DNA from: Promethearchaeota archaeon
GTDB lineage: Archaea; Asgardarchaeota; Lokiarchaeia; Sigyniarchaeales; SOKP01
Assembly (NCBI GenBank): GCA_048937405.1
Contig: JBHLNF010000001.1
Coordinates: 416,001-480,000, forward strand
Reading direction: 5' to 3'
Length of the DNA: 64,000 nucleotides
Shown here: positions 1-64,000 of the stretch, piece by piece
Numbering within the stretch: the stretch's first letter is position 1
How the letters are laid out: each line of letters begins with the position of its first letter
Made by a program: the position numbers and the translations under genes
Notes under the pieces: model-generated
The model's input: only the letters and a program-made list of their open reading frames with translations
Told to the model about the DNA's origin: nothing
Database searches by the model: none

Positions 1-2
1 AA

Positions 3-1016
3 CGATTTCAAGAATTATCTGCAGGGAGCGATTTAAATATTTCAATTAAATCCTTTAAAGGGGGAATAAGAAAAAGTACAAAATTGTGGTTAAGTTTTGT
101 GTTTGTTGGTCCTGATAAACCAGGATTAATTGCAACCTTTTCTAACTATGCTGGTCAAAATAACGCAAATATTCACAAATTAAATATGATCTCTCGAGGT
201 CAAATTATTGCTTGTGAAAGTTTACTCAATATATCCGATTTAAAGATATCAAGAGATAGTTTTATCCAAGGACTTAAATCCTTAGGCGAAGAATTAGGAC
301 TACAAATAATTATTGAAGCTGAAAATGTTTTAATGAAGAAGACTAGAAAACTACTGATTCTCGATTTGGATGAAAATTTAATTCAAATCCAAGGTTTAAA
401 TAATTTCTTAAAAGAGATACAACTAAATGAATCAGATAAGCAATTGTTCCAAAAACTGAAGGGCACTAAAAATAGTCAAGAGTTGAGAAAATTAGGTGTT
501 GAAGCCCTCGTAGGAATGGATGTTGATATACTTAATCAAATAATTTCATCATTAAGAATTTCTCCTGGAACAGAAGAGTTTATTCGTGCTTTAAAGTTAA
601 TGCAATATACTATTGCTCTTCTTAGTAATAGCTTATCACTTTTTACTGATCTACTGAAAAATAGGCTTAATTTAGAATATGCATTTGGGAATGCTCTTGA
701 AGTGAATAATGGGAAAATAACTGGGAAATATATCAAAAATTTAGAAATAACTTCCCAAAAAAAGGAAAGGTTAATAAATTGGCTTGCTGTAATGGAGAAA
801 ATACCCGAAATGGAAGTAGTTCAATTCGGATTGGATAATAATGATAAGGACCCAATATTATCTCAAAGCGCTGGTCTAAAAATTAGTATAAACTTTAACT
901 ATGAAAAGGTAAAAAGAATGATGCAACAGCATAATATTACTGCTAGTCAAATTTTAGGTTTATTTGTATCCATTGGAATGATAGATTCTCAAATGGATGA
1001 AATATGGGAATTTTAA
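3..1016 (+). CDS. ACT-domain / SerB-like HAD protein, 5'-truncated by window edge, degenerate catalytic motifs
   Basis: Frame open from position 3; GPDKPGLIA ACT motif; LILDLDENL and SPGTEEFIRALK resemble SerB, but GDGAND is replaced by GLDNND. Confidence 0.7.
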   Translation, partial: RFQELSAGSDLNISIKSFKGGIRKSTKLWLSFVFVGPDKPGLIATFSNYAGQNNANIHKLNMISRGQIIACESLLNISDLKISRDSFIQGLKSLGEELGLQIIIEAENVLMKKTRKLLILDLDENLIQIQGLNNFLKEIQLNESDKQLFQKLKGTKNSQELRKLGVEALVGMDVDILNQIISSLRISPGTEEFIRALKLMQYTIALLSNSLSLFTDLLKNRLNLEYAFGNALEVNNGKITGKYIKNLEITSQKKERLINWLAVMEKIPEMEVVQFGLDNNDKDPILSQSAGLKISINFNYEKVKRMMQQHNITASQILGLFVSIGMIDSQMDEIWEF

Positions 1017-1101
1017 TATAGGGTATTATCACCAACAATTATATCAAAAAAATTTTATTATAAAGTACCATTTGAGAAGATAAAAAAAAAAATGATGTTT
1101 T

Positions 1102-1869
1102 ATGGCAAAAACAATATATTCAAGAGATAAAGGGATAAAAATTTGGCCTGGACCATATAGAGAAGCAGATCCTGAATGGAAAAACCAATTTTCCCAATGG
1201 ATTATTGAATATCTTCCTGAGGGGACAAAATTAGAGATTGTTAACATACTGCAAAGAGATGATTCACGAGGATTTAAAATCAATCTCAAAATTGGTAATG
1301 AATTAAATATGTTTCTTACTTTAAATTTTCAAGGTGATAATCCGTTTAAACAAGATAGATCTCTATTCTTAATAACTACTTCAATACCGTTACCAATAAA
1401 AGAGTATTATCCAGTAATGGGAAATATACTAGATCGTTATAAGGGTATACCATCTTATGAACTCTATAAAAGTGATCGACTTATTCGGAAAGATGATGAT
1501 CCTCTCATTCAAGGCTTAATGAATGCGGTAGATAAAAAATTTCTAAGCCACATGTTTAATGCATTTGGAAAAAAATCAATACGAATAAATCAATCTTACA
1601 CTCAACAAATTGGTATATCTAATCGATTTAGTACTATTGAAATTAAAAATTACTTAAGAGTTTTTCCCTCAGAAGAATTAAAAACAATGATCTTTGAGCA
1701 TGATTCATTTTTGATATTACTTATGAAAAAGAATAAGAAAAAAAAGATAAAGAAGGGTGGTACAAGCTTTTATGGACTATTTAAATTTGCTATAGAAAAT
1801 TATAATAGTATATCATCCAAAAAAGCAATTATTGAAGAGAACTATAAAAGTTCTTCTTGGACAATGTAG
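1102..1869 (+). CDS. hypothetical protein
   Basis: 255-aa ORF, no recognised motif. Confidence 0.6.
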   Translation: MAKTIYSRDKGIKIWPGPYREADPEWKNQFSQWIIEYLPEGTKLEIVNILQRDDSRGFKINLKIGNELNMFLTLNFQGDNPFKQDRSLFLITTSIPLPIKEYYPVMGNILDRYKGIPSYELYKSDRLIRKDDDPLIQGLMNAVDKKFLSHMFNAFGKKSIRINQSYTQQIGISNRFSTIEIKNYLRVFPSEELKTMIFEHDSFLILLMKKNKKKKIKKGGTSFYGLFKFAIENYNSISSKKAIIEENYKSSSWTM

Positions 1870-2125
1870 AAATGCAGGGAATTATACTATGGTTTTATAA
1901 TTTTTATTTTTAATTTATTTTAATTGGATTGTAAATATCCACTTAAATTAATTTTTTATTTTTGAAGGAGTTTTCATATTCTTTTTAACGAATATAGAAG
2001 TGGTTACTATCTCATTTAATGCTACTATGTATTTATTAATATTTATAGAAAAAATCATAAATAATCTAATGTTTTGCAAATTATAAAGAAAAGAAGAGAC
2101 AATTATTTGTGCTTGATTTTAAGTA

Positions 2126-3727
2126 TTGATGGAAAATATGAAAAATTCAGTAATAGAAATTGTTGATTTATTTTATAATCCAAAATCTGTTGCGGTAATT
2201 GGAGCTTCAATGGTTCCTATGAAAGGTGGATATCGTATAGTTGAAAATTTACACTCAAATGGGTACAAAGGTCCAATCTATCCTGTTAATCCCAACTATA
2301 ATGAAGAAGATGAACTATGTGGTTTCAAATTTAATAAATCTATCTTAGACATTGAAGGAGAAGTAGATCTTGCCATTTTTTATGTAAACAATCGTATTGT
2401 AACTAATGTTCTAAAAGACTGTGTCAAGAAAGGAGTAAAAGCGGCTATTATACAAAGTGCTGGTTTTGAGGAGGTGGGTGTAGAAGGATTAAAATTAAGG
2501 GATGAAATTATGGCTATTACTGATAATTTCTCTAAGTTACATATTATTGGACCTAACTGTATGGGAATCAGTAGGATGGATGGGGATTATGATGATAAAA
2601 AAGGAGGTTTCTTCACTGGACAATTTATTTTAACTAATTATAAAAGAGGGAATGTTGCGATTATCACCCAAAGTGGTTTCTTGAATGGAGGAATAGCACC
2701 ATTAATATTTCGACAGTATCCCAATCTAGGATTTAGATATATTGTTTCAATTGGAAACAAGATGGATTTAGGAGAAAATGAACTTCTAGAATATATTTTA
2801 AAAGATGATACAGTAAACGTCATAGCATTATATTTAGAGTCATTTAAAGACCCTAGAAAATTCATCTCTTTATGCAGAAAAGCAAAACAATTACCTAAAA
2901 AAACTATCATCCTTGTAAAAGGTGGAAAAACAAGCCAAGGGATGAGAGCTGCTTCTAGTCACACAGGTGCTTTAGCTGAAGATGAAAGGCTAATTGATAC
3001 TATTATTAAACAAGCAGGAGTTATTCAAGCAAATAATTTTCTTGAAATGTTCCAATTTATGAGGACATTTTCTATGATCTATAAATCTGGTAAAAATTTC
3101 CCGAAAAAAGGAAATATTGCCATCGTTGTTGGGAGTGGTGGTATGGGGACTATAATGGGAGATGTTGCTATGAAGTATGGTTTAAAGTTTCCTGAATTTG
3201 GTCAAAATAGTTATAACATTCTTAAAAGTGTATTCCCTGATTGGATGCCTCCAAACAGATTTGCTCTCGTTGATTCTTGGCCCACAATGGAAAAAGCAAT
3301 AATGGATGCAGCCAAAAATGCCAAAACTAATGAAGAAAAGACAATAGAAAAAGATACTAATGATGAAAAAAAAGCGGATAATTTTCGTAGAATGGGCTTT
3401 TTTGGAAATGTTATGGAAGTTATTCAAAGAGCCATTCTAGAGGAACCCAATATCGAAGGAATGTTTACATCAATGCCAACTGGTCCAAGTGGACATGAAG
3501 GAATAATGGAACTTGTTATTCCAATGCTAGAACGCTTAGCGAAATACCCGAAACCAGTTTTCTTTTATTCAGTGATGGAAAGTGAAGAAGCTTTGGAAAT
3601 ATTAAGGTTATTTGGTAAATATAATATTCCTTTTTTTACCAGATCAGAAGATGCTATCAAGAATTTTGCGATTTTGGTTCAAGAAGCCAGGAACAAAGAA
3701 AGAATTTTAAAAACATTTAAACCATAA
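2126..3727 (+). CDS. acyl-CoA synthetase (NDP-forming) alpha-type subunit, CoA-binding
   Basis: PKSVAVIGAS, IIGPNCMG, TQSG, SIGNKMD, ALYLES, AASSHTGAL (phospho-His). Confidence 0.88.
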   Translation: MMENMKNSVIEIVDLFYNPKSVAVIGASMVPMKGGYRIVENLHSNGYKGPIYPVNPNYNEEDELCGFKFNKSILDIEGEVDLAIFYVNNRIVTNVLKDCVKKGVKAAIIQSAGFEEVGVEGLKLRDEIMAITDNFSKLHIIGPNCMGISRMDGDYDDKKGGFFTGQFILTNYKRGNVAIITQSGFLNGGIAPLIFRQYPNLGFRYIVSIGNKMDLGENELLEYILKDDTVNVIALYLESFKDPRKFISLCRKAKQLPKKTIILVKGGKTSQGMRAASSHTGALAEDERLIDTIIKQAGVIQANNFLEMFQFMRTFSMIYKSGKNFPKKGNIAIVVGSGGMGTIMGDVAMKYGLKFPEFGQNSYNILKSVFPDWMPPNRFALVDSWPTMEKAIMDAAKNAKTNEEKTIEKDTNDEKKADNFRRMGFFGNVMEVIQRAILEEPNIEGMFTSMPTGPSGHEGIMELVIPMLERLAKYPKPVFFYSVMESEEALEILRLFGKYNIPFFTRSEDAIKNFAILVQEARNKERILKTFKP

Positions 3728-3851
3728 ATTTCAATATCTTTAAATCTAGACCAATTCTCAATAAAATTTCATAAAAATTATACTCTAAATTTACTATTAC
3801 TTTCAAATTGAGCTTGGACTAAAATTTAGAAAAACAGGTTTCAAATTAGAT

Positions 3852-5048
3852 TCACACCTTATAATGTTTAATTATGAGCAAACTTATGTAAATTGCGCCC
3901 ATAATTAAATTTCCGAATAATGATACAAGTAATACTACTCGAAAAAGTCCAAAAATAGCAATAATACCTCCAGATATTATTCCTATAGCTATCCCTGATG
4001 TTTGGGTGAAGGTAGCCAATGCCATATTACGAATTACACGTTTTTTATTGGGATGTTGAGTAGCGAGGTATTCGGTTGCGATTTGGAATGTAAATGCGGG
4101 GAGTGTCCAAACAATAAAAATTATTGTAATATTTCTGGTTAAAAGTCCAATATATACTATTATATAGGTTATCCATCCATAAGCAAATAATATATCGGGT
4201 CCATATTTATCGAGAATTTTCCCAAACAGTTTAAAAGCTATTATCCCTAAAAATGCTGCTAATGCATTAGTCGTTCCGTAAAACCATGAAAGAGCACCTA
4301 ATTCTTGAAGATAAGCTGAAAATAATCCAAAAAACATAGCAGCAAATATTGCTAAAAACAATTGATACATTAAAGCAGATTTGAAGGTAAATATTGAATT
4401 TATTAGAGATACATCCTTGTTTAGGTTATTTTTCGTAAATTGAACTATCTCTTTATTTTGAGTAATATATTCAATTGGGATTTTCATATCAGGAACAAGG
4501 ATTAGAAGAATTAAAGCTACTATTGAAAAAAGAAATGAAATTGTAATCATAATTTGCAAATTTAAAAAATCATAACCAATGCCTCCGAAAAATATACCAC
4601 TCCCAAAAGCCAGAGTTTGGATAATATTTAATTTACCCAGAATACTACCTTTTTTGTTTGGTGAAAGATTTGAGAAATATGCTTTAATTGCAGGGATATA
4701 AGCTACGACAAAAAGGTTAGAAATAAATGTTATAGAAAGAATAACTATAGGCGCGGAATTGTAAATTCTTACTAAAAACAAAGCTACATATTGAACCAAT
4801 CCGGCAGTATATCCAATAAGAATTAACTTTTTTTCCCAATGTTTTTTTTCTGCTAACCAATTGAACAAATAAAGAGTTGTTGCCTGTGCTATTGATGGAG
4901 TAGCAAAAATTAGTGAAGCAATAAATAAATCTAAGCCAAAATTGTTTGTACTTCCTAAACTGTTTAATGATAGATATGGTGTTAAAAAGTAAATGTTGAA
5001 AAATGCAAAAAAGAATGAAATTAATAAAAATCTAGAAGATTTATACAT
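3852..5048 (-). CDS. MFS transporter
   Basis: About 12 hydrophobic segments; GKILDKYG motif A. Confidence 0.8.
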   Translation of the reverse strand: MYKSSRFLLISFFFAFFNIYFLTPYLSLNSLGSTNNFGLDLFIASLIFATPSIAQATTLYLFNWLAEKKHWEKKLILIGYTAGLVQYVALFLVRIYNSAPIVILSITFISNLFVVAYIPAIKAYFSNLSPNKKGSILGKLNIIQTLAFGSGIFFGGIGYDFLNLQIMITISFLFSIVALILLILVPDMKIPIEYITQNKEIVQFTKNNLNKDVSLINSIFTFKSALMYQLFLAIFAAMFFGLFSAYLQELGALSWFYGTTNALAAFLGIIAFKLFGKILDKYGPDILFAYGWITYIIVYIGLLTRNITIIFIVWTLPAFTFQIATEYLATQHPNKKRVIRNMALATFTQTSGIAIGIISGGIIAIFGLFRVVLLVSLFGNLIMGAIYISLLIIKHYKV

Positions 5049-5107
5049 AATCCTTGCATTTTTGATTAATATTAAAAAAGAGTGAGTAATTTTCCATGTT
5101 GTTGCTT

Positions 5108-5974
5108 CTAACCAGAAATGTCAACACGCGATTCAAACCTGGAAATTAACTCATCAATTCGACTGTAATCATCTATTGAGATGGTAATAGCTTTATTAGG
5201 GCATTCTCTCACACAACGCCCACATCCCATACAGTTTTCTTGATTGATCATTGCTTTACCTTTTTTCATTTTCAATCCGTCTCTTATACAAACTTTAAAA
5301 CATTTTCCACAACCAGTACATTTATCCGGATCTACCCTTACATCAACACCTTCCATTCTCTTCGACATTTTTCTAAAATCGGCTGGACCGTATTTGCTTA
5401 AGCTAACTACACAGCAACAAGAGCAACAATGACAAATACTCATAAATTCGTCCTCATAATCCAACACATCGTATAAAACTGCATCAGCTCTGAACTTTCC
5501 CATATGTGGAACTAAACCATTTTCATAGGCCAGTCGCTCTCGTTCTAAAGCTTCCTCTTTAGTTGCAAGATGTGCTCCAGGCCATTTAGATCTATCTATT
5601 TTTCCAGCTCCTCGCCCCAACCAGGTACAACCTAAAGTAATATCGTGGTTTTTGCATTTATTGTGGGTACGACATGGACAATCCATTAGAAGTATTGTAC
5701 CTGCCTTATTGATGAAGTATTCTACGACTTTACGGGGTACAATTTGATCCTCATAGGTACCTATCGATAAGTTAACAGGTATAGCGGTTCCTGTTTGGTT
5801 ATCAAATCCGTCGGGATACCTGCGTTTTCTTTCTTTTCGTTTTATAATGGGTAATTTGGCATATTTAGCCCGTTTCTTCATTTTTTTTGCCCATGGAGTA
5901 TCCATCTCAATTGGATTTAGGTCTAACTTACGTTTTTTCTTCAAATTAATCCCTTCTTTAATGATAGTATACAA
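5108..5974 (-). CDS. 4Fe-4S dicluster protein with Cys-rich N-domain
   Basis: CPCR, CHCCSCCC, CTGCGKCFKVC and CMGCGRCVREC. Confidence 0.85.
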   Translation of the reverse strand: MYTIIKEGINLKKKRKLDLNPIEMDTPWAKKMKKRAKYAKLPIIKRKERKRRYPDGFDNQTGTAIPVNLSIGTYEDQIVPRKVVEYFINKAGTILLMDCPCRTHNKCKNHDITLGCTWLGRGAGKIDRSKWPGAHLATKEEALERERLAYENGLVPHMGKFRADAVLYDVLDYEDEFMSICHCCSCCCVVSLSKYGPADFRKMSKRMEGVDVRVDPDKCTGCGKCFKVCIRDGLKMKKGKAMINQENCMGCGRCVRECPNKAITISIDDYSRIDELISRFESRVDISG

Positions 5975-6213
5975 ATCTAAATAGCAATAATTTTATAAAA
6001 GGTTTATTATAAATACGGATTTAAATTGATTAAAGTCCATTTTCTCCTTAATCAATAGTTATAAATCTATCATAGATAATATATCTAAAAATAAAGTGAA
6101 AGAAAGATAACTTGAATTATGATTAATTTTATTGTGATAAATAGAAAAAAATAATAAATTTATTAATTACTACGCATTAGATAGAAAAAATACACACTTA
6201 TGTGATATTAAAT

Positions 6214-7101
6214 ATGCCAAAAGTAAAAGCAAACAATATAGAGTTGGAATACGATACTTTTGGAGATAGTAAATCAGAACCTTTACTTCTAATTATGGGA
6301 TTAGCCGCACAAATGATTCAATGGCCTGAAGAATTTTGTGAAATGCTTGTCGAACAGGGCTTTTTTGTAATTAGGTTTGATAATAGAGATGTTGGTTTAT
6401 CAAAGAAATTTGAACATTTAGGAGTTCCGAACACAATAAAGGCATTTGTCGACATTCAAAAAGGAGAAAAAGTCACTTATGATTATACTACTGATGATAT
6501 GGCAGATGATGCTATAGGATTATTAGATGCCTTGGGTATAGAAAAAGCACATATATGCGGTGCATCCATGGGTGCTGCAATAACACAAACCATAGGATAT
6601 AGACATGCTGATCGGGTACTTAGCTTAGCACCAATTATGGGATCAACAGGAAATCCTGATCTTCCACGCGCTAAACCAGAAGTATCAAGTATACTTGTAA
6701 CCCCTACTCCTGCTGAGCGGGAAGCTTATATCGAACACAGAGTCAAAAATGAAAAAATTATATATGGAACTGGATTTCCATATGATGAAAATGCACGACG
6801 TGATATGATGGGAAGATTATTTGATAGATGCTTTTACCCCCAGGGAATAGCACGCCAACTAATGGCCACATTGGCTCATGGAAACCGCAAACCGAAATTA
6901 TCTTCAATCAAGGCTCCAACCATAGTTATTCATGGAAAAGATGATCCACTTGTCCCATTTGAGGGAGGAAAAGATACAGCAGATTCCATCCCTGGAGCAG
7001 AGTTGTTACTTATCGATGGAATGGGTCATAGCTTACCCCCTGAAACATGGCCTACGATTGTAAATGCTATCAGAAAAAATGCAGATAAAGCTAAAAAATA
7101 G
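6214..7101 (+). CDS. alpha/beta hydrolase
   Basis: FDNRDVGLS, GASMG nucleophile elbow, HGKDDPLVP, GMGH; ATG at 6214 is the likely start. Confidence 0.9.
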   Translation: MPKVKANNIELEYDTFGDSKSEPLLLIMGLAAQMIQWPEEFCEMLVEQGFFVIRFDNRDVGLSKKFEHLGVPNTIKAFVDIQKGEKVTYDYTTDDMADDAIGLLDALGIEKAHICGASMGAAITQTIGYRHADRVLSLAPIMGSTGNPDLPRAKPEVSSILVTPTPAEREAYIEHRVKNEKIIYGTGFPYDENARRDMMGRLFDRCFYPQGIARQLMATLAHGNRKPKLSSIKAPTIVIHGKDDPLVPFEGGKDTADSIPGAELLLIDGMGHSLPPETWPTIVNAIRKNADKAKK

Positions 7102-7256
7102 CGATATCAATATAAAAAGATAAAAAATAACAGTGAATTCTATTTTCATTACAAAAAAAATTGGAATAAATAGGTTGATCACTTATTTATTTCAAGCAAA
7201 TTTTTATTGAATTTCAATCCTAAATTTACCTTTCCATTCCAATTTCAAAGGATTAT

Positions 7257-8276
7257 TCATTTTTTAGTTTTTCTTTCCTTCACTATTTGCAGATATTCCT
7301 CGAAACTAATGCCTGTTCTTTTTAGGTCATAATGTACAGAATTTGGTTTATATACACCATTGCACCAAACAAATTCATTGATTTCTCCATTTATTTCTGA
7401 AAAACCTCGAATATTATATAGATCATCATAAGCATCTAATATTCTTTTATCATTTCCATATCCTAACTTAGTCAATGTATAGAGTGCTATTGCAGTGGTT
7501 AACGCGGGATTCCCGTTAATAAAACTACCAGGACCAGATTGTAAAGAACTTATACACACCATTTTGCCGTGTTCTGGAGCAACTCGTCGAAAACCATCTT
7601 GTTCAGCGGTATAGTTATCTGTAAGAAAAATACTCTCGAAACTAAATCTCCAAGTGCTCGCTTTTCCTTCAAAATTTTCATGAAACTGTTCAAAAAGCCA
7701 TCTAATAGCCATGGAAACTGATTCATGCTTAGTATCAATGCCTAATTCTATCAAGGTTTGTAGTTGAAAGCAGGTTGCAGATAAACTATTAAACCAAGAA
7801 CCATTCTTTCTTTGAGTAGAAATTAATTCTGCAACAACATTTTCCTCGTTAGTAGTTTCATTCATGATATTTCTTCTTACAAGTGTGCTGATAAGATCAG
7901 TTTTCTCTCGAAATCCTTGGTATAAATCATAACGAAAGGTATCTTGATCGAGAAGTTCAGCATGTTTCAAGGCTTTTAAAATTCCATAGGTGTATATCTC
8001 AGCATTTTTCCGTTTCCACATCCCTGTTGATTGTTGTCTGCGAGATATCTCTGGAAGGCACTTAGATAGTACTTCAAATGCTTCCTCTTTAGGTAGATGG
8101 AATGCATAAGCCCATTTTGCATGATGACCTAAAATATAAGTTTTTGCTTCACGGATAAGTCCTTCATTTGATTGATACTTTGGATGAGCAAGGAATGCAG
8201 CTAGTACACCAACTTTGCACCTTATATGTGTGGTACTTTTCATTGATAGACTACTAAATCTCATATAACCATCCAC
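7257..8276 (-). CDS. hypothetical protein with prenyltransferase/squalene-cyclase-like QxxxGxW repeats
   Basis: QQSTGMW and TQRKNGSW motifs. Confidence 0.5.
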   Translation of the reverse strand: MDGYMRFSSLSMKSTTHIRCKVGVLAAFLAHPKYQSNEGLIREAKTYILGHHAKWAYAFHLPKEEAFEVLSKCLPEISRRQQSTGMWKRKNAEIYTYGILKALKHAELLDQDTFRYDLYQGFREKTDLISTLVRRNIMNETTNEENVVAELISTQRKNGSWFNSLSATCFQLQTLIELGIDTKHESVSMAIRWLFEQFHENFEGKASTWRFSFESIFLTDNYTAEQDGFRRVAPEHGKMVCISSLQSGPGSFINGNPALTTAIALYTLTKLGYGNDKRILDAYDDLYNIRGFSEINGEINEFVWCNGVYKPNSVHYDLKRTGISFEEYLQIVKERKTKK

Positions 8277-8516
8277 TTTTTACTTACTACTGGATTTGTC
8301 CTATATTTATATAATTAAACTTTTAAAGCTTTGCTACTTTTTCACTAAATTTTCATGGAAATCAGACTCTGAATTTACCTTTTCAGCATTTAACCTTTTA
8401 AGATATCTTATAAAAAAATGCCGAATATTTATAAATTAGAATCTAAATATTTTTTATATATTTTATTTATTTTTAAGATAACCTTAAAAGACATAACAAA
8501 AGAGAGATGATTATTA

Positions 8517-8813
8517 TTGGCTGAATCAAAGACACCAATATTAATAACCAAAGAAGGCTGTCACAGATGCCATGAATTAAAAGAGTGGCTAAAAGAACGT
8601 AATGTTAGATATATTGAACGAGACGTAAATGATGAGGAATTTGTTCATGAACTACTTAACGATAATAATTTTTTAACAACCTTCTGTGATAAGGAAGGGT
8701 GTATAGTAAATACTCCTGTAGTAATCCATAAAGGTAAATATTGGTTTAAAGAACTGTGGGGTATTTCCGGTCTTAGAGAAAAAGAAGCAAAAAAGCTATT
8801 TGGAGTTAAATAG
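8517..8813 (+). CDS. glutaredoxin-like protein
   Basis: GCHRC, cis-Pro motif TPV. Confidence 0.75.
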   Translation: MAESKTPILITKEGCHRCHELKEWLKERNVRYIERDVNDEEFVHELLNDNNFLTTFCDKEGCIVNTPVVIHKGKYWFKELWGISGLREKEAKKLFGVK

Positions 8814-8838
8814 ATTTTTATAATTTCTATTCATTTTT

Positions 8839-9438
8839 TTATTTTTTTAATTCAGCTAATCTTTTTATTACTTTTCGGATCGTTCTTAATCCTTCTTCAT
8901 CCATTTCAATACCTTTTTTTCCCATATCTTGACTCCACAAACTTGCACCTAAATTTGCGCCAAATGCCCCTCCAGATACAGTTATAATATGATTTTGTAG
9001 ATAAAAATCTAAAATACTTCTTATGGCAATCTCTTGTCCTCCACTTCTATCTCCTCCTAAAGCTAATGCCGCTCCAATTTTATCTTTAAACACATTAGAA
9101 TTCTTAGCTACCAAAGCCCTACACCGATCTATTACCGTTTTTAGTTGACCTGATAAATTACCTTGAAATATTGGAGTACCGAAAAGATAAAATTTCGCCT
9201 CTTCTAATTTAGAATAAAGTTCTTCCATATCATCCTTATTGATACACCCTTTTTTTTCTCGAATACAATAATCACAATGAAGACAAAAGTTAATTTTTTT
9301 ATTTCTAACACTCCAGAATTCTGTTTCAAAACCAAACTTATTGGCAGCATAATTTAAAGCATATTGGATGGCATATTCGGTCCCTTGTTTTCGAGGACTT
9401 CCACATATTCCAAGTAATAGATTCTTCTTTTCAACCAT
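8839..9438 (-). CDS. iron-sulfur flavoprotein (flavodoxin-fold, Isf/WrbA family)
   Basis: GSPRK, CLHCDYC-x5-C, TPIFQG, GGDRSGGQE. Confidence 0.88.
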   Translation of the reverse strand: MVEKKNLLLGICGSPRKQGTEYAIQYALNYAANKFGFETEFWSVRNKKINFCLHCDYCIREKKGCINKDDMEELYSKLEEAKFYLFGTPIFQGNLSGQLKTVIDRCRALVAKNSNVFKDKIGAALALGGDRSGGQEIAIRSILDFYLQNHIITVSGGAFGANLGASLWSQDMGKKGIEMDEEGLRTIRKVIKRLAELKK

Positions 9439-9525
9439 AATAATGCATTTAACTTCCTTTTATTAATAATTGATCATTATTGTATAAAATAAATGTATTA
9501 AAATCTAAAATTCCAATATTAAAAG

Positions 9526-10179
9526 ATGGATACGAATAGACCAAGTTTAGCGAGAATTAAGATTAAGTTTCCAGATCAGATATGGATTTCTGAAATTTTT
9601 AATAACTATCCGGATATAAAAATGGAAATTTCCCACTTTCTACCTTATGATCTTGAGGAATCCATTGGAAATAGTCTAATTGAAATATTACATTATGATA
9701 TCGATTCCATTATAGAAGAGATAAAAAATCATCCTTCTGTCTTCGAGTTAAGTATATTAGAGAAGGAAGAAAATAAAGTTAAATTTAATGTGAAAACAAA
9801 AGATCCATATTTATTATATGCTATAATAAAATGTGGAGTTTTAGTGAACTTTCCAGTAAGAGTGGAAGAAGGATATGCATATTGGAGACTAATTTCAAGT
9901 AGGGACAGGATAGATCAACTCTTAACTCTTTTTGAAGAGAAAAATATTAGTTATGATTTGTTAAGAATTGGTGTATCACCATATACTATTGAAGATGATA
10001 AAAGTAAATTAACTTTTGATGAATCAAATATCCTTGATAAAGCTATTTCTTCAGGTTTCTTTGAAATTCCAAGAAAAATATCTTTAGAAGAATTAGCTAA
10101 CGAATTGGGCAAATCTAAGTCAGCGCTATCAGTAATGCTTAGAAAAATAATCAAAAAGAAAGTCTTATTTGAGAAATAA
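9526..10179 (+). CDS. Bat/HTH_10-family transcriptional regulator
   Basis: C-terminal GFFEIPRKISLEELANELGKSKSALSVMLRK. Confidence 0.85.
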   Translation: MDTNRPSLARIKIKFPDQIWISEIFNNYPDIKMEISHFLPYDLEESIGNSLIEILHYDIDSIIEEIKNHPSVFELSILEKEENKVKFNVKTKDPYLLYAIIKCGVLVNFPVRVEEGYAYWRLISSRDRIDQLLTLFEEKNISYDLLRIGVSPYTIEDDKSKLTFDESNILDKAISSGFFEIPRKISLEELANELGKSKSALSVMLRKIIKKKVLFEK

Positions 10180-10203
10180 TTAATAAGAAATACAAAAAAA
10201 AAG

Positions 10204-11018
10204 TTATACCCATTCTTCTTTTAAAATATTTCCTTTTATACCTACGACAACTAATTTAATTGGAACTTTTCTACTTGCTCGTTTAGTCGCTTCTTGAGCT
10301 AAAGCTAATAGACCAGAACAACAAGGAACTTCCATAATAACAACTGTAAGTGTATTTATTTTTGCATCATCAATTAGAGTCTTTATTTTTTCTATATACA
10401 CTTCTTTGCCTTGGTCGAGTTTGGGACAAGCTATTGCGATTGACTTTTGTTTCATGAAATCTCTATGAAAATCCCCATATGAAAATCCTACACAATCTGC
10501 TGAAAGCAATACATCAGCTCCTTGGTAATAAGGTGCTCGAGGATTAATTAAATGCATTTGAACAGGCCATTGTCTTAACGCAGAAGGGATTGTTCCTGAT
10601 ATTTCTGTTTGTGTTTCTGGTCCCTCAAAAACCATTGTTTGAGCAGAAGGACAACCACAATGAGAGTTATTATCAGAAAGAATTTCCTGCATTTGTCCCA
10701 TTTTAGTTTTTTCATTTTGTTTCATAGATTCTAAATGTTTCTCAACAGCCTCCTCATCAAATTCTAAAGCTTCCCTTTCAATTATTTCAAGTGCCCCCTC
10801 AGGACAACCAGAAATGCATGCTCCAAGTCCATCACAGAAAACGTCGTTTATTACCCTCGCTTTTCCGTCGATAACTGCGAGCGCGCCTTTTATGCTATAT
10901 AAATCATTCTTTATATTACTGCACAGTCGACTACGCAATTACCACATCCAGTACATAGATCTTCATCAATCTTGATTATTTTTCTTTTTAATAATTTTTG
11001 TTGTTTTACTTCAGTCAT
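10204..11018 (-). CDS. [4Fe-4S] ferredoxin-domain Fe-S protein, 261 aa after removing a 29-nt insert (exons 11018-10919 and 10889-10204)
   Basis: Exon 1 is MTEVKQQKLLKRKIIKIDEDLCTGCGNCVVDCA; the join gives CAEGALAVIDGKA; then CDGLGACISGCPEGAL, QWPVQ, ACPKLD, MEVPCC. The ORF track misses exon 1. Confidence 0.85.
10890..10918 (-). other. candidate BHB/BHL-type pre-mRNA intron (29 nt)
   Basis: Sense GUGC-AG^U-AAUAUAAA-GAAUGA-UUUAUAUA-GCAU-AA^A; GUGC pairs with GCAU; removal restores frame and CAEGAL. Confidence 0.75.
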
Positions 11019-11053
11019 GATTATATCAAATGGATTTGGCTATATATTTTTGA

Positions 11054-11068
11054 TTTCGAACATGTTCA
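11054..11068. promoter_or_regulatory. palindromic operator TTTCGAACATGTTCA
   Basis: Perfect GAACATGTTC core about 40 bp upstream of the ferredoxin-domain gene; identical 15-mer inverted at 15025-15039. Confidence 0.65.
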
Positions 11069-11134
11069 TAGGATATTAAAATGCAATTATAAACATTGTA
11101 AAAGAGATGACACAAAAAATTAAAAAAAAGAATA

Positions 11135-12502
11135 TTAAGATTTGATATAATAATCATATTTTTTTTTAATCAATATAGCAATGGTTACACTTAACACTGC
11201 AACAATCAGGACTAAAATATAACCTGGAATTTCAGAACTTGGTGTAGCGAGTCCCCCATCTGTAATAATCCAAGAAAAGTTAGTAATGATAAATTGTTTT
11301 GCATTTTCGGAAGCATTGCTATATTTTGAATTACCTGCATTAAAGTTTACGTTAGGTTGTAAGGGTAATTGCGACCAGCCTAATAATAAATTATCATAGT
11401 TGGATGTTGACAATTTAACTTTATAGAACATATCTGTCATATCTGTCACTCTCGAAACATTCCAGCTACCGAGGGGCTGGTTGAATGAAGACGTCCAGGA
11501 GAACATGTAAGCCATATTTGTCACTCTTGAAACGTTCCAGTTATCGAGGGGCTGGTTAAATGAAGTATCTGAAAACATAGATTCCATATTTGTCACTCTC
11601 GAGACATCCCAATTATTGATGGGTTGGTTAAATGAATCAGCTGATAGGAACATCCCTTGCATATTTGTCACGATCCAGACATCCCAGTCACTGATGGGCT
11701 GGTTGAATGAATTAGCCATGTAAAACATAAGTTCCATGTCATTTACGCTCGAAACATCCCAACTTCCGATCGGCTGGTTGAAGGAATCGGCCCCCCGAAA
11801 CATAGCACTCATATCTCTAACACTTGAGACGTCCCAGCTTCCGATGGGTTGGTTGAAGGAATGAGCATTATAGAACATATTACTCATGTCTGTTACATTC
11901 GAGACATCCCATCCGTTCATACTATCACTATCACCGAGATTAGGGCAATACCAAAAAGCTCCATGTAATATAGTAGTCCCCCTTAAATCCAAATTATCAG
12001 TTGCAGTAAGTTCTAGATTTTTACAACCATAAAAATAATGCCCCGAATTTCCTAATCGTAAAGATCCCCATTGTTTGATATCAATTATCTTTAACCGATC
12101 TCCTTCATCATTAAAACACCACCCAATAATCATTCCTGTGATCGTAATGGTGTAAACCCCTTCTGATGCATACGTATGTAAAATGTTAGGGTCATTGAAA
12201 AGCGTGATTAGATCGCTGTTTCCATCGCCCCAAAAAACTGTAAAATCATAGTTACCATCCCATTGTAGTGGTAATTTCACTTGATTACTGTTGCTGGAAT
12301 CCGAGCTTGTCTTTGTTGTATCCCAGACTGATATAAAATCCATTGGATCTGATGTAATAGGTTTAAGAAATTCACATTTAGTAGTTATTAGCTTTTGCTC
12401 GTGAAATAGATATGTAAATACCGAAAAGGTCACAATTGTCAAAGAAAATAATATTATCGTTGCACTTAATTTAACTGATTTGAATTTCATTAATCTAAAC
12501 AC
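11135..12502 (-). CDS. DUF285/BspA-like surface repeat protein with C-terminal IPGY-TM-basic sorting signal
   Basis: N-terminal hydrophobic segment, VFWGDG PKD-like motif, repeats of MFxxAxSFNQPIGSWDVSxV, C-terminal EIPGY + TM + KKK. Confidence 0.88.
   Translation of the reverse strand: MFRLMKFKSVKLSATIILFSLTIVTFSVFTYLFHEQKLITTKCEFLKPITSDPMDFISVWDTTKTSSDSSNSNQVKLPLQWDGNYDFTVFWGDGNSDLITLFNDPNILHTYASEGVYTITITGMIIGWCFNDEGDRLKIIDIKQWGSLRLGNSGHYFYGCKNLELTATDNLDLRGTTILHGAFWYCPNLGDSDSMNGWDVSNVTDMSNMFYNAHSFNQPIGSWDVSSVRDMSAMFRGADSFNQPIGSWDVSSVNDMELMFYMANSFNQPISDWDVWIVTNMQGMFLSADSFNQPINNWDVSRVTNMESMFSDTSFNQPLDNWNVSRVTNMAYMFSWTSSFNQPLGSWNVSRVTDMTDMFYKVKLSTSNYDNLLLGWSQLPLQPNVNFNAGNSKYSNASENAKQFIITNFSWIITDGGLATPSSEIPGYILVLIVAVLSVTIAILIKKKYDYYIKS
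11440..11915 (-). repeat. coding tandem repeat, about 6 units of 72-75 bp
   Basis: Recurring ggttgaatgaa/ggttgaaggaa and gacatccca units encoding the 24-25-aa repeat. Confidence 0.85.
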
Positions 12503-12826
12503 ATTTTCTCATTAATTTTTTTTACATTTTTGTATTTCTTAAGTTAAATTATATCTATACCTTTCCTAAATAAAAAAATATCGAATTTGTGAGAACAGAG
12601 AATATCAATAAATTTTATACATTTAAAACTATAAACCTAGATTTTATAAAAAGTTCCTACAGAAATAAAAAAGAAAAATTATGATAAGAAACATAAGAAT
12701 TTATGTATTCATTTTAATCTTAAGTATGTGTTACGCCACTTTATAAGTAAATTTTCCTTAATTAGATATTATCTTAATAAATCAAATTGAATAGATAAAA
12801 TACAATAAAAAGAGATAAAAGATAAA

Positions 12827-13015
12827 ATAACGGAAGATTTTAAAATAATTGAAGTAACTAATGTTATGAAGGCTGGTAGAACCGTTAAGATAAAAATTTG
12901 GGAAGAATTCATTGAAATTGCGAAAAATAATAAAGTTGATAAAGTCTATAAATATGGTAAATTGCATTTTATGCTCCTTAGAGATGGAATTTATCAAATA
13001 AAAAAGAAAAAATAA
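12827..13015 (+). CDS. small hypothetical protein (62 aa from ATA; 49 aa from ATG 12866)
   Basis: Open frame (I)TEDFKIIEVTNVMKAGRTVKIKIWEEFIEIAKNNKVDKVYKYGKLHFMLLRDGIYQIKKKK with protein-like composition. Confidence 0.5.
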   Translation: MTEDFKIIEVTNVMKAGRTVKIKIWEEFIEIAKNNKVDKVYKYGKLHFMLLRDGIYQIKKKK

Positions 13016-13043
13016 AAAAAAATATAAATCTAAAGTAAAGATA

Positions 13044-14948
13044 TTAAATACCTAATTTTCTCCTATTCTTTTCAATGTGAGTTAACATCGCATCTACAGC
13101 GTGAATTGGATCAGTTTCGACATGTAAAATTCCACCTGTTAAATCTTTGCAATCTTCAGTTAGAAGTTTTACTAAATCAGCACCTCCAGTAACTGTAGGT
13201 ATTGGATTGACATAAGTATATAGACCAAACGCTAGGGCAAATATTGCATCGATCGTCGCTTTTTGTTCCATGTATTCTGGAGCCGCAGCTATTACTGGTA
13301 AATCAGGAATTGGTACACCACCAAGTGCTGCAGAAATTATTCCTATCAAATCAGCAACTCTTCCTGTATCTGTACATGTTCCGTAGCTAAGAACAGGGGG
13401 AATTCCTAATTTTTCACAAACTGCTTTTAAACCAGGACCTGCCAATTCCTTTGCTTCTGGTAAACATAATCCTCCTACTTGCAATGCCCCATTTCCACAA
13501 CCCATTGATAATACCAAGACATCTCTTTTGATTAATTCTTTAGCTACTTGAATTGTATGCACGTCTTGTCCATAATCCCTAAGCGTTGTGCAGGATACCA
13601 GTCCTGCTACACCTCGTATGGTACCATTCTTAATTACTTCGAGCAATGGTTCAAGTGTACCTCCAAGAGCAGTAAGTATACTCTCACTAGAAAAACCCAC
13701 GACCGCTTCATTTAAATCTAATCCTGTTATAGGTTCAATATTTGCTTTACGCTCTTTAAAATTATCAATCGCCATTTGTAGTAATGTCGCGGCTTGTTCT
13801 TCAGCTTTATCTGGCTTATAATCTACCCTTTCAGTAATACCTTCAAAAGCTACAACTTCAGAAACTGGAACTAGTTTGAATTTATATTTCTCTGCATATA
13901 TAGGATCAATTGGCATACAACAATTCATATCACAGATAAATGCATCAATACAACCACTTGCCAAAATCGCCTCTTGCATTATCCAATTTCCTGTAAATCC
14001 ATAAAAAACGTCATCCATTTCCCATCTTTGTATCATTTCTTGTCCAGTCTCGATATTTGCAATTATTCTCAATCCTTTTGCACCAACTGCTTTTGCTTTT
14101 TCTTGCCATTCAGACTTTCTAGCCAGTTGGACCATCGCAAATCCTAAAAATGGTTCATGCCCATTTGGAAGAATATTTACATAATCAGGATCTAATACAC
14201 CTAGGTTAACTCTCATTTTATGTGGTCTTGGAATATTGAATAAGATATCTTGAGTAAATTCATTAACAATTTGACTTTGATATGCCATTGCTATCCCTAA
14301 TCTCATAGCCTTGAGGGCTAAACTTGCATAATATCCATCTACATTTGTTAGACAAGAGCTTGTTGAAAACATCATTTCACTATATAATCCGCCAGGAAAA
14401 ATTCCTAATTTTCTCCATACCTCCTGTCTTTCTTTCGGTGCTAGTTTCTCAACAATTTTGCTTTTCTCATCATAAGGGATATTAAAATCTTCCTTTACAA
14501 AATAATATAGTCTTAGAGCAATATCTTTTTCTTGACCAGACGTGTCTAAACCAAGACGTTCAGCAAAAACTTTTAGTTTCTCAGGTTCGGAGATTTTAAA
14601 TGGGGTTTTACCCTCTACTGTAGCTTTTAAGGTTTTCAAAGTTGTTTCAGTATGATAATGGTAAGTAGATGCTCCCATAACATTCCTAAGAAGCATCATA
14701 CGCATTGCCATACCATCTGCTGTAATTCCACAGACTCCACGTTTATCTATTGATGAATCTGCTCTACAAGGACCATTTGAACATAGATCACAACGTGCAC
14801 CTTTTAAACAAAATGGACATCGTTTATCGGGATCTCCTCCAAATCCCTGTGCTTCAAAACGATCCCAAATATTATTCATACCATCTTTTTTAATCCTTTC
14901 ATAAACTTTTTGGACGGATTTATGATAAGAGATTCTATCATCTTCCAT
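13044..14948 (-). CDS. cooS: anaerobic Ni-carbon monoxide dehydrogenase catalytic subunit
   Basis: CDLCSNGPCR..GVCG B-cluster, NGHEP, IETGQE, DMNC, GCG, GTCTDTGR, PEYMEQKA. Confidence 0.9.
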   Translation of the reverse strand: MEDDRISYHKSVQKVYERIKKDGMNNIWDRFEAQGFGGDPDKRCPFCLKGARCDLCSNGPCRADSSIDKRGVCGITADGMAMRMMLLRNVMGASTYHYHTETTLKTLKATVEGKTPFKISEPEKLKVFAERLGLDTSGQEKDIALRLYYFVKEDFNIPYDEKSKIVEKLAPKERQEVWRKLGIFPGGLYSEMMFSTSSCLTNVDGYYASLALKAMRLGIAMAYQSQIVNEFTQDILFNIPRPHKMRVNLGVLDPDYVNILPNGHEPFLGFAMVQLARKSEWQEKAKAVGAKGLRIIANIETGQEMIQRWEMDDVFYGFTGNWIMQEAILASGCIDAFICDMNCCMPIDPIYAEKYKFKLVPVSEVVAFEGITERVDYKPDKAEEQAATLLQMAIDNFKERKANIEPITGLDLNEAVVGFSSESILTALGGTLEPLLEVIKNGTIRGVAGLVSCTTLRDYGQDVHTIQVAKELIKRDVLVLSMGCGNGALQVGGLCLPEAKELAGPGLKAVCEKLGIPPVLSYGTCTDTGRVADLIGIISAALGGVPIPDLPVIAAAPEYMEQKATIDAIFALAFGLYTYVNPIPTVTGGADLVKLLTEDCKDLTGGILHVETDPIHAVDAMLTHIEKNRRKLGI

Positions 14949-15024
14949 AAATAATCACTTCTCTCTAATTTTTCTAAAAATTGTAGTATTTAACAAATAA
15001 ACTGATTTAATTTAAAATTGTTGT

Positions 15025-15039
15025 TGAACATGTTCGAAA
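15025..15039. promoter_or_regulatory. palindromic operator TGAACATGTTCGAAA
   Basis: In the divergent cooS / NADH oxidoreductase intergenic region; reverse complement of 11054-11068. Confidence 0.65.
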
Positions 15040-15106
15040 GGAATTTACTTAAAGATTACATTATATAATAAAAACTTTAATATAAAATGTAAAAACTAGT
15101 TATGCA

Positions 15107-16459
15107 ATGAAAGTTGTAATAATAGGGAATAATGTTGCTGGGACATTCACCGCCCAGAACCTCAGAAATCTTAACAATGATATTGAAATAGATATATATA
15201 CCCAAGAAAGATACCCTTACTATACAAGAGTCAATCTACCAGAATTAATATCTGAAAAAGTAACAATTGATGATTTAATTGTTTTTAAAGAAGATTGGTA
15301 CAAAAATAAGCGTCTAAATTTATATCTAGAAAAAAGAGTTAATACTCTCAATCTAAGTAATAAAACATTACAGATAGAAGGGGAAAATGATCCGATCATC
15401 TATGATAAACTTGTTTTAGCACTTGGAAGTACTCCAAATATTCCTCCTATTAAAAATGCTGTTGAAATGAAAAATGAAAACAAGGGATTATTTACATTAA
15501 GAAGTATTGATGATGCTTTAGACATAAAAGATTTTATCAAAAATAAGAATGCTAAAAATGCTATCATTATAGGAGGGGGTTTACTCGGTTTAGAATTAGC
15601 AAATCAAATAAATAATACCAATTTAATGACAACAGTAGTAGAATTTTTTCCCCGATTATTACCAAGACAGTTAGATATTGAATGTGGTGCGATGCTAAAA
15701 GAAGAAATCGAAAGTAGAGGAATTAAGGTTGTTTTAGATGCAGTCACAGAAGAAATTCTTGGAAATAGTGTAGTTTCGGGAATTAAATTAAAAAATGGAA
15801 AAACAATAAATGGGGATCTTGTATTAATTCAGGCTGGCATTAGACCTACAATTGATTTGGCTAAAAATGCTGGATTAAATACAAATAGAGGAATAATGGT
15901 TGATGATTTTTTACAAACCAGCGAAAAGGATATCTTTGCTGTAGGAGATTGTATAGAATACAAAGATCAAATATGGGGTATTATTCCAGCGTGCATGGAA
16001 CAATCAAAAATTGCAGCAGCTTCATTACTTGGATTAAAAAAAGTGGATTACAAGGGGACTATACCGAAAAATACCCTTAAAATAGTAGGATTAGATTTAA
16101 CCTCGATAGGAATGATAAATCCTGACAAGGAACAAACGGGTGGTTGGGAAATCCTAAGAAGGGCTGATAAGAAGGATTGTTGTTATCAAAAATTAGTATT
16201 AAAAGATAATAAGTTAAAAGGAGCAATATTATTTGGAGAAAATAAAATAATGTCTTACGTATATAATAAAATGGAAGAAAATGTTGATAAGGCTGAACTT
16301 AAAAAATTGTTAGATTTAAGTACTTATACTTGTAATAAGTGTGGTTTAGAATATGATGAGGCCGAAATGGGTATTCTCTTTGAGGATTTACCTCCTGATT
16401 GGAAATGTCCAAATTGCAAATGTACCAAAAAAGAATTTGTAGGAAATAGCAGTATCTAA
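15107..16459 (+). CDS. NADH:rubredoxin oxidoreductase-like flavoprotein with C-terminal rubredoxin domain
   Basis: IIGGGLLGLE, IFAVGDC; C-terminal YTCNKCGLEYD..FEDLPPDWKCPNC. Confidence 0.88.
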   Translation: MKVVIIGNNVAGTFTAQNLRNLNNDIEIDIYTQERYPYYTRVNLPELISEKVTIDDLIVFKEDWYKNKRLNLYLEKRVNTLNLSNKTLQIEGENDPIIYDKLVLALGSTPNIPPIKNAVEMKNENKGLFTLRSIDDALDIKDFIKNKNAKNAIIIGGGLLGLELANQINNTNLMTTVVEFFPRLLPRQLDIECGAMLKEEIESRGIKVVLDAVTEEILGNSVVSGIKLKNGKTINGDLVLIQAGIRPTIDLAKNAGLNTNRGIMVDDFLQTSEKDIFAVGDCIEYKDQIWGIIPACMEQSKIAAASLLGLKKVDYKGTIPKNTLKIVGLDLTSIGMINPDKEQTGGWEILRRADKKDCCYQKLVLKDNKLKGAILFGENKIMSYVYNKMEENVDKAELKKLLDLSTYTCNKCGLEYDEAEMGILFEDLPPDWKCPNCKCTKKEFVGNSSI

Positions 16460-16485
16460 TTATATTAGAAAAGAGGTGGTTATAG

Positions 16486-16632
16486 ATTTCAGTATATCGC
16501 TGTAAGAGATGTAATTATCTTTATATAAATGAAGAAAAGAAGATACCTTTTGAAGAATTAGATGAAAATGAATATAAATGTCCTAAATGTCGTTCTTCAA
16601 AAAAATTCTTTGTTAAAAAGGAAATTCAATAA
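16486..16632 (+). CDS. rubredoxin-like protein (48 aa, ATT start)
   Basis: (I)SVYRCKRCNYLY..PFEELDENEYKCPKCRSSKKFF; GAGGTG SD 7 nt upstream; in-frame TAG directly before ATT. Confidence 0.75.
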   Translation: MSVYRCKRCNYLYINEEKKIPFEELDENEYKCPKCRSSKKFFVKKEIQ

Positions 16633-16888
16633 AAAACAAAAAATTGATTAGTTTATAAAATTCATTAGCTTATAAAACCAAAAATAACAAAATCTTCTTT
16701 ATTTTATGTAATATACTTACCCTTTATTTCAATTTAATAGATTTTATTCAAAATAATAGGTTAGATTATTATTTGTTTAATCTAATTGGATCAATTTATA
16801 AAATATTAAATTAATATATTTAATATATTTTCAATTTCAAACCATATAATCAAATTCTACAACTTAAAATTAAAAGGATGTGTTAAAT

Positions 16889-17058
16889 TTGGCAAAATGG
16901 GAATGTCAAGCTTGTGGATATGTTTATGATGAAGAAGCTGAAGGTACAAAATTTGAAGATTTACCAGACGATTGGACTTGTCCTGTATGTGGCGTAGTCA
17001 TGATAGGATCTCCCATTATGGCGTAAGAAAGGACATGTTCGAGAAGATTGAAGGTTAA
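16889..17058 (+). CDS. rubredoxin, 46 aa after removing a 29-nt insert (exons 16889-16997 and 17027-17058)
   Basis: Spliced product [46 protein letters not shown]; TTG start. Confidence 0.88.
16998..17026 (+). other. candidate BHB/BHL-type pre-mRNA intron (29 nt)
   Basis: GCGU-AG^U-CAUGAU-AGGAUCUCCC-AUUAUG-GCGU-AA^G; GCGU pairs with GCGU; removal gives CGVGKDMF. Confidence 0.75.
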
Positions 17059-17257
17059 ATAGTATAATTTATAATTAAAATAGTTTTTTTTTTAAATTTT
17101 TTAAATTCTAATATTAAATTAATAGTAATTTTGCATAAGATTTGATTTCTAAATCTATAGAAATAAATTTATTTGAGATTTATATTAAAAATCATATAAA
17201 TTAAAGATTTAATAATACTATCAGCCTAAAATTCTTTTGAAACAATTTTTTATTTAA

Positions 17258-19576
17258 TTAAGAAAAAAAATCAAACCAAGATGTGTCTAGTAACCCAGTT
17301 CTTCTACTTTTATTTAGTTTAAGTACAAAAGGTTTAATTTTAGTCAATAAAATGTGTGGTTCATATTCCCAAGCACCCTTTTTATCAAAACTAACACAAA
17401 TTATATTTCCATCTGGAATCTGTAGAAATTCTTTTAACATCAGACCATAAAGTCCTACTTGAGGTAGAGAAGTAAAAAAAGAATAATCATCTGGCTTAAA
17501 ATCTACAACATATACAACATTACATCTGAATTGAATTAAATCAATGTGTCCTAATAGAAAAACATTATTTCGAACAGATTTCCAGATGGGAACTTCAATT
17601 GCATAACTATTCTCATCTTCATTTAGAATAACAGTAAGAATTGGTTTATGTCCTGGTTTTAGAAATCCATCTGCCTGATATTTTTTATATTCTTTCTGAG
17701 CGATTTTTGAAAGGGCATAATTTTGATTATAAATATGTAGTTCACCTTTTTCTTGTAGTTCTTTAATAAAAGGATTGATTATTGGAGCTTTCAAAGGTTC
17801 TTTATTCGAACCTTGGATACTATAATCAGAAGCACGTGGATTTGATGAATCATTAAAGGCATTCAGTGGTATTATATCACCTTCCATAATATCAGTGAAA
17901 AATTTATATAAATTACAATTCAGAAGGGAATTATTAAACTTATTGATTGAATGTTGTTCATCGTTCCATTTAAATGAATATTTTACACCTTGATGATAGA
18001 AATCTTTAACTTTTAAACTTTTCAATCTTTTTAAATCATTTTTTAACTCAATTTTATGATCAGAAATATTTTTTTCAATAAAATCATCAAATTTCTTAAA
18101 AATTTTAGGTTCAGTGAATTGAGAACCTCTTTTAACAAATTTAGCTAAATTTGCAACACTATCTCCCCCATATATATCTAATTTTTTTACAAAATCTAAA
18201 GGCTTTAAATCAGAATTTTTAAAAATTTTAAGTAAAAATTTTGTATCATGAGATGGATTCTGTTCTAATAATTCTTCAAAATCATTACTAGAATAATTGT
18301 GTTTTTTGATTTTTGGAATATGTTTAATAATATAAGAATAAATAGGGCTTCTATTTGTAGTTGCTGTACTATAATCCCAATTTTCACCAATTAATTCTTT
18401 TAGACTATCCCTCGTAACACAATCTTCAAAAATTTTATTTTGTTTTATTGAAAAATATAATAATGAGATTGCAATTAATTGTGGAAAAGTATATCTATTA
18501 CTTTGTGAATCTTTTTTAACTTTAAATCCATTTTTAATAGCGATATCAAATAGTTCTAATGCTTTACTTTTGGTTTCATTTTTTATTTGTGATTTGAAAT
18601 AATTTACTCTATTAGCTTTTAAAATATAATGATCCAAAAAATCTGATACCTTATCTCTAAAAGCTAATTGATCAATATAATAGTAATTATGGAGAATATA
18701 CATATAAATTGGAGAAAAAACTTTTTCAACAAGTTGGTAATTTTCAAAATTATTTATAATACTTAGAAAATCTCCCTGTTCTAAATTATTATTATTTTGA
18801 TATCGCAAATACAAATAACAAAAAGCAGCTGAGTAATATTTAGGATCCTTTGTTTCTGGAGCAGACTTATAAAACCTCTTTATCTTTTCACTAGTGTTTA
18901 CACATTGAATGTAATTTAGTCCATTTATAAATAATTCATCTACTTGGATGAGATTTTCTTCTAAATTTAGATTTTTTTTTATATCGTTTATGTAATAAAT
19001 AATATCATCAAAATAGTTCTCATAATTAGTTAATTTATAATTAATTATTGGTCTTGAAAGATTTTTATATTTAGGTAATTCACTAAGAAGTCTTACATAA
19101 TAATTTTTTGTACGAGAGAGATTGTCCTTCTGAAGATTTAATCGCACAGCAAGTTCTTTTACTTTTAATTTTTTTCCTATAAGATCTAATCCAATAAAAA
19201 TGAGAGAACATGCAGTATATTTAACATCCTTTATGGGTAAATTATAATATAAATTGTTAAATTGTTCAGATTCATCTAATCCAGAGTTATTTCTTAAACT
19301 GTCTTGAAAAATATTGAATAATTCCTTAACAGAAAATGTAGTATCTCCTTTGTTTTTTAATTTTTCTTTGAATTCTTTTAAAGTTTGGATTAAATCAAAT
19401 TCAAACATGTTTTTTTTAGAAAAAATAGTTTTGTTAGTAGGGGAAAGATTTTCCTGCAATTCATTGATTTGAGTATTAATGAGATTATTGTCAAAACATG
19501 AACTATTTTGAGAATTCTTAAAGCGCGAAGGATTTTTTGTACAAGTATATTTTTTTTTATTGTTATCATTTGTCAT
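17258..19576 (-). CDS. large protein with TFB/cyclin-like repeats and C-terminal PD-(D/E)XK (RecB/Cas4-like) nuclease
   Basis: IEVPIWK..GHIDLI..VVDFKP..PQVGLYG; helical repeats such as YTACSLIFIGLDLIGKKLKVKELA. Confidence 0.6.
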   Translation of the reverse strand: MTNDNNKKKYTCTKNPSRFKNSQNSSCFDNNLINTQINELQENLSPTNKTIFSKKNMFEFDLIQTLKEFKEKLKNKGDTTFSVKELFNIFQDSLRNNSGLDESEQFNNLYYNLPIKDVKYTACSLIFIGLDLIGKKLKVKELAVRLNLQKDNLSRTKNYYVRLLSELPKYKNLSRPIINYKLTNYENYFDDIIYYINDIKKNLNLEENLIQVDELFINGLNYIQCVNTSEKIKRFYKSAPETKDPKYYSAAFCYLYLRYQNNNNLEQGDFLSIINNFENYQLVEKVFSPIYMYILHNYYYIDQLAFRDKVSDFLDHYILKANRVNYFKSQIKNETKSKALELFDIAIKNGFKVKKDSQSNRYTFPQLIAISLLYFSIKQNKIFEDCVTRDSLKELIGENWDYSTATTNRSPIYSYIIKHIPKIKKHNYSSNDFEELLEQNPSHDTKFLLKIFKNSDLKPLDFVKKLDIYGGDSVANLAKFVKRGSQFTEPKIFKKFDDFIEKNISDHKIELKNDLKRLKSLKVKDFYHQGVKYSFKWNDEQHSINKFNNSLLNCNLYKFFTDIMEGDIIPLNAFNDSSNPRASDYSIQGSNKEPLKAPIINPFIKELQEKGELHIYNQNYALSKIAQKEYKKYQADGFLKPGHKPILTVILNEDENSYAIEVPIWKSVRNNVFLLGHIDLIQFRCNVVYVVDFKPDDYSFFTSLPQVGLYGLMLKEFLQIPDGNIICVSFDKKGAWEYEPHILLTKIKPFVLKLNKSRRTGLLDTSWFDFFS

Positions 19577-19784
19577 ATTGTAAATAATTCGTAGATATAT
19601 ATAAAATAAAAAAGTGATTCATTAATTTCTAATTTTCAACATTATTTTTTTTTTATTGGCTGTTTTCTCACAATTTTTATAATAAATAGGATATAAGTTT
19701 TTAATCTGATTTGAATTAATTATACGAAATAATAACAAAATCCTATTATAAAAAGGTGAACTTGAAATCACTCATTTAGAATTA

Positions 19785-20972
19785 ATGAAAGATATTTATT
19801 ATGTTGGTTATGTAGATTGGGAGGTAAGAAATTTTCATGGATATTCTACACACCGAGGTAGTAGTTATAATGCATATTTAGTTAAAGGAGAGAAAACTGT
19901 ACTCATTGATAATGTTAAACGACCATATTTTGATTATTTTCTAAAGAATATAAAAGATGTATGTGATCCTTCCGAAATTGACTATTTCATTACAAACCAT
20001 GTTGAGATGGATCATTCCGGGTCCTTTCCATTAATTATTAAATATCTTCCCAATGCTGAATTAATTGCATCTAAGAGAGGAGTTGAAATATTAAAAGCTC
20101 ATTTTCATGAAGAAGTTGATGAGGAGGTATTTAATAAAATTAGAGCTGTTGAGGAAGGGGATACTTTAGATATTGGGAATGGGAAAAAATTTACATTTGT
20201 GCCAATACCAATGATTCATTGGCCTGATTCTATGGTTTCTTTTATGACTGATGAGAATGGAAAGAACGTATTATTTTCAAATGATGCCTTTGGACAACAT
20301 TATGCAACTTCTAGACGTTGGGATGATGAAAATGATTTAGCTGAAGTATTCCAAGAAGCAGAAAAATACTATGCTAATATTCTACTTCATCTCTCTGGAT
20401 TAATAGCAAAGACATTACCTAAGGTGGGAGCATTACCAATTGAAATTATATGTCCTTCTCATGGTGTTTGTTGGAGAAAACATATCCCCGAGATATTGGA
20501 GAGATATACTAAATGGAGTAAAGGAGAAATAGATAATAATAGTGTGCTTATTATTTATGACACAATGTGGGAAAGTACAGCAAAAATTGCTAAAGCATTA
20601 ACCAATGAAATCAAACATCGAGGAATTCATGTAAAAAGGTACAGATTAACCACCGCAGATTATTCAGATGTAATAACAGAAGCCATGAAAGCAAAAGCCA
20701 TCTTAGTTGGTAGCCCAACTTTAAATAATGGATTGTATCCAACTGTAGCTGAATATTTATCATACCAAAAGGGATTAAAACCTATGAATAAGGTAGGATT
20801 AGCTTTTGGCTCTTATGGTTGGGGTGGCGGTGCTGTAAAAGAAATTGTTGAACAAATGAAGGCTGCTAAAATTGATGTAATGCAAGAAACAATAGAAATT
20901 AAATTTGTTCCAAGAATACAAGATTTAGATTTTAAAGAAATCGTCGATAAATTAGTAGAAAAGATGGGGTAA
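19785..20972 (+). CDS. fprA: flavodiiron protein (A-type flavoprotein); start may be ATC at 19767
   Basis: GSSYNAYL, NHVEMDHSG, HWPDSM, SNDAFG, PSHG, FGSYGWGGGA. Confidence 0.93.
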   Translation: MKDIYYVGYVDWEVRNFHGYSTHRGSSYNAYLVKGEKTVLIDNVKRPYFDYFLKNIKDVCDPSEIDYFITNHVEMDHSGSFPLIIKYLPNAELIASKRGVEILKAHFHEEVDEEVFNKIRAVEEGDTLDIGNGKKFTFVPIPMIHWPDSMVSFMTDENGKNVLFSNDAFGQHYATSRRWDDENDLAEVFQEAEKYYANILLHLSGLIAKTLPKVGALPIEIICPSHGVCWRKHIPEILERYTKWSKGEIDNNSVLIIYDTMWESTAKIAKALTNEIKHRGIHVKRYRLTTADYSDVITEAMKAKAILVGSPTLNNGLYPTVAEYLSYQKGLKPMNKVGLAFGSYGWGGGAVKEIVEQMKAAKIDVMQETIEIKFVPRIQDLDFKEIVDKLVEKMG

Positions 20973-20987
20973 AAGGAGGCAGTTAAA

Positions 20988-22166
20988 ATGGAGTTTATGT
21001 TAACTGAAGAACAAAAGACTTTGCAGAAAAAAGCAAGAGAATTTGCAATTAATGAAGTATTACCTGTTGCTCGAAAATATGATGAATCTGAAGAATTTCC
21101 TTTGCCAGTCATTAAAAAAGCTTGGGAAGAAAAATTGTTAAATTTAGGGATCCCTAAAAAATATGGTGGTTCCGGTTTTGGGTTAATAGATTCCTGTATT
21201 GTTGTTGAGGAAATTTCCTCCGCATGTCCCGGAATTGCTACCTCAATCTTCGATAATAACCTTGGTGCTGAACCAATTGTAATTGGAGGAAATGAAGAAC
21301 AGAAACAAAGAATTTTAACTGAATTAATTAATGAATTTAAATTAATTGCTTTTGCTACTTCTGAACCTATGATGGGTTCTGACGTCGCTGGAATGAAATG
21401 CAAAGCAGAGAAGGATGGAGATGAGTATATTTTAAATGGCAATAAGTTTTGGATTACTAATGGGGGATATGCTGATTATATCACGGTATTTGCTACAGTA
21501 GATCCTGAAAAAAAGCATAAAGGTATTTGTGCTTTTATTGTAGATACCAAAAGTGAAGGCGTAAAATTGGGTAAGCATATTCCAAAATTAGGTCAAAGAT
21601 CATCAAATACCGTATCAGTAGGACTCAAAAATGTAAGGATTCCTGAAGAAAATGTTCTTGCCAAACCAGGAAGAGGATTCGTTTTAGCCATGCAAACATT
21701 TGCCCATACTCGACCCGCCATTGGAGCATTTGCAGTAGGATGTGCTCGTTCCGCAATGGAGTATTCTATTGATTATGCCCAAAAAAGAGAAGCTTTTGGA
21801 AGACCAATTGGAAATTATCAAGCAATTCAAGAAAAAATAGCTAATATGTATAAAGACATTGAAGCTGCACGGTTATTAACATATAAAGCAGCTTGGGAAG
21901 CTGATCAAGGCATGGATAATAATTTGAGTTCCTCTATTGCCAAAGCTTTCGCTTCAGACGTTGTTATGAATGTTACAACAGAAGCAATCCAAATTTTTGG
22001 AGGTTATGGATATCTGAGAACATATCCCGTAGAAAAACTATTTAGAGATGCTAAATTATACCAAATATATGAGGGTACGAGTGAAATTCAGAGAATTGTT
22101 ATTTCTCGATTTGTTATGAAACAATATGAGCATGCAATGCCATTTCTTGGAAAAAAAAGAAATTAA
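20988..22166 (+). CDS. acyl-CoA dehydrogenase
   Basis: SEPMMGSD, LNGNKFWITNG, AIQIFGGYGY, IYEGTSEIQR. Confidence 0.95.
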   Translation: MEFMLTEEQKTLQKKAREFAINEVLPVARKYDESEEFPLPVIKKAWEEKLLNLGIPKKYGGSGFGLIDSCIVVEEISSACPGIATSIFDNNLGAEPIVIGGNEEQKQRILTELINEFKLIAFATSEPMMGSDVAGMKCKAEKDGDEYILNGNKFWITNGGYADYITVFATVDPEKKHKGICAFIVDTKSEGVKLGKHIPKLGQRSSNTVSVGLKNVRIPEENVLAKPGRGFVLAMQTFAHTRPAIGAFAVGCARSAMEYSIDYAQKREAFGRPIGNYQAIQEKIANMYKDIEAARLLTYKAAWEADQGMDNNLSSSIAKAFASDVVMNVTTEAIQIFGGYGYLRTYPVEKLFRDAKLYQIYEGTSEIQRIVISRFVMKQYEHAMPFLGKKRN

Positions 22167-22230
22167 GAACAATCTAACTATATTATTTTTATTCTTTATT
22201 TGGGAAAAAATTAATAAGATAAATCGATAA

Positions 22231-22548
22231 TTATTTCTTCTTAGGGGTAAAAAATTTAGTAATCAAATTATAGAATTCATTCAATGCTTCCTTTCCTCTA
22301 AGAGTAGTCTGATACATAATACTACTATCATTTTCTTTTTCGATAGTCCGTAATAGATTACGTTCTATAAGAAATAGGAGATATTCTTTACATAAACTGG
22401 TTCTTAAATGTAATTTTTGTAAAATTTTACTAAGATGACAAGGTTCTCGGGAACATAAATCCAAAATTTGGGCCCAAATTTCATATTTATTTCTACGACT
22501 TGTGACTGAATTAATTTCATCATGGATTGTTTTTTTCATCATTATCAT
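22231..22548 (-). CDS. winged-helix DNA-binding protein
   Basis: RRNKYEIWAQIL..YLLFLIERNLL..YQTTLRG. Confidence 0.7.
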   Translation of the reverse strand: MIMMKKTIHDEINSVTSRRNKYEIWAQILDLCSREPCHLSKILQKLHLRTSLCKEYLLFLIERNLLRTIEKENDSSIMYQTTLRGKEALNEFYNLITKFFTPKKK

Positions 22549-22560
22549 GTAAATTTAATT

Positions 22561-23472
22561 TTAATATGTTTCATTTCTCTGTCCACAATATATACAGAAT
22601 TTAGCATTTAGTTCTAATAATTTGCCACAGTTTACACAATATCTATCATTTGGAAATCCCAAATTATTAAAATCTTTATCTAACAATGCCATATATCCTT
22701 CTTTTGGTATTATATCATATTTATCTAATAAATCCCCCCAAGCATTTAATTCATGATATCCTTTTAACCATTTATTAGTATATCTTAAAATTAAATAGGT
22801 TAAAATACTATGAGAAACCATTAAAATATTAGCAAATAACAAAAAAGGATGATCTATTGTATAGTATATGAAATCTAATACACCAGAAACACTTAAACGA
22901 TGAAAAAAACTCATATAAACAATTGCTGTCCAATATATTATGTCATATATTAAAAAATTCCTTTCATCTTTAAAAATTATTCTCATTTTTTCATCCATTG
23001 ATTTCTCAGTATCTTGACGCAGTTTCCTAACATTCCAAATTTTTTTACCTAATCTAAATTTAGATGTATATATCTTGATCATCAGCAAGAGTTCTTCAGA
23101 AAGGTAATTTAAATTCTGTTTTTCTTTTAAAGAATATTCACGATGAATATCAATTGTTTCGGCAATATATCTAATTAAAATATATAATAAAAAAATTACA
23201 AGTCCAATGAAACTAAATAATAAAATTAAAAATAATCTGGGGTAATATGGGAAGGGGAATAATAAAAGGAATAAGAAAATAAGGGATGATATCCCCATCA
23301 TCGCAGATATTTGCTGAAATACTAAAAATATTTGAGTCTTACGGATTCGTCTTAAGAGAAGATTATGATTTTTCTTTAATTTTTCATCAATTTCATCAGG
23401 AATTCCAATATGGGATTTCATATGTAAAATATAAATTTTATGCATATAAACAGATATGGAACTAAGTTCCAA
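22561..23472 (-). CDS. membrane protein with C-terminal zinc ribbon (start uncertain)
   Basis: 4 TM segments; CVNCG..AKFCIYCG. Confidence 0.7.
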   Translation of the reverse strand: MELSSISVYMHKIYILHMKSHIGIPDEIDEKLKKNHNLLLRRIRKTQIFLVFQQISAMMGISSLIFLFLLLFPFPYYPRLFLILLFSFIGLVIFLLYILIRYIAETIDIHREYSLKEKQNLNYLSEELLLMIKIYTSKFRLGKKIWNVRKLRQDTEKSMDEKMRIIFKDERNFLIYDIIYWTAIVYMSFFHRLSVSGVLDFIYYTIDHPFLLFANILMVSHSILTYLILRYTNKWLKGYHELNAWGDLLDKYDIIPKEGYMALLDKDFNNLGFPNDRYCVNCGKLLELNAKFCIYCGQRNETY

Positions 23473-23571
23473 TTTATTTTTACTTTAGGAATTATTTAAA
23501 TTCTATATGTTCTCATCCATTTATAGACTTTTTCTAATAAAGAGATATTGTTGGCTCTAAATTTGTTTGTT

Positions 23572-24039
23572 TTACTCATTCAATTTTTTCTTTTTAAGAA
23601 AATCATAATAAGTTTTATTATATTTACGTTGGCATAAATTATCACAAAATATTTGAAAGTTGTGGTCTAGCCAGAGTTTCCTCAACTCGTGAATTTTTAA
23701 ATAATTATGAATTTTACTAAACTTGTAAATATCTATTGGAGATCCGCAGAATAAACAATTTCTTTCCTTTAATTCTTGCTCAATCTTTTTTAATTCATGA
23801 ATTTTAAGAAACCTAAAACATTCACAACAATGGAACTCTAAAAAAGGAGTTTGCCATAATTTTAAAATATATTCAGGAGTAAAATTAACATTGTCGCTAA
23901 GAAAGTCATAAATATTGAGATCTTTCTTACAGTTCCAACATGTCCTTTTCTTAAAGTATTTTTCCGCTTTAATTAAATCCCTTAGCTTTTGAATTTTATC
24001 CCATAGACTAGCATTATTCAACTTTTTTAAGAACATCAA
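23572..24039 (-). CDS. hypothetical protein with two internal Cys-rich (Zn-finger-like) repeats
   Basis: CWNC..LW..FHCCEC and CLFC..LW..IFCDNLC. Confidence 0.6.
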   Translation of the reverse strand: MMFLKKLNNASLWDKIQKLRDLIKAEKYFKKRTCWNCKKDLNIYDFLSDNVNFTPEYILKLWQTPFLEFHCCECFRFLKIHELKKIEQELKERNCLFCGSPIDIYKFSKIHNYLKIHELRKLWLDHNFQIFCDNLCQRKYNKTYYDFLKKKKLNE

Positions 24040-24157
24040 ACGTTCCTCAAATTTATTCTTATATCTAATTATAATAGATTAGTATTATTCCAACTTTTTA
24101 TAATGATCGTTTGTAATAAGTAATTGCTAAATTAATCGATTATTTTTTTTTTATCTC

Positions 24158-24703
24158 CTACATCTTTAGGATTTTTTTTGCTGCTAATAAGAAATTTTCA
24201 CATATTAAAGTTGGTTTTATTCCAAAAGACTCTAAATCGTTTATATGTTCATTACCATGTCCAGTTCTGAGAAATACTGTTTTACTACCTGCGTTTATCC
24301 CAAATTCTATATCTAAAGGATGATCTCCAATCATCCATGATCTAGTGATATCCACGTTAAATTCACTAATGATTTCTTTAGCAAATTTAGTCTTAGGTTT
24401 TCGACATTCGCAATTATGCTCTTTTAAATGAGGACAGAAATAAGTTTCAAGAATGTTAATTTTTTCTTTTTTTAATATCTCCAATAAATGATTATTAAAC
24501 TTATGAAAATCTTGAGTGGTATAAAATCCTCTTCCTATACCTGATTGATTAGTTACAATAAAAAAAAGAAATTGATTACTAAGTAATTTTAATCCTTCGA
24601 TGACTCCCAGTAATAGTTTAAAATCTTTAATTTGATAAGCGTAATTCTTATCTTCAATTAAAGTACCATCTCTATCTAAAATAATAACTTTATTTTTAAC
24701 CAT
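24158..24703 (-). CDS. GmhB/HisB-family HAD phosphatase
   Basis: LDRDGTL, TNQSGIGRG, CPH..CECRKP, MIGD. Confidence 0.9.
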   Translation of the reverse strand: MVKNKVIILDRDGTLIEDKNYAYQIKDFKLLLGVIEGLKLLSNQFLFFIVTNQSGIGRGFYTTQDFHKFNNHLLEILKKEKINILETYFCPHLKEHNCECRKPKTKFAKEIISEFNVDITRSWMIGDHPLDIEFGINAGSKTVFLRTGHGNEHINDLESFGIKPTLICENFLLAAKKILKM

Positions 24704-24748
24704 CTCTAATTACCTCAATCTAACTCCAAAATAAATTAAGAAATTTAT

Positions 24749-26104
24749 TTAGAAAAATAAGAAAGTAATTATAGCTAAATACCCAATTCCCAATAAAATA
24801 TGGAATAATGCAAATAAACCTCCGATTTTTAATAATCTCTTATAATTCATACCATCAACACAATATTTAGTAGAGAGTTCTAAAGTCATCATATCTGCTG
24901 CAGATCCTTGAGGTAAAAAATTACCTCCTAAATTAATACCTAATATAAATGCAATTAAGAGAGGTGCAGCTGAAAAGTCTAAAGAAACTAATAGCTGTAT
25001 AACAGGAATGAAAATTACAGTAACAGGTACATTATCAAGAAATCCAGAAAGAATAGATGTGATAATTAAAATTAAAATTGATAATAAGAAAATATGCTCT
25101 GGGGCTATAAAATTTATAAAATCTTCAATTATTCCTATAACTCCAGAAACTTCAAAACAATAAACTAATACAAATAAACATATAAAGAAGAATATTAGTT
25201 TAAAATCTACTTCTTTGAGATAGTGGGAGATATCTGGTTGTTTCTTACCAGATTCTTTCATTCGAGGATTAATGAAAACAAATATAAGCATTCCTAAAAG
25301 TCCTACAAAAAGAATATTTGGAATTATAATTAATAAAGAGAAGAAGATCAATAAAGCGATTAAATTTTTATAAAATACTTTAGATTTTATTGGTTTCTCC
25401 ATAATTATTAATTCATGCACTTCCACAGTTTCTTGATTGAGAGGCTCTTCATATTCCGAACAATGTGGAACCCAGATCTCCTGTAAATGCTTCCTTAAGA
25501 AAAATCTGTCTAATAAAAATAAAGTTATAATAACCGCAATAATAAAATATAGTCCTAAATTAAGGAAAAACCAGGTTGTTGTTAGTTGAAATTTATCTGC
25601 AATTAAAATATTTTGAGCTGATCCAAATGGAGTCAATGTAGCTGCCAAATTAATACATATTGTCATTCCCATTAATATCGGAGTAGGATTTATCTTTAAC
25701 TTCTCTGAAGTGCTTATTATCATAGGAATAAAAATAATAGCGACTGAAATATCTTCGATAAAAGCGGCACTAAGTGTTGAAATCAAACATATTACCCAAA
25801 AAAATTGACGCGTATTAGTGCTATACTTGTTGGTTATTCGCAATGCAATTTCATTGAAAATACGTTTATCCTCTAAAATTGCTACGATTGTAAACATTGA
25901 AATTAAGAAAAAAATTACAGTCCAGTCTATTGCTTGAAAAAAATCTTCAAGAGATATTGGAATTGGTGAAAAGAAATATGTTGCTGTAGCTGCTGCCAAC
26001 ATGGAAGCTAAACTATACGCTAAAAAATCTGTTTTCTCACGAAAAAGAGCAATTATTACTATAATAAAGCAGAAAACTATGAATAATTGTAAAATGTAAT
26101 TCAT
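24749..26104 (-). CDS. ArsB/NhaD/SLC13-family permease
   Basis: TLTPFGSAQNI, SGFLDNVP, NLGGNFLPQGSAA. Confidence 0.85.
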   Translation of the reverse strand: MNYILQLFIVFCFIIVIIALFREKTDFLAYSLASMLAAATATYFFSPIPISLEDFFQAIDWTVIFFLISMFTIVAILEDKRIFNEIALRITNKYSTNTRQFFWVICLISTLSAAFIEDISVAIIFIPMIISTSEKLKINPTPILMGMTICINLAATLTPFGSAQNILIADKFQLTTTWFFLNLGLYFIIAVIITLFLLDRFFLRKHLQEIWVPHCSEYEEPLNQETVEVHELIIMEKPIKSKVFYKNLIALLIFFSLLIIIPNILFVGLLGMLIFVFINPRMKESGKKQPDISHYLKEVDFKLIFFFICLFVLVYCFEVSGVIGIIEDFINFIAPEHIFLLSILILIITSILSGFLDNVPVTVIFIPVIQLLVSLDFSAAPLLIAFILGINLGGNFLPQGSAADMMTLELSTKYCVDGMNYKRLLKIGGLFALFHILLGIGYLAIITFLFF

Positions 26105-26225
26105 TGTTCTTCTTTAATAGGGTTCTTTTATTTCACTGATACTAATAAAAGTAGTTTAAAATCTTAATAATCCATTATTTTAAAATATTTAAAAAAAAAT
26201 AAAAATAAAATATTAAATTTCAAGT

Positions 26226-26612
26226 TTAACTTTTCCATAAAAAGTGTAGATTACAATATTCTCTCGCCCAGAGACCTTCTGAATTAGCAACAGTAAAAGT
26301 TGCCTTAGGCTCCATACCAGGCTTTAAGAATCTTCTTTCGTAGCAACCATCTTTACAAATTATTTCAATCCACATTATATAATGCTCATCGGTCATTGGA
26401 TGAGGTGTTCCCATTGATATTCCTACATCTACAGTAACTTTATCACCCTCAATAGTAATTTTAGGCACATGTTTTTCCGTTTTCCAATCAGTAGTTTGTT
26501 CCTCCATAAGTTTCATTGGTTGTCCACAACAGATAGTTTCTAGAGATGCTGGATTTAATATTTCGATAACTTTTCCGCATACACTACATCTATATATTTC
26601 TTTTTGTTTCAT
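26226..26612 (-). CDS. dfx: desulfoferrodoxin / superoxide reductase
   Basis: CSVCG..CCGQPM, EKHVP, HPM..HYIMWI, YCNLH. Confidence 0.93.
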   Translation of the reverse strand: MKQKEIYRCSVCGKVIEILNPASLETICCGQPMKLMEEQTTDWKTEKHVPKITIEGDKVTVDVGISMGTPHPMTDEHYIMWIEIICKDGCYERRFLKPGMEPKATFTVANSEGLWAREYCNLHFLWKS

Positions 26613-26701
26613 AATAATTTCACGTATTCTATTTCTGTCTTTAAATCATATATATTAATTTTTAAAAATTATGCTTTTAAATTAAAAATTCATAACTTCT
26701 T

Positions 26702-27292
26702 TTAGAAATCTTCGCATTTCTTTCTATAATATTCCCGAGGATGATCACAGGATGGACATATGAAATCTTTTGGTAACTCATCCATTTCTACTTCATAGCC
26801 ACACTCCATACAGACCCATACAATTTTCTTTCCACGTTTAAAGAAAGCATCATCACCAACTAATTTTAAGAGCTTTCCATATCGTTCTGAATGGTGTTTC
26901 TCAGCTTTTATAATTGCCTTTACTCTTTTAGCAATGTCAGGATATCCTTCTTTCTCAGCAGTTTCAACTATATCGGGATAAAGGGTTTGCCATTCCATAT
27001 TCTCTCCTGCTATAGCAGATTTAAGGTTTTCAATCGTAGTTCCTAGGGTTGTTGGAAATTCAGCATCAGGAAGGACTTTCATTTCATCAAAATCTTCTTC
27101 TTTCTTAAACTGTTGGAGCATCTTATAAAACCAGCTACCATGTTCCTTTTCTTGATCTGAGGTTTCATCAAAAATTTTTGATACTAGTACGTATCCATCC
27201 TTCTTTGCAACTTTAGAAAAGTAATTATATCGATTTCTGGCTTGTGATTCACCAACATATGCGGTGTATAATTTTTTAGGTGTTTCTTTCAT
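26702..27292 (-). CDS. rbr: rubrerythrin
   Basis: GESQARNRY, EKEH, EKHH, CMECG..CPSCDHP. Confidence 0.93.
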   Translation of the reverse strand: MKETPKKLYTAYVGESQARNRYNYFSKVAKKDGYVLVSKIFDETSDQEKEHGSWFYKMLQQFKKEEDFDEMKVLPDAEFPTTLGTTIENLKSAIAGENMEWQTLYPDIVETAEKEGYPDIAKRVKAIIKAEKHHSERYGKLLKLVGDDAFFKRGKKIVWVCMECGYEVEMDELPKDFICPSCDHPREYYRKKCEDF

Positions 27293-27484
27293 AATTTTTA
27301 ACCTCCATTTTAAATTGGAAATTCGTAATGTTTGAATATCTTTGAATTAAACTTATTTTGCCTATTTTAAAACTTTTTTACTTATAATTTAAAGAAAAAT
27401 CTTATGGAAAAACTTGGGAAAATATTTAAATCATTGATAAAAGTGTTTAACTAAAATAATTGTTTTCAATCATTTTTAATCATA

Positions 27485-27814
27485 ATGTCGATAATTTTAT
27501 CAAATAAATCTGAAGAATATCTACGGAAGAGTATAACTTCTAATTTTATTGTTGATATTATGTTTATTGAGGAAGCATGTACTCAAATTTATAATCCAAC
27601 GATAGAATATATTAAAGATGTGGATTTAGAAAATTATAAGGATTATGAAAAAGTATCTAATGAGAATTTGATATTATATTTGTCTGATTGGTTTATTAAA
27701 ATTTACGGAAAATTGGAAGAATATCATTTAGATGTGGGGGGATTTTTTAAAAAAAAATTAACAATTACAAACATAGATCCAATTATTAAAAATACTTGTA
27801 GAATTGATAAATAA
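27485..27814 (+). CDS. hypothetical protein, weakly HesB/IscA-like
   Basis: 109 aa with two Cys; fold guess only. Confidence 0.45.
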   Translation: MSIILSNKSEEYLRKSITSNFIVDIMFIEEACTQIYNPTIEYIKDVDLENYKDYEKVSNENLILYLSDWFIKIYGKLEEYHLDVGGFFKKKLTITNIDPIIKNTCRIDK

Positions 27815-27838
27815 ACAGGAAAAGAACTCTTTTTATAA

Positions 27839-28522
27839 TTGTTGATAAAATTTATGAAATTACCTAAAGAACTGAAAAAAAAACAAAAACAAACACAAGA
27901 AAAAAAAACAAAAAAATCAACAAGAAAAAAGAGAAAGCAATATATAGCTAAACCTAAAGAGACACAATATGCTGTTAGACCTAAAAAGAAATTTACAGAA
28001 ACTTTTGCGCCTTATGCAATAATAATTGCTGTTGTGTTTGTTGTAATCATTGTCGTTGTAGCAACTACATCGGATAATTCAAATACTAGCACAGATAATT
28101 CAAATTCTTATCAAACTGATATAACATTTAAAACAATTAACGGAGGGACAATTAAATTAGCAGATCATCAAGGCGAAATTGTTCTTTTATTTTTCTTTGA
28201 TTTAGATTGTCCTCCTTGTAGTCCTGAATCAGAAATTATAAGCAATATTGATGATGATTATTCTAACAGTCAACTGTATATAGTTCTTATAACAGTGCAT
28301 TCATATGATTCCAATGATGGTTTAAACCTATTTAAAAATGATCATAATTTGAATTCCCCTATAGTTCGTGATGATAGTTTTAACAGTTATAGTGCGCCTT
28401 TTAATATTGCATATACCCCTACAACCATTTTATTAGATAGGGATGGAGCAGAGGTTCAAAGATTTATTGGTTATGATGCTAATCATTATAACCAAATAAA
28501 AAATGCTATTAATAGTTTGTAA
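27839..28522 (+). CDS. membrane-anchored TlpA/ResA-like thioredoxin
   Basis: Basic N-terminus, TM helix, CPPC, YTPTTILLDRDG. Confidence 0.85.
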   Translation: MLIKFMKLPKELKKKQKQTQEKKTKKSTRKKRKQYIAKPKETQYAVRPKKKFTETFAPYAIIIAVVFVVIIVVVATTSDNSNTSTDNSNSYQTDITFKTINGGTIKLADHQGEIVLLFFFDLDCPPCSPESEIISNIDDDYSNSQLYIVLITVHSYDSNDGLNLFKNDHNLNSPIVRDDSFNSYSAPFNIAYTPTTILLDRDGAEVQRFIGYDANHYNQIKNAINSL

Positions 28523-28575
28523 AAAAACATAATAATTGAATTCATAAAGTCAAAACACAAAATTTTCCAAAAAAA

Positions 28576-29340
28576 ATGAATGAGATTTTCCTCTTTTTCT
28601 TAGCTATTGCTGGGGGGTTGATTTCTTTTTTAACACCATGTAATTTAGTGACATTACCATCTTTTATGTTATATTTAGCCAGTCAAACGAATACTCCAAA
28701 AAAGGCTTTTTTAATGAGTTTATTTTTCTCTCTAGGATTTATTTTAATGTTTTCTGTAATTGCTACCCTATATATTGTTATTTCTGGTTTTATAAGGTTT
28801 ACTTTTTGGTTAAAATTGTTTTCTGGATTAACAATAATCATTTTATCAATTTACATTTTTTTGGCTAAGCAATTTACAAGAACCCAACAAATTTTAAGCA
28901 TATCTGAAAATAATAATATCAAACAGGAGGAAACAGAAATCAATACAGAGGAATCCATATCACAAAATATAGATGCTAATACTTATGATAATGAATTATT
29001 GAAATATGAAGGGTATAGTGGTTCATTTTTGCTTGGTTTTTCGATGGGATTTTCATGGATAGGGTGTATAACACCTATTTATTTATCTATTGTATTGATT
29101 GTAAGTGATCAAGCGGATCTTGGCTTAGGGATCGTTTTATTTACTTGTTATTCTTTAGGAATTATGATCCCCTTCATAATTATTGGATCCTTAATAGGCA
29201 CAATTAAACAAAGATTTTTTGTTAAATTAATTAGGATTGGATCCAAATTGCAAAGAATTTTTGCAATTTTATTATTGTATATAGGTATTGAAATCACTTT
29301 AGGAGCATTTGGAATACCCGGTTTATTACCTTTCTTTTGA
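28576..29340 (+). CDS. ccdA: CcdA/DsbD-family membrane electron transporter
   Basis: GLISFLTPC..LP and WIGCITP. Confidence 0.85.
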   Translation: MNEIFLFFLAIAGGLISFLTPCNLVTLPSFMLYLASQTNTPKKAFLMSLFFSLGFILMFSVIATLYIVISGFIRFTFWLKLFSGLTIIILSIYIFLAKQFTRTQQILSISENNNIKQEETEINTEESISQNIDANTYDNELLKYEGYSGSFLLGFSMGFSWIGCITPIYLSIVLIVSDQADLGLGIVLFTCYSLGIMIPFIIIGSLIGTIKQRFFVKLIRIGSKLQRIFAILLLYIGIEITLGAFGIPGLLPFF

Positions 29341-29413
29341 TTAAGATATAGAAGATAATTTTCCTTTTTCCCTAATCAATTCATTTTAAATGAATCATTT
29401 AAAGAAAACCTTA

Positions 29414-31798
29414 TTAATAGTAAGTATTTGTCATTCTATCTTCTTCTAATTCTACAGGATAACCTTTTCTATGCCACATTATCATCCCCCCCGTCAAATT
29501 TCGGATATCTTTAAATCCTGTTTGTGCTAAAATTTGAGCTGCCATCATAGATCGAGAACCAGAGTGGCAAATCGAGATGATTTCTTCGTCTTTATATTCC
29601 TTAATAACCTCTGGATTATTCATTAATTTTCCTAATGGAATTAATTTAGTATTTTTGATATGCCCTTGTGGACTATGGTATTCTTGGGGTGTACGAACAT
29701 CGATCATAAGTGCTGGTTCATCTTCGGTACTAATGCGTTCAAATAATTCATCAGCACTAATTTCTGAAACAGGAGGAGCATCAGGAGCCCTTAATTCTTT
29801 TCTGGTTTTCTTCTTAGCTGGAGGGGCAACTTCAAGAGGTTTAACCCTTTTTAACGTTGCGACTAGCTTCCCCCTCTCTTTCCCTAGATATAATAATTCA
29901 ATATTTTCATTTAATTTAGAATAAGCCTCAACACTAGATTTAAACCCAGGATCAGTAGCAAAAATTTTTAATTTCTTGTTTTCAGGTAATGATTCAAGTC
30001 CTTTAATTAAAGCGTTCAATGGACCTGGACATGACAATCCACTGGCATCTATTTCTATATAATCTTCACTTTCAATACTCTTTTGATAAACAAATTCCTC
30101 AATTGCATTTTCAGACCCTCCGCATGCTGCCATAATTTCTTCTGTAGTTGCGTTCGCCATCTCATATATTTTAAAGCCCCCAGTAAGTTCATAGACCTTC
30201 TTAAAACCACTTTGCAATAGAATTCTTAATGCTAAATAACTTCTATATCCAACTTCACAATACACATAAATCGGTTTGTCTTTAGATATCTCATCTAAAC
30301 GGTTTCTTAGTTCCTCAATTTGGATATTTATGGAGCCTTCAATGTTTCTAGCTGAAAATTCTTCTTTGGTTCGAACATCTAATAAGATGCTCCCATTATT
30401 GGAAATCTGGCTATAATCATGCCAATGCCAAATAGGCATATCCTCTCTAAGATAATTAGCAGCAACAAAACCTGCTATATTTACAGGATCCTTCGCAGAA
30501 CCATAGGGAGGAGCGTAAGTTAGCTCTAATTCTTCTAAATCAAAAACAGTCCCATTAAATTGTATCACAGTTGAGATTACATCAATTCTTTTTTCTGTAC
30601 CTGGACCACCAACAGCTTGCGCTCCAAGAATTTTCCCATTTGGAACTTCAAAAATTAGTTTTAAAGTTATTGGTATTGCTCCAGGATAATAACCTGCATG
30701 ATTATTGGGATGAATATAGATCTTATTATAATCAATATTAAGGTTTTTCAGTTGTTTTTCTGTTAATCCCACAGAAGCAACTGTTACATCAAAAATCTTA
30801 ACAACAGAAGCCCCTAAAACACCTTTATATTCAGAATCTCTTCCTGCAATGTTATCTGCTGCGATTCTACCCTGTTTATTTGCTGGACCCGCTAACGCAA
30901 TAGAAATTGGTTGTTTTGTTTGAAGATGTTTAACTTGAACAATATCTCCCACTGCATAAATATTTGAATCAGAAGTTTGCATTTTATTGTTAACAATAAT
31001 ATATCCTTTCTCAGTTATTTCCAAACCTGCATCTTTGCCAAGTTTGCTTTCTGGTCTAATTCCAATGGATAAAATAACTAGATCAGTTTCTATCACTCTA
31101 CCACTTTTTGTTTTAACAAACGAGTTATTTTGATCCGTTCTCCCAAAAGAATCTACAGGATCTTCCAAAACTAAACAAACTCCGTTTAAAATTAATTCTT
31201 GGTGTATGAATTGTGCAATTTCTTTATCTATTGGTGGCATAACTTGGTCCAACATCTCTACAATTTTAACTTTCACTCCTTTTTCTACTAAGTTTTCTGC
31301 CATTTCTAATCCAATAAAACCTCCCCCAACAATGACAGCATTTTTAATATCATATTGATCAACATATTCACGTATTTTAATGGCATCTGGGATTGTCCAT
31401 ACGGTATAATATGGAACTTTATTTAATCCCTCAAATTGAGGAACTATTGGTTTTGAACCTGTTGCAAGAATCAAATAATCATAATCAAGTACATATTCAT
31501 TTAATTTTATTAAATCTTTTACTTTCACTTGATTTTTCTTTCTATCAATTACGAGTACCTCATTATTGACCCGTACGTCAATATTGAATCTCTCAAGGAA
31601 CCTTTCAGGAGTAACTAATTCTAAAGACTCACGATCCTTTATTATATTCCCCACATAATATGGTAATCCACAATTTGCAAATGATACATATGGACCTCGA
31701 TCTAACATAATAATTTCAAATTCTTCTCTCAAGCGTCTGAGTCTAGCAGCGGCAGAAGCTCCACCGGCAACCCCACCAACAATTATTACTCGTTTCAT
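29414..31798 (-). CDS. CoA-disulfide reductase fused to rhodanese, TusA-like and second rhodanese domains
   Basis: GGVAGGASAA, SFANCGLPY, YAPPYG; YCEVGYRS; GLSCPGP; CHSGSRS. Confidence 0.92.
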   Translation of the reverse strand: MKRVIIVGGVAGGASAAARLRRLREEFEIIMLDRGPYVSFANCGLPYYVGNIIKDRESLELVTPERFLERFNIDVRVNNEVLVIDRKKNQVKVKDLIKLNEYVLDYDYLILATGSKPIVPQFEGLNKVPYYTVWTIPDAIKIREYVDQYDIKNAVIVGGGFIGLEMAENLVEKGVKVKIVEMLDQVMPPIDKEIAQFIHQELILNGVCLVLEDPVDSFGRTDQNNSFVKTKSGRVIETDLVILSIGIRPESKLGKDAGLEITEKGYIIVNNKMQTSDSNIYAVGDIVQVKHLQTKQPISIALAGPANKQGRIAADNIAGRDSEYKGVLGASVVKIFDVTVASVGLTEKQLKNLNIDYNKIYIHPNNHAGYYPGAIPITLKLIFEVPNGKILGAQAVGGPGTEKRIDVISTVIQFNGTVFDLEELELTYAPPYGSAKDPVNIAGFVAANYLREDMPIWHWHDYSQISNNGSILLDVRTKEEFSARNIEGSINIQIEELRNRLDEISKDKPIYVYCEVGYRSYLALRILLQSGFKKVYELTGGFKIYEMANATTEEIMAACGGSENAIEEFVYQKSIESEDYIEIDASGLSCPGPLNALIKGLESLPENKKLKIFATDPGFKSSVEAYSKLNENIELLYLGKERGKLVATLKRVKPLEVAPPAKKKTRKELRAPDAPPVSEISADELFERISTEDEPALMIDVRTPQEYHSPQGHIKNTKLIPLGKLMNNPEVIKEYKDEEIISICHSGSRSMMAAQILAQTGFKDIRNLTGGMIMWHRKGYPVELEEDRMTNTYY

Positions 31799-31996
31799 TT
31801 TATACTTCTCATTGATATTTTTTAAAACTCTATACTCAAAATTTAATTATTTAACACATTAGATTGGATTTAAAGATGTTTATTATGAATTAAATTAAAT
31901 AATAAAAAGAGATTTAATTCAATTTAATTTTTCTAATTAATTTTATTTATGAACTATAATTTGAAAAATATTCGAAAAAGAGAAAATTCAGTAAAA

Positions 31997-32542
31997 TTAA
32001 TTATTTAATTCGATTTTTTGATGAATTATGTGTATTTTTGATATAGTTCCTTTTACGGGACATACTTCTTCTACTTTATTTAGAATTCGCTCAATTTTTT
32101 TAAAATTCTCTTCAGTTTTAAGATTCCAAGTAATAGTTAAATTAAAAAATCCTGGAAAAGGTTCTTTCTTAGGCTTTAATGCACTTCTTTGATCATATTC
32201 TGCTTCTACTTTAACTTTAATAGAATCTACCTTTATATTCATATAAGATAAATATAGAAGTGCTGTAATTTCTAAGCAATTAGCAAAAGAAGCTAATAAC
32301 ATTGGCATCGGACCGGGAATTTTACCTGAACCACCTAAATCTTTTGGACCATCACACTCTATTTCATAATCATTTACTTTTGCTTTAACGTGCAAATTAT
32401 TAATCTGCTCTGATATTGCAGCCATTTTTACAATAAATAATTCATCGCCTTTAGCGGTGTCTTTTTCTTTATTCATTTTTTTAGAGCGGATTTCATATGC
32501 TTTTAGAGAGTCATCTGAGACTAACTTTTTATTCATAGTCAT
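31997..32542 (-). CDS. OsmC-family protein
   Basis: DGPKDLGG..PGPMPMLLASFANC..CPV. Confidence 0.85.
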   Translation of the reverse strand: MTMNKKLVSDDSLKAYEIRSKKMNKEKDTAKGDELFIVKMAAISEQINNLHVKAKVNDYEIECDGPKDLGGSGKIPGPMPMLLASFANCLEITALLYLSYMNIKVDSIKVKVEAEYDQRSALKPKKEPFPGFFNLTITWNLKTEENFKKIERILNKVEEVCPVKGTISKIHIIHQKIELNN

Positions 32543-32651
32543 ATAAAATTTTTTATTTGCTATATTAATTTCGATGAACTTAAACAGTAATGAATAATTA
32601 TAAAGAAATACAACATTAAAAATTTCTAAATCCTTATTAAGGAGTTTAAGA

Positions 32652-33785
32652 ATGAATGAAGAGGAATTAATCAGGGAAATTCAGTCATGTATAGATTGTA
32701 AAATTTGTTTGGATCTTTGTGATACATATAAGGTTACTGGAGATGAATTAAAATCTCCCAATGGAAGATTAAAAATCGTAGATAAAGTCTTTTCTAATAT
32801 AGAAATTTCTAATGAAGAATTAATCGGACTTTATACTTGTACTTTATGTGCAATGTGTGATTTAGGCTGCCAACAAGAAATAAAAATATCAGAAATTGTT
32901 CATTCATCAAAAGTAAAATTAGTAGAAATGAATAAAGCACCATTAGATATACATAATAAAATTATTAAAGGAATTATTGAAAAAGATAATTCTGTGGGTG
33001 GAGAACCAGATGATAGATTAAATTGGTTACCTGAAAGACATAGGAAGGAAGAAGTGTTTGAGAATAAAAATTCAGATACTCTTTTATATTTTGGCTGTAT
33101 GTCTTCTTTTCGAGTTAAAGAGAGTGCTACATATCCTTATGGAATCTTAAAAAATGCTGGTTATGATTTCAAAATTTTAAAAAATGAACCATGTTGTGGG
33201 GAATATGTATATTCTGCGGGAAATCTTGAACTCGCAAAAAATATTTTTGAAGAAAATATTAAACTCTTTAGAAGAATAGGAATAAAAAACTTAATTGTTA
33301 CATGCGGTGGATGTTTATATGCTTTTGATAAAGTTTACAGAAAATATTTTGAAGATTTTGATTTAAATGTAAGACATATAGTTGATGTAATATACGAGTT
33401 GGAAAAAGAAGGAAGAGTAATTTTAAAACCTTTAGATAAGGTGATTACATACCATGATCCATGTCGATTAGGGAGAAAATACAAAAATGGATCTCTATAT
33501 ACTGAGCCACGAGAACTTTTAAAGAAATGTGGTTTAACTATAAAAGAATTGACTCCTGATCCAGAAGCAACACCTTGCTGTGGTGCAGGATCAGGAATCA
33601 GAGGGGTTGATAGTAGTATTTGTATTAAAATTGGCAAAGATTTATTTAATCATGTAGAAACAAAAGAGATTGCTACATCTTGTCCTTTATGTGTGTTTAA
33701 TTTTAGATATGTAAACTATAAAAATCAAGTGGAAAAAAAAAGTAAATATTTTACTGATTATATTTTAGATTCAATGAAAAAATAA
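32652..33785 (+). CDS. HdrD/GlpC-like (Fe-S)-binding protein with CCG domains
   Basis: CIDCKICLDLC, CTLCAMC, CCG, YHDPCRLGR, CCGAG, TSCPLC. Confidence 0.88.
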   Translation: MNEEELIREIQSCIDCKICLDLCDTYKVTGDELKSPNGRLKIVDKVFSNIEISNEELIGLYTCTLCAMCDLGCQQEIKISEIVHSSKVKLVEMNKAPLDIHNKIIKGIIEKDNSVGGEPDDRLNWLPERHRKEEVFENKNSDTLLYFGCMSSFRVKESATYPYGILKNAGYDFKILKNEPCCGEYVYSAGNLELAKNIFEENIKLFRRIGIKNLIVTCGGCLYAFDKVYRKYFEDFDLNVRHIVDVIYELEKEGRVILKPLDKVITYHDPCRLGRKYKNGSLYTEPRELLKKCGLTIKELTPDPEATPCCGAGSGIRGVDSSICIKIGKDLFNHVETKEIATSCPLCVFNFRYVNYKNQVEKKSKYFTDYILDSMKK

Positions 33786-33790
33786 AAAAA

Positions 33791-34591
33791 TTAACTTCTA
33801 TTATCTAAAATGATTACAGCATCCACAAAAAGTTCATAATTCTCGTCCTCATCGAAGTCATGAATAACAACCTTATCAACTTCATCTAATTCTCCTTTAA
33901 TTTCATTGAGTTCTGATTGTTGCACAATTTTTACATCAGAATGTTTCAATCTTTTTGCAATTTCCACAGTACCTGGAATTTCTTTTGCAGAAGTTAACAC
34001 TATAACTCTCCCTGTATATTCAGTTAATTTGAGGGCTAGTTCTAAAGACTCATCGCCGGTGTCTACAATTAATATTCTCTTTTCCCTTAATTCTTCAAGA
34101 TCAGGAACTTCCGTATATACTCCTTTCCCTTTAAACTCATCAACCCCCAATATTACTCGTACATCTAGTTGACATGAAGTAACCACCTCTATATCTGGTT
34201 TTGTTCCCTCACGATAGTTATTTATCGCAGCTTTTAATGCATCTGCGGCTAAATTTGAACAGTGCATTTTGATTGGTGGTAAACCGTCCAGTTCTTCTGC
34301 TACATCACTTCGAGTAATTTTATATGCATCATCAAGTGTCATCCCTTTTGCCATCTCTGTAACCATCGATGAAGTTGATACTGCAGATCCACATCCAAAA
34401 GTCTTAAATTTAATATCCTCAATAATCTCTTCCCCTTTATCATTTTTCCCAATTTTAAGAAACATTTCCATTAAATCTCCGCAAACTGGGTTTCCCACTT
34501 TTCCATATCCATCAGGATTTTCAATTTCACCTACATTTCGTGGATTCCGAAAATGGTCCATTACTTTATCGGTATATTTATGTACACTCAT
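33791..34591 (-). CDS. iscU: Fe-S scaffold IscU/NifU with C-terminal TrxB-like domain
   Basis: HFRNPRNVG, GNPVCGD, FGCGSA, LPPIKMHCS. Confidence 0.92.
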   Translation of the reverse strand: MSVHKYTDKVMDHFRNPRNVGEIENPDGYGKVGNPVCGDLMEMFLKIGKNDKGEEIIEDIKFKTFGCGSAVSTSSMVTEMAKGMTLDDAYKITRSDVAEELDGLPPIKMHCSNLAADALKAAINNYREGTKPDIEVVTSCQLDVRVILGVDEFKGKGVYTEVPDLEELREKRILIVDTGDESLELALKLTEYTGRVIVLTSAKEIPGTVEIAKRLKHSDVKIVQQSELNEIKGELDEVDKVVIHDFDEDENYELFVDAVIILDNRS

Positions 34592-35782
34592 TTAATTTTC
34601 CTCCTCTTTTAATTTTTGTAATAAATCTGAAGGTGTTAGTGGTGATAAAATTCTTAATCTTCTTATTATTCCCGGCAAAACTTCTATAATTTTATCAATA
34701 TCTTTCTCTTCAGAAAATCTCCCTAAGGATATTAGTAAACTCCCATGCGCTTCCTCATGTAATAGACCACATGAGATAAGTGTATGAGATGGTTCTAGGG
34801 TTTTTGAAGAGCAAGCAGAACCTGTTGCCACCTCCACTTTCTCATCCTTTAAGGAAAGAAGTAACGATTCACCTTCAATATAATCAAACCGGAAATTGGC
34901 GTTATGAGGCGTTCTTTTCTCAGGATGTCCATTAAGATGTGATTTAGGTATCTTTAGAATTTCTCTAATTAATTTATCCCTAAGAATTTTTAACCTTGCA
35001 GCTTCTTCATTTATTTCTGCCTTCATTATCTCTGCTGCCTTTGCAAAACCAACAATTCCAGACATATTTTCAGAGCCAGATCTCATCCCTTTCTCCTGAC
35101 CACCTCCAATAATAATTGGATTTACTCTTACACCTTTTTTCATATAAAGTGCTCCTACACCTCTCGGTCCGTAAATATCATTCGAAGATAAGGTCAGTAA
35201 ATCAAATGGTACTTTTTGTACGTCAATAGGAACGGTACTTTCACTTGCTACTGCATCAGAATGAAACCAGATTTTTTTCTTATTAGCAATTTCTGCAATT
35301 TCTTCTACAGGTTGAAGCGACCCTATCTCATTACTCGCTGTTGATATTGAGATTAGGGTTGTTTCATCAGTTATTAATCGTTCTAATTTGCTCAGATTAA
35401 CAATACCAAATCTGTCTACAGGAACTCTACTTACTTTAAATCCTTGTTTCTCCAAGTATTTTCCTATATTTAAAATCGAAATATGTTCTATCTCTGAAAT
35501 GATAATGTGATTTCCTTTTCTCTTATTTCGAAGAACCGCTCCAATTATTCCTAGATTATTTGATTCTGTAGCTCCAGATGTAAATATTATGTTATCTGGA
35601 TCTGGAGCATTAATAAATTCGGCAATTTTCTTCCGAGATTCTTCTAATTTATTTGTAGCAACATAACCTAAATTATGTAATGAAGATGGATTACCAAATT
35701 CCTCGGTAAAATAGGATTTCATAACTTTAAATACTCTCGGATCAACAGGTTTAGCTGCTTGGTAATCTAAATATACACTCAA
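34592..35782 (-). CDS. iscS: cysteine desulfurase
   Basis: FGNPSSLH, TSGATESNN, GGGQEKGMRSG, TGSACSS; the usual PLP Lys in SxHK reads SSND. Confidence 0.85.
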   Translation of the reverse strand: MSVYLDYQAAKPVDPRVFKVMKSYFTEEFGNPSSLHNLGYVATNKLEESRKKIAEFINAPDPDNIIFTSGATESNNLGIIGAVLRNKRKGNHIIISEIEHISILNIGKYLEKQGFKVSRVPVDRFGIVNLSKLERLITDETTLISISTASNEIGSLQPVEEIAEIANKKKIWFHSDAVASESTVPIDVQKVPFDLLTLSSNDIYGPRGVGALYMKKGVRVNPIIIGGGQEKGMRSGSENMSGIVGFAKAAEIMKAEINEEAARLKILRDKLIREILKIPKSHLNGHPEKRTPHNANFRFDYIEGESLLLSLKDEKVEVATGSACSSKTLEPSHTLISCGLLHEEAHGSLLISLGRFSEEKDIDKIIEVLPGIIRRLRILSPLTPSDLLQKLKEEEN

Positions 35783-35797
35783 TACTTTTACCTCTTC

Positions 35798-36079
35798 TTA
35801 TTTTGTTTTCTTAAATACAAATATTAAATCATCGCCATCTTTACTAAATTCTACTACCTTTGTATCTGTTCTTTTGGCCCATCTTTTAAGATCCTCTTCT
35901 GCAGCTGGATCATCGGCGATAACTTTAAAACACTGTCCTTCACTAAGAGTTTCACTTAAATTTCTTACTTCAAATAATGGTTCGGGACAATATAAACCAC
36001 GAGTATCCAATTCCTCGTCAATTTTCATACCTTTACTTTGCTTATTATTCAATTCAAAAACCTCCTTAAAGGGATTCAT
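35798..36079 (-). CDS. tusA: TusA-family sulfurtransferase (true start probably downstream TTG/ATG)
   Basis: LDTRGLYCPEP, ADDPAAEEDL. Confidence 0.85.
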   Translation of the reverse strand: MNPFKEVFELNNKQSKGMKIDEELDTRGLYCPEPLFEVRNLSETLSEGQCFKVIADDPAAEEDLKRWAKRTDTKVVEFSKDGDDLIFVFKKTK

Positions 36080-36272
36080 TTTTCATATTCCTTGAGATAT
36101 AAACGATTCAAAAAGAGTATAAATCTTCTTATTATAATTTAATGACAATAATAATATCTAAGAAAAATGCATAAAACATATCAAATAATACGTTTATAAA
36201 ATATAAATATAACCTAATAGGATGATCTATCGAGTAAAAATAAAAAACAAAATCTAGTACTATAAATATTTA

Positions 36273-36908
36273 TTATTCAATCCCAGAAAGTCTTTTTATA
36301 TGTCTCACTCCATCAACAGCATCATCAGCATAGTCATCCGCCCCTAGTCTTTTAGCAAGTTCCATATTTAAGGGAGCACCTCCAACAATTAATTTAACAT
36401 TGTTTCGAATTCCTGCTGCTTTCAAAGCTTCATGAACAACCTTTATTTGTTCTACTGTCATAGTTAATAAAGTACTTAAAGCTATAATCTTTGCTCCAGT
36501 TTCTTTTACCTTATCTACTATTATTTTTTCATCTACATCCATCCCTAAATCATAAAGTTCAAAACCAGAACTTAAAAGAAGAGAACCTAAAATATTCTTT
36601 CCAATATCGTGATTATCTCCTTTTACAGTACATATAATTACTTTTATTTTATCTTCTTTATTGTCCACAGTAGCTAAAACAGGTTTCAAAATATTAAAAG
36701 CTTCCTTCATCGTTTCTCCTGCTAAAACAAGTTCAGTTAAATAATACTCTTTTTCTTCATATAGATGTCCCACTTCGTCCATACCTTTTGTTAAAGCGTC
36801 TAATATTTCAAAAGCGTCTTTACCCTCATTTAATGCCTCTCTCACAGCATCTGCTATATCATCTACTTCTAATTCAATTACCAAATCCGTTAATTTTTCA
36901 AAATCCAT
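36273..36908 (-). CDS. corrinoid (B12-binding) methyltransferase protein
   Basis: GDNHDIGKNI, STLLT, VGGAP. Confidence 0.92.
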   Translation of the reverse strand: MDFEKLTDLVIELEVDDIADAVREALNEGKDAFEILDALTKGMDEVGHLYEEKEYYLTELVLAGETMKEAFNILKPVLATVDNKEDKIKVIICTVKGDNHDIGKNILGSLLLSSGFELYDLGMDVDEKIIVDKVKETGAKIIALSTLLTMTVEQIKVVHEALKAAGIRNNVKLIVGGAPLNMELAKRLGADDYADDAVDGVRHIKRLSGIE

Positions 36909-37493
36909 CCAAATCTACTTCTTCTTATGAATTTAATCCCAAAAGGTAATTAAATTAAATTAAATTTATCCTTTAAATATTATTTTAAAAAAATAAACCA
37001 TAAATGTAAAAAATTTAAAAAACAAAAAAAAGAGAGTGAGGGATGATGAGAAAAGTTCAAAATCTTAAATGTCCAAGATTTTGGAATAAAATTTAGTTAC
37101 CATTTTAATTAGGAAATTCCTCATTAAAGTTGATATGACTTCAATTTTAGGGGATATTATTTGTATTTTCTCAATCTTCCCTCTAGATTATTAATATGAT
37201 ACTTTCGTATTTAAATTTATTTTATTTTAAAACTATAAAATTTGGATAGATAAGATATAAATAAGAATTAGAACCGAATTCTTGGACTTTTTAATGGATT
37301 TGAGATAAAAAATGCTGAATTAGACTGATATAATCATTAAAATGATTCAGAAATCAAAATATTGATAACCCAATATTCAGTTTTCTTCATGATATTGATG
37401 TCTTTTGATAATTCATTTTATATATTTTACAATATTTTTGCACTTTAAGATATTTGACGCTAAAAATATAAATCACTAATAATTATAAACCTC

Positions 37494-38285
37494 GTGTCGG
37501 AAAAAGAAAATTCTTTTAACAAAATTCCTCAAAGAAGTTCATCAGATAGTTATAATGGTAAAAATGATTTATTAAGTGATATTTCCAAAAATTTCGCCAT
37601 TTTCTGTGAAGAAATAGTTAAAGAATATGAAATTGGAGATTTTATTGTCAGAGCAGTAGATCATGTGTCTTTTTCAATAGATGATGGAGAATTTCTGGTA
37701 ATTAAAGGACCAAGTGGTGCAGGTAAGACATCATTATTAAATCTAATAGGTGGTTTGGATTCTCCAAACAGTGGTGATATTTATAGTTTTGGGGTCAAAA
37801 TCTCAGATATGGAAGAGGAATCATTAGCAACTTGGAGATTGTTAAATTCTGGATTTGTATTTCAGAATTATAATCTTATTAGTACTCTTACTGCAGAGGA
37901 AAACGTAATGTTTCCTATGAATCTCTCTGGAATAGAATTTAAAGAGCAAAGAAAACGAGCAGTACAATTATTGACTCAAATGCATCTTGAGGATAGAAGA
38001 GAACATCTACCTTTCCAGTTGTCTGCTGGAGAACAGCAAAGAGTGGCTATAGCAAGAGCACTGGCAAATGATCCTCCAGTTATTATTGCTGATGAACCTA
38101 CAGCAAATTTAGATAAAAAAACTAGCAGATTTATCAGAGATCTTTTTAATGATTTAAAAAATAATATTAGAACTATTATAATTGCTACTCATGATGACTA
38201 TTTAATAAGTTTAGCTGATAGAATTATTTCATTTGATGATGGGCGAATTATCAAAGAAGAAAGAACTAATATTAATAAAAAATAA
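37494..38285 (+). CDS. ABC transporter ATPase (LolD/MacB type)
   Basis: GPSGAGKT, LSAGEQQRVAIARAL, ADEPT. Confidence 0.92.
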   Translation: MSEKENSFNKIPQRSSSDSYNGKNDLLSDISKNFAIFCEEIVKEYEIGDFIVRAVDHVSFSIDDGEFLVIKGPSGAGKTSLLNLIGGLDSPNSGDIYSFGVKISDMEEESLATWRLLNSGFVFQNYNLISTLTAEENVMFPMNLSGIEFKEQRKRAVQLLTQMHLEDRREHLPFQLSAGEQQRVAIARALANDPPVIIADEPTANLDKKTSRFIRDLFNDLKNNIRTIIIATHDDYLISLADRIISFDDGRIIKEERTNINKK

Positions 38286-38300
38286 TAAAATCCTTAAAAA

Positions 38301-40211
38301 ATGTCATCATTTGATTTTGCATTAAAAGATTTGTACAGAAAAAGACATTCTAATTATCCATTTCTAATAATTATCGTAGTCATTGTAGCGTTCTCAGAGT
38401 TTTTAATTTATTTCACATCATCATTAGGTATAAATATTCTAACTCAAACTTCATATCCTAATGAATTTTATTTCTCTGGTGTAATTAATCAAACTTATAA
38501 AGAATTTAATAATTTAATTCAAATCTTGTTTATTTGTTTAGCTGCTGTTATAGTGGTTTCTGTTACAACTACATTAGTTATTTCTAAAAAAAGAGATATT
38601 GCAATTATGAAATCTTTGGGTACACTCCCCCGAAAATTATACAGTTTTTATTTATTAGAAGTATATATTCTTTTTTTTATAGGTTTTCTATTTGGGTTTG
38701 TTTTAGGTTTGATAATTTTTGGAATTTTTGCATTAATTATGATGATGCTAAATTTCCCTGTAATATTTATAATTGATTTTGTTTATACTCCTAGTTTGTT
38801 TTTTTTATGTGTAGTAGGAATTTTTCTTATTACTGGATATACTCTCAGAAAAATTGGTAGACAAAAAATAATCAGCACTTTTTCGAAAGATATACCTTAT
38901 GATTATAATGCTAGTAAACCGCTAATTTTCATACCAAAATGGTTAACCCTAATTGGATTTAATATTAAAATTGCTGTTGTTAATACGTTAAGAAAAAAAG
39001 GTGAATTTAAGAGATATTTAGTTATATTCTTAATAATTGGATTAATGATCTTTACACTAGGTTTGGGTACGTTAGTTCTAAGATTATCCTCCCAAGAATG
39101 GATAAAAAACTCACAAGGAGAAAACATTGTGATATTGGGACATAAAGACGTGATATATAATTATTCATTGATGTATGAAATGTTTTCTGATCCTACTCTG
39201 GTAGTAGATGAAAATTCAATTAATTTTATGGATTCCAAGTATCTTTTTAACTTAAGTGATCTAAATGAATTAAATAACTTAGAAGGAATCGAAATGATAG
39301 ATGAGAGATTAATAAATTTTTATAATGTAAGAGAAATGCAAGGATATTATATAAATGATAATGACATAACGGTAACTGTTGGGCAAAATCGAAATAATAC
39401 GATTCCTATTATAGGTATTAATCCTGAAAATATTATACAAAATTTTGAGATTGAAGGAAGATTCTTCACAGAAGAGGATGCTTATGATAATATAACTATT
39501 GGAGATGGTCTGGCTCATAACTTTTTTGAATACCCATTACAGCAAAGTATTGAAATAAATCCGTCTGGAAGAAAATTCCATATTTCTGGAGTATTAATTG
39601 ATAGCTTTTATTCTGGATGGGCCGCTTATGTCAGTATTGAAGAATCTAGAAAGATATTAAACCTAACTAATGAAGAAATCAATCTTGTTATATTAAAACT
39701 GAGTCGTAATTCTTACAATGAAATTAGAGGAGATCTTGAGTATATAACTGAAAATATTGGAGAAGAATTTACTTACCTATTATTAGATGATACATTTCAA
39801 CAAAATATTGATTTCCTAAGTTATTTATCATTTTATCCCCTGATATCTATTGTTATAATCTCTATAATTGCTATACTATCCTTATATAATTATCAAAAAG
39901 CAGGTTTGATGGAGAAAGCAAGGGATTTCTTAATTATGCGTGCTATTGGTTCAAAAACTAGATCTTTGAAAAAAATTCTATTTTTAGAATCCTTATTTGT
40001 TTTAATTCCCTCGTTAATCTTAAGTTTAGCATTTGGGATGATTTTTAATTCCCTATTTTTATTAAATCGTGTATATTTGCCACCTTTATATGTACCATTA
40101 ATAATTTTTTTTCTTTTATTCGGTTTATTTATTATTTTCAATTTTTTAAGCCTTTTCCCCTTAGTCAAAAAAATATATAATTTTTCTGTTAAGGATTTTA
40201 ATATATACTAA
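38301..40211 (+). CDS. FtsX-like ABC permease
   Basis: Two FtsX repeats: RDIAIMKSLG and DFLIMRAIG. Confidence 0.88.
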   Translation: MSSFDFALKDLYRKRHSNYPFLIIIVVIVAFSEFLIYFTSSLGINILTQTSYPNEFYFSGVINQTYKEFNNLIQILFICLAAVIVVSVTTTLVISKKRDIAIMKSLGTLPRKLYSFYLLEVYILFFIGFLFGFVLGLIIFGIFALIMMMLNFPVIFIIDFVYTPSLFFLCVVGIFLITGYTLRKIGRQKIISTFSKDIPYDYNASKPLIFIPKWLTLIGFNIKIAVVNTLRKKGEFKRYLVIFLIIGLMIFTLGLGTLVLRLSSQEWIKNSQGENIVILGHKDVIYNYSLMYEMFSDPTLVVDENSINFMDSKYLFNLSDLNELNNLEGIEMIDERLINFYNVREMQGYYINDNDITVTVGQNRNNTIPIIGINPENIIQNFEIEGRFFTEEDAYDNITIGDGLAHNFFEYPLQQSIEINPSGRKFHISGVLIDSFYSGWAAYVSIEESRKILNLTNEEINLVILKLSRNSYNEIRGDLEYITENIGEEFTYLLLDDTFQQNIDFLSYLSFYPLISIVIISIIAILSLYNYQKAGLMEKARDFLIMRAIGSKTRSLKKILFLESLFVLIPSLILSLAFGMIFNSLFLLNRVYLPPLYVPLIIFFLLFGLFIIFNFLSLFPLVKKIYNFSVKDFNIY

Positions 40212-40315
40212 TCCTTTTAATTTAGAAAAGTGTTTAGAAAAATAATATGATAGATTTTCATAACATAAATTTTAATTTTTAAAATCTTATTATTCTAATA
40301 TAAAGGTGATTCTTC

Positions 40316-41641
40316 TTGATGTCTGAAAATACCTTAAAAGCTCGTATCGACACCTTAAAAGCAGATCTTGTCAAAAAAGATCATGAAATCCATCGTCTCC
40401 TCGATAGAATTGAAGAACTTGAAGATACAATTATGAGATTAGAAGCACTTATTCCAGATGAGGACGATACAAAGAAGAGCAAAAAAAAACAAGCTGTTGA
40501 TTCAAAATTGGTTATAGAACTCGATGAAAAAGATAGACAAATTCGAGAATTAAAAAACAAAATGGGATTCTTAAGAAAGGAAAAAGTACAACTTCAGCAA
40601 GAATTAGAAAGAATAAAATCCAGAAGCAATGAATCCTCTGTTATCAGAGTTGAGGAATTTAGGGATAAAACACCTCTTAATGCATTAGTAAAAGATCTAC
40701 AAGAAAAAATAAACAAACAAGAATCACTAATTCATAAATTAAGAAATGAAATAGCTAGCAACAAAGATTTTGATAAAAAATTAAACGAGAAAGATAAAGT
40801 AATTAGTATATTGAAATCAGAAATCACTGAATTAAATCGAAAAATTAAAGAATTTAGCACAATTGATAATGATAATGAAGGTGATACACTTTCTAAAAAA
40901 TTAATAGATGATCTTCAGCAACAGCTTAATAAATATAAAAGGAAAATTAGTGAATTAACCCTAAAACTTGAGGAATCAACTGAAAAACATAAAAGGGAAA
41001 ATAAAGGAAAAGGAAGTTTAAAAACTAAAGATTTGCAAAAAGAAATAAAAAATTTAAATGAATCTTTGAAAAATAAAGATAAAGAAATTGATGAATTGAA
41101 AAAAAAAAATATTTCCTTACAGAAAGCTGATATTGCTGCTAGTTTTGATAAAAATGATATCTCTTCTACTGAAATGATTGAACCTCTAAACGAAGACTTA
41201 AAGAAGAAATTAAATATAGCTAAATTGCAAATAAAAACACTTCAAGAACAGATTAAAACAAAAAATATAGACGAATCGTTAGAATCTAGCATGAATAAAG
41301 GTGAATTTAAAGGTAAATTAAAAATGCAAAGAGAAATGGCAATTTTTCTTCAAAAGCAACTTGACACAAAAGAAGGGGAAATTGAAATGATTAAAAATGA
41401 GGCTGTTCAGATAAAGGCAAAATATAGACAACTAGAAAATCAAATACAAATTAAGGATCAAAAAATTAGAGAATTACAGCGCCAATTGGATGAGTTGAAT
41501 ATTCAACCGCAAGTTATATCAAAGAAGGAAGATCCTAATCTAGCTTTGAGAGTTAGAGAGCTTAAGAATAAAATGGAATCTCTAGAAAAACTAAATAACG
41601 AACATAAATTAGAGATTTCTCAGTTACGAAAAAACATTTAA
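40316..41641 (+). CDS. long coiled-coil protein
   Basis: Heptad K/E/L/Q-rich along almost its whole length. Confidence 0.75.
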   Translation: MMSENTLKARIDTLKADLVKKDHEIHRLLDRIEELEDTIMRLEALIPDEDDTKKSKKKQAVDSKLVIELDEKDRQIRELKNKMGFLRKEKVQLQQELERIKSRSNESSVIRVEEFRDKTPLNALVKDLQEKINKQESLIHKLRNEIASNKDFDKKLNEKDKVISILKSEITELNRKIKEFSTIDNDNEGDTLSKKLIDDLQQQLNKYKRKISELTLKLEESTEKHKRENKGKGSLKTKDLQKEIKNLNESLKNKDKEIDELKKKNISLQKADIAASFDKNDISSTEMIEPLNEDLKKKLNIAKLQIKTLQEQIKTKNIDESLESSMNKGEFKGKLKMQREMAIFLQKQLDTKEGEIEMIKNEAVQIKAKYRQLENQIQIKDQKIRELQRQLDELNIQPQVISKKEDPNLALRVRELKNKMESLEKLNNEHKLEISQLRKNI

Positions 41642-41651
41642 AACTGCAAAT

Positions 41652-42632
41652 ATGGAACTTATTATTTTAGGTAGTGCAGCAGCAACACCTATTAAAGAAC
41701 GAAATCTCTCTAGTATTGCTTTAAGATATAAAAATCAAATTTTTATTTTTGATTGTGGAGAAGATTTCCAACGTAAGTTTGCCGAAGCAGGTTTGAAGTT
41801 TAATAAACCTTTAATAATTTTTATATCTCATTTTCATGGAGATCATATTATTGGACTTCCTGGATTTTTATTTCGTTTGAGTTTAAATGGCAGAACTGCT
41901 CCAATGATGATATTTGGTCCCCGAAATCTTTTTCTTTATTTATTTCTTCACAAAAAGATTCTTGGATTAAAAGCTAATTATTCTTTAAAAATCATAGAAA
42001 TCGATCACATATCTCAAGAATTGATAGAATATGAAGGATTAGATTCTGAAATACCAACTAAGAAAACTAAGTTGAATAATAATACTATATTTGATTCTAA
42101 AAATTTTTCAATTAAATATGCGTTAGTAGAGCATTCTGTTGTCACCTTTGCATATTCTTTTATTGAAAAGCCAAGATATGGGAAATTTAACCCTGACTAT
42201 GCTAGAGACTTAGGTATTCCTGAGAGTAACCTTTGGAAAAAATTGCAGGAAGGACAAATAATTAACTTTAGGGGAAAAATTATCAATCCTGTTAAACAGG
42301 GAATAGTTGGTCCAAAAAGACCTGGAAGAAAAATAACATATTCAGGAGATTTAGCCCCAAGTGATTCATTAATTGAATTAGGAAGAAATTCTGATATATT
42401 GATCCATGAAGCTACATTTTCAAAAGAGTTAGCCAAAATAGCTAAAGAAAAACAACATTCCACCTCTATTGATGCAGCAAATGAAGCAAAAAAGATGAAT
42501 GCTAAACAATTAATTTTAACCCATATTTCAGCAAGATATCAATCAGATGCATTAATTTTACTAAAAGAAGCTAAAGAAATATTTCCAAATACAATTCTAG
42601 CTGAAGATTTACTTAAAATTGAATTAAAATAA
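41652..42632 (+). CDS. rnz: ribonuclease Z
   Basis: SHFHGDHIIGLPG, exosite, HEATF, HST, LTHISARY. Confidence 0.95.
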   Translation: MELIILGSAAATPIKERNLSSIALRYKNQIFIFDCGEDFQRKFAEAGLKFNKPLIIFISHFHGDHIIGLPGFLFRLSLNGRTAPMMIFGPRNLFLYLFLHKKILGLKANYSLKIIEIDHISQELIEYEGLDSEIPTKKTKLNNNTIFDSKNFSIKYALVEHSVVTFAYSFIEKPRYGKFNPDYARDLGIPESNLWKKLQEGQIINFRGKIINPVKQGIVGPKRPGRKITYSGDLAPSDSLIELGRNSDILIHEATFSKELAKIAKEKQHSTSIDAANEAKKMNAKQLILTHISARYQSDALILLKEAKEIFPNTILAEDLLKIELK

Positions 42633-42695
42633 CATTTAATTCTGTAATTAAATTAATAAAAAAAGAGAAAATCAAATAAAAATTTTAATTTCTAA

Positions 42696-42905
42696 TTATT
42701 TTCCGCCTGCAATATGAGGTAGGATAATAATCTCGTCCTCTTTCCCAATTTTCGTTTCTGGGGTTGCTTTCTTTCCATTCACGAGTATCCCGAAGAACTT
42801 ATCCTCTAAGTTAAGTTCTTGTAATAGATCAGCAACAGTCATTGTTTTTTCAGGGCTAAATGTTTCATATAATCCGGTATCTAACAATTCTGAAACTTGT
42901 TTAAT
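42696..42905 (-). CDS. MoaD/ThiS/SAMP ubiquitin-like protein (ATT 42905 or TTG 42887 start)
   Basis: TVADLL..ILVNG..DEIIILPHIAGGK. Confidence 0.8.
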   Translation of the reverse strand: MKQVSELLDTGLYETFSPEKTMTVADLLQELNLEDKFFGILVNGKKATPETKIGKEDEIIILPHIAGGK

Positions 42906-43167
42906 TATAGATCACCTACTATTTTTTAATTATTTATAATATAATCTTTATTATATTTAATGTTATTTCTTTAGATTTAATCGTTAATGAAAATTATGAG
43001 TTATTTTTTTTGAATAATATCTTAAACATTTTTTGTTTATTCAGTGTTAAACTTTCTTTATTTTAAATTTTACCCTATAATTTTTTGATTATAATTAAAA
43101 TCCAATTTTTTTTATTTTTATATTAATTTCTATATTTAGGCTGTAGTTATTTAGAGGAGATAAAAAA

Positions 43168-44820
43168 ATTATTGATGAAGAAGATTTCATTGATTACTCA
43201 GAATTTTTAGATAAAATAAGAACAACCGAATTTAGGATAAAACAAATAACAGATCCTATCGAGAAAGAAAAAGCAATAAAAGAGATGCTTTCTTATTCTC
43301 TAAATTTTGCTGACAATATCACACAATCTGGAGAATATTTTGAAGCAGGAGAATTTCTTTTCTCGGTTGCTGAAATTTTTGAAGGAATAGATTTCTTAAA
43401 AGCTATTGACATATATTATCACATAATTGATATATATAAAAAATTAATTGTTGATCTTAAACTACAAGGAAAACTACATGAGATTGCTGAGTTATATTTA
43501 CGAATTGCTGAAATTTATAACGAAAAAATAGGAGATTTAGAATCTGAAAAAAAAAATATCTTAAATAGTATAAAACTTTTAAAACAAGAAAGTGAACTTT
43601 TAAAGGAATTTAATGAAACTCGGAAGCTGGCTCAAAATTATCAAAATATTGCAGAATTATTTCTGAAATTGTCAGATTTCAAGAATGCAATAAAATTTTC
43701 TGAAAAGGTCATCCAAATTTCAAAAATTCAAAATTATTATGATATGATATCCTTTTCTTACCAACAAATTGCTTCTTGTTATGCAGAACTCGAGGATTAT
43801 AATAAATCACAAGATATTTTATTAGATGGGATTGAATACTTTTCAAATATAATAACTAACCTTGAAGAAATAAATGATAACTCAACATTAGCCCAAATTT
43901 ATCAGATTTTAAAAAAATTTTATAAACTCTTGGATGAAAGGGATCAGTATATAAATTATTCAAAAAAAGAAGCTGGAGCTTACATTGATTTAGCAGAGTC
44001 ATTAGAAAAGAAACAAGAAAATTTTCATAAAATTGCACGTTACTACCGAGGCGCTGGATTATGTTACCTCGATATTAAGAATAATCTGATTGAATGTGCA
44101 TCATGTTTTTTATTAGCCGGTAATTTTTATGAAAGAATTGAAGATTTTAACCAAGCGGCTATAAATTTTTTCGATGGGGCTAATGTTTTTAAAGAAATGG
44201 ATAATTTTGAAATGGCTTACAAACACTATGTAAAAGCAGGAGATAATTTTTGGAAGATAGCAAGTATCAACGAATCTACAGAAAGTTACTTAGAAGCTTA
44301 TGATGTTGCTATTGAGGGTGAATTAGAATTTAATAGATTCGGTATTTTTAACCAAATTATTAGAGGATTGAATAAAATTGCTGAAGAAGGTTTAAAAAAT
44401 AAGCAGTTTTTTACGGCTGCTACGCTTATTTTGGAAAGTATAAAATTCTATGAACAACTTGATGATGCAAAAGATTTTCTTTTAAAAGAAATGGTAAATA
44501 ATTTGTATCGTTATTATTACAGAGCAGCTAACCTGAAAAAGGTTGGTTTTTCACATATTGTTCAAAGTTATGTTCTTGCTTCTATCTCATGCCTATTAAA
44601 TGGGAAATTGGATAAAGCATGGGAAATTATTTCTGAAATTGATTCTGATGGTTATACAGTGAGAAAATATAAAGAACTGATAAAAATAATGATCAATCAT
44701 GTTTCCAATGGAAAAGAAGTAGATATAGAAATTTTTCCATATAATTTGAGAAGGCTTATTGAAAGCTCTACAGATATAACTTATCTTTTGAAATTATTTA
44801 AAGGATTTAAAATAAAATGA
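43168..44820 (+). CDS. TPR / alpha-SNAP-like helical repeat protein (frame extends 39 codons upstream of ATG 43285)
   Basis: Repeats such as ARYYRGAGLCY, ASCFLLAGNFY, AAINFFDGANVFK; GAGGAG SD before ATT. Confidence 0.7.
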   Translation: MIDEEDFIDYSEFLDKIRTTEFRIKQITDPIEKEKAIKEMLSYSLNFADNITQSGEYFEAGEFLFSVAEIFEGIDFLKAIDIYYHIIDIYKKLIVDLKLQGKLHEIAELYLRIAEIYNEKIGDLESEKKNILNSIKLLKQESELLKEFNETRKLAQNYQNIAELFLKLSDFKNAIKFSEKVIQISKIQNYYDMISFSYQQIASCYAELEDYNKSQDILLDGIEYFSNIITNLEEINDNSTLAQIYQILKKFYKLLDERDQYINYSKKEAGAYIDLAESLEKKQENFHKIARYYRGAGLCYLDIKNNLIECASCFLLAGNFYERIEDFNQAAINFFDGANVFKEMDNFEMAYKHYVKAGDNFWKIASINESTESYLEAYDVAIEGELEFNRFGIFNQIIRGLNKIAEEGLKNKQFFTAATLILESIKFYEQLDDAKDFLLKEMVNNLYRYYYRAANLKKVGFSHIVQSYVLASISCLLNGKLDKAWEIISEIDSDGYTVRKYKELIKIMINHVSNGKEVDIEIFPYNLRRLIESSTDITYLLKLFKGFKIK

Positions 44821-44939
44821 ATCCACATTCTTGTATATCCTCTATTTAAATAACATAATTTTCATTAATATTCGCAAAAAACTTTATAAAATCTTATATT
44901 TTTTATTTTTTACATTTTAGTGATTCTAGTTTTTGAAAA

Positions 44940-45608
44940 ATGAATGAAAAGAAAAATAAAGAAATTATTTTAAGCTTTGATTTAGATAACACCTTAATTA
45001 ATAATAGGGATGGAATTATAGCTTCATTTAATTATGCCTTAAATAAGTTTAATCTACCCAAATTAGACAAATCAAAAATAGAACATATGATTGGAATTCC
45101 TTTAGATGACATGTTTGCTAAGTTTTTGACCCAAGATCCTTCAACTTTATCTTCTGCTTTTAGAGAATATTATGGAAAGAAAGGGATTTATCAAGCAATA
45201 CCATTACCTGGAATTAAATCTAAATTAGAAGAATTAAAGAGTTTAAATTTTACTTTAGGAATAATAACTTCTAAGAAGCAAGAATTGGCTAAAAAATTAG
45301 TAGAAATTCTTCAAATAAAGGATTATTTTGATTATATTATAGGTGAAACGGAAGACACAAAGAAATTAGGTAAACTTGATCCAAAATTAATAAAAATTCT
45401 GAAAAATAAATATCCCCATCAAAGAATTATTGTTATTGGTGATCATCCTAAAGACGTTTTGCTTTCTAATAATTTAAACTGTCCATTTATTGGAGTATTA
45501 ACCGGAAACCATTCTGCTAATCAATTGAAGGAATTAAAGAAAGGAAATTTAAAAATAATAAATTCAGCTAGTGAAATATCAATTGATTTAATATATTCAT
45601 TAATCTGA
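44940..45608 (+). CDS. HAD hydrolase (phosphoglycolate phosphatase-like)
   Basis: FDLDNTL, GIITSK, IGDHPKD. Confidence 0.88.
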   Translation: MNEKKNKEIILSFDLDNTLINNRDGIIASFNYALNKFNLPKLDKSKIEHMIGIPLDDMFAKFLTQDPSTLSSAFREYYGKKGIYQAIPLPGIKSKLEELKSLNFTLGIITSKKQELAKKLVEILQIKDYFDYIIGETEDTKKLGKLDPKLIKILKNKYPHQRIIVIGDHPKDVLLSNNLNCPFIGVLTGNHSANQLKELKKGNLKIINSASEISIDLIYSLI

Positions 45609-45668
45609 AAAGAAAAAGTCTTTATGATTAATGAAAGAAGAGAAAAAAATTAAAAAAATTAAACAGTC

Positions 45669-47126
45669 TTAATCTTTTGACCAAGATTCATATTCTTTCA
45701 TGAATTCTTCAGGGTTCCATTGTTTTTCCATGAATTTTGGTATACCACTTGAGTCTCTAGGTCCCACAACTACGAACGAATCCGCTTCATCTTCTAAGGC
45801 ACCACTCAAACGAGCTGCCATGCCTGGAATAACAAGAATTCTATGTTTTACTTTATCAAATGCTCCAAATTCTTTAACAGCCTCAGCAATACTACCAGCA
45901 TTAAATTGACCTCCTGCAACGGCGCTTTCGATTCCGATACCCTCAGAATCTACTACTAAAAGCCAGCAATTTATATTTCCTCCTTGTAAATCTTGTTCAA
46001 CTGGGATTTTAGTCATCCTATAATTACTGGTGACGAAGATTGGAGCCATATCATCAGGTTCTCCAACCTTATAGAGGCCAGCATCAACAGCAGGATAAAT
46101 TCTAGGATCTGAAAATACACTTTGTCTTAATGTCATTAATGCTAAAAGAGCCCAAATTTCATCTTTCTTTTGACCTGTATGTAGAATGATAAGATTTGTA
46201 TCTATTGATTCCATTATTGCTCCCATTATCACTTCTTGAAATTGATGTTCCCAGAGATCTTTATCCTTTCCTATTTTTACTTGATTCCAATAAGCTGCGG
46301 GAACACCCATAACTGGCCAGCAGGCATTTACATCTTCTTTATCTATTGCTGCCGTTCTTAGTTGCATAATATTATCATAGGTGATGGAAAGATTACCTGG
46401 TCCAAAATAGGTTCCTGAATCTAAAACAATTTCTTTTACACCAAACTTCTGTAAGGTCGCACTTAAAGACATCAATTCATTTAAATTACTTGAAGTAATG
46501 ACAACAGGTAAGATATTTTCTATTGCAAACTTTCCTATTTGTTCCCATGTATCTTTTGTTACAGCGTAAAGCAAAGGCTTTTTATCTTTGATTTCTTCAG
46601 CAGCAGCTAATAAATTCTCAGCATTAAAGCTACACAACATAATTGGAAGATTTGAGAGTTCTGTTAACCTTTTAGCAGCTAATTTAAATTGTTCTTTATC
46701 TCCAGATACATTTCTTAAAGTAATTCCATCTAGCGTAAGGACATCTCCAATCCTTTCTATTTTAAGCTCTGAAAGGTATTTGATAATATCTTCTAAATCT
46801 GTGTCATCATCTGCTATTTCAATAAATATAGCTGTTTGATTATAGAATGTTAATTGATGTCTCATTAAAATTTCTTCACCTCCGATTGTAACTGCTTTAT
46901 CTCCTGTACCAATAGTTACAGGTTTTTGAGGAGGAGTTAAAAGCTTAATGAGTTTCTCTCGATTTTTTGATTGTTTTGGCTCTTGCATTAAATGACTGCA
47001 ATCTTGAACTTTAACCTTTCTTTCCAATGTATCTGTCGCAAATGCCATACATGTATCATAACCGCAATCTTTACAATTTGACTTATCCAAAAGGGCATAA
47101 ACGTCTAACGGACTTGGTCTAGCCAT
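45669..47126 (-). CDS. cdhE: acetyl-CoA decarbonylase/synthase gamma subunit (corrinoid Fe-S protein large subunit)
   Basis: NCKDCGYDTCMAFA, GGEEILMRH, VTSNY, VVGPRDSS. Confidence 0.92.
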   Translation of the reverse strand: MARPSPLDVYALLDKSNCKDCGYDTCMAFATDTLERKVKVQDCSHLMQEPKQSKNREKLIKLLTPPQKPVTIGTGDKAVTIGGEEILMRHQLTFYNQTAIFIEIADDDTDLEDIIKYLSELKIERIGDVLTLDGITLRNVSGDKEQFKLAAKRLTELSNLPIMLCSFNAENLLAAAEEIKDKKPLLYAVTKDTWEQIGKFAIENILPVVITSSNLNELMSLSATLQKFGVKEIVLDSGTYFGPGNLSITYDNIMQLRTAAIDKEDVNACWPVMGVPAAYWNQVKIGKDKDLWEHQFQEVIMGAIMESIDTNLIILHTGQKKDEIWALLALMTLRQSVFSDPRIYPAVDAGLYKVGEPDDMAPIFVTSNYRMTKIPVEQDLQGGNINCWLLVVDSEGIGIESAVAGGQFNAGSIAEAVKEFGAFDKVKHRILVIPGMAARLSGALEDEADSFVVVGPRDSSGIPKFMEKQWNPEEFMKEYESWSKD

Positions 47127-47688
47127 TTTAATTTCTCCAAATTCTTTTTAATCTATTGAAAATAATCAATAAGTATGTGTAGTCTAATTGTAAATTGAAT
47201 TAAAAACTTGGTTTTTTCAAAATAATTATATATTTAACTCTTTTTATCTGGATTTTATCCTTAAAATTAATCTTGCAATAATTTTAAAATAAATAATGTT
47301 TTTGCCATCCTTCTTTTTTTTGTAAATTAGAAAAGATTTAGTCGTTGGTTTTATTCTTTAATTTATTTATTCATTATTATATTCCGCATAATCAGCGATA
47401 AATCTAAAATGTAGTTCAAATCCACACTCACTTACGCTTAATTTTATCTTTCATCAAAATACCATTATAAAAGTCAGAGAATAAATTCAAACACCTAAAA
47501 TGATACAATTGATTAAATTATAGGAATACATACATAGGATTTTAAAAAGAATAATTCCAAATTATTTTTTAAAGCTTAGATTAAGAACTTTCAGAATAAT
47601 AGCATAAATAAACTTACAATATATTACTTTAAATATTATTTGAACCAAAATGAAATCATTTTAATTCATAAATAACATCTAAACAAAT

Positions 47689-48024
47689 CTAATCTCCTAA
47701 ATTTTTCGAAATTCTTTGTAAATATAGTTTCATAAACAATCTTTGTTTATTACAATAATTGTATTTCTGCTTTTGAGTTAGATCAGAAGAATTTTTTAAA
47801 ATATAATGTATCTTTTTTATAGTTCTAAAATGATTTTCCGCATTCCATCCAATATTTCGTCCTTCTTCAAGAAAAAAATCTTTTTTTAAATCTTTAATGA
47901 TTAAATTGGAATTAAACCTAATACTTTTATGTAAAGAAAAATCACTAAATATAGCAGATTCATTAAAAAATAAATTACTTTGAACATTCTTAAAAAAATT
48001 TCCTTCTATTTTTCCAGAACTCAT
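47689..48024 (-). CDS. hypothetical protein
   Basis: 111-aa ORF. Confidence 0.4.
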   Translation of the reverse strand: MSSGKIEGNFFKNVQSNLFFNESAIFSDFSLHKSIRFNSNLIIKDLKKDFFLEEGRNIGWNAENHFRTIKKIHYILKNSSDLTQKQKYNYCNKQRLFMKLYLQRISKNLGD

Positions 48025-48400
48025 CCTTTTAGAGTCTAATGTATTAAATATTACTAATACTATTATTTTACTTATATTAATTTCAGAGTGGGATTTATAT
48101 TAATCAGTTAATATAATTGAAATAAGATTAAAATGATTTTTTGGAACATACACTATTAAAAAGAGGGGATAAGGATAACAAAATTTAAATTTTCTATAAA
48201 AAAGAGATAATTAAAGGCGAAATCCAATGTAAGATTGAAAATTTTGTTTCCTATCCCTATTTAAATCTAAATTAAAATATTAAAATATAACGAAAATTAA
48301 TCAGAAAAGTAGCATAATTAAGATTTTTCTAATTATTTAAATTCTCTCATATTAATTGAAAAAATTTAAAAAAAAGAAATTTTAAAATGAATCTAATAAA

Positions 48401-48928
48401 TTAGTAATATTCTATTTTAGAAATGAGTAATGCGAAGAAACCATAGAAGATTATATTTACTAAACAACTTATAATTGAATAAATTAGAAGAATATCAAAT
48501 GAACTCCAATCATATAAATCCGATATTGTACTTTCCAAAGTTGCGCTTATAGAAGCCCCAATTATCACTAGAGTTACACTAATTACTGATGTAAGAACCC
48601 AACCTCCAATGCATTGACCTTTACTCTCTCCGAATCGTCCTGCTAGAATTGCTGCTATTAATAAAGCTGTTAAAAAACCTATTCCTAATAGAAAGGAGGA
48701 TAATTCAAAACTTATTAAAATTGGTTCGGCTATTGTTAAAATCAAAATCATAGAAGGTGTTGAGATAATTGAACCAAATAAATAATAGAGAATCATTAGA
48801 GGATAATTTTCAATTGTGCTAAATAACACATCAAATCCATCTCCTATAGCATAATTAATTATTGTAAAAATAAAATTTAATCCAACAAATGCGGTTAAAC
48901 TCAATAAAAATGCTTTTCCAAACCCCAT
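48401..48928 (-). CDS. hypothetical membrane protein
   Basis: About 5 TM segments; GGAG SD upstream. Confidence 0.7.
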   Translation of the reverse strand: MGFGKAFLLSLTAFVGLNFIFTIINYAIGDGFDVLFSTIENYPLMILYYLFGSIISTPSMILILTIAEPILISFELSSFLLGIGFLTALLIAAILAGRFGESKGQCIGGWVLTSVISVTLVIIGASISATLESTISDLYDWSSFDILLIYSIISCLVNIIFYGFFALLISKIEYY

Positions 48929-49134
48929 ACTACTCTGACTCCTTTTTTATGCCAAAAATTATATCTTATTATCTACAAGGAAGAATAAGATTTTAAACTT
49001 TAGGATGAAAAAAAAATAACAGTAATTAGACTTTCTATAGTAAGATTTTATTATAGAAGCTAATAAAATCTTAAAAATAACTGATTTTACCTCAAAATTT
49101 TAATAAGTCATGAAATCCTAAAAAGACTATAATA

Positions 49135-50163
49135 ATGAAAAGATTTAATGAAAGATTATCTCTTGGAAAGCTCAATCTCAAATATTTAGCCCAGCTACTT
49201 TCAAATATTGATATAAATGATAAAAGAGTAATAATGGGATCGAAAATTGGTGAAGATGCTGCAGTCATAGATATACCTGGGAAGAATTATTTAGTTACTA
49301 AAACAGATCCAATTACTTTTGCAACTGATGAGATTGGTTATTATGCAGTAATTGTGAATGTAAATGATCTTGTGTGTACAGGAGCTAGACCAAAGTGGTT
49401 TCAATCAACAATTTTATTACCAGAAGACTATACGACAAAAGAAATGATTGAAAGTATATTTAATGATATCCATAATACTTGTAAATCTATAGGAATAACG
49501 GTTGTTGGGGGTCATACAGAAATCACTCCAGGATTAGATAGACCAATTATAATTGGATCTTTAATAGGAGAAGTAGAAAAGAATAAACTTGTACTTAGTT
49601 CAGGTGCAGAACCAGGAGATGCACTTATTCTTACAAAAGGTATTTTTATTGAGGGTACATCTATTATAGGACGTGAAAAAGAAAATGAATTACTTCAGAA
49701 AGATTTCAGCCAGGATTTCATAGAAAAATGTAAATCTTATTTGTATAATCCTGGAATAAGTGTAGTTAAAGAGGCTTTTTTAGCAAATGATAATTTTGAA
49801 ATAAAAGCAATGCATGATCCTACAGAGGGAGGATTAGCTACAGGAATTGCTGAAATGACTGTTGCTTCTAAAACAGGGGTATTAATTGAAATAGATAAAA
49901 TAAAAATATTGCCTGAACCTCTAAAACTAAGTAAAACTTTTAATTTAAATCCATTAGGTACAATCTCTTCAGGTTCTTTGTTAATTGCGATTGATAATGA
50001 TTATAGTATAGAATTATTAGATTTATTAAATAAAAATAAGATAAATGCAGAAAAAATAGGAGTTTTTACCTCTATGAAGTATGGTTTGAAAATTAAAGAA
50101 AAAAATGGAAGATTATCTGATTTAAAATACTCTGAGAAAGACGAAATAACCAAAATTATATAA
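49135..50163 (+). CDS. AIR synthase-related (HypE/ThiL-like) protein
   Basis: GEDAAV, KTDPITF, NVNDL, VGGHTE, MHDPTEGG. Confidence 0.88.
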   Translation: MKRFNERLSLGKLNLKYLAQLLSNIDINDKRVIMGSKIGEDAAVIDIPGKNYLVTKTDPITFATDEIGYYAVIVNVNDLVCTGARPKWFQSTILLPEDYTTKEMIESIFNDIHNTCKSIGITVVGGHTEITPGLDRPIIIGSLIGEVEKNKLVLSSGAEPGDALILTKGIFIEGTSIIGREKENELLQKDFSQDFIEKCKSYLYNPGISVVKEAFLANDNFEIKAMHDPTEGGLATGIAEMTVASKTGVLIEIDKIKILPEPLKLSKTFNLNPLGTISSGSLLIAIDNDYSIELLDLLNKNKINAEKIGVFTSMKYGLKIKEKNGRLSDLKYSEKDEITKII

Positions 50164-50325
50164 TTATATGAAAATAAAATGAAATGATCTTCAAACTTTA
50201 CCGATTATACAATTTTATTCCTTTTTAACTAAAATTTTTATTTTTAAAATTTATGTTATTATATATATAGCATTTAATTCTTAGGGTTGTTTAATACTGA
50301 TTAGGAAAATAAACGGATTAAATAT

Positions 50326-52257
50326 TTGATCAAGGTGACTTATAAAGAACTAGATTATTTTGCTCAAAATCTTCGAGAAGGGGCTAATAAGCTGGATTTT
50401 AGTATTAAAAATGTTAATAAAGGCTTATTTGAAGTTTTGAAAAATCAAAGTATTAAATTCGGAGAATTTAAAGACAAAATCAAATTAAAATGGGAAGAAT
50501 TTGAGGAAAAAAATAAGAAAAGAGTAATAAAAAAAGAATTCCCCTCGTTTTTTTATGAAAATTTTCATGAATTATTCAACTACTTCATGGAAGAGTTTTT
50601 TGGATTTAAAAAGAATTCCTTAAATTTGGATAGTAAAGAAAAAATTTCTGAAGAAATAATATTTTTTGAATATAATCTTCTTCTAAATTTGAATGAAGAG
50701 GAAAAGATTCTTGAAAAATCCAGTAAATTTAAATTTGAGGCTTTTTATGGATTCTCAATTATTACTGGTTATTTATATTTTCTCGTTCGTCTTTTAGGAA
50801 TTATTATTAGAGAAACAATAAAACAACGTTTTTTAATATTGCTTGATGCAATTACCATCAAAACTAACAATGCACATAGAAACTTGAACTTTATGATAAC
50901 CATTAAAGATAGTAAAGATGAAATTTTTAATTACTATTATGATATGGTTCTATTCTATTTCTTAAGGCAAATAAAAGGTATTCCAGAAGAATATCTCGAT
51001 AAGCTACTTGAAGGAAGAGAAAAACTCTATCAAGTGGCTTTAGAACTATACCCCTCCTCCAAAGAAAAATTAGTAGATCTTCTTTATTATTTTTATAAAA
51101 AATGTAATTTACTAATGAGTTTCTCCCCTTTATTAGATTTCTTTAATTTTGTAGGAGCTAGAGTTGAAGATTCCATATTTTCTAAGCATGATATAATAAA
51201 AAAAGAATTTTTAGTTAACCTTGATTATACACCTGAAAAAAGAGAAGCTATTATTAGGTTTTTTGATTACATTGATAAAAAATCCACTTTATATTCTACT
51301 TTCCAAGCAAATAATCTCCCAACTGTAAAATCGCAATTAAATTTATTTCTATTATATATGAAGTATTACCTTGGGAGTGGACTAGAAGCTTTAGAAGTAG
51401 GAGATTTACTTTTTTTACCATCTGTTTTTAAAAAGACACTAAATAAATATAATAAAAAAGTAGATGATGTGATAGGAACACACTCTATAAGAAATATTAA
51501 AACATTTTTAAATTACCTCTCTACAGCATCAAATACTAAAAGCATTGATCTCTTTTTTTATAAAATTTTTAAAAAAAGTATTTCTCAATTAAATTATGGA
51601 TTTTTTAAAACCTTTCTAAAAAGTCTAAATTCGAATTTCTCTCAAAGAATAGATCAAGAAAATGAGACACTTTCTGAAGATTCTCAAAATGCCCCATTTA
51701 CTTTCAATGTTATTGTTGATCATATATGTAGAATTCTTTACATATTGATCGATAAAATCTTTATAAGAGCTACTCTAAGTGATGCTTCAATAAATTTTAT
51801 TGATCCTCGTAGTAGATATATTGGTAAAAATATCGCTCTAAGAGTTTTAGAATTATTTTTATTTCAAGATATAAACTACTCTGATGATGTATGGCCAGAT
51901 TATTTAATTAGTTTAAATAAAGAACAACTTATGATTCAAATGCAAAAATTTAACGTAAACATTCCTGAAAGGCAGTTTTATACCGTTGAAGAATTATTAC
52001 AAATCTCTATAACATATAATATTCATTCCTTCTCTGATCAATCCTTTTTTGAAGAATGGTTGATAACTGACATTATAATTCCATTAAATAATTTGATAAA
52101 AAAAATTCAAAATGAAGTTAAGGATATAACCAATGAAAAGGAAATTTATAAAGAGTTAAGTAATTTTTTACTCCAAGATATAAAGGATGAGAAAATTATT
52201 AAAAATCTTAAACTTTTAAGCAAAGATCTTGCCCCATTTTGGAAGAACATTGAATAA
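50326..52257 (+). CDS. hypothetical protein
   Basis: 643-aa ORF, no recognised motif. Confidence 0.7.
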   Translation: MIKVTYKELDYFAQNLREGANKLDFSIKNVNKGLFEVLKNQSIKFGEFKDKIKLKWEEFEEKNKKRVIKKEFPSFFYENFHELFNYFMEEFFGFKKNSLNLDSKEKISEEIIFFEYNLLLNLNEEEKILEKSSKFKFEAFYGFSIITGYLYFLVRLLGIIIRETIKQRFLILLDAITIKTNNAHRNLNFMITIKDSKDEIFNYYYDMVLFYFLRQIKGIPEEYLDKLLEGREKLYQVALELYPSSKEKLVDLLYYFYKKCNLLMSFSPLLDFFNFVGARVEDSIFSKHDIIKKEFLVNLDYTPEKREAIIRFFDYIDKKSTLYSTFQANNLPTVKSQLNLFLLYMKYYLGSGLEALEVGDLLFLPSVFKKTLNKYNKKVDDVIGTHSIRNIKTFLNYLSTASNTKSIDLFFYKIFKKSISQLNYGFFKTFLKSLNSNFSQRIDQENETLSEDSQNAPFTFNVIVDHICRILYILIDKIFIRATLSDASINFIDPRSRYIGKNIALRVLELFLFQDINYSDDVWPDYLISLNKEQLMIQMQKFNVNIPERQFYTVEELLQISITYNIHSFSDQSFFEEWLITDIIIPLNNLIKKIQNEVKDITNEKEIYKELSNFLLQDIKDEKIIKNLKLLSKDLAPFWKNIE

Positions 52258-52272
52258 TATTGATTCAATTTA

Positions 52273-52788
52273 TTAATCTAAGTTAAAAATTCCTGTAAAT
52301 TTAAAAAATTCACTCTCAATATCTATTATAGGTAAATTTAAGATCATTTTACTTTTTAAATTCCCTAAACATATTTTCCCAGAAATCATTTTGATATTTT
52401 CAGAAAGTTGTTCCTCAATGTCATTCAAATTTGATACACATAGTACTGTGGGATTATAAAAATTCCTAAATCCTTCAGTAAATATGATATCTATATTGTA
52501 TGGCCCTTTTTGTAACCATTTTAAAAGTGACTCAAAATTTAAATCATTATTTTCTAAGAAAATAGCTGTGTGGTTATTTATATTTTGAATTACAGAAAAA
52601 GATGCCCCAGCTTCATTGAATTTATATGAATCTTTTCCTTTTTTATCAACTGGGTGATGTTTAACATTTTTTATCACAGCAGTGTTATAATTCAAATTTT
52701 TTTTTAGTGATTTTATTGCATTTACTATAAAACTTGTTTTACCAGAACCAGAATATCCAATAACATCTATTATATGAATGATAATCAC
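52273..52788 (-). CDS. mobB: molybdopterin-guanine dinucleotide biosynthesis protein B
   Basis: GYSGSGKT, VIK..HH..DKKGKDS, EGFR. Confidence 0.88.
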   Translation of the reverse strand: MIIIHIIDVIGYSGSGKTSFIVNAIKSLKKNLNYNTAVIKNVKHHPVDKKGKDSYKFNEAGASFSVIQNINNHTAIFLENNDLNFESLLKWLQKGPYNIDIIFTEGFRNFYNPTVLCVSNLNDIEEQLSENIKMISGKICLGNLKSKMILNLPIIDIESEFFKFTGIFNLD

Positions 52789-52963
52789 ATAAGGTTATTT
52801 TTAATTAAAACTCAGTAACATCCTTCAAAAATTTGTTTTTTGAAATATCTTAAAATCCTTTTCTAATTTTTATCTGTTTTAATAAAAAAAAATTAAATAT
52901 ATCGCAATTTAATATACTTAAATAAGATTATTCTAATATAATCAAAAACTTTTCGTTATCTAG

Positions 52964-54949
52964 ATGCCTAAACAACGAATAATATTTGATGCAAATTTTT
53001 TTATTTGTATGCTTCAAATTAAAGCTCGAAATATTCTAAATAATTTAGGAATAATAGCTCAAGATTTGGGATATGAATATTATATCTCCCAAATTGTTTT
53101 TAATGAAATAAAAGGACCTCATACATATAGAGACAAACTAAAAACCATTCTAAATGTAGAAGAAATTTTAGATAAAGAAATAGATACTGTTAAAATTGCT
53201 TTAAACCGATCTAATGTGAGATTTCCAGCTCAAGATCCTGATTTAACTCTTGTTTGCCTTGGAAAGAAATTATTGGATGAAAATAATACTATACCTGTTC
53301 ACTTAGTAACAGATGATTTTAAATTAGCAAAAAATGCTCAATTACTCTATAAAGGTCAAATTAATATATTATCACTTTCAAGTTTTTTGCTGAAAATACA
53401 AAAATCGACAACTAAATCTCAGATGAGAAAATATTTCAAAGAAATTTGGAAAAGAAGCTTAAATTATACTTTATCATATATGATTGAACGCTCTAAAATA
53501 TATCCTGCTGAACAAAAAATAACTTGGTTAATTGAAAAAGCGATTGCTGTTACAGAAACTTCGATTCTTTCCCAGGATATTGAGCTTGAAAATCCTGAAG
53601 CTGGTGTCAAATTTGAAATTGGGGCTTCAAAGTATTTAGATGAAATAAATATTGCTGAAAAATATATATCAAATGAAAATCTCCCCCAAAGTGAAGAAGA
53701 ACAAATAATAAGAATAACAAAATTCTTAGAAAATTTAAAGATTTCAAGAGAGTATGTAATTAGAGCTAGAGAGGCGATAATAAAAAGTGACCCTAAAAAT
53801 GCTATAAAATATCTTAAAACTGGCAATGGATTTTTAGTATCATTACTTCAAGTTGCTTCAGGTCAGTTGACAAATATCAGGGACTATGAAATTGTAGAAC
53901 AGTTAATTTGTTCTGAAATAAGTAAAATGGAATTCTTACGGTCATTTTTATTAGTTTCTCTTGGTCGAATTAATATAGCTATAGATTCTCTTGAAAGAGC
54001 TGCTCTATTTTCAATAATAATACATAACTACAAAACATGTTTAACTCTAAATTATGTCAAGGCTTTGATATATTTATTTCATGGACTTTATGATAATGCT
54101 ATCAAGCAGTATAATTTTACTGAAGAATTAGCTGATATTTATGAAGATGATAAATTAAGACTTAAATCATTAATTGGAAAAGCTATTGCAATCTATATTC
54201 AAGGTGATGATAAGGAAACAGCCGAAAGTATTATGGAAGAAATTTCAAAAATTGACTTAGATGAAAACTTTCTTGATGCGATAATTGTATTTAGTGAATT
54301 AGGAGATTACTTTTTAGCATTAGGACATTCTCAGATTGCAGTAAATCTTTATAATCAAGCATTGGAAATCTCAATTGATTATAAACTAACATTCAAAAGT
54401 GAAACTCTAATCGAAAAATTAAAAAGATCATATATTGCAACAGTATTAGCTGGTTATTCTGCTGAAGATATGGTTGAAAAATTAGATCATCTACTAGATA
54501 AAGCTTATTCAATTAAAGATGTTGAAAAGTATAACGAACAAATTAAAAAGATCTCAAGCTTTAATCTATTGTTTTATACACCTTTTCCATATCTTACAGG
54601 TAAAAATAAAATAATTCCTTTCTCAAAACTTCCAAAAGAATTTAAAGAGGATTACTTAGAAGTTGTATATTTTGAAAAGTCTAAAAAAGTTCAGGATCAG
54701 ATTCTTTTTATTGTCTCCCATTACGAATTAGGTTTACTAGGAATTAAATTAAAAACAAGTGAAAATGTAACAGGGATTGCAGAAAATTATTCTCTCAAAA
54801 TCAAATCTACTGCTGGGGTAAAAATTTATGAACCTGATGAAGATCTAAAAAATAGTTTTTTAATTAGAGCATTAATAGAGACTACAAAAAAAGATGATGT
54901 CAAAATAATTTACACTCTGCCATCTTTTTTTAAACAATTGAATTTATAA
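52964..54949 (+). CDS. PIN-domain plus TPR protein
   Basis: IIFDANF..VFNEI..DPD..LVTDDF, followed by TPR-like helices. Confidence 0.75.
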   Translation: MPKQRIIFDANFFICMLQIKARNILNNLGIIAQDLGYEYYISQIVFNEIKGPHTYRDKLKTILNVEEILDKEIDTVKIALNRSNVRFPAQDPDLTLVCLGKKLLDENNTIPVHLVTDDFKLAKNAQLLYKGQINILSLSSFLLKIQKSTTKSQMRKYFKEIWKRSLNYTLSYMIERSKIYPAEQKITWLIEKAIAVTETSILSQDIELENPEAGVKFEIGASKYLDEINIAEKYISNENLPQSEEEQIIRITKFLENLKISREYVIRAREAIIKSDPKNAIKYLKTGNGFLVSLLQVASGQLTNIRDYEIVEQLICSEISKMEFLRSFLLVSLGRINIAIDSLERAALFSIIIHNYKTCLTLNYVKALIYLFHGLYDNAIKQYNFTEELADIYEDDKLRLKSLIGKAIAIYIQGDDKETAESIMEEISKIDLDENFLDAIIVFSELGDYFLALGHSQIAVNLYNQALEISIDYKLTFKSETLIEKLKRSYIATVLAGYSAEDMVEKLDHLLDKAYSIKDVEKYNEQIKKISSFNLLFYTPFPYLTGKNKIIPFSKLPKEFKEDYLEVVYFEKSKKVQDQILFIVSHYELGLLGIKLKTSENVTGIAENYSLKIKSTAGVKIYEPDEDLKNSFLIRALIETTKKDDVKIIYTLPSFFKQLNL

Positions 54950-54993
54950 TCACTAATTTTTATGTAAAATAATAGATTAAGAATTTATATATA

Positions 54994-55266
54994 TTATTCC
55001 CTTCTTAAACTCTTATCCCGTTGACTAATTTGATGAGAATGCACTGCACAACTTATGCAGTAATATTTGGTTTTACTTGGTGTTTGAATTATAGTACCTG
55101 CCTTTTTTAATTCAGTATACATTCGCCCATCAACAAGAGATACTCTTCGTGTCACAGCTTTAGCTTTACTTCTAGCAACAAACCTTCCACATTTACTACA
55201 TTGAACTCTAGCATAGTGTCCTTTACTAGAACCACTTCTGCCGCCACTTTTTCTTTTTTTTGGAAT
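54994..55266 (-). CDS. rps26e: ribosomal protein eS26 (90 aa, ATT start; absent from ORF track)
   Basis: (I)PKKRKSGGRSGSSKGHYARVQCSKCGRFVARSKAK...YYCISCAVHS. Confidence 0.93.
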   Translation of the reverse strand: MPKKRKSGGRSGSSKGHYARVQCSKCGRFVARSKAKAVTRRVSLVDGRMYTELKKAGTIIQTPSKTKYYCISCAVHSHQISQRDKSLRRE

Positions 55267-55399
55267 AAAAATCAGCTAATCTTAATTTATCTTATTTACC
55301 TTTACAGTATTAACTAATAGAATAGTTTAAAACTTAAATAATTTATCTTTCATTGAAATAATGATATAAATAATTAGTTAATCGAGTCTAAAAAATAAA

Positions 55400-56122
55400 C
55401 TAATTTAGATTCTCTTGATTAATAGTAGGATTTCTTAAAGCTCTGAAGGCATAACACAATCTTTGTAGAACAGTATAAATTAAAGTAAAAGTGTAAATAA
55501 CAATGCCTACAAGAAAAACTAGAGTAACAGGGATCCTGGTAATAAATGGAATGAAAATTGTTAACGGATCTCCAAATATAATTAATGTTGAAAAATATAC
55601 TATCAATTCTATTATTATAGTAAAAAGTAAAAATAAAATTCTTTCGGCTCGTTCCATAAATCCAATACCTTTCATATTTACACCTTCAGTTTCTGCTCTT
55701 GAACGAATATATGAGATCATGATAGCTAAAAACAAAAGTGTATAACCTAATAAATACTGCACTAAACCTCCATATATTAAACCTAATATAAGTATTGCAT
55801 CTGATAACCTATCCAGATTTGAATCAAGGAATGCCCCAGTTTGGGTTTCATTTCCTGTTCTTCTAGCTACTTCTCCGTCAAATAAATCAAAAGCACCTGC
55901 TATTCCTAAAATGCATGGAATTATCCATGAAAGCCATAGTGAAAAATATAATCCAAATAATGCTATAATTAGTGAACCTACAGTTGTGCATATAAATCCT
56001 ATAATAGAAATCTTATTTGGAGTAAAATTATGCTTAATTAAATACTCTACTGGACGATCTATAAATCTATTTGAGATTTCCCTCTGTCTTGCTCTTTTCT
56101 TTGTATCAATTTTCTTTTTCAA
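55400..56122 (-). CDS. CDP-alcohol phosphatidyltransferase (archaetidylinositol phosphate synthase-like)
   Basis: DLFDGEVAR..GAFLDSNLDR, SYIRSRAE. Confidence 0.9.
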   Translation of the reverse strand: MKKKIDTKKRARQREISNRFIDRPVEYLIKHNFTPNKISIIGFICTTVGSLIIALFGLYFSLWLSWIIPCILGIAGAFDLFDGEVARRTGNETQTGAFLDSNLDRLSDAILILGLIYGGLVQYLLGYTLLFLAIMISYIRSRAETEGVNMKGIGFMERAERILFLLFTIIIELIVYFSTLIIFGDPLTIFIPFITRIPVTLVFLVGIVIYTFTLIYTVLQRLCYAFRALRNPTINQENLN

Positions 56123-56194
56123 TTTCTTTTAAAATATCTGTGATCTAATAATTTCGATTATTATTTTTAAAATTATATTATAATAAAAAATTTA

Positions 56195-56791
56195 TTATAA
56201 AGCTAATAAGTATAATTTCAATAATCGTATGACTGAGGACGCTAGATATGATTGTTTTCCAATACATATCTTTGGAATATTTAATGTGGATAATTCCTTT
56301 GAGTAAATATATTCGTCCTCTTGACTTCCAATTATAAAGAGGATATTTTTTTTTTCTTTAATAGTACCCAATATCTTAAAAAAATCTCGACCTTGTTCAG
56401 ACAAGATATATATATCATAATTTGACTCTTGAAAATAACTTACTGCTTCTATTAAATTCATTTTTGAATTTCTAATCGCGTGTAGCGGATTAAGGTGCAA
56501 ATCTTCATTAATCTGAAATTTTCGAAGAAAATCAACGAAATAATCAGAAAAAAGGATTTCATTTTTAGGAAAAAAATCATAATCAAAAAATTTTGAATTA
56601 AAAAAAAAAGTACCATAATGATCGAAAAATATCCATATCTGAATATTTCTTTCAAAAGAATCCTTCCTTAGCAATGCTGCCAAAATGCATCGTGAAATTA
56701 CATCTAATCTTCCTGAGGTTCCTGGAATATCTTTGATATTATAATTATCAATGTTTACTGTTTTAGAATTGATAAAGAAAACAATATTCAT
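56195..56791 (-). CDS. trmY: tRNA pseudouridine-54 N1-methyltransferase (SPOUT)
   Basis: DIPGTSGRLDVISRC, LSEQG, FIIG, SYLAS. Confidence 0.8.
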   Translation of the reverse strand: MNIVFFINSKTVNIDNYNIKDIPGTSGRLDVISRCILAALLRKDSFERNIQIWIFFDHYGTFFFNSKFFDYDFFPKNEILFSDYFVDFLRKFQINEDLHLNPLHAIRNSKMNLIEAVSYFQESNYDIYILSEQGRDFFKILGTIKEKKNILFIIGSQEDEYIYSKELSTLNIPKICIGKQSYLASSVIRLLKLYLLAL

Positions 56792-56973
56792 AGCATTAGC
56801 AATTTATCTAATATATAGGAGAAACGATTTTTTTATTAAAAGTATTATAATAAGTTTTGATAATCATAACTTTTAGTGTATTCTTATTCAAGAAATTTGG
56901 AAAAAAAAAGATATTTGTATGAATTTCTAATCTTTTCCTTTTATTTTAATTTACAGTTTAAAAAATAAATTTT

Positions 56974-57978
56974 TTATATATTATTATTGTTGTTATTAAT
57001 GGAATTCTTTTTTTTGTATCTAATAATTAGATAGAATACAGAACACATAATAATAACAGATATTGCGATACCCAAAATTGCAGCACCATATTCACTAGTT
57101 ATCCAGCTAAATATAGGTTCCCAGGGAGATACTAAATTCTCAAGCCAAGATTCACCATTTTGATCTATCAATACACGTTCTAACCCATCTGGGCCATCCG
57201 ATAAAATTCCAATTGTAAATCCAACCGCTATCATTAAAATTAATGCAATAGAAACTATGAATATTGTAATTATCGGTTTCTTATATTTGGAAATATTTAT
57301 TGTTATTACTTTTTCCATCATAATAGACTCAGTCATAATTATTTCTGGTTTAACTCTATAAATGTATAAAATAATTAAAGCAGAAATAACCGCTTCACCA
57401 ATACCTATTAAAAGATGCCAATAGACCATAGCAGGGATAGCAATTTGAAATGGAACTGCACCTGAAATACTGATTTCAATCCCACAAATAAAAGAGGCTA
57501 ATACAATAGAAATATATGATCCAATAGCTGTTCCAATCGTTACTGCCAATTCTTTCTTAATAGATGTTTTGTTTAAGATTTTTACTATAAATACTACAAT
57601 ATAGAATCCAAAAATTCCCCCAATTATTCCCATATTGAAAGCATTTGGGCCTAAAGCTAATATTCCTCCATCTCCAAACAAACTTTGAACAACTAAAACT
57701 AAAAAAAGAATGATAACTGATGCCCATGGACCTAATATAATTGCAACAAGGGTTCCTCCTATTAAATGACCAGAAGTTCCTCCAGGAACAGGATAATTTA
57801 CAAATTGAAATGCAAATATTACAGCGGCTAAAACTCCAATATATGGAACTAATTTGTCAGAATCCTCTTTCTCAAAAAGTTTTCCCATCTTAAAATATCC
57901 AAGAATCATAACAACTATGACTACAATCCAAAGGACAATAATAGTGGCGGGATCCAATAATCCATCTGGTATATGCAT
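56974..57978 (-). CDS. cbiM: ECF Ni/Co transporter substrate component CbiM/NikM with PDGLE domain
   Basis: MHIPDG, GGTSGH, PDGLE. Confidence 0.9.
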   Translation of the reverse strand: MHIPDGLLDPATIIVLWIVVIVVMILGYFKMGKLFEKEDSDKLVPYIGVLAAVIFAFQFVNYPVPGGTSGHLIGGTLVAIILGPWASVIILFLVLVVQSLFGDGGILALGPNAFNMGIIGGIFGFYIVVFIVKILNKTSIKKELAVTIGTAIGSYISIVLASFICGIEISISGAVPFQIAIPAMVYWHLLIGIGEAVISALIILYIYRVKPEIIMTESIMMEKVITINISKYKKPIITIFIVSIALILMIAVGFTIGILSDGPDGLERVLIDQNGESWLENLVSPWEPIFSWITSEYGAAILGIAISVIIMCSVFYLIIRYKKKNSINNNNNNI

Positions 57979-58116
57979 TTTTAAAAAATATAGGTTAATT
58001 TTATTTGTTATGTATTATTAAAATGTTACTATATTATAAAAAAGTATGAATAAATAAAAATATTACTTTTTTAAAATTAGTATGGCTTTCTAAAAATTAC
58101 TCCGACTGATTGAATT

Positions 58117-58914
58117 TTGAGAACTACATTACCTTTTAGACTGGAGAATGAAAGACTTTATTTAAGAAAAATTCATCCTTTAATTCGTTTAATTATACCA
58201 TTTATTCTGGTAGTATCTTTTTTAGTTTTGGAAGACTTTTATCTAACAATAACAATTTTATTTCTTACATTAATTATTGATCTACTCCTCCGAGTAGATT
58301 TTATAACAATATTTTCAAGATTAAAAATTGTTATCCCATTTGTTTTTTTAATAACAATATTTATTCCATTTTATGTTGGTGAAACGGTATATTATAGATT
58401 CAATTTTGGAATTACAATCTATCAAGAAGGATTAAATCTTGCTTTTCTTATATTACTTCGAATATTTGGTGCTCTATTTATTTTCATGTCGTTTTTCTCA
58501 ACTTTAACATATTCAGAATTTATAAGTGCCTTAACAAAATTAAGAATACCCTCAATGTTAATAGGATCTTTAATAATTATGCTACATTATATCCCGATCC
58601 TTGCCACTTCTAATAAAAAGATACTTGAAGCGCAAGAAATGAGAGGCAAAAAAATTAGCACATATTGGCAAAATTTAAAGACACATGCTTATATTTTGGG
58701 CAAGAGTATCATAATGAATATGGAAAGAAGTGAAAAACTGTATGAAAGTCTAAAAATGCGAGGTTTTTCTGGTAAAATTTCATTTGCTCCAATCAAATTG
58801 AAAGCATCTGATATTGGGATTTTGATTTTATTCATATTTATAATCGTTAATTTTGTTTTTATAATTGATTTGGAATTAATTTATCGAGGTATATTCAAAT
58901 TAATTATGCCGTAG
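58117..58914 (+). CDS. cbiQ: ECF transmembrane component CbiQ/NikQ
   Basis: AQEMRG and SLKMRGF. Confidence 0.85.
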   Translation: MRTTLPFRLENERLYLRKIHPLIRLIIPFILVVSFLVLEDFYLTITILFLTLIIDLLLRVDFITIFSRLKIVIPFVFLITIFIPFYVGETVYYRFNFGITIYQEGLNLAFLILLRIFGALFIFMSFFSTLTYSEFISALTKLRIPSMLIGSLIIMLHYIPILATSNKKILEAQEMRGKKISTYWQNLKTHAYILGKSIIMNMERSEKLYESLKMRGFSGKISFAPIKLKASDIGILILFIFIIVNFVFIIDLELIYRGIFKLIMP

Positions 58915-59651
58915 AAGTAGAGGATTTGAATTTTAATTATAATTCTGGTTTTAAAATACAGAATATATCATTTAAACTAGAGGAAAAAGTAATATGTGGA
59001 CTTACGGGAAATAATGGTTCAGGTAAAACCACACTATTGAGACTGTTAGTTGGATTATTAAAACCTAAATCAGGTAATATTAAGATTTTCAATGATCCAC
59101 TTACAAGAAATAAACAGGAATTATGGGAGATTAGGAAATCAATTGGATTTTTATTCCAAAATCCTGATGATCAATTATTTGCCCCCACTATTGAAGAAGA
59201 TATTAGTTTTGGACCAAGGAACTTAAAACTTGATGAGGAAGAGGTAAAATTAAGAGTAGATTGGGCTTTAGATGCTGTAAACTTATCTGAGTTTAGAACT
59301 TATTCACCTTTTAATCTTTCTTGGGGACAAAAAAAAAGAGCCGCTTTAGCAGGGTTATTAGCAATGAAACCTAAATTACTAATTTTAGATGAACCTTTTG
59401 CAAATTTAGATTTTAAATCAATCTACAATCATCTTGTAATTTTAGAAAAATTGCGAAAAGAAAATGAGATTACTATCTTTTTCACCTCTCACAATTTGTT
59501 TTTTGTTGAACACTGGGCGAAAAAAATGTTATTTTTGGAAAAGGGAAGGATTCTTTTTGATGGGAAATCTAATGAAGGATTAAGAAATTCCGATGTTAAG
59601 CAATTGTTAGGCTCATATGATGATATTTTAGCTCTAATAAAAAAAGAATAA
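58899..59651 (+). CDS. cbiO: ECF ATPase CbiO/NikO (probable ATT start 58899; TTG 58926 in track)
   Basis: GNNGSGKTT, FQNPDDQL, LSWGQKKR, LDEP. Confidence 0.88.
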   Translation: MNYAVEVEDLNFNYNSGFKIQNISFKLEEKVICGLTGNNGSGKTTLLRLLVGLLKPKSGNIKIFNDPLTRNKQELWEIRKSIGFLFQNPDDQLFAPTIEEDISFGPRNLKLDEEEVKLRVDWALDAVNLSEFRTYSPFNLSWGQKKRAALAGLLAMKPKLLILDEPFANLDFKSIYNHLVILEKLRKENEITIFFTSHNLFFVEHWAKKMLFLEKGRILFDGKSNEGLRNSDVKQLLGSYDDILALIKKE

Positions 59652-59737
59652 TTAGTCTATTCAATCACATCCTTTTCTATTAAATTAATTTTAAATTTGC
59701 TAAATTTATATTTAAATAAAATTTAATCTAAAATTTC

Positions 59738-60235
59738 ATGCTTCTCACACTTACCTATTTTCATCAAATCAAAGGTCCAAATGTATTGATATCTTATCCT
59801 GATGTTAAATTAGAAGAAGATATTGTAAGTAGACTTCTTAAATTCTTTGATCTTGAAATTGAAGAAACTTTTTTTGAAATTGTACTAATAACAAAAAAAA
59901 AGAAAATTATCAATTTTCATTTTGAAATTCCATCTGAATGGGCACGAGGGAAGAAAGAATTTGCTATGCTCTCGTTGATAATGAAAAGAGAATATGAAAG
60001 CGAACTACTTTATGCCTTTATAGTAGACGCTTCTTACAAAATTCTTAAAACTAAAAATGTTTATAAGGCTCTTTATAAAGATGATGATTTTCGTAATAGT
60101 AATGATCTAGAAATCGATATTGCCTATGAACAAATAAGAAAAATCCTTTTTGACTGCTTAAATAGTTTAATTTCGAGAATAGAAGATAAAATTAAAGGTG
60201 TGAATAAAAAAGATCCTTTTCCATTCTCTAAATAA
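59738..60235 (+). CDS. longin/uDENN-like domain protein
   Basis: N-terminal YFHQIKGPNVLISYP and SEWARG pattern. Confidence 0.55.
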   Translation: MLLTLTYFHQIKGPNVLISYPDVKLEEDIVSRLLKFFDLEIEETFFEIVLITKKKKIINFHFEIPSEWARGKKEFAMLSLIMKREYESELLYAFIVDASYKILKTKNVYKALYKDDDFRNSNDLEIDIAYEQIRKILFDCLNSLISRIEDKIKGVNKKDPFPFSK

Positions 60236-60269
60236 CAAAAATATTTTTAATTTAATTTTTCTATTATTA

Positions 60270-60563
60270 TATTGGGACTACGATGAAGGATTAATAGCGT
60301 CATCGAGGGCACATATGATGATCTATGATTATGTAGCGCAAGAGTACGCTTACACTTGAGTTGTTTAATCAGAAACATTCCTGAACAAATGGGCTCTTAT
60401 CCTAGCAATGGTATATCCCAATAGCAATGAAGTTAGAGTCAGTACCCAGACAGGATACATGATTATATCCCAAAAAGGCATAAAAATTAAACGCCTAGCA
60501 CGAGAGAACTATTTTGATTTTATGGAAAATCCATTAAATGAGAAGAAAGAGTTAGTGTTTTAG
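60270..60563 (+). pseudogene. probable degraded gene fragment
   Basis: Single frame YWDYDEGLIASSRAHMMIYDYVAQEYAYT*VV*SETFLNKWALILAMVYPN...KKELVF* with two internal stops. Confidence 0.35.
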
Positions 60564-60587
60564 GCAACAATAATATGCTGATTTTAT

Positions 60588-61058
60588 TTAAAGCATACCT
60601 ATAGAATCAGATTTGAATAATTCCTTCATTTCTTTTCCAAGTTCTGCTTGATCTGTATGCAAATATCTTTCTAAGATGGTTTCAAGCATTGGACCCCATT
60701 TTTTCATAGTAGCTCTTATAAATCCAATTTGTGCATTTTTATCCGTAACAATACACAAAACACCATCTCCTACTTTCATTGAAAATATCATTCCTTCAAG
60801 ATATTCTGTTATCTGAAGATCAATAGAACCATAACCTAAAATTTGTCCTTGTTCCTCACCAGCAACGAAAACAGCACCCCCTATTGCACCAATCTTCTCT
60901 ACAGAAATTCCATCATTATCAGAAAATTTGAATTTGGATTGACTTAAGATAGTTATTCCTGTATCATCGGTTAAAAGAGCATACTTTAATCCCGGAGCAC
61001 TATTGATAATGGTAGTTAAGATCTTTTTTAATCTAATCTCGTCTTCGGAATAATTCAA
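60588..61058 (-). CDS. roadblock/LC7 domain protein
   Basis: ALLTDDTGITI..EKIGAIGGAVF..VLCIVT..QIGFIR. Confidence 0.8.
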   Translation of the reverse strand: MNYSEDEIRLKKILTTIINSAPGLKYALLTDDTGITILSQSKFKFSDNDGISVEKIGAIGGAVFVAGEEQGQILGYGSIDLQITEYLEGMIFSMKVGDGVLCIVTDKNAQIGFIRATMKKWGPMLETILERYLHTDQAELGKEMKELFKSDSIGML

Positions 61059-61266
61059 ATATGTGTCAACCCAATATTTAATTCTCTTCTTTATTCAGTT
61101 TCTATAAGATTAAAATATATTTATTTAAACTTATCTTAATATTTTTACCTTAAATCTTCTTTAGATAAAGAAGAAATTTTAGATATAAAAATTTAAGTTA
61201 ACTATTGAATTTTCTACGGAATGTGATAAAAACTAATTTTTTATCTAAGATCATTGAATCTATTTT

Positions 61267-61644
61267 TTAAAATAGTTCCTGCGATTTAAGTAATGTTTTT
61301 AATGGCTTTAAACGACTCTTATTTTCCTTAGACTTTTCTAATAAAATCATTAACTTGTAATTTTTTGCTTTATCTAAATCTCGTTTAATTTTGACAAGTT
61401 GAGAATCTTCGATGAAATTTCGATCCTTGGTAATTGCAGACAAGGCTAATGTATTTTCAAGAAGCCATAACTTTTTCGATATTTTAGAAGCTACCGGAAA
61501 ACCATGCCTATCAGTTATTATTCCAGCAACAAAATTAGGAAAGTTTTTTTCTATTCTGTATAAAAAATACTTAACCTCATTCTCATTTATTAGATTATTC
61601 AATATTACTACACCTAATCCATCAAATTGATCTAATATGATCAA
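61267..61644 (-). CDS. roadblock-like protein
   Basis: AGIITDRHGFPVAS. Confidence 0.55.
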   Translation of the reverse strand: MIILDQFDGLGVVILNNLINENEVKYFLYRIEKNFPNFVAGIITDRHGFPVASKISKKLWLLENTLALSAITKDRNFIEDSQLVKIKRDLDKAKNYKLMILLEKSKENKSRLKPLKTLLKSQELF

Positions 61645-61819
61645 GTTGCCTAATTATCATTAAATGTTATAATATGGAGATAATATCATTATTCAATCAA
61701 AAAAAGCCTGAAGCATAGTAAAATAAGAGATTACATATATGATATGAGGATATTATAGAAATTAACCAATATTTTATGATATGTTATTCTTCATAAAAGT
61801 GATGACTTTTTTCCATGAG

Positions 61820-62773
61820 TTATTTATTTTGGGATTTTTTTAATGATATCCCAAGCTTAAGATTTTCTACAAGTTCACTGAAACGATTGCGAACTGTTAC
61901 TTCAGTTACACAACTGATACAAGCTATTTTTCTTTGAGTTCTTCGTTCTTTGGTTAAAATACATGAAGCATAAATCGCAGCTGCACAGACTCCTGTAGGA
62001 CCTCTCCCCGAAGTTAAACCACGTTCTTCTGCCATTCTAATAATTTGTTTTGCTATTTTTTGACATTTTGGAGGTAATTTTAACTCTGAAGTAAATCTTG
62101 TGAGATAATCTATAGGTCTAGTAGGATTTAATTCAAGTGATAATTCATGAGAAATAAACCTAAAAGAACGACCAATTTCTTTCTTGTCAACACGAGCTAC
62201 TTCAGCTATTTCATTTAAAGTCCGTGGAATTTTGAACATTCTGCAAGCTGCATATAAACTTGCAGCAGCTACACCTTCTATACTTCTACCACGAATCAAA
62301 TGGGCTTCAACAGCATCTCGATATATTTTAGCAGAACATTCTCGTAAATTTTTTTGGAGATCTAAATTGGAGGCCATTCTATCAAGTTCACTTAACGCAA
62401 ATGTGAGATTTCTTTCAGTTGCATCAGATACTCTAATACGACTTTGCCATTTACGCAATCTATAGATCTGTCCTCTTAATTTAGCAGGGATTTCTTTGCC
62501 AAAAATATCTCTATTTTTCCAATCTATCATTGTACTAAGCCCTTTATCGTGTATCATATAAGTCATTGGAGCACCAGTCCTTGTTCTCCTCTTTTTCTGA
62601 TCTGCATCAAATGCTCTCCATTCTGGTCCACAATCGATATGTTTTTCTGAATGAACTAAACCACACTTTTCACAGACTATTAATCCTCTATTTTCATCAA
62701 AAAATATATTTTCTCCGCATTCAGTACAAATATCACTTCCAGAAGATAAGCTTTCTTCTGCTTCTGATTTCAT
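61820..62773 (-). CDS. tfb: transcription initiation factor B
   Basis: CTECG..CEKCG Zn ribbon, [28 protein letters not shown]. Confidence 0.97.
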
Positions 62774-62847
62774 TTCTTTCCAGTTTGAAATAAAAACACC
62801 TTTTTTTAAGAAATATATTCTTACTTTAAAAATATTTTTTAAGAAAC

Positions 62848-63168
62848 CTAATTTATCTTAGTGAAGAATTCTTCATTTGGGGAGAATGATTGGTTCTGCT
62901 GAATTTTAATCGAGATGAAAGGAAAATCTATTGGACCAAAAATATCTTTTATAAATCCAATTCTTTCATATTTCTCATTATAAACTAAGTTTTTAAAAAT
63001 CTTTTCTAAACTCTTATTCCACTTTTTTGCTCTAAATATTTGATGTTTCTTGGTTGATTGTCCAATGTAGAATAAGTTCAATTTAACCCAGTTTTTTTTC
63101 AATAGATCCCCTTTAGAGTAGATAAAATTTAAAATTAAAATAAATGATGGTAGGTAATATTTAAACAT
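62848..63168 (-). CDS. gar1: H/ACA RNP protein Gar1/Naf1 (true start likely an internal TTG)
   Basis: [20 protein letters not shown]; directly upstream of tfb as in many archaea. Confidence 0.75.
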
Positions 63169-63267
63169 AATGGTTTTTATAAGAATTTCGATAAAATTGA
63201 TTATCAGAAATTTATTAATTTAAAATGATATCAAAATGATCATTAGTTTCAAACAAATATCAACTTT

Positions 63268-64000
63268 TTAACAAAAATCCTTTGTCAAGCTATATTTTTT
63301 CTTACAATCACACTCATATTCTGATTTTTCTAACTCAGATATATTTTGAGTCAAAACAAAATTCTTTAGTGAAGTTTTTGCTGAATTCTCACAACTTCTC
63401 TTCAAACAATTATGGATTCCTCTTTTTGTACCGGCTCCCGATGGATCACATAATAACCGTATGTTATTTGGACTTCCTTCACTAATCGATTTCTTTATAC
63501 ATTTAAATAGGGAATAAAACCATGGTGGACGATATCTATTTTGAAACCACAAATATTCTGTAAGAGTACCTTTTTGAATATTCATTGGATTAATTGAAAT
63601 TGAATTTACACCCAAATTCTTTAATATTTCTATCGAATTGGAACAATCATCAATCGCAGCTTGTTCATTTAAAAACAGTGGTTTAAACAATAAATACACT
63701 TTTACTCCAATATCATAGTCTTTACATCTTTCTAAAGTAGTATTAAAATCTTTAAAGAGAATTCCTTTATTTATATAATTATTCCTTATGTAATCATTTA
63801 TAGTTTCAAGTCCAATAGCTATTTCAAAGTGTTTTTTTCCAAATAACTCCGTTATTTCTTCTAATTTTTCTTTAGTAATATATTCCACACGGGATTCAAT
63901 AACAATCTCCTTAAATTTTTCGACTTTTGAAATTTTTTCATAGATATATAATCTAACTTCTTCAGGTATTTCCTTTTCGTCTAAAAAGCTTCCAGAATTA
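63268..64000 (-). CDS. archaeosine-biosynthesis radical SAM protein RaSEA-like (5' end outside window)
   Basis: SGSFLD, DSRVEYI, IGLET, YLLFKP, YRPPWFYS, KRGIHNC. Confidence 0.8.
   Translation of the reverse strand, partial: NSGSFLDEKEIPEEVRLYIYEKISKVEKFKEIVIESRVEYITKEKLEEITELFGKKHFEIAIGLETINDYIRNNYINKGILFKDFNTTLERCKDYDIGVKVYLLFKPLFLNEQAAIDDCSNSIEILKNLGVNSISINPMNIQKGTLTEYLWFQNRYRPPWFYSLFKCIKKSISEGSPNNIRLLCDPSGAGTKRGIHNCLKRSCENSAKTSLKNFVLTQNISELEKSEYECDCKKKYSLTKDFC

What the first reader, a model, noticed from the sequence alone, without database searches (positions are those of the whole stretch)
10890..10918. Second 29-nt BHB/BHL intron, in a [4Fe-4S] ferredoxin-domain gene
SEEN: the true N-terminus (ATG 11018, ...LCTGCGNCVVDCA) is out of frame with the 244-aa ORF, and unspliced translation stops (V-I-TAA) inside an AU-rich 29-nt insert. 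The sense RNA forms helix GUGC/GCAU, bulges AG^U and AA^A, and intron stem AUAUAAA/UUUAUAU behind an A.A mismatch. An extended exon stem pairs UUGCG-U-AGU-CG-A-CU with AG-G-CG-C-GCU-CGCAG. INFERENCE: canonical EndA cutting gives GCA G|AA GGC GCG CTC, i.e. CAEGAL, matching the protein's own second motif CPEGAL. Shifting the cut by one nucleotide gives K or V instead. The spliced CDS is 786 nt (261 aa).
Basis: partly seen in the sequence, partly recalled or inferred. Interest (0 to 1): 0.93.

Follow-up and report, generated by a model that had tools for sequence, protein, structure and literature searches.

The report
tRNA-type mini-intron in Asgard ferredoxin gene
A 29-base insert shaped like an archaeal tRNA intron breaks an iron-sulfur protein gene of a Loki-type Asgard archaeon, and comparison with relatives indicates it is cut out of the messenger RNA by the tRNA-splicing enzymes, which the papers I searched report inside the coding sequence of only one other archaeal gene (cbf5).

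Summary
Confirmed and supported; splicing is inferred, not observed. A 29-nt AU-rich insert (window 10890-10918, minus strand) interrupts a ferredoxin-domain/AF_0155 gene of a Promethearchaeota (Loki-type Asgard) genome.

- **Orthologues:** 41 orthologous loci in related genomes lack the insert and read straight through ..DCA-E-GAL.. . Cutting after the second nucleotide of each 3-nt bulge of the predicted bulge-helix-bulge (BHB) restores exactly that Glu codon and a 261-aa frame, the modal orthologue length.
- **Intron alleles:** Fourteen distinct intron-bearing alleles keep both exons intact and under purifying selection. They keep the central helix, bulges and hairpin. A diverged allele shows compensatory pairs.
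- **Exon flanks:** Synonymous sites in the flanks are frozen into an exon-exon helix that intronless alleles lack.
- **30-nt allele:** It has two in-frame stops and no usable downstream start, which excludes frameshifting and gene fission.
- **Enzymes:** The genome encodes alpha/beta-type EndA and RtcB.
- **RNA:** No RNA run was listed.

A loose BHB fold alone is common by chance here. The evidence is its coincidence with boundaries set independently by orthologues. Presence is patchy on the gene tree.

This scan had already reported similar mini-introns in other genes of this genome and in other Asgard genomes, so this is one more member.

The parts
10919..11018 (-). Exon 1 (100 nt): ATG start, 33 codons plus the first base (G) of the split Glu codon. 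It encodes the first CxxCxxCxxxC motif of the 2x[4Fe-4S] ferredoxin domain.
   Evidence: Fer4 families. It is intact with ATG and all four Cys in every intron-bearing allele. pS 0.685 and pN 0.032 outside the helix region.
10890..10918 (-). 29-nt BHB-type intron, phase 1. It holds the third base of bulge 1, an A.A mismatch, a 7-bp AU hairpin with a 6-nt loop, the 3' strand of the central helix (GCAU) and the first two bases of bulge 2.
   Evidence: Absent from 41 orthologous loci. Present in 14 distinct alleles. Single copy in the genome. No Rfam family.
10204..10889 (-). Exon 2 (686 nt including the stop): the last two bases of the Glu codon, the second Fe-S motif (..CPEGAL..) and the AF_0155 (PF27217) domain.
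   Evidence: homologues mostly 261 aa with Fer4 + PF27217. pN/pS about 0.18 among intron-bearing alleles.
10921..10924 (-). 5' strand of the 4-bp central helix (GUGC, exon 1). It pairs with GCAU at 10892-10895.
   Evidence: Invariant and fully paired in all 13-14 alleles.
10918..10920 (-). Bulge 1 (A-G^U). The predicted 5' cut lies between 10919 and 10918.
   Evidence: The third base varies U/A among alleles.
10889..10891 (-). Bulge 2 (A-A^A). The predicted 3' cut lies between 10890 and 10889.
   Evidence: The second base varies A/C/U among alleles.
10867..10888 (-). 3' strand of the exon-exon outer helix. It pairs with 10925-10945 in exon 1.
   Evidence: 95-99% of cells paired across alleles. 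18.5 of 19 pairs in intron alleles against 11.7 of 19 in intronless alleles. Synonymous diversity is suppressed only when the intron is present.
10925..10945 (-). 5' strand of the exon-exon outer helix.
   Evidence: Same calls as for 10867-10888. pS 0.141 against 0.684 in intronless alleles for the last 11 codons of exon 1.
11054..11068 (-). 15-bp palindromic site upstream of the exon-1 ATG. An identical copy lies at 15025-15039 (+), in front of the flavoprotein/HCP-like gene pair. It is a probable shared operator and marks exon 1 as the start of the transcription unit.
   Evidence: 2 exact copies in the window, 0.01 expected.

Best explanation
The 29 nt at 10890-10918 are an archaeal bulge-helix-bulge intron inside a protein-coding mRNA.

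Proposed mechanism:
1. The gene is transcribed from upstream of ATG 11018.
2. In the pre-mRNA, the end of exon 1 and the start of exon 2 pair with each other (outer helix). Four exon-1 bases (GUGC) pair with the 3' end of the insert (GCAU). The rest of the insert forms a hairpin.
3. This presents two 3-nt bulges on opposite strands, 4 bp apart.
4. The alpha/beta splicing endonuclease (EndA) cuts after the second base of each bulge, and RtcB joins the exons.
5. The joint re-creates a GAA (Glu) codon and a 261-aa protein whose 2x[4Fe-4S] ferredoxin domain is continuous across it.

Shown: the anatomy, the collinearity with intronless orthologues, conservation and selection, and the presence of the enzymes. 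Inferred: the cleavage and ligation themselves.
For: 1. Boundaries are set independently of the fold. 41 orthologous loci have exon 1 and exon 2 contiguous with exactly one GAR codon between them. Only the predicted cut reproduces it.
2. The BHB geometry sits in exactly that register. The per-site chance is about 9.5e-5.
3. Fourteen distinct intron-bearing alleles come from independent assemblies. All have an intact ATG-started exon 1 and an open exon 2, giving spliced lengths of 260-261 aa, or longer where exon 2 carries an internal insert.
4. Exon 1 has pS 0.685 and pN 0.032, the same as in intronless alleles.
5. There is RNA-level constraint only when the intron is present. pS of the last 11 codons of exon 1 is 0.141 against 0.684. 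The exon helix has 18.5 of 19 pairs against 11.7 of 19. The residue after GAL is Ala in 10 of 12 alleles against Lys in 18 of 26. Flank GC3 is raised.
6. The central helix is invariant, and variation falls on the loop, bulge and mismatch positions. With the diverged G063 allele there are 3 pairs with compensatory double changes, reached by 0 of 500 shuffles, and 96.7% of cells are paired against 28-47% when the partners are slid.
7. A 30-nt allele (L047) has two in-frame stops, and its first in-frame start in exon 2 is at codon 85. Its second Fe-S motif can only be translated after excision.
8. The genome has a catalytic EndA alpha whose best solved relatives are chains of Aeropyrum and Pyrobaculum splicing-endonuclease entries (heterotetrameric enzymes, from general knowledge), a second EndA paralogue, and RtcB. 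Asgard EndA is described as the broad-specificity (alpha-beta)2 type in PMC5829648.
9. Ferredoxin-domain matches in an intact orthologue span residues about 9-74, across the joint at residue 34.
Against: - No transcript, junction read, circular intron or peptide has been seen.
- The motif is relaxed. An A.A (or G.A) mismatch follows bulge 1, the outer helix has only 2 bp before its first mismatch, and the central helix has a G.U pair.
- For the own sequence, the minimum-free-energy fold differs slightly from the BHB drawing in the outer helix.
- The covariation rests largely on one diverged allele. Without it the shuffles are not exceeded.
- Eleven of the alleles were found with a pattern that required conserved flanks, which inflates the apparent conservation.
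- A loose BHB fold is common by chance in this genome.
Confidence: 0.87

Rival explanations
1. Gene fission. The insert split the gene into a 35-aa peptide (exon 1 plus V-I-stop) and a 244-aa protein started at the internal TTG (10938). Both are functional and no RNA is joined.
For: A 244-aa ORF with a TTG start exists and is what gene callers report. Both parts being under purifying selection would also fit two functional products.
Against: - In the 30-nt allele the exon-2 frame is closed by two stops inside the insert, and the first in-frame start is codon 85. Yet the first 84 codons, including the second Fe-S motif, stay conserved.
- The split falls inside one ferredoxin dicluster domain that is continuous in all solved relatives.
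- Fission does not explain the BHB register, the frozen synonymous sites or the exon-exon helix.
Confidence: 0.04
2. Inactivating insertion. The gene is a pseudogene, or is N-terminally truncated, in these strains.
For: The frame is broken, and most relatives (41 loci) lack the insert.
Against: - Fourteen distinct alleles, down to about 70% protein identity, keep both exons open, the ATG and all Cys ligands. Exon 1 pN/pS is about 0.05.
- The insert keeps its length, apart from one 30-nt allele, and its structure, with compensatory changes.
Confidence: 0.03
3. Translational recoding. A programmed -1/+2 frameshift or a ribosomal bypass carries the ribosome from the exon-1 frame into the exon-2 frame.
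For: In the 29-nt alleles the exon-2 frame is open through the insert, so a shift before the 0-frame stop would give a fusion with about 10 extra residues. A stop codon plus a hairpin are also features of known recoding sites (general knowledge).
Against: - By my reading of the sequence, no slippery heptamer precedes the stop.
- The 30-nt allele would need no shift but has two in-frame stops, so one mechanism cannot serve both alleles.
- Matching take-off and landing codons do not give an open continuation: GCA in the insert is followed by a stop.
- The loop bases that would encode the extra residues vary freely.
Confidence: 0.02
4. Assembly artefact, or a mobile repeat (MITE-like) inserted by chance.
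For: Short AT-rich hairpins are common in this genome. One contig (L022) is an assembly or recombination chimera.
Against: - The same insert is present in NCBI MAGs, JGI metagenomes and Logan assemblies of different runs.
- There is only one copy in the 4.47-Mb genome.
- It has no terminal repeats or target duplication; its boundaries are unique.
Confidence: 0.01

Closest known systems
BHB intron in the cbf5 (pseudouridine synthase) pre-mRNA of Crenarchaeota (Watanabe 2002; Yoshinari 2006; Yokobori 2009, PMC2738675)
   Same: A short intron inside a coding sequence. [quoted passage not shown] The host has a hetero-oligomeric (alpha-beta) splicing endonuclease. Annotation pipelines miss it. Lineage-specific presence and absence is interpreted there as secondary loss.
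   Different: A different gene (ferredoxin-domain/AF_0155 protein) and a different phylum (Asgard/Promethearchaeota). cbf5 splicing was shown experimentally, whereas here it is inferred. Here a long exon-exon helix is written into synonymous sites. The distribution is much patchier, with intron-bearing and intronless alleles interleaved within one genus.
Archaeal pre-tRNA BHB introns (Marck and Grosjean 2003, as cited in PMC5829648)
   Same: The same geometry: two 3-nt bulges 4 bp apart, a cut after the second bulge base, an exon-exon helix on one side and an intron hairpin on the other. The size is in the tRNA-intron range (11-175 nt according to PMC2738675). The same enzymes would act.
   Different: The exon context is an mRNA, not an anticodon arm. 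The outer helix must therefore be built from codons, with a measurable cost: Ala instead of Lys, and GC-rich synonymous codons.
BHB intron in the 5' UTR of HVO_1309 mRNA, Haloferax volcanii (PMC7714728)
   Same: An mRNA processed by the tRNA splicing endonuclease, in that case confirmed in vivo and in vitro.
   Different: That intron lies in the untranslated leader, so removal does not rebuild a reading frame. Here excision is required to make the protein.
IRE1-dependent unconventional splicing of HAC1/XBP1 mRNA (general knowledge; reviewed in PMC13149111)
   Same: Protein-enzyme excision of a short intron that changes the reading frame, with ligation by a tRNA ligase (RtcB in metazoa).
   Different: A different nuclease and recognition motif. 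The eukaryotic case is stress-regulated, whereas regulation here is only a conjecture.

Membership tests
Archaeal BHB (EndA-dependent) intron | [quoted passage not shown] | tested here: met
   GUGC/GCAU flanked by A-G-U and A-A-A. The 4-bp helix is paired in 13 of 13 alleles. It is relaxed by an A.A or G.A mismatch next to bulge 1.
Archaeal BHB (EndA-dependent) intron | Flanking helices: an exon-exon helix (h) and an intron-internal helix (h') | tested here: met
   h' has 7 bp (5-8 bp in other alleles). h has 19 pairs with three interruptions and only 2 bp before the first mismatch.
Archaeal BHB (EndA-dependent) intron | Cutting at the symmetric bulge positions yields the functional, orthologue-collinear product | tested here: met
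   The joint GCA G|AA GGC gives A-E-G, identical to 41 intronless loci. The product is 261 aa.
Archaeal BHB (EndA-dependent) intron | The host encodes the splicing endonuclease and the RtcB ligase | tested here: met
   EndA alpha (G000 C27) and a second paralogue (C8) are both above the Pfam cut-off. RtcB has E 1.8e-169.
Archaeal BHB (EndA-dependent) intron | The structure is conserved with covariation among homologous introns | tested here: met
   96.7% of cells paired and 3 compensatory pairs, reached by 0 of 500 shuffles. This depends mainly on one diverged allele; without it the result is not significant.
Archaeal BHB (EndA-dependent) intron | Spliced RNA and excised (often circular) intron observed, or cleavage by EndA in vitro | not testable with these tools
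   No RNA run was listed for this sequence. No spliced form turned up in the metagenome or genome contig scans.
Programmed ribosomal frameshift / bypass site | One recoding event that restores the frame in all alleles, with a slippery or take-off/landing sequence | tested here: not met
   The 29-nt and 30-nt alleles need different shifts, and the 30-nt allele has two in-frame stops. By my reading there is no slippery heptamer.
Group I / group II self-splicing intron | Ribozyme core of hundreds of nucleotides | tested here: not met
   The insert is 29 nt, and there is no Rfam match at E <= 1.
MITE or other repeated mobile insertion | Multiple copies in the genome, with terminal inverted repeats and a target-site duplication | tested here: not met
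   Only the self-match is full-length in 4.47 Mb. The boundaries are unique, with no duplication.

The most novel reading that the evidence does not exclude
The intron may be more than a passive passenger, in two ways.

(a) It may belong to a turnover-prone population of BHB mini-introns that are repeatedly lost, and possibly gained or exchanged by short-tract recombination, among co-existing Promethearchaeota strains. Intron-bearing alleles are not one clade, and at least 6-9 changes are needed on the gene tree.

(b) Its removal may be a regulated step, with HAC1/XBP1-like logic, for a redox or nitrosative-stress gene cluster. Two genes of that cluster, this one and rubredoxin, carry 29-nt, phase-1 introns with the same boundary motif, just after an Fe-binding Cys motif. 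The cluster also shares a 15-bp operator.
Probability: 0.15. Interest if true: 0.92.

Novelty: new member of a known kind. Interest (0 to 1): 0.8.

Why it matters
In the papers I searched, EndA-type introns inside archaeal coding sequences are documented for a single gene, cbf5 in Crenarchaeota, plus one 5'-UTR case in Haloferax (PMC7714728, PMC2738675, PMC12397907). A well-supported case in an unrelated gene of Asgard archaea, the closest prokaryotic relatives of eukaryotes, has several consequences.

- **Scope of splicing.** Together with the other cases this scan has flagged, it suggests that protein-enzyme mRNA splicing is a recurrent feature of this lineage and not a curiosity.
- **Annotation.** This protein is deposited as a 244-aa truncated product in several MAGs, so Asgard gene catalogues and metabolic reconstructions will miscount such genes.
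- **RNA structure versus coding.** This locus shows measurably how an RNA-structure requirement reshapes coding sequence, through frozen synonymous sites and an Ala-for-Lys replacement.
- **Intron loss and gain.** Presence is polymorphic among close relatives, which gives a natural system for studying intron loss and gain in archaea.

Tried and rejected
- **RNA evidence.** No RNA holder was listed for window 10200-11100, so no reads could be laid.
- **Search for a spliced or cDNA-like form.** A flank pattern allowing a gap of 0-30 nt found 7 metagenome and 5 genome contigs. All had gap 29 except one with gap 30; none had gap 0.
- **Genome-wide census.** A loose BHB descriptor, alone or combined with an ORF-fusion filter and a full-hairpin filter, gave as many hits as a mirror-geometry control: 49,065 against 48,967, 1,445 against 1,418, and 130 against 140. 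It recovered this intron but cannot count the family. A census would need homology across each junction.
- **Comparison with the genome's own tRNA introns.** ARAGORN calls were too few and too unreliable. One plausible anticodon-arm intron, with bulge 1 also reading A-G-U, fitted the descriptor.
- **Databases.** Rfam gave no match. The local Pfam and NCBIfam copies give nothing for exon 2; PF27217 appears only in precomputed annotations.
- **Covariation on the first 7 and 13 alleles** was not significant. It became significant only after an unbiased look at 16 more loci found the diverged G063 allele.
- **L022 (G056).** This contig is a chimera: an intron-bearing 5' part joined to an intronless 3' part. 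It should not be counted in the gain/loss tally.
- **G009.** Its locus is masked by N at the junction.
- **Rejected readings.** Frameshift or bypass, gene fission, pseudogene, MITE and assembly artefact; see the rival explanations.

Full report
**What is there**

On the minus strand an ATG at 11018 opens a frame that encodes 33 residues ending ..LCTGCGNCVVDCA. It then reads V-I-stop. The 244-aa ORF that gene callers report (10204-10938) lies in another frame. Its product from GALAVIDGK onward is the conserved body of the protein.

Between the two lies a 29-nt AU-rich stretch, 10890-10918. Exon 1 alone matches 4Fe-4S ferredoxin families. Homologues of exon 2 are overwhelmingly 261 aa and carry an N-terminal Fer4 dicluster domain plus PF27217 (AF_0155). 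A minority are 244 or 240 aa with PF27217 only. The names attached to homologues, and the whole-genome search, place the window in a Promethearchaeota (Loki-type Asgard) genome of 4.47 Mb.

**Boundaries from orthologues, independent of any fold**

I examined 46 orthologous loci from genomes of the same order.
- In 41, exon 1 and exon 2 are contiguous in one frame, with exactly one codon, GAG or GAA, between them..D-C-A-E-G-A-L...
- Four carry an insert at this very point: the window's own genome, G050, G056 and G063.
- One is masked by N.

Removing 10890-10918 gives GCA G|AA GGC, which is A-E-G. Sliding the removed block by one base either way gives Lys or Val, so the placement is unique. The spliced frame is 786 nt, 261 aa.

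**The fold**

RNAfold of 10860-10950 and direct pairing checks on all alleles give the following elements:
- a 4-bp helix between exon-1 GUGC and intron GCAU;
- a 3-nt bulge A-G-U followed by an A.A mismatch;
- a 7-bp AU hairpin with a 6-nt loop;
- a clean 3-nt bulge A-A-A;
- an interrupted exon-exon helix of 19 pairs.

This is the geometry of the archaeal splicing motif, with the bulge 3' of the central helix on both strands. The insert boundaries fall after the second base of each bulge.

The fold by itself proves little. Its z-score is -2.3, and a loose descriptor of the motif matches about 49,000 places in this AT-rich genome, no more than a mirror-image control. What matters is the coincidence with boundaries fixed by orthologues. 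For a given site and length the descriptor is met with a probability of about 9.5e-5.

**The insert is kept, and the gene around it is alive**

Three routes yielded 14 distinct intron-bearing alleles from NCBI MAGs, JGI metagenomes and Logan assemblies:
- look-ups of the 244- and 240-aa proteins;
- pattern scans of metagenome and genome contigs;
- an unbiased inspection of further order-level loci.

All have an ATG-started exon 1 with all four Cys and an open exon 2.

| Region compared | Intron-bearing alleles | Intronless alleles |
|---|---|---|
| Exon 1 outside the helix region | pS 0.685, pN 0.032 | pS 0.748, pN 0.043 |
| Last 11 codons of exon 1 | pS 0.141 | pS 0.684 |
| First 12 codons of exon 2 | pS 0.282 | pS 0.504 |

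The first row shows that the short first exon is translated and constrained. The other two rows show that synonymous diversity collapses in the flanks only when the intron is present.

The same exon positions form 18.5 of 19 outer-helix pairs in intron alleles but 11.7 of 19 in intronless ones. The residue after G-A-L is Ala, whose codon pairs with the Cys codon of exon 1, in 10 of 12 intron alleles. It is Lys in 18 of 26 intronless alleles. GC3 of the flanks is roughly doubled. The exons are therefore shaped to fold with the insert.

**Structure conservation and covariation**

- Across alleles the central helix never varies. Changes fall on the loop, the mismatch base, the third base of bulge 1 and the second base of bulge 2.
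- On the first 13 alleles nearly all changes in paired columns were wobble-compatible, but there was no significant covariation. Most of those alleles had been found with a pattern that required conserved flanks.
- The G063 allele was found without that bias. It has a 29-nt insert at the same site with a quite different hairpin and loop, yet the same central helix and bulges.
- With G063 included, three pairs show changes on both sides, two of them in the intron hairpin. This is reached by 0 of 500 shuffles. 96.7% of cells pair, against 28-47% in slid controls.

**A natural experiment**

One allele (L047) has a 30-nt insert. Its exons are then in the same genomic frame, but the insert contains two in-frame stops. 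The first in-frame start codon in exon 2 is codon 85, downstream of the perfectly conserved second Fe-S motif. Neither a fixed ribosomal frameshift nor independent translation of the downstream part can explain both the 29-nt and 30-nt alleles. Excision at the bulges does.

**Enzymes**

- The genome encodes a 197-aa EndA whose best solved relatives are chains of Aeropyrum and Pyrobaculum splicing-endonuclease entries, heterotetrameric enzymes by general knowledge.
- It has a second 200-aa paralogue with both endonuclease domains. By my reading of its sequence the catalytic His appears to be missing.
- It has RtcB.
- PMC5829648 reports that Asgard archaea have the (alpha-beta)2 enzyme with the loop linked to broad substrate range.
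- ARAGORN recognises only 7 uninterrupted tRNA genes, and 21 when one intron is allowed, in this 100%-complete genome. This fits the heavily interrupted Asgard tRNA genes described in preprint 10.64898/2026.10.13.758758.

**Distribution**

- On an exon-2 tree that leaves out the helix-forming first 45 nt, intron-bearing alleles are not one clade. The AU test gives p = 1e-47, with 5 changes on 36 rows.
- On 43 rows there are 10 changes, 7 of them forced by well-supported branches. These counts include the chimeric contig L022, so about one change fewer should be assumed.
- Sister pairs such as L041/L047 with intronless L023 share lineage-specific residues next to the intron but differ densely at flank synonymous sites.
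- The diverged G063 intron argues that the intron is old and has been lost repeatedly, as proposed for cbf5 (PMC2738675). Short-tract recombination between intron-bearing and intronless alleles is not excluded.
- The four species-representative genomes with the intron all belong to the window's genus. None of the loci I examined from other genera has it.

**What the protein is**

In an intact orthologue the ferredoxin dicluster domain spans residues about 9-74, across the joint at residue 34. The remainder is the AF_0155 domain, of unknown function.

The gene is always next to an HTH_10 regulator. In this window it sits in a redox cluster:
- an FMN reductase;
- a Prismane/HCP-like protein;
- a rubredoxin-reductase-like flavoprotein;
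- a rubredoxin gene that itself carries a 29-nt insert with the same boundary architecture.

A 15-bp palindromic site occurs twice, upstream of exon 1 and of the flavoprotein/HCP-like pair.

**Comparison with the literature**

Full-text searches found no report of BHB introns in Asgard protein-coding genes. PMC7714728 (2020) states that, besides its own 5'-UTR case, only the cbf5 intron is known. A 2025 paper on these enzymes still cites only the cbf5 papers.

This scan's own earlier notes report similar mini-introns in other genes of this genome and in other Asgard genomes. I did not re-test those, apart from reading the rubredoxin insert.

**Verdict**

This is a real feature, very probably an EndA/RtcB-spliced mRNA intron (about 0.87). 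It is a new member of the cbf5-type kind, in a new gene and phylum. Direct RNA evidence is still missing.

Noticed in passing
window 16998-17026 (+), gene 16898-17057: The rubredoxin gene carries its own 29-nt, phase-1 insert with the same architecture: GCGU, A-G^U, a 6-bp hairpin, GCGU, A-A^G. Exon 1 matches Pfam Rubredoxin positions 2-42 of 47, and the tail (..KDMFEKIEG) follows in another frame.
   Followed up: partly
window 11054-11068 (-) and 15025-15039 (+): Two exact copies of a 15-bp site with a palindromic core (TGAACATGTTCGAAA; 0.01 expected). One is upstream of the intron-bearing gene. The other lies between the HCP-like gene and the flavoprotein gene. They probably mark a shared operator of a redox-stress regulon.
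   Followed up: partly
L047:4152-4253 (JGI contig Ga0307426_1001110): A 30-nt variant of the intron, with one extra base and a 6-bp hairpin. It puts the exons in one genomic frame but has two in-frame stops. It is useful as a natural control.
   Followed up: yes
L057:234-334 (G063:C4): A same-genus genome carries a strongly diverged 29-nt intron at the same site, with a different hairpin and loop sequence but the same bulges and central helix. An Asp-to-Ala change closes the A x G mismatch of the outer helix.
   Followed up: yes
L022 (G056:C130, contig end): The contig is identical to an intron-bearing allele (L043) up to about 30 nt into exon 2. From there on it is identical to an intronless allele (L006). 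It is either an assembly chimera of co-existing strains or a true recombinant.
   Followed up: partly
L048 and L056, exon 2: Two intron-bearing alleles carry an internal insertion of about 25 residues that duplicates the H-x-C-G-C segment of the AF_0155 part. The frame stays open.
   Followed up: no
whole genome G000: ARAGORN finds only 7 uninterrupted tRNA genes, and 21 when one anticodon-loop intron is allowed, in a 100%-complete 4.47-Mb genome. Most tRNA genes must be interrupted in ways the program does not model.
   Followed up: no
window 17258-19576 (-): A 772-aa ORF with no Pfam match lies next to the rubredoxin gene.
   Followed up: no
window 11135-12502 (-): A 455-aa DUF285 (BspA-like repeat) protein, with what looks like a C-terminal hydrophobic anchor, lies directly upstream of the intron-bearing gene. 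It is absent from that position in the related loci fetched.
   Followed up: no

What the first reader, a model, noticed from the sequence alone, without database searches (positions are those of the whole stretch)
10204..17058. Putative splicing-controlled iron/redox regulon (XBP1/HAC1-like logic) in an Asgard archaeon
SEEN: the two inserts are 6 kb apart and unrelated in internal sequence. They share length (29 nt), phase (after the first G of a codon), boundary consensus GYGY-AG^U...GCRU-AA^R, a premature stop, and position 1-2 codons after the 4th Cys of an Fe-binding motif. Both sit in a CODH/rubredoxin/FprA oxidative-stress cluster. Two independent random frameshifts are unlikely to share all of this. 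KNOWN: eukaryotic XBP1 is switched on by non-spliceosomal excision of a 26-nt frameshifting intron with RtcB ligation. INFERENCE: this may be a family of short mRNA introns that makes Fe-protein synthesis depend on EndA/RtcB activity, possibly gated by metal or redox state. Both motifs are relaxed, so they would need a broad-specificity EndA. Whether splicing is regulated at all is speculation.
Basis: inference. Interest (0 to 1): 0.9.

Follow-up and report, generated by a model that had tools for sequence, protein, structure and literature searches.

The report
tRNA-type mini-introns, no iron regulon shown
Two iron-protein genes of this Asgard archaeon are each broken by a 29-base insert shaped like a tRNA intron. 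The same kind of insert also breaks at least eight unrelated housekeeping genes, so this is general mRNA splicing by the tRNA enzymes, and an iron-specific switch is not shown.

Summary
A 29-nt insert sits at window 10890-10918 (-) in a 4Fe-4S ferredoxin-domain gene. Another sits at 16998-17026 (+) in a rubredoxin gene. Both fold as a 4-bp helix followed by a bulge. Cutting after the second bulge nucleotide, the archaeal EndA rule, gives exactly the sequence of intron-less orthologues (CAEGAL; CGVGKDMF).

- **Ferredoxin insert:** present at the same spot in 6 of 54 genomes of the genus. One copy has a different hairpin with two compensatory pairs. The spliced frame is under purifying selection (dN/dS 0.12-0.23).
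- **Rubredoxin insert:** found only in this genome.
- **Machinery:** the genome encodes a catalytic and a structural EndA subunit, which points to the (alpha-beta)2 type, and RtcB. Its tRNA introns have the same geometry and size.

I verified eight further 29-34-nt inserts of the same type: rnhB, uppS, mvk, pfk, elp3, methylmalonyl-CoA mutase, an HdrA-like gene and a PurM-like gene. The shared length and boundaries are therefore family traits.

Iron proteins are 2 of these 8 independent cases, against a 6-9% background (P = 0.08-0.16). Splicing was not observed because no RNA run was listed, and regulation is untested.

This scan has already reported the same intron family elsewhere in this genome and in other Asgard genomes.

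The parts
10919..11018 (-). Exon 1 of the ferredoxin-domain gene. It holds 33 codons plus 1 nt and carries CTGCGNCVVDC, the first 4Fe-4S motif.
   Evidence: Pfam Fer4 families match positions 1-20 of 24 and then stop at the exon end. Sequence read.
10890..10918 (-). 29-nt BHB-type intron, phase 1. Layout: H helix GUGC, bulge AG^U, an A.A mismatch, a 7-bp hairpin with a 6-nt loop, H' GCAU, bulge AA^A.
   Evidence: It is absent in the 26 intron-less orthologues retrieved, which read TGTGCAGA(A/G)GG. It is present in 6 of 54 genomes of the genus. 94.7% of cells are paired and there are 2 compensatory pairs.
10204..10889 (-). Exon 2 of the ferredoxin-domain gene. It starts (E)GALAVIDGK..., holds the second Fe-S motif CDGLGACISGCPEGAL, and has a C-terminal domain with no Pfam match.
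   Evidence: The spliced CDS is 261 codons, with dN/dS 0.12-0.23 between intron-bearing alleles.
16880..16997 (+). Exon 1 of the rubredoxin gene. It holds 39 codons plus 1 nt and carries both CxxC pairs.
   Evidence: Pfam Rubredoxin positions 1-42 of 47, E = 5e-13.
16998..17026 (+). 29-nt BHB-type intron, phase 1. Layout: H helix GCGU, 3-nt bulge AG^U, an interrupted 8-bp hairpin with a 4-nt loop, H' GCGU, then AA^G. The 3' cut lies in an internal loop, so the motif is relaxed.
   Evidence: The minimum-free-energy fold shows exactly this helix, bulge and helix. 29 orthologues lack it and read GGxGTxGGxAAxGAxATG. DNA similarity in three relatives ends at or within two bases of 16997.
17027..17058 (+). 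Exon 2 of the rubredoxin gene, (G)KDMFEKIEG-stop.
   Evidence: The joined product [15 protein letters not shown] matches the orthologues.

Best explanation
Both inserts belong to a genome-wide family of about 30-nt tRNA-type (bulge-helix-bulge) introns in protein-coding genes of this Promethearchaeota (Asgard) archaeon.

Proposed mechanism:
1. In the pre-mRNA, the last bases of exon 1 pair with the 3' end of the intron to form a 4-bp helix flanked by bulges.
2. The splicing endonuclease EndA, which has a catalytic and a structural subunit, cuts after the second nucleotide of each bulge.
3. RtcB joins the exons.
4. This restores the frame and the conserved motifs CAEGAL and CGVGKD.

Unspliced mRNA gives a 35-residue stub for the ferredoxin-domain gene and a rubredoxin with a wrong C-terminal tail.

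What is shown: the anatomy, the exact match of the predicted junctions to intron-less orthologues, conservation with compensatory change for site 1, selection on the spliced frame, and the presence of the enzymes.

What is inferred: that the cut and the ligation really happen.

That the two introns lie in iron-protein genes of one redox cluster is most likely coincidence, or a side effect of where such helices can form. It is probably not a regulatory design.
For: - **Junctions.** Excision by the EndA rule gives TGTGCAG|AAGGCGCG. Locus L003 has the identical intron-less sequence, and all 26 intron-less orthologues retrieved read C-A-E-G-A. For rubredoxin the rule gives GGCGTAG|GAAAGGAC = GVGKD, as in 29 orthologues.
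- **The cutting rule.** Cleavage between the 2nd and 3rd bulge residues is stated for the cbf5 introns in PMC2738675. tRNA introns of this genome obey it too. tRNA-Gly(GCC) reads UGCC.AA^U...GGUG.AA^C with a 31-nt intron, and tRNA-Thr reads GCAG.AC^A...CUGC.AG^U with a 29-nt intron.
- **Chance.** The probability of the helix pattern at a given site is 0.0027.
- **Site 1 across genomes.** It is at the same spot in 6 of 54 genomes, and the reversed control pattern gave no matches. G029 has a different hairpin of the same total length. 94.7% of cells are paired against 17-54% when the partner columns are slid, and two pairs change on both sides.
- **Selection.** dN/dS of the spliced frame is 0.12-0.23 at dS 0.5-1.5.
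- **Intron conservation.** The intron is 29/29 identical in three genomes whose gene bodies differ by 17-19%.
- **Enzymes.** There are two EndA genes. The C27 copy keeps the Y/H/K catalytic motif. The C8 copy lacks the His and aligns to the structural half. RtcB is present. PMC5829648 reports the (alpha-beta)2 type with the broad-specificity loop for Asgard.
- **Same architecture elsewhere.** Eight other genes carry it, several as the only Pfam match of their family in the genome (rnhB, uppS, pfk).
Against: - No spliced RNA has been seen.
- The rubredoxin intron occurs in this one assembly only. Covariation and selection cannot be tested for it, and a recent disabling insertion or an assembly variant is not excluded.
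- Its 3' cut site is in a 5 x 7-nt internal loop rather than a 3-nt bulge.
- Both compensatory pairs at site 1 come from a single lineage (G029).
- Counting the two genes of the finding, 4 of 10 known intron hosts are Fe or Fe-S proteins. Some bias toward such genes is therefore not excluded.
Confidence: 0.8

Rival explanations
1. One reading: the two introns form a splicing-controlled iron/redox regulon. The yield of Fe proteins would be gated by EndA/RtcB activity in response to metal or redox state, with XBP1/HAC1-like logic.
For: - Both hosts bind iron, lie 6.1 kb apart in a CODH, rubredoxin and flavodiiron cluster, and are split just after the fourth Cys.
- A third host (HdrA-like) is split right after a Cys codon.
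- Counting everything, 4 of 10 hosts are Fe or Fe-S proteins against a 6-9% background.
- A frameshifting intron would in principle allow on/off control.
Against: - The same intron type sits in rnhB, uppS, mvk, pfk, the mutase and a PurM-like gene.
- Without the two hypothesis-generating genes, the Fe share is 2 of 8 (P = 0.08-0.16).
- In elp3 the split motif (GHKVD|KIE) holds no Cys.
- The rubredoxin intron is in 1 of 30 orthologues and the ferredoxin intron in 6 of 54 genomes. Relatives run the same cluster without them.
- The two introns share nothing beyond the generic BHB features.
- One pair of ten introns within 7 kb is expected by chance with P = 0.13.
Confidence: 0.06
2. One or both inserts are disabling insertions, so the genes are pseudogenes. 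Alternatively, the rubredoxin insert is an assembly or population variant, and nothing removes it.
For: - The rubredoxin insert is found only in this metagenome-type assembly (29 contigs, 5.7% contamination estimate).
- A second rubredoxin domain exists on the neighbouring reductase fusion, so loss could be tolerated.
Against: - For the ferredoxin gene this is excluded in practice. Six species-level genomes keep both exons open, with dN/dS 0.12-0.23.
- For rubredoxin, the insert has the helix, bulge and helix at the exact offsets (P about 0.003) and the family's typical length of 29 nt.
- Both rubredoxin exons are intact, and rule-based excision recreates GVGKD.
Confidence: 0.08
3. The insert stays in the mRNA and the ribosome deals with it. 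This would be either translational bypassing (T4 gene 60 or mitochondrial byp type) or a programmed frameshift that reads through the insert.
For: - The inserts are short hairpins with a stop codon near the take-off point, as in gene 60.
- At site 1 in G000, an AUA followed by UAA could pair with a downstream AUA.
- The exon-2 frame happens to be open through the site-1 insert.
Against: - Matched take-off and landing codons are missing or lead straight into a stop. At site 1, GCA to GCA lands before UAA, in G000 and in G029.
- At site 2 the zero frame has no stop until the last codon of the insert and no matching landing codon.
- No slippery heptamer is present.
- Neither route gives the orthologue sequence, whereas BHB excision does.
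- The same geometry is seen in tRNA introns of this genome.
Confidence: 0.03

Closest known systems
BHB intron in the cbf5 (pseudouridine synthase) pre-mRNA of Crenarchaeota (Watanabe 2002; Yokobori 2009, PMC2738675)
   Same: [quoted passage not shown]
- Cut between the 2nd and 3rd bulge residues by a hetero-oligomeric EndA.
- Placed after the first base of a codon inside a conserved motif.
- Patchy gain and loss among relatives.
   Different: - Here the hosts are metabolic and redox genes in an Asgard lineage.
- At least ten genes in one genome carry such introns, all 29-34 nt.
- Splicing of cbf5 was shown by cDNA; here it has not been observed.
Archaeal tRNA introns, including the intron-rich tRNA genes of Asgard archaea (PMC5829648; bioRxiv 10.64898/2026.10.13.758758)
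   Same: - Same helix and bulge geometry and cutting rule.
- Same size class in this genome (29-31 nt).
- Same enzymes.
   Different: - The host is an mRNA, so removal decides the reading frame.
- The outer helix is built from coding sequence.
HAC1/XBP1 unconventional splicing (IRE1 plus tRNA ligase or RtcB)
   Same: - Non-spliceosomal removal of a short frameshifting intron (26 nt in XBP1, from my own knowledge).
- Ligation by a tRNA-type ligase.
- The unspliced message encodes a different C-terminus.
   Different: - The nuclease there is IRE1, which cuts in the loops of two hairpins and is switched on by stress.
- Here the cuts lie in bulges around a 4-bp helix, the EndA type.
- No IRE1 RNase domain was found (without a positive control).
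- Nothing shows regulation.
Programmed translational bypassing (phage T4 gene 60; byp elements of Magnusiomyces mitochondria)
   Same: A short, stop-containing hairpin insert inside an ORF that is otherwise under selection.
   Different: It needs matching take-off and landing codons. That requirement was tested here and not met at either site.

Membership tests
Archaeal BHB (EndA-dependent) intron | A central 4-bp helix with a 3-nt bulge on each strand, with the cut after the 2nd bulge nucleotide | tested here: met
   Site 1 reads GUGC/GCAU with bulges AGU and AAA, and its outer helix CGACU/AGGCG has one mismatch (perfect in G029). At site 2 the 5' half is canonical in the MFE fold, and the 3' cut lies in an internal loop, which is the relaxed type.
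Archaeal BHB (EndA-dependent) intron | Rule-based excision yields the mature, functional sequence | tested here: met
   The predicted junctions encode the same residues as the 26 (site 1) and 29 (site 2) intron-less orthologues, and for site 1 the DNA is identical to locus L003.
Archaeal BHB (EndA-dependent) intron | The structure is kept by compensatory change in relatives | tested here: inconclusive
   At site 1, two pairs change on both sides and one mismatch is repaired, but all of these are in one lineage (G029). Site 2 occurs in a single genome, so it cannot be tested.
Archaeal BHB (EndA-dependent) intron | The genome encodes the splicing endonuclease (a broad-specificity type for relaxed motifs) and the RtcB ligase | tested here: met
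   There are two EndA genes, one catalytic (Y/H/K) and one structural, and both exceed the TIGR00324 cut-off. RtcB scores 564 bits. The literature reports the (alpha-beta)2 type with the L1 loop in Asgard.
Archaeal BHB (EndA-dependent) intron | The spliced RNA (and the excised intron) is observed | not testable with these tools
   No RNA run was listed for this stretch.
HAC1/XBP1-type regulated unconventional splicing | An IRE1-type RNase that cuts in the loops of two hairpins | tested here: not met
   The cut sites lie in bulges beside a 4-bp helix, not in hairpin loops. Pfam Ribonuc_2-5A was not found in the genome, but the tool's controls could not ring, so that part is weak.
HAC1/XBP1-type regulated unconventional splicing | Splicing is switched by a stress signal | not testable with these tools
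   There is no expression data.
Programmed translational bypassing | Matching take-off and landing codons flank the gap, and translation resumes in the right frame | tested here: not met
   At site 1, GCA to GCA lands in front of UAA, in G000 and in G029. At site 2 there is no matching landing codon.
Regulon (a shared cis element restricted to functionally linked genes) | The element is restricted to, or clearly enriched in, the functional class and is conserved with it | tested here: not met
   Eight further hosts were found, six of which are not iron proteins. The independent Fe share is 2 of 8, P = 0.08-0.16. The element is present in only 1 of 30 and 6 of 54 relatives.

The most novel reading that the evidence does not exclude
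Splicing of these frameshifting micro-introns is not merely constitutive. EndA/RtcB capacity would limit how much functional protein is made from intron-bearing genes. RtcB is metal-dependent and, in eukaryotes, sensitive to oxidation (from my own knowledge). The cluster of intron hosts among Fe-S and redox genes would then reflect selection for such a post-transcriptional brake. This would be an archaeal forerunner of XBP1/HAC1-type control.
Probability: 0.05. Interest if true: 0.85.

Novelty: new member of a known kind. Interest (0 to 1): 0.55.

Why it matters
In the papers I could search, EndA-type splicing of an archaeal mRNA is confirmed only for cbf5, and PMC2738675 says so explicitly.

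If these introns are spliced as inferred:
- Asgard archaea, the closest prokaryotic relatives of eukaryotes, routinely need their tRNA-splicing enzymes to express ordinary metabolic and redox genes.
- Gene callers mis-annotate such genes as truncated or frameshifted.

This bears on how mRNA came to depend on splicing before the spliceosome, and on the annotation of Asgard genomes.

For this finding in particular, the useful result is negative. The attractive iron-regulon reading is not needed to explain the shared features.

Tried and rejected
- **RNA evidence.** No RNA holder was listed for window 10100-17200.
- **Descriptor census.** A genome-wide scan (4-bp helix plus inner helix plus ORF fusion) was swamped by boundaries between adjacent genes. 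It gave 10162 real hits against 12663 decoy hits, and stricter variants showed no length peak.
- **Whole-genome comparison with a relative.** The comparison still recovered the mutase, ferredoxin, PurM-like and HdrA-like introns, plus a 28-nt insert in ribosomal protein L11 of G006.
- **Introns shared by both genomes.** Three filters were tried and none separated real introns from gene boundaries and AT-rich chance helices: the descriptor conserved in both genomes, an SD/start-codon filter, and a conserved short first exon.
- **HdrA-MvhD hits.** Several apparent 25-86-nt inserts in the HdrA-MvhD family proved to be real gene boundaries, with a stop, GGAGG and ATG. These genes are fused in G006.
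- **Donor copies.** None was found for either intron in G000 or G006.
- **IRE1 domain search.** It found nothing, but the search had no positive control.
- **Rejected readings.** Translational bypass, frameshift read-through and the pseudogene reading were considered and rejected for site 1. The pseudogene reading stays open at low odds for site 2.

Full report
**1. What is there**

On the minus strand, an ORF of 33 codons ends ...C-T-G-C-G-N-C-V-V-D-C-A and then runs into a stop. A second frame resumes with GALAVIDGK... and carries the second 4Fe-4S motif. Removing the 29 nt at 10918..10890 joins TGT GCA G to AA GGC GCG and gives CAEGAL.

On the plus strand, the rubredoxin frame (CPVCGV) runs on into VMIGSPIMA-stop. 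Removing 16998..17026 joins GGC GTA G to GA AAG GAC and gives [16 protein letters not shown].

Pfam sees the Fer4 and Rubredoxin models break off exactly at the two exon ends. Close relatives are deposited as Promethearchaeota, so the organism is an Asgard archaeon.

**2. Shape**

In both RNAs, the four bases before the last two of exon 1 pair with the four bases before the last two of the intron.
- Site 1 reads GUGC/GCAU and site 2 reads GCGU/GCGU.
- A 3-nt bulge AG^U follows on the 5' strand, and then the intron's own hairpin.
- The minimum-free-energy fold of site 2 shows exactly this arrangement. The fold of site 1 shows it with one A.A mismatch.

The cut between the 2nd and 3rd bulge residue is the rule given for the cbf5 introns (PMC2738675).

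As an internal control, tRNA introns of this same genome obey it and have the same size:
- tRNA-Gly(GCC): UGCC.AA^U...GGUG.AA^C, 31 nt.
- tRNA-Thr: GCAG.AC^A...CUGC.AG^U, 29 nt.

A random site has the helix pattern with P = 0.026, and with an inner helix as well P = 0.0027.

**3. Relatives**

*Ferredoxin-domain gene.*
- I retrieved 30 orthologous loci in the genus. The 26 without an insert read TGTGCAGA(A/G)GG, the predicted splice product to the base. Further Promethearchaeota and bacterial homologues read C[AP]EGAL.
- A pattern search finds the insert at the same spot in 6 of 54 genomes of the genus, with no hits for the reversed control.
- Five copies are nearly identical. G029 has another hairpin of the same total length.
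- On the six-sequence alignment, 94.7% of cells pair, against 17-54% for slid partners. Two pairs change on both sides (U-A to C-G, A-U to G-C), and the A x G mismatch of the outer helix becomes C-G. All of these changes are in one lineage, so I call the covariation supportive, not conclusive.
- The spliced frame has dN/dS 0.12-0.23 at dS 0.5-1.5 between intron-bearing alleles. The gene has therefore stayed functional with the intron in place.
- The intron is 29/29 identical in three genomes whose gene bodies differ by 17-19%. The exon flanks are somewhat more conserved in intron-bearing alleles than in intron-less ones (flank/body divergence 0.59 against 0.83).

*Rubredoxin gene.*
- All 29 orthologues retrieved lack the insert and read GGxGTxGGxAAxGAxATG.
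- DNA similarity in three relatives ends at or within two bases of the last base of exon 1.
- The two closest assemblies gave no orthologue.
- This intron is so far private to the window's genome. Its reality as a spliced intron rests on its shape and on the exact junction only.

**4. Enzymes**

The genome has two EndA genes.
- The 197-residue copy on C27 keeps the Tyr, His and Lys of the active site and aligns to the catalytic half of the two-repeat enzymes.
- The 200-residue copy on C8 lacks the His and aligns to the structural half.
- This is the (alpha-beta)2 make-up that PMC5829648 reports for Asgard together with the broad-specificity loop.
- RtcB is present.
- ARAGORN finds only 21 tRNA genes, 14 of them with an intron and several at unusual positions. 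This fits an intron-rich tRNA set.

**5. Is it an iron regulon?**

Earlier notes of this scan listed other mRNA introns in this genome, and I checked them myself. I also compared the genome with 2.54 Mb of a relative (G006) without using any structural descriptor.

Verified cases are listed below. In each, the break is at a conserved motif, and cutting restores either the orthologue or paralogue sequence or the family's conserved motif.

| Gene | Length (nt) | Boundaries | Restored motif |
|---|---|---|---|
| rnhB | 29 | UGGC.AG^A/GUUA.AA^A | GIDEAGRGSVLGP |
| Methylmalonyl-CoA mutase | 31 | AUGG.AA^A/CUGU.AU^C | not recorded |
| HdrA-like protein | 34 | UUGU.AG^A/ACAA.AA^U | REHC\|SW |
| PurM/AIRS-like protein | 29 | ACGU.AA^G/GCGU.AU^C | not recorded |
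| uppS | 30, in frame with a TAG | helix only 3 of 4 | splits DG\|NRR |
| pfk | 31 | GCGG.AG^U/CCGU.UU^A | GGG\|DCPGLN |
| elp3 | 31 | GUGG.AC^A/CCAU.AA^A | GHKVD\|KIELIIMGGTF |
| mvk | 31 | helix 3 of 4 | GKTILFGE\|HFVVYG |

G006 in turn has a 28-nt insert in ribosomal protein L11 that G000 lacks.

- The shared length is a family trait. The ten lengths are 29, 29, 29, 29, 30, 31, 31, 31, 31 and 34.
- Phases are mixed.
- AG^ is frequent (5 of 10) but not universal.
- Iron proteins among the eight independent hosts are Elp3 and the HdrA-like protein, so 2 of 8. The background is 6-9% of 1921 conserved ORFs carrying Fe-S-type Cys motifs. This gives P = 0.08-0.16.
- Counting the two genes that generated the idea gives 4 of 10, but that is not a fair test.
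- One pair among ten introns within 7 kb has P = 0.13 by chance.
- Within this cluster most genes bind iron anyway.
- A device that mattered for control of the cluster should be conserved with it. Instead, most relatives have the same genes without the introns.

I therefore reject the regulon as unsupported. I note that a mild bias toward Cys/Gly/Ala-rich motifs cannot be excluded. Such motifs are the G+C-rich spots of a 29% G+C genome, where a 4-bp helix can form.

**6. Rivals**

- *Bypassing* fails the take-off/landing test at both sites and in G029.
- *Frameshift read-through* has no slippery site and would not give the orthologue sequence.
- *The pseudogene reading* is excluded for site 1 by selection. 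It remains a small possibility for site 2.
- *Assembly error* is excluded for site 1, which is in six assemblies. For site 2 it could not be checked.

**7. Known or new**

The mechanism is that of the cbf5 pre-mRNA intron of Crenarchaeota. PMC2738675 states that no other archaeal gene had confirmed pre-mRNA splicing. My searches found no paper reporting BHB introns in Asgard protein genes, and the 2026 preprint on Asgard tRNA introns does not treat mRNAs.

Within this scan, the same family has already been reported for other genes of this genome and for other Asgard genomes. These two introns are therefore further members. The new content here is:
- the comparative support for the ferredoxin intron;
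- the EndA typing;
- the negative test of the iron-regulon idea.

Noticed in passing
G000 contigs C7, C17 and C25 (outside the window, except for the Fd-Rd pair): The ten verified mRNA introns look spatially clustered. Three pairs lie within 12 kb: ferredoxin-rubredoxin at 6.1 kb, uppS-mvk at 9.9 kb, and rnhB-elp3 at 11.6 kb. Random placement predicts 0.23 such pairs (P = 0.003). Six of the ten reached me as leads from window-by-window readers, so ascertainment bias is possible.
   Followed up: partly
Exon-1 ends of the ten introns (for example window 10919-10925 and 16991-16997): Five of ten exon-1 ends read AG| followed mostly by a purine (CAG|A, UAG|G, CAG|A, UAG|U, GAG|A). The 4-bp helix is G+C-rich relative to the genome. 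This may reflect an insertion-site preference, or it may be chance in a small sample.
   Followed up: no
G000 C13:~235,600 and C28:~496,000 (outside the window): MvhD-like genes downstream of HdrA-like genes carry an in-frame TGA in a conserved FACWK-TGA-GYG motif. This is probably selenocysteine.
   Followed up: no
G000 C13:235.5k, C26:140.4k, C28:495.9k, C19:54.9k and 131.5k, compared with G006: HdrA-like and MvhD-like genes are separate (stop, GGAGG, ATG) in G000 but fused into one ORF in the relative G006. These boundaries mimic 25-86-nt inserts in a protein-versus-genome comparison.
   Followed up: yes
G006 (CP070831.1) about 1,129,381-1,129,408, in locus L120: The ribosomal protein L11 gene of the relative carries a 28-nt frameshifting insert that G000 lacks. 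It is probably another member of the same intron family, polymorphic within the genus.
   Followed up: partly
window 10850-10965 (-): In intron-bearing alleles, the coding sequence on both sides of the intron is complementary. G000 has GGUAAUUGCG/CGCAGUUAUC and G029 has UGUAGU/ACUACA plus CGCCU/AGGCG. The exons seem to have adapted to build the outer helix. Flank divergence relative to the gene body is 0.59 in intron-bearing alleles and 0.83 in intron-less ones.
   Followed up: partly
window 17258-19576 (-) and 11135-12502 (-): A 772-residue protein next to the rubredoxin gene has no NCBIfam match (Pfam was not run on it). A PARCEL-repeat surface protein sits between the ferredoxin-domain gene and CooS.
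   Followed up: no

Follow-up and report, generated by a model that had tools for sequence, protein, structure and literature searches.

A small gene of an Asgard archaeon raises the question of how a complete rubredoxin can be made when the reading frame is broken close to its 3′ end. The gene lies at 16889–17058 of the window, by which we mean the whole stretch of 64 000 nucleotides analyzed here, taken from the genome of a Loki-type Asgard archaeon (G000). In agreement with the preliminary description, the break was found right after the residues CPVCGV: the frame of the window translation is open through these residues and then continues as VMIGSPIMA to a TAA at 17024–17026, ending at the predicted 3′ splice site, while the KDMFEKIEG tail lies 29 nt later in another frame and ends with its stop codon at 17058. 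When exactly 16998–17026 is deleted, a Gly codon forms across the junction as G|GA. A 7-nt direct repeat is present at 16990–16996 and 17019–17025, and the interrupted gene is the sole free-standing rubredoxin gene of the genome. We propose that the segment 16998–17026 constitutes a bulge–helix–bulge (BHB) intron in the rubredoxin pre-mRNA, with cleavage and ligation predicted from the sequence, and we give this reading a probability of about 85%. The features of the locus, together with those of a second intron in the same window, are collected in Table 1.

Table 1. Features of the interrupted rubredoxin gene, its predicted RNA fold and related elements in the window
Feature	Coordinates	Strand	Remarks
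Pyridine-nucleotide oxidoreductase with C-terminal rubredoxin domain, 450 aa	15107–16459	+	Adjoins the rubredoxin gene
Rubredoxin exon 1	16889–16997	+	Pfam Rubredoxin positions 1–42 matched; ends with the first base of a Gly codon (phase 1)
Candidate BHB-type intron, 29 nt	16998–17026	+	In-frame TAA at its end in the unspliced reading
Rubredoxin exon 2	17027–17058	+	Remaining two bases of the split Gly codon, then KDMFEKIEG and a stop
Central helix H, 5′ strand (exon), 4 bp	16992–16995	+	Pairs with 17021–17024; MFE fold and alignment
Central helix H, 3′ strand (intron)	17021–17024	+	MFE fold and alignment
5′ bulge AGU, 3 nt	16996–16998	+	MFE fold; predicted cut after 16997
3′ splice-site AAG in 5-nt loop strand	17025–17027	+	Predicted cut after 17026
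Intron hairpin h′	16999–17020	+	6-bp stem, mismatch, two G–C pairs, 4-nt loop
Outer exon–exon stem, 5′ strand	16972–16984	+	Pairs with 17030–17042; MFE fold
Outer exon–exon stem, 3′ strand	17030–17042	+	Pairs with 16972–16984; MFE fold
Second candidate BHB-type intron, 29 nt, in a 4Fe-4S ferredoxin-domain gene	10890–10918	−	Exon 1 at 10919–11018, exon 2 at 10204–10889

The start codon of the rubredoxin gene is TTG at 16889 in G000, as also in its relative G002, with ATG used in most relatives, and a GTG at 16880, 9 nt upstream of the TTG, is a possible alternative start. The adjoining oxidoreductase is likely the redox partner of the rubredoxin and was also found upstream of it in L074 and L075, which are the two loci of relatives reaching that far. 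A small rubredoxin-like gene seen upstream in L075 was considered and rejected as an unrelated paralog having no intron. Upstream of the rubredoxin gene, at 16769–16850 of the window, the contig word depth rose 5- to 30-fold in all four sequencing runs (to ∼130–675, compared with ∼5–70 beside it), and many contigs stop at 16786–16836, just before the gene begins; this segment looks like a multi-copy AT-rich repeat.

The extent of the insert could be defined using the intron-less relatives. Seventeen congeners (16 genomes and G056) are uninterrupted at the site, where their sequence is ...GGy GTn GGn AAr GAy ATG..., and only the exact removal of 16998–17026 restores this sequence in G000, with a shift by a single base failing to do so. 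Having been seen in only one of the 18 congeners that possess the gene (G000), the insert was then found in further interrupted genes: two (L059 and L060) were retrieved by scanning metagenome contigs with a pattern allowing any gap of 24–50 nt at the site, and six more, with their DNA as L072–L077, by a protein search using the unspliced reading frame. All nine alleles carry an insert of 29 nt at the identical position and in the identical phase, and they fall into two sequence types. The expectation that relatives would contain homologous inserts with covarying stems was thereby borne out by eight further alleles, in which site, length and fold are kept, and cutting at the proposed positions gave the predicted CGVGKDMF in each of the nine. 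A scan of species-representative genomes for an insert at the rubredoxin site found none, and scanning such genomes for the conserved intron core gave ten bacterial matches, which by our estimate is about what would be expected by chance. The nearest relatives G001 and G042, both with fragmented assemblies, gave no rubredoxin match.

The pattern of sequence variation among the nine alleles shows which parts of the gene are constrained as protein. In the spliced frame the variable sites of exon 2 are distributed 0/0/7 over the three codon positions, for which the chance by our own arithmetic is (1/3)^7 or ∼5e-4; all nine alleles translate in this exon to GKDMFEKI followed by either E or D, and none of them contains a frameshift or a stop. 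For exon 2 to be readable in this frame, 3n+2 bases would have to leave the message. The intron has 20 variable sites, with a 7/5/8 distribution among the three phases and no codon periodicity, and is thus predicted to be translated in no frame.

These data bear directly on the idea that the unspliced product would itself be functional, as a rubredoxin having its C-terminal tail replaced by VMIGSPIMA, with the old tail left behind in the 3′ UTR. The unspliced mRNA still codes for the complete set of four Cys ligands, which lie ahead of the insert, and this must be counted as a point against the splicing reading; in addition, the new tail is about as long as the old one, and gene callers have annotated the product as a 45-aa protein in several metagenomes. 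The new tail is, however, poorly conserved, with 297 nucleotide differences in non-synonymous codon changes compared with 41 in synonymous ones when summed over allele pairs, and in three alleles it continues into a different and longer tail, whereas the old tail, supposedly untranslated, is perfectly conserved at the protein level. We consider a functional unspliced product very unlikely, with removal of the insert from the mRNA as the better explanation.

The predicted structure of the transcript also points to splicing. The MFE fold of 16970–17045 matched the proposed structure exactly (z = −2.5), with 2 out of 200 shuffled sequences folding as well. The central helix, 5′ bulge, intron hairpin and exon–exon stem of the motif as originally put forward were all recovered in this fold, but its 3′ part had to be revised, as the AAG at the 3′ splice site forms no closed 3-nt bulge. 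This site instead lies in a 7 × 5 nt internal loop with no adjacent outer helix, and the motif should therefore be regarded as a relaxed (HBh′) one: measured against a strict BHB motif, in which two 3-nt bulges on opposite strands are separated by a 4-bp helix, both the helix and the bulge on the 5′ side have the canonical form and the 3′ side is relaxed. The length of helix H is 4 bp in six alleles and 3 bp in the other three (L060, L076 and L077), in which the first pair is mismatched. The outer stem is paired in 95% of cells across the nine alleles with zero pairs changing on both sides, and it is present also in the intron-less relatives; judged from the sequences, it is compatible with the model, not proven. 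The relaxed 3′ site, the 3-bp helix H of three alleles and the outer stem without compensatory change are all points that speak against the splicing reading. This exon–exon stem is built from two near-palindromic codon stretches, encoding W-T-C-P and K-D-M-F, and as a pre-existing structure it may have predisposed the site to tolerate an intron.

Evidence for conservation of the inner helices came from covariation, determined using an ungapped alignment of the nine intron alleles. Standard pairs were found in 91.7% of cells, as compared with 37–45% when the partners were slid by 1–3 columns. Five pairs change on both sides, four of which are in the intron hairpin h′ and one in helix H. The latter is the second pair of the helix (alignment columns 24/54), being C–G in five alleles and U–A in four, and here a synonymous C/U difference in an exon Gly codon is matched by G/A in the intron. 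The covariation score was 0.238, with at most 0.105 for the slid versions and none of 500 shuffles reaching the observed value, to be read with the nine alleles being mutually related and of roughly two intron types, such that the covariation events are fewer than the cell counts suggest. RNAalifold independently predicted the same helices.

Translational recoding would be another way of reading through the gap, either by bypass between two GUA codons or by a frameshift inside the insert. Phage T4 gene 60 is an example of translational bypass, and the likeness to that system lies in a short non-triplet gap containing a hairpin and a stop, with matching flanking codons in some alleles. In the rubredoxin gene of G000 the matched GUA codons are found at 16994–16996 and 17023–17025, the hairpin follows the possible take-off site and the stop codon ends the gap. 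Bypass nonetheless predicts the wrong residue at the junction, since landing on the second GUA yields Arg and thus CGVRKD in place of the conserved CGVGKD, as had been noted before for a simple deletion of the TGGCGTA repeat. Moreover, four of the nine alleles (L060, L074, L076 and L077) lack the second GUA and hopping would there be impossible. A frameshift would require translation of the insert, contradicted by the even spread of its variable sites over the three phases, and the covarying helix between exon and intron has no role in either of these models. Recoding of any such kind we therefore regard as highly improbable when set beside splicing.

It could also be argued that the insert is a mere scar at the DNA level in a gene that is dead or in decay, left by transposon excision or by a small duplication with a direct repeat of 7–8 nt on its flanks, and that its fold is fortuitous. 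Such a scar would explain the direct repeat flanking the insert (7 of 8 nt in G000, 8 of 8 in L072 and L075), its palindromic nature, which resembles remnants of nearly-precise excision, and its absence from the closest congeners. Furthermore, in this AT-rich genome BHB-like folds often arise by chance: a blind genome-wide scan for BHB geometries that would join two long open frames gave counts equal to those obtained with slid partners, the background being made up mainly of adjacent genes, and introns near gene ends escape such a scan. However, a scar in a decaying gene is hard to reconcile with an exon 2 that stays intact in nine diverged alleles with changes at third codon positions only, with a fold kept through compensatory changes, or with the interrupted gene being the only free rubredoxin gene of the genome. 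The flanking repeat is missing in four alleles, and when the genome was searched for further copies of the 29-nt insert or of its two ends, only chance matches of ≤12 nt came up, with no source element or sibling intron. With this evidence taken together, we find it most unlikely that the insert is a scar, and favor a spliced intron.

Finally, an assembly or sequencing artefact in one genome bin, a formal possibility only considering that one of 18 congeners has the insert, is of negligible probability, as independent Logan contigs from three public sediment runs of two studies (X1, X2 and X3) cross the insert with 0 differences and homologous inserts occur in eight other assemblies from different projects; the insert is thereby confirmed as real DNA and an artefact ruled out. 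Contig ends lacking the intron, found in X2 and X4, differ at 8–10 positions within pieces of ∼100–135 nt and are, by these differences, attributed to relatives.

Taken as a BHB intron, the insert would be removed as follows. The transcript would fold such that the last exon bases (16992–16995) pair with the 3′ end of the intron (17021–17024), with this helix being flanked on one side by the intron hairpin together with the 5′ bulge and on the other by the loop that holds the 3′ site, and with the exon–exon stem closing the whole structure. An alpha/beta splicing endonuclease (EndA) would then cut after the second nucleotide of each bulge, i.e. after 16997 and 17026, and the ligase RtcB would join the exons, thereby recreating the Gly codon and the reading frame. 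Cleavage between the second and third bulge nucleotides is the established mode for BHB motifs (PMC2738675).

The genome has the genes that such a reaction would require. Two EndA paralogs were found, alpha on contig C27 (74 kb) and the beta-like one on contig C8 (5 kb). The alpha paralog has kept the catalytic Tyr, His and Lys, has the Aeropyrum pernix alpha subunit as its best solved match, and conserves, in the Crenarchaea-specific loop, the residues equivalent to K44 and R46; in the second paralog the catalytic His is missing, and it resembles a structural beta subunit. RtcB is also encoded (565 bits). From these genes, we predict that the organism has a crenarchaeal-type alpha/beta EndA able to cut relaxed motifs, together with RtcB. 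The Crenarchaea-specific loop and its K44 confer broad substrate specificity on EndA (PMC3241643), heterotetrameric enzymes cut relaxed motifs in the cbf5 pre-mRNA (PMC2738675) and non-canonical motifs are cut only by (αβ)2 and ε2 enzymes (PMC5829648). The original proposal of a tRNA-type (BHB) intron in an mRNA is thus supported by the congener sequences, the covariation, the constraint on exon 2 and the EndA and RtcB genes.

The rubredoxin gene had been presented as an isolated case, which could not be upheld, as inserts of ∼30 nt were found in ferredoxin-domain, pfk, rnhB and uppS genes as well. The ferredoxin-gene intron lies directly after the fourth Cys codon, its removal restores DCAEGAL, and two of its stem pairs are compensated; it was found in five genomes (G000, G001, G042, G056 and G045) and is absent from ∼24 congeners. 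Among single-copy housekeeping genes, pfk has a 31-nt insert within its most conserved motif, GGGDCPGLN (contig C25, ∼148990–149020), and rnhB a 29-nt insert within its own, DEAGRG (contig C25, ∼104578–104606), both with the same helix and bulge geometry as in rubredoxin. A third such gene, uppS, contains a 30-nt insert having an in-frame stop within the conserved DG|NRR motif (contig C17, ∼187200, minus strand), being a candidate by its sequence. A junction of the form ...GGCGnAG|UCAUG is common to the pfk and rubredoxin introns. Judging from these inserts, several mRNAs appear to be spliced in this organism, those being rubredoxin and at least four other protein genes.

The tRNA introns of the genome, for example in tRNA-Gly(GCC) and tRNA-Thr(UGU), have the same geometry with similar bulges, and as in rubredoxin they show four helix bases and then two bulge bases before the cut. 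Using ARAGORN, only 21 tRNA genes were recognized in the 4.5-Mb genome, which is rated as 100% complete, and an intron was called in 15 of these 21; the majority of tRNA genes are probably interrupted to such a degree that they escape recognition.

The distribution of the rubredoxin intron among relatives is patchy. Flank identities of 85–92% were found for pairs having and lacking the intron, namely L059 compared with the intron-less G019 (L008), at 92%, and L074 compared with G017 (L005), and a comparison of G000 with the intron-less G002 (L002), made in the coding sequence only, gave 91% identity. G056 has the ferredoxin-gene intron in common with G000 but not the rubredoxin intron. This interleaving of alleles with and without intron among close relatives implies either repeated exact loss or spread between species, as far as can be deduced from the sequences. 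A gene tree built from 25 rubredoxin sequences gave p-AU 0.34 for the intron having arisen only once, with the gene being too short to resolve the matter, and because this tree comprises only 126 nt, one gain followed by several exact losses is not separable from spread between species.

How the intron could have arisen is suggested by its similarity to the preceding exon. The last 8 nt of exon and intron are alike in one of the intron types (7 of 8 in G000, 8 of 8 in L072 and L075), and the remainder of the intron is likewise collinearly similar to the exon next to it (16969–17026 of the window, L072 and L073), more so than column-permuted controls (joint permutation p ∼0.008), with no such resemblance to other exon windows. 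The intron may thus have arisen at this very site, through a tandem duplication that copied ∼30 nt from the exon before it. The exon stretch in question has at its end the 4-mer GCGU, which could pair with its own copy through G–U pairs, and contains a near-palindrome that could become a hairpin; the duplication would automatically create a cleavable BHB motif with cut sites restoring the original message. The signal is modest and derives mainly from 3–4 alleles related to each other, the four alleles of the other type lack it, and no exon-duplication signal was found in the introns of the ferredoxin, pfk or rnhB genes. We hold this origin as a tentative idea, somewhat unlikely to be correct. 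In a preprint of 2026 on the introns of Asgard tRNA genes, the question of intron origin is described as open (bioRxiv 10.64898/2026.10.13.758758). If true, duplication would provide a concrete DNA-level route for the birth of endonuclease-type introns in Asgard genes.

Among known systems, HAC1/XBP1 mRNA splicing in eukaryotes is carried out by Ire1 with either a tRNA ligase or RtcB, and is stress-regulated. The proposed reaction would resemble it in that a protein endonuclease cuts structured sites in an mRNA, an RNA ligase rejoins the ends and the C-terminal frame is changed; Ire1 and its stem-loop motif are unrelated to the present system and we claim no membership. A close parallel is the cbf5 pre-mRNA intron of Crenarchaeota, a short BHB intron in coding sequence (Watanabe 2002; Yokobori 2009, PMC2738675). 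Shared with that system are the short BHB intron in a protein-coding sequence, the often relaxed motif, cutting between the second and third bulge nucleotides, a host with a heterotetrameric alpha/beta endonuclease and patchy presence or absence among related species. In contrast, the gene in this case codes for rubredoxin, a 5-kDa redox protein, the host is a Loki-type Asgard archaeon, the length is fixed at 29 nt, several such introns are found in one genome and splicing is here deduced from sequence. The cbf5-type family is that of introns at the cbf5 catalytic Asp codon in Desulfurococcales or Sulfolobales, to which the rubredoxin intron does not belong, and the rubredoxin proteins of the relatives are named Promethearchaeota or Lokiarchaeota. 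By analogy, the rubredoxin intron would work like the cbf5 intron, not being homologous to it.

Another substrate of the splicing endonuclease within an mRNA is Haloferax volcanii HVO_1309, with a BHB intron in the 5′ UTR confirmed by circRNA sequencing and in vitro cleavage (PMC7714728), but that intron is located in an untranslated leader and interrupts no reading frame. Archaeal pre-tRNA introns agree with the rubredoxin intron in motif geometry, in size range and in the enzymes presumed to act on them, and also show repeated lineage-specific gains; the difference is that the host RNA is here a messenger, whose reading frame therefore constrains correct excision. Many introns in Asgard tRNA genes are described in the preprint mentioned above, with mRNA introns not being mentioned there (bioRxiv 10.64898/2026.10.13.758758). 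In the literature that we searched, BHB splicing in coding sequence was confirmed only for cbf5, in addition to the one 5′ UTR intron (PMC2738675, PMC7714728).

The rubredoxin intron would accordingly be a case of a known mechanism at work in a gene and a lineage that are both new to it. Protein-coding genes of archaea are treated as uninterrupted in the literature searched, and a tRNA-type intron is here predicted in a small and well-understood gene of an Asgard archaeon, Asgard archaea being the prokaryotes closest to eukaryotes, with unusually clean evolutionary evidence for its removal from the mRNA. Gene callers mis-annotate genes of this kind as truncated or frameshifted. Because the congeners differ in presence or absence of the intron, and because the intron-less sequence is known exactly, the locus should be tractable for studies of how such introns are gained and lost.
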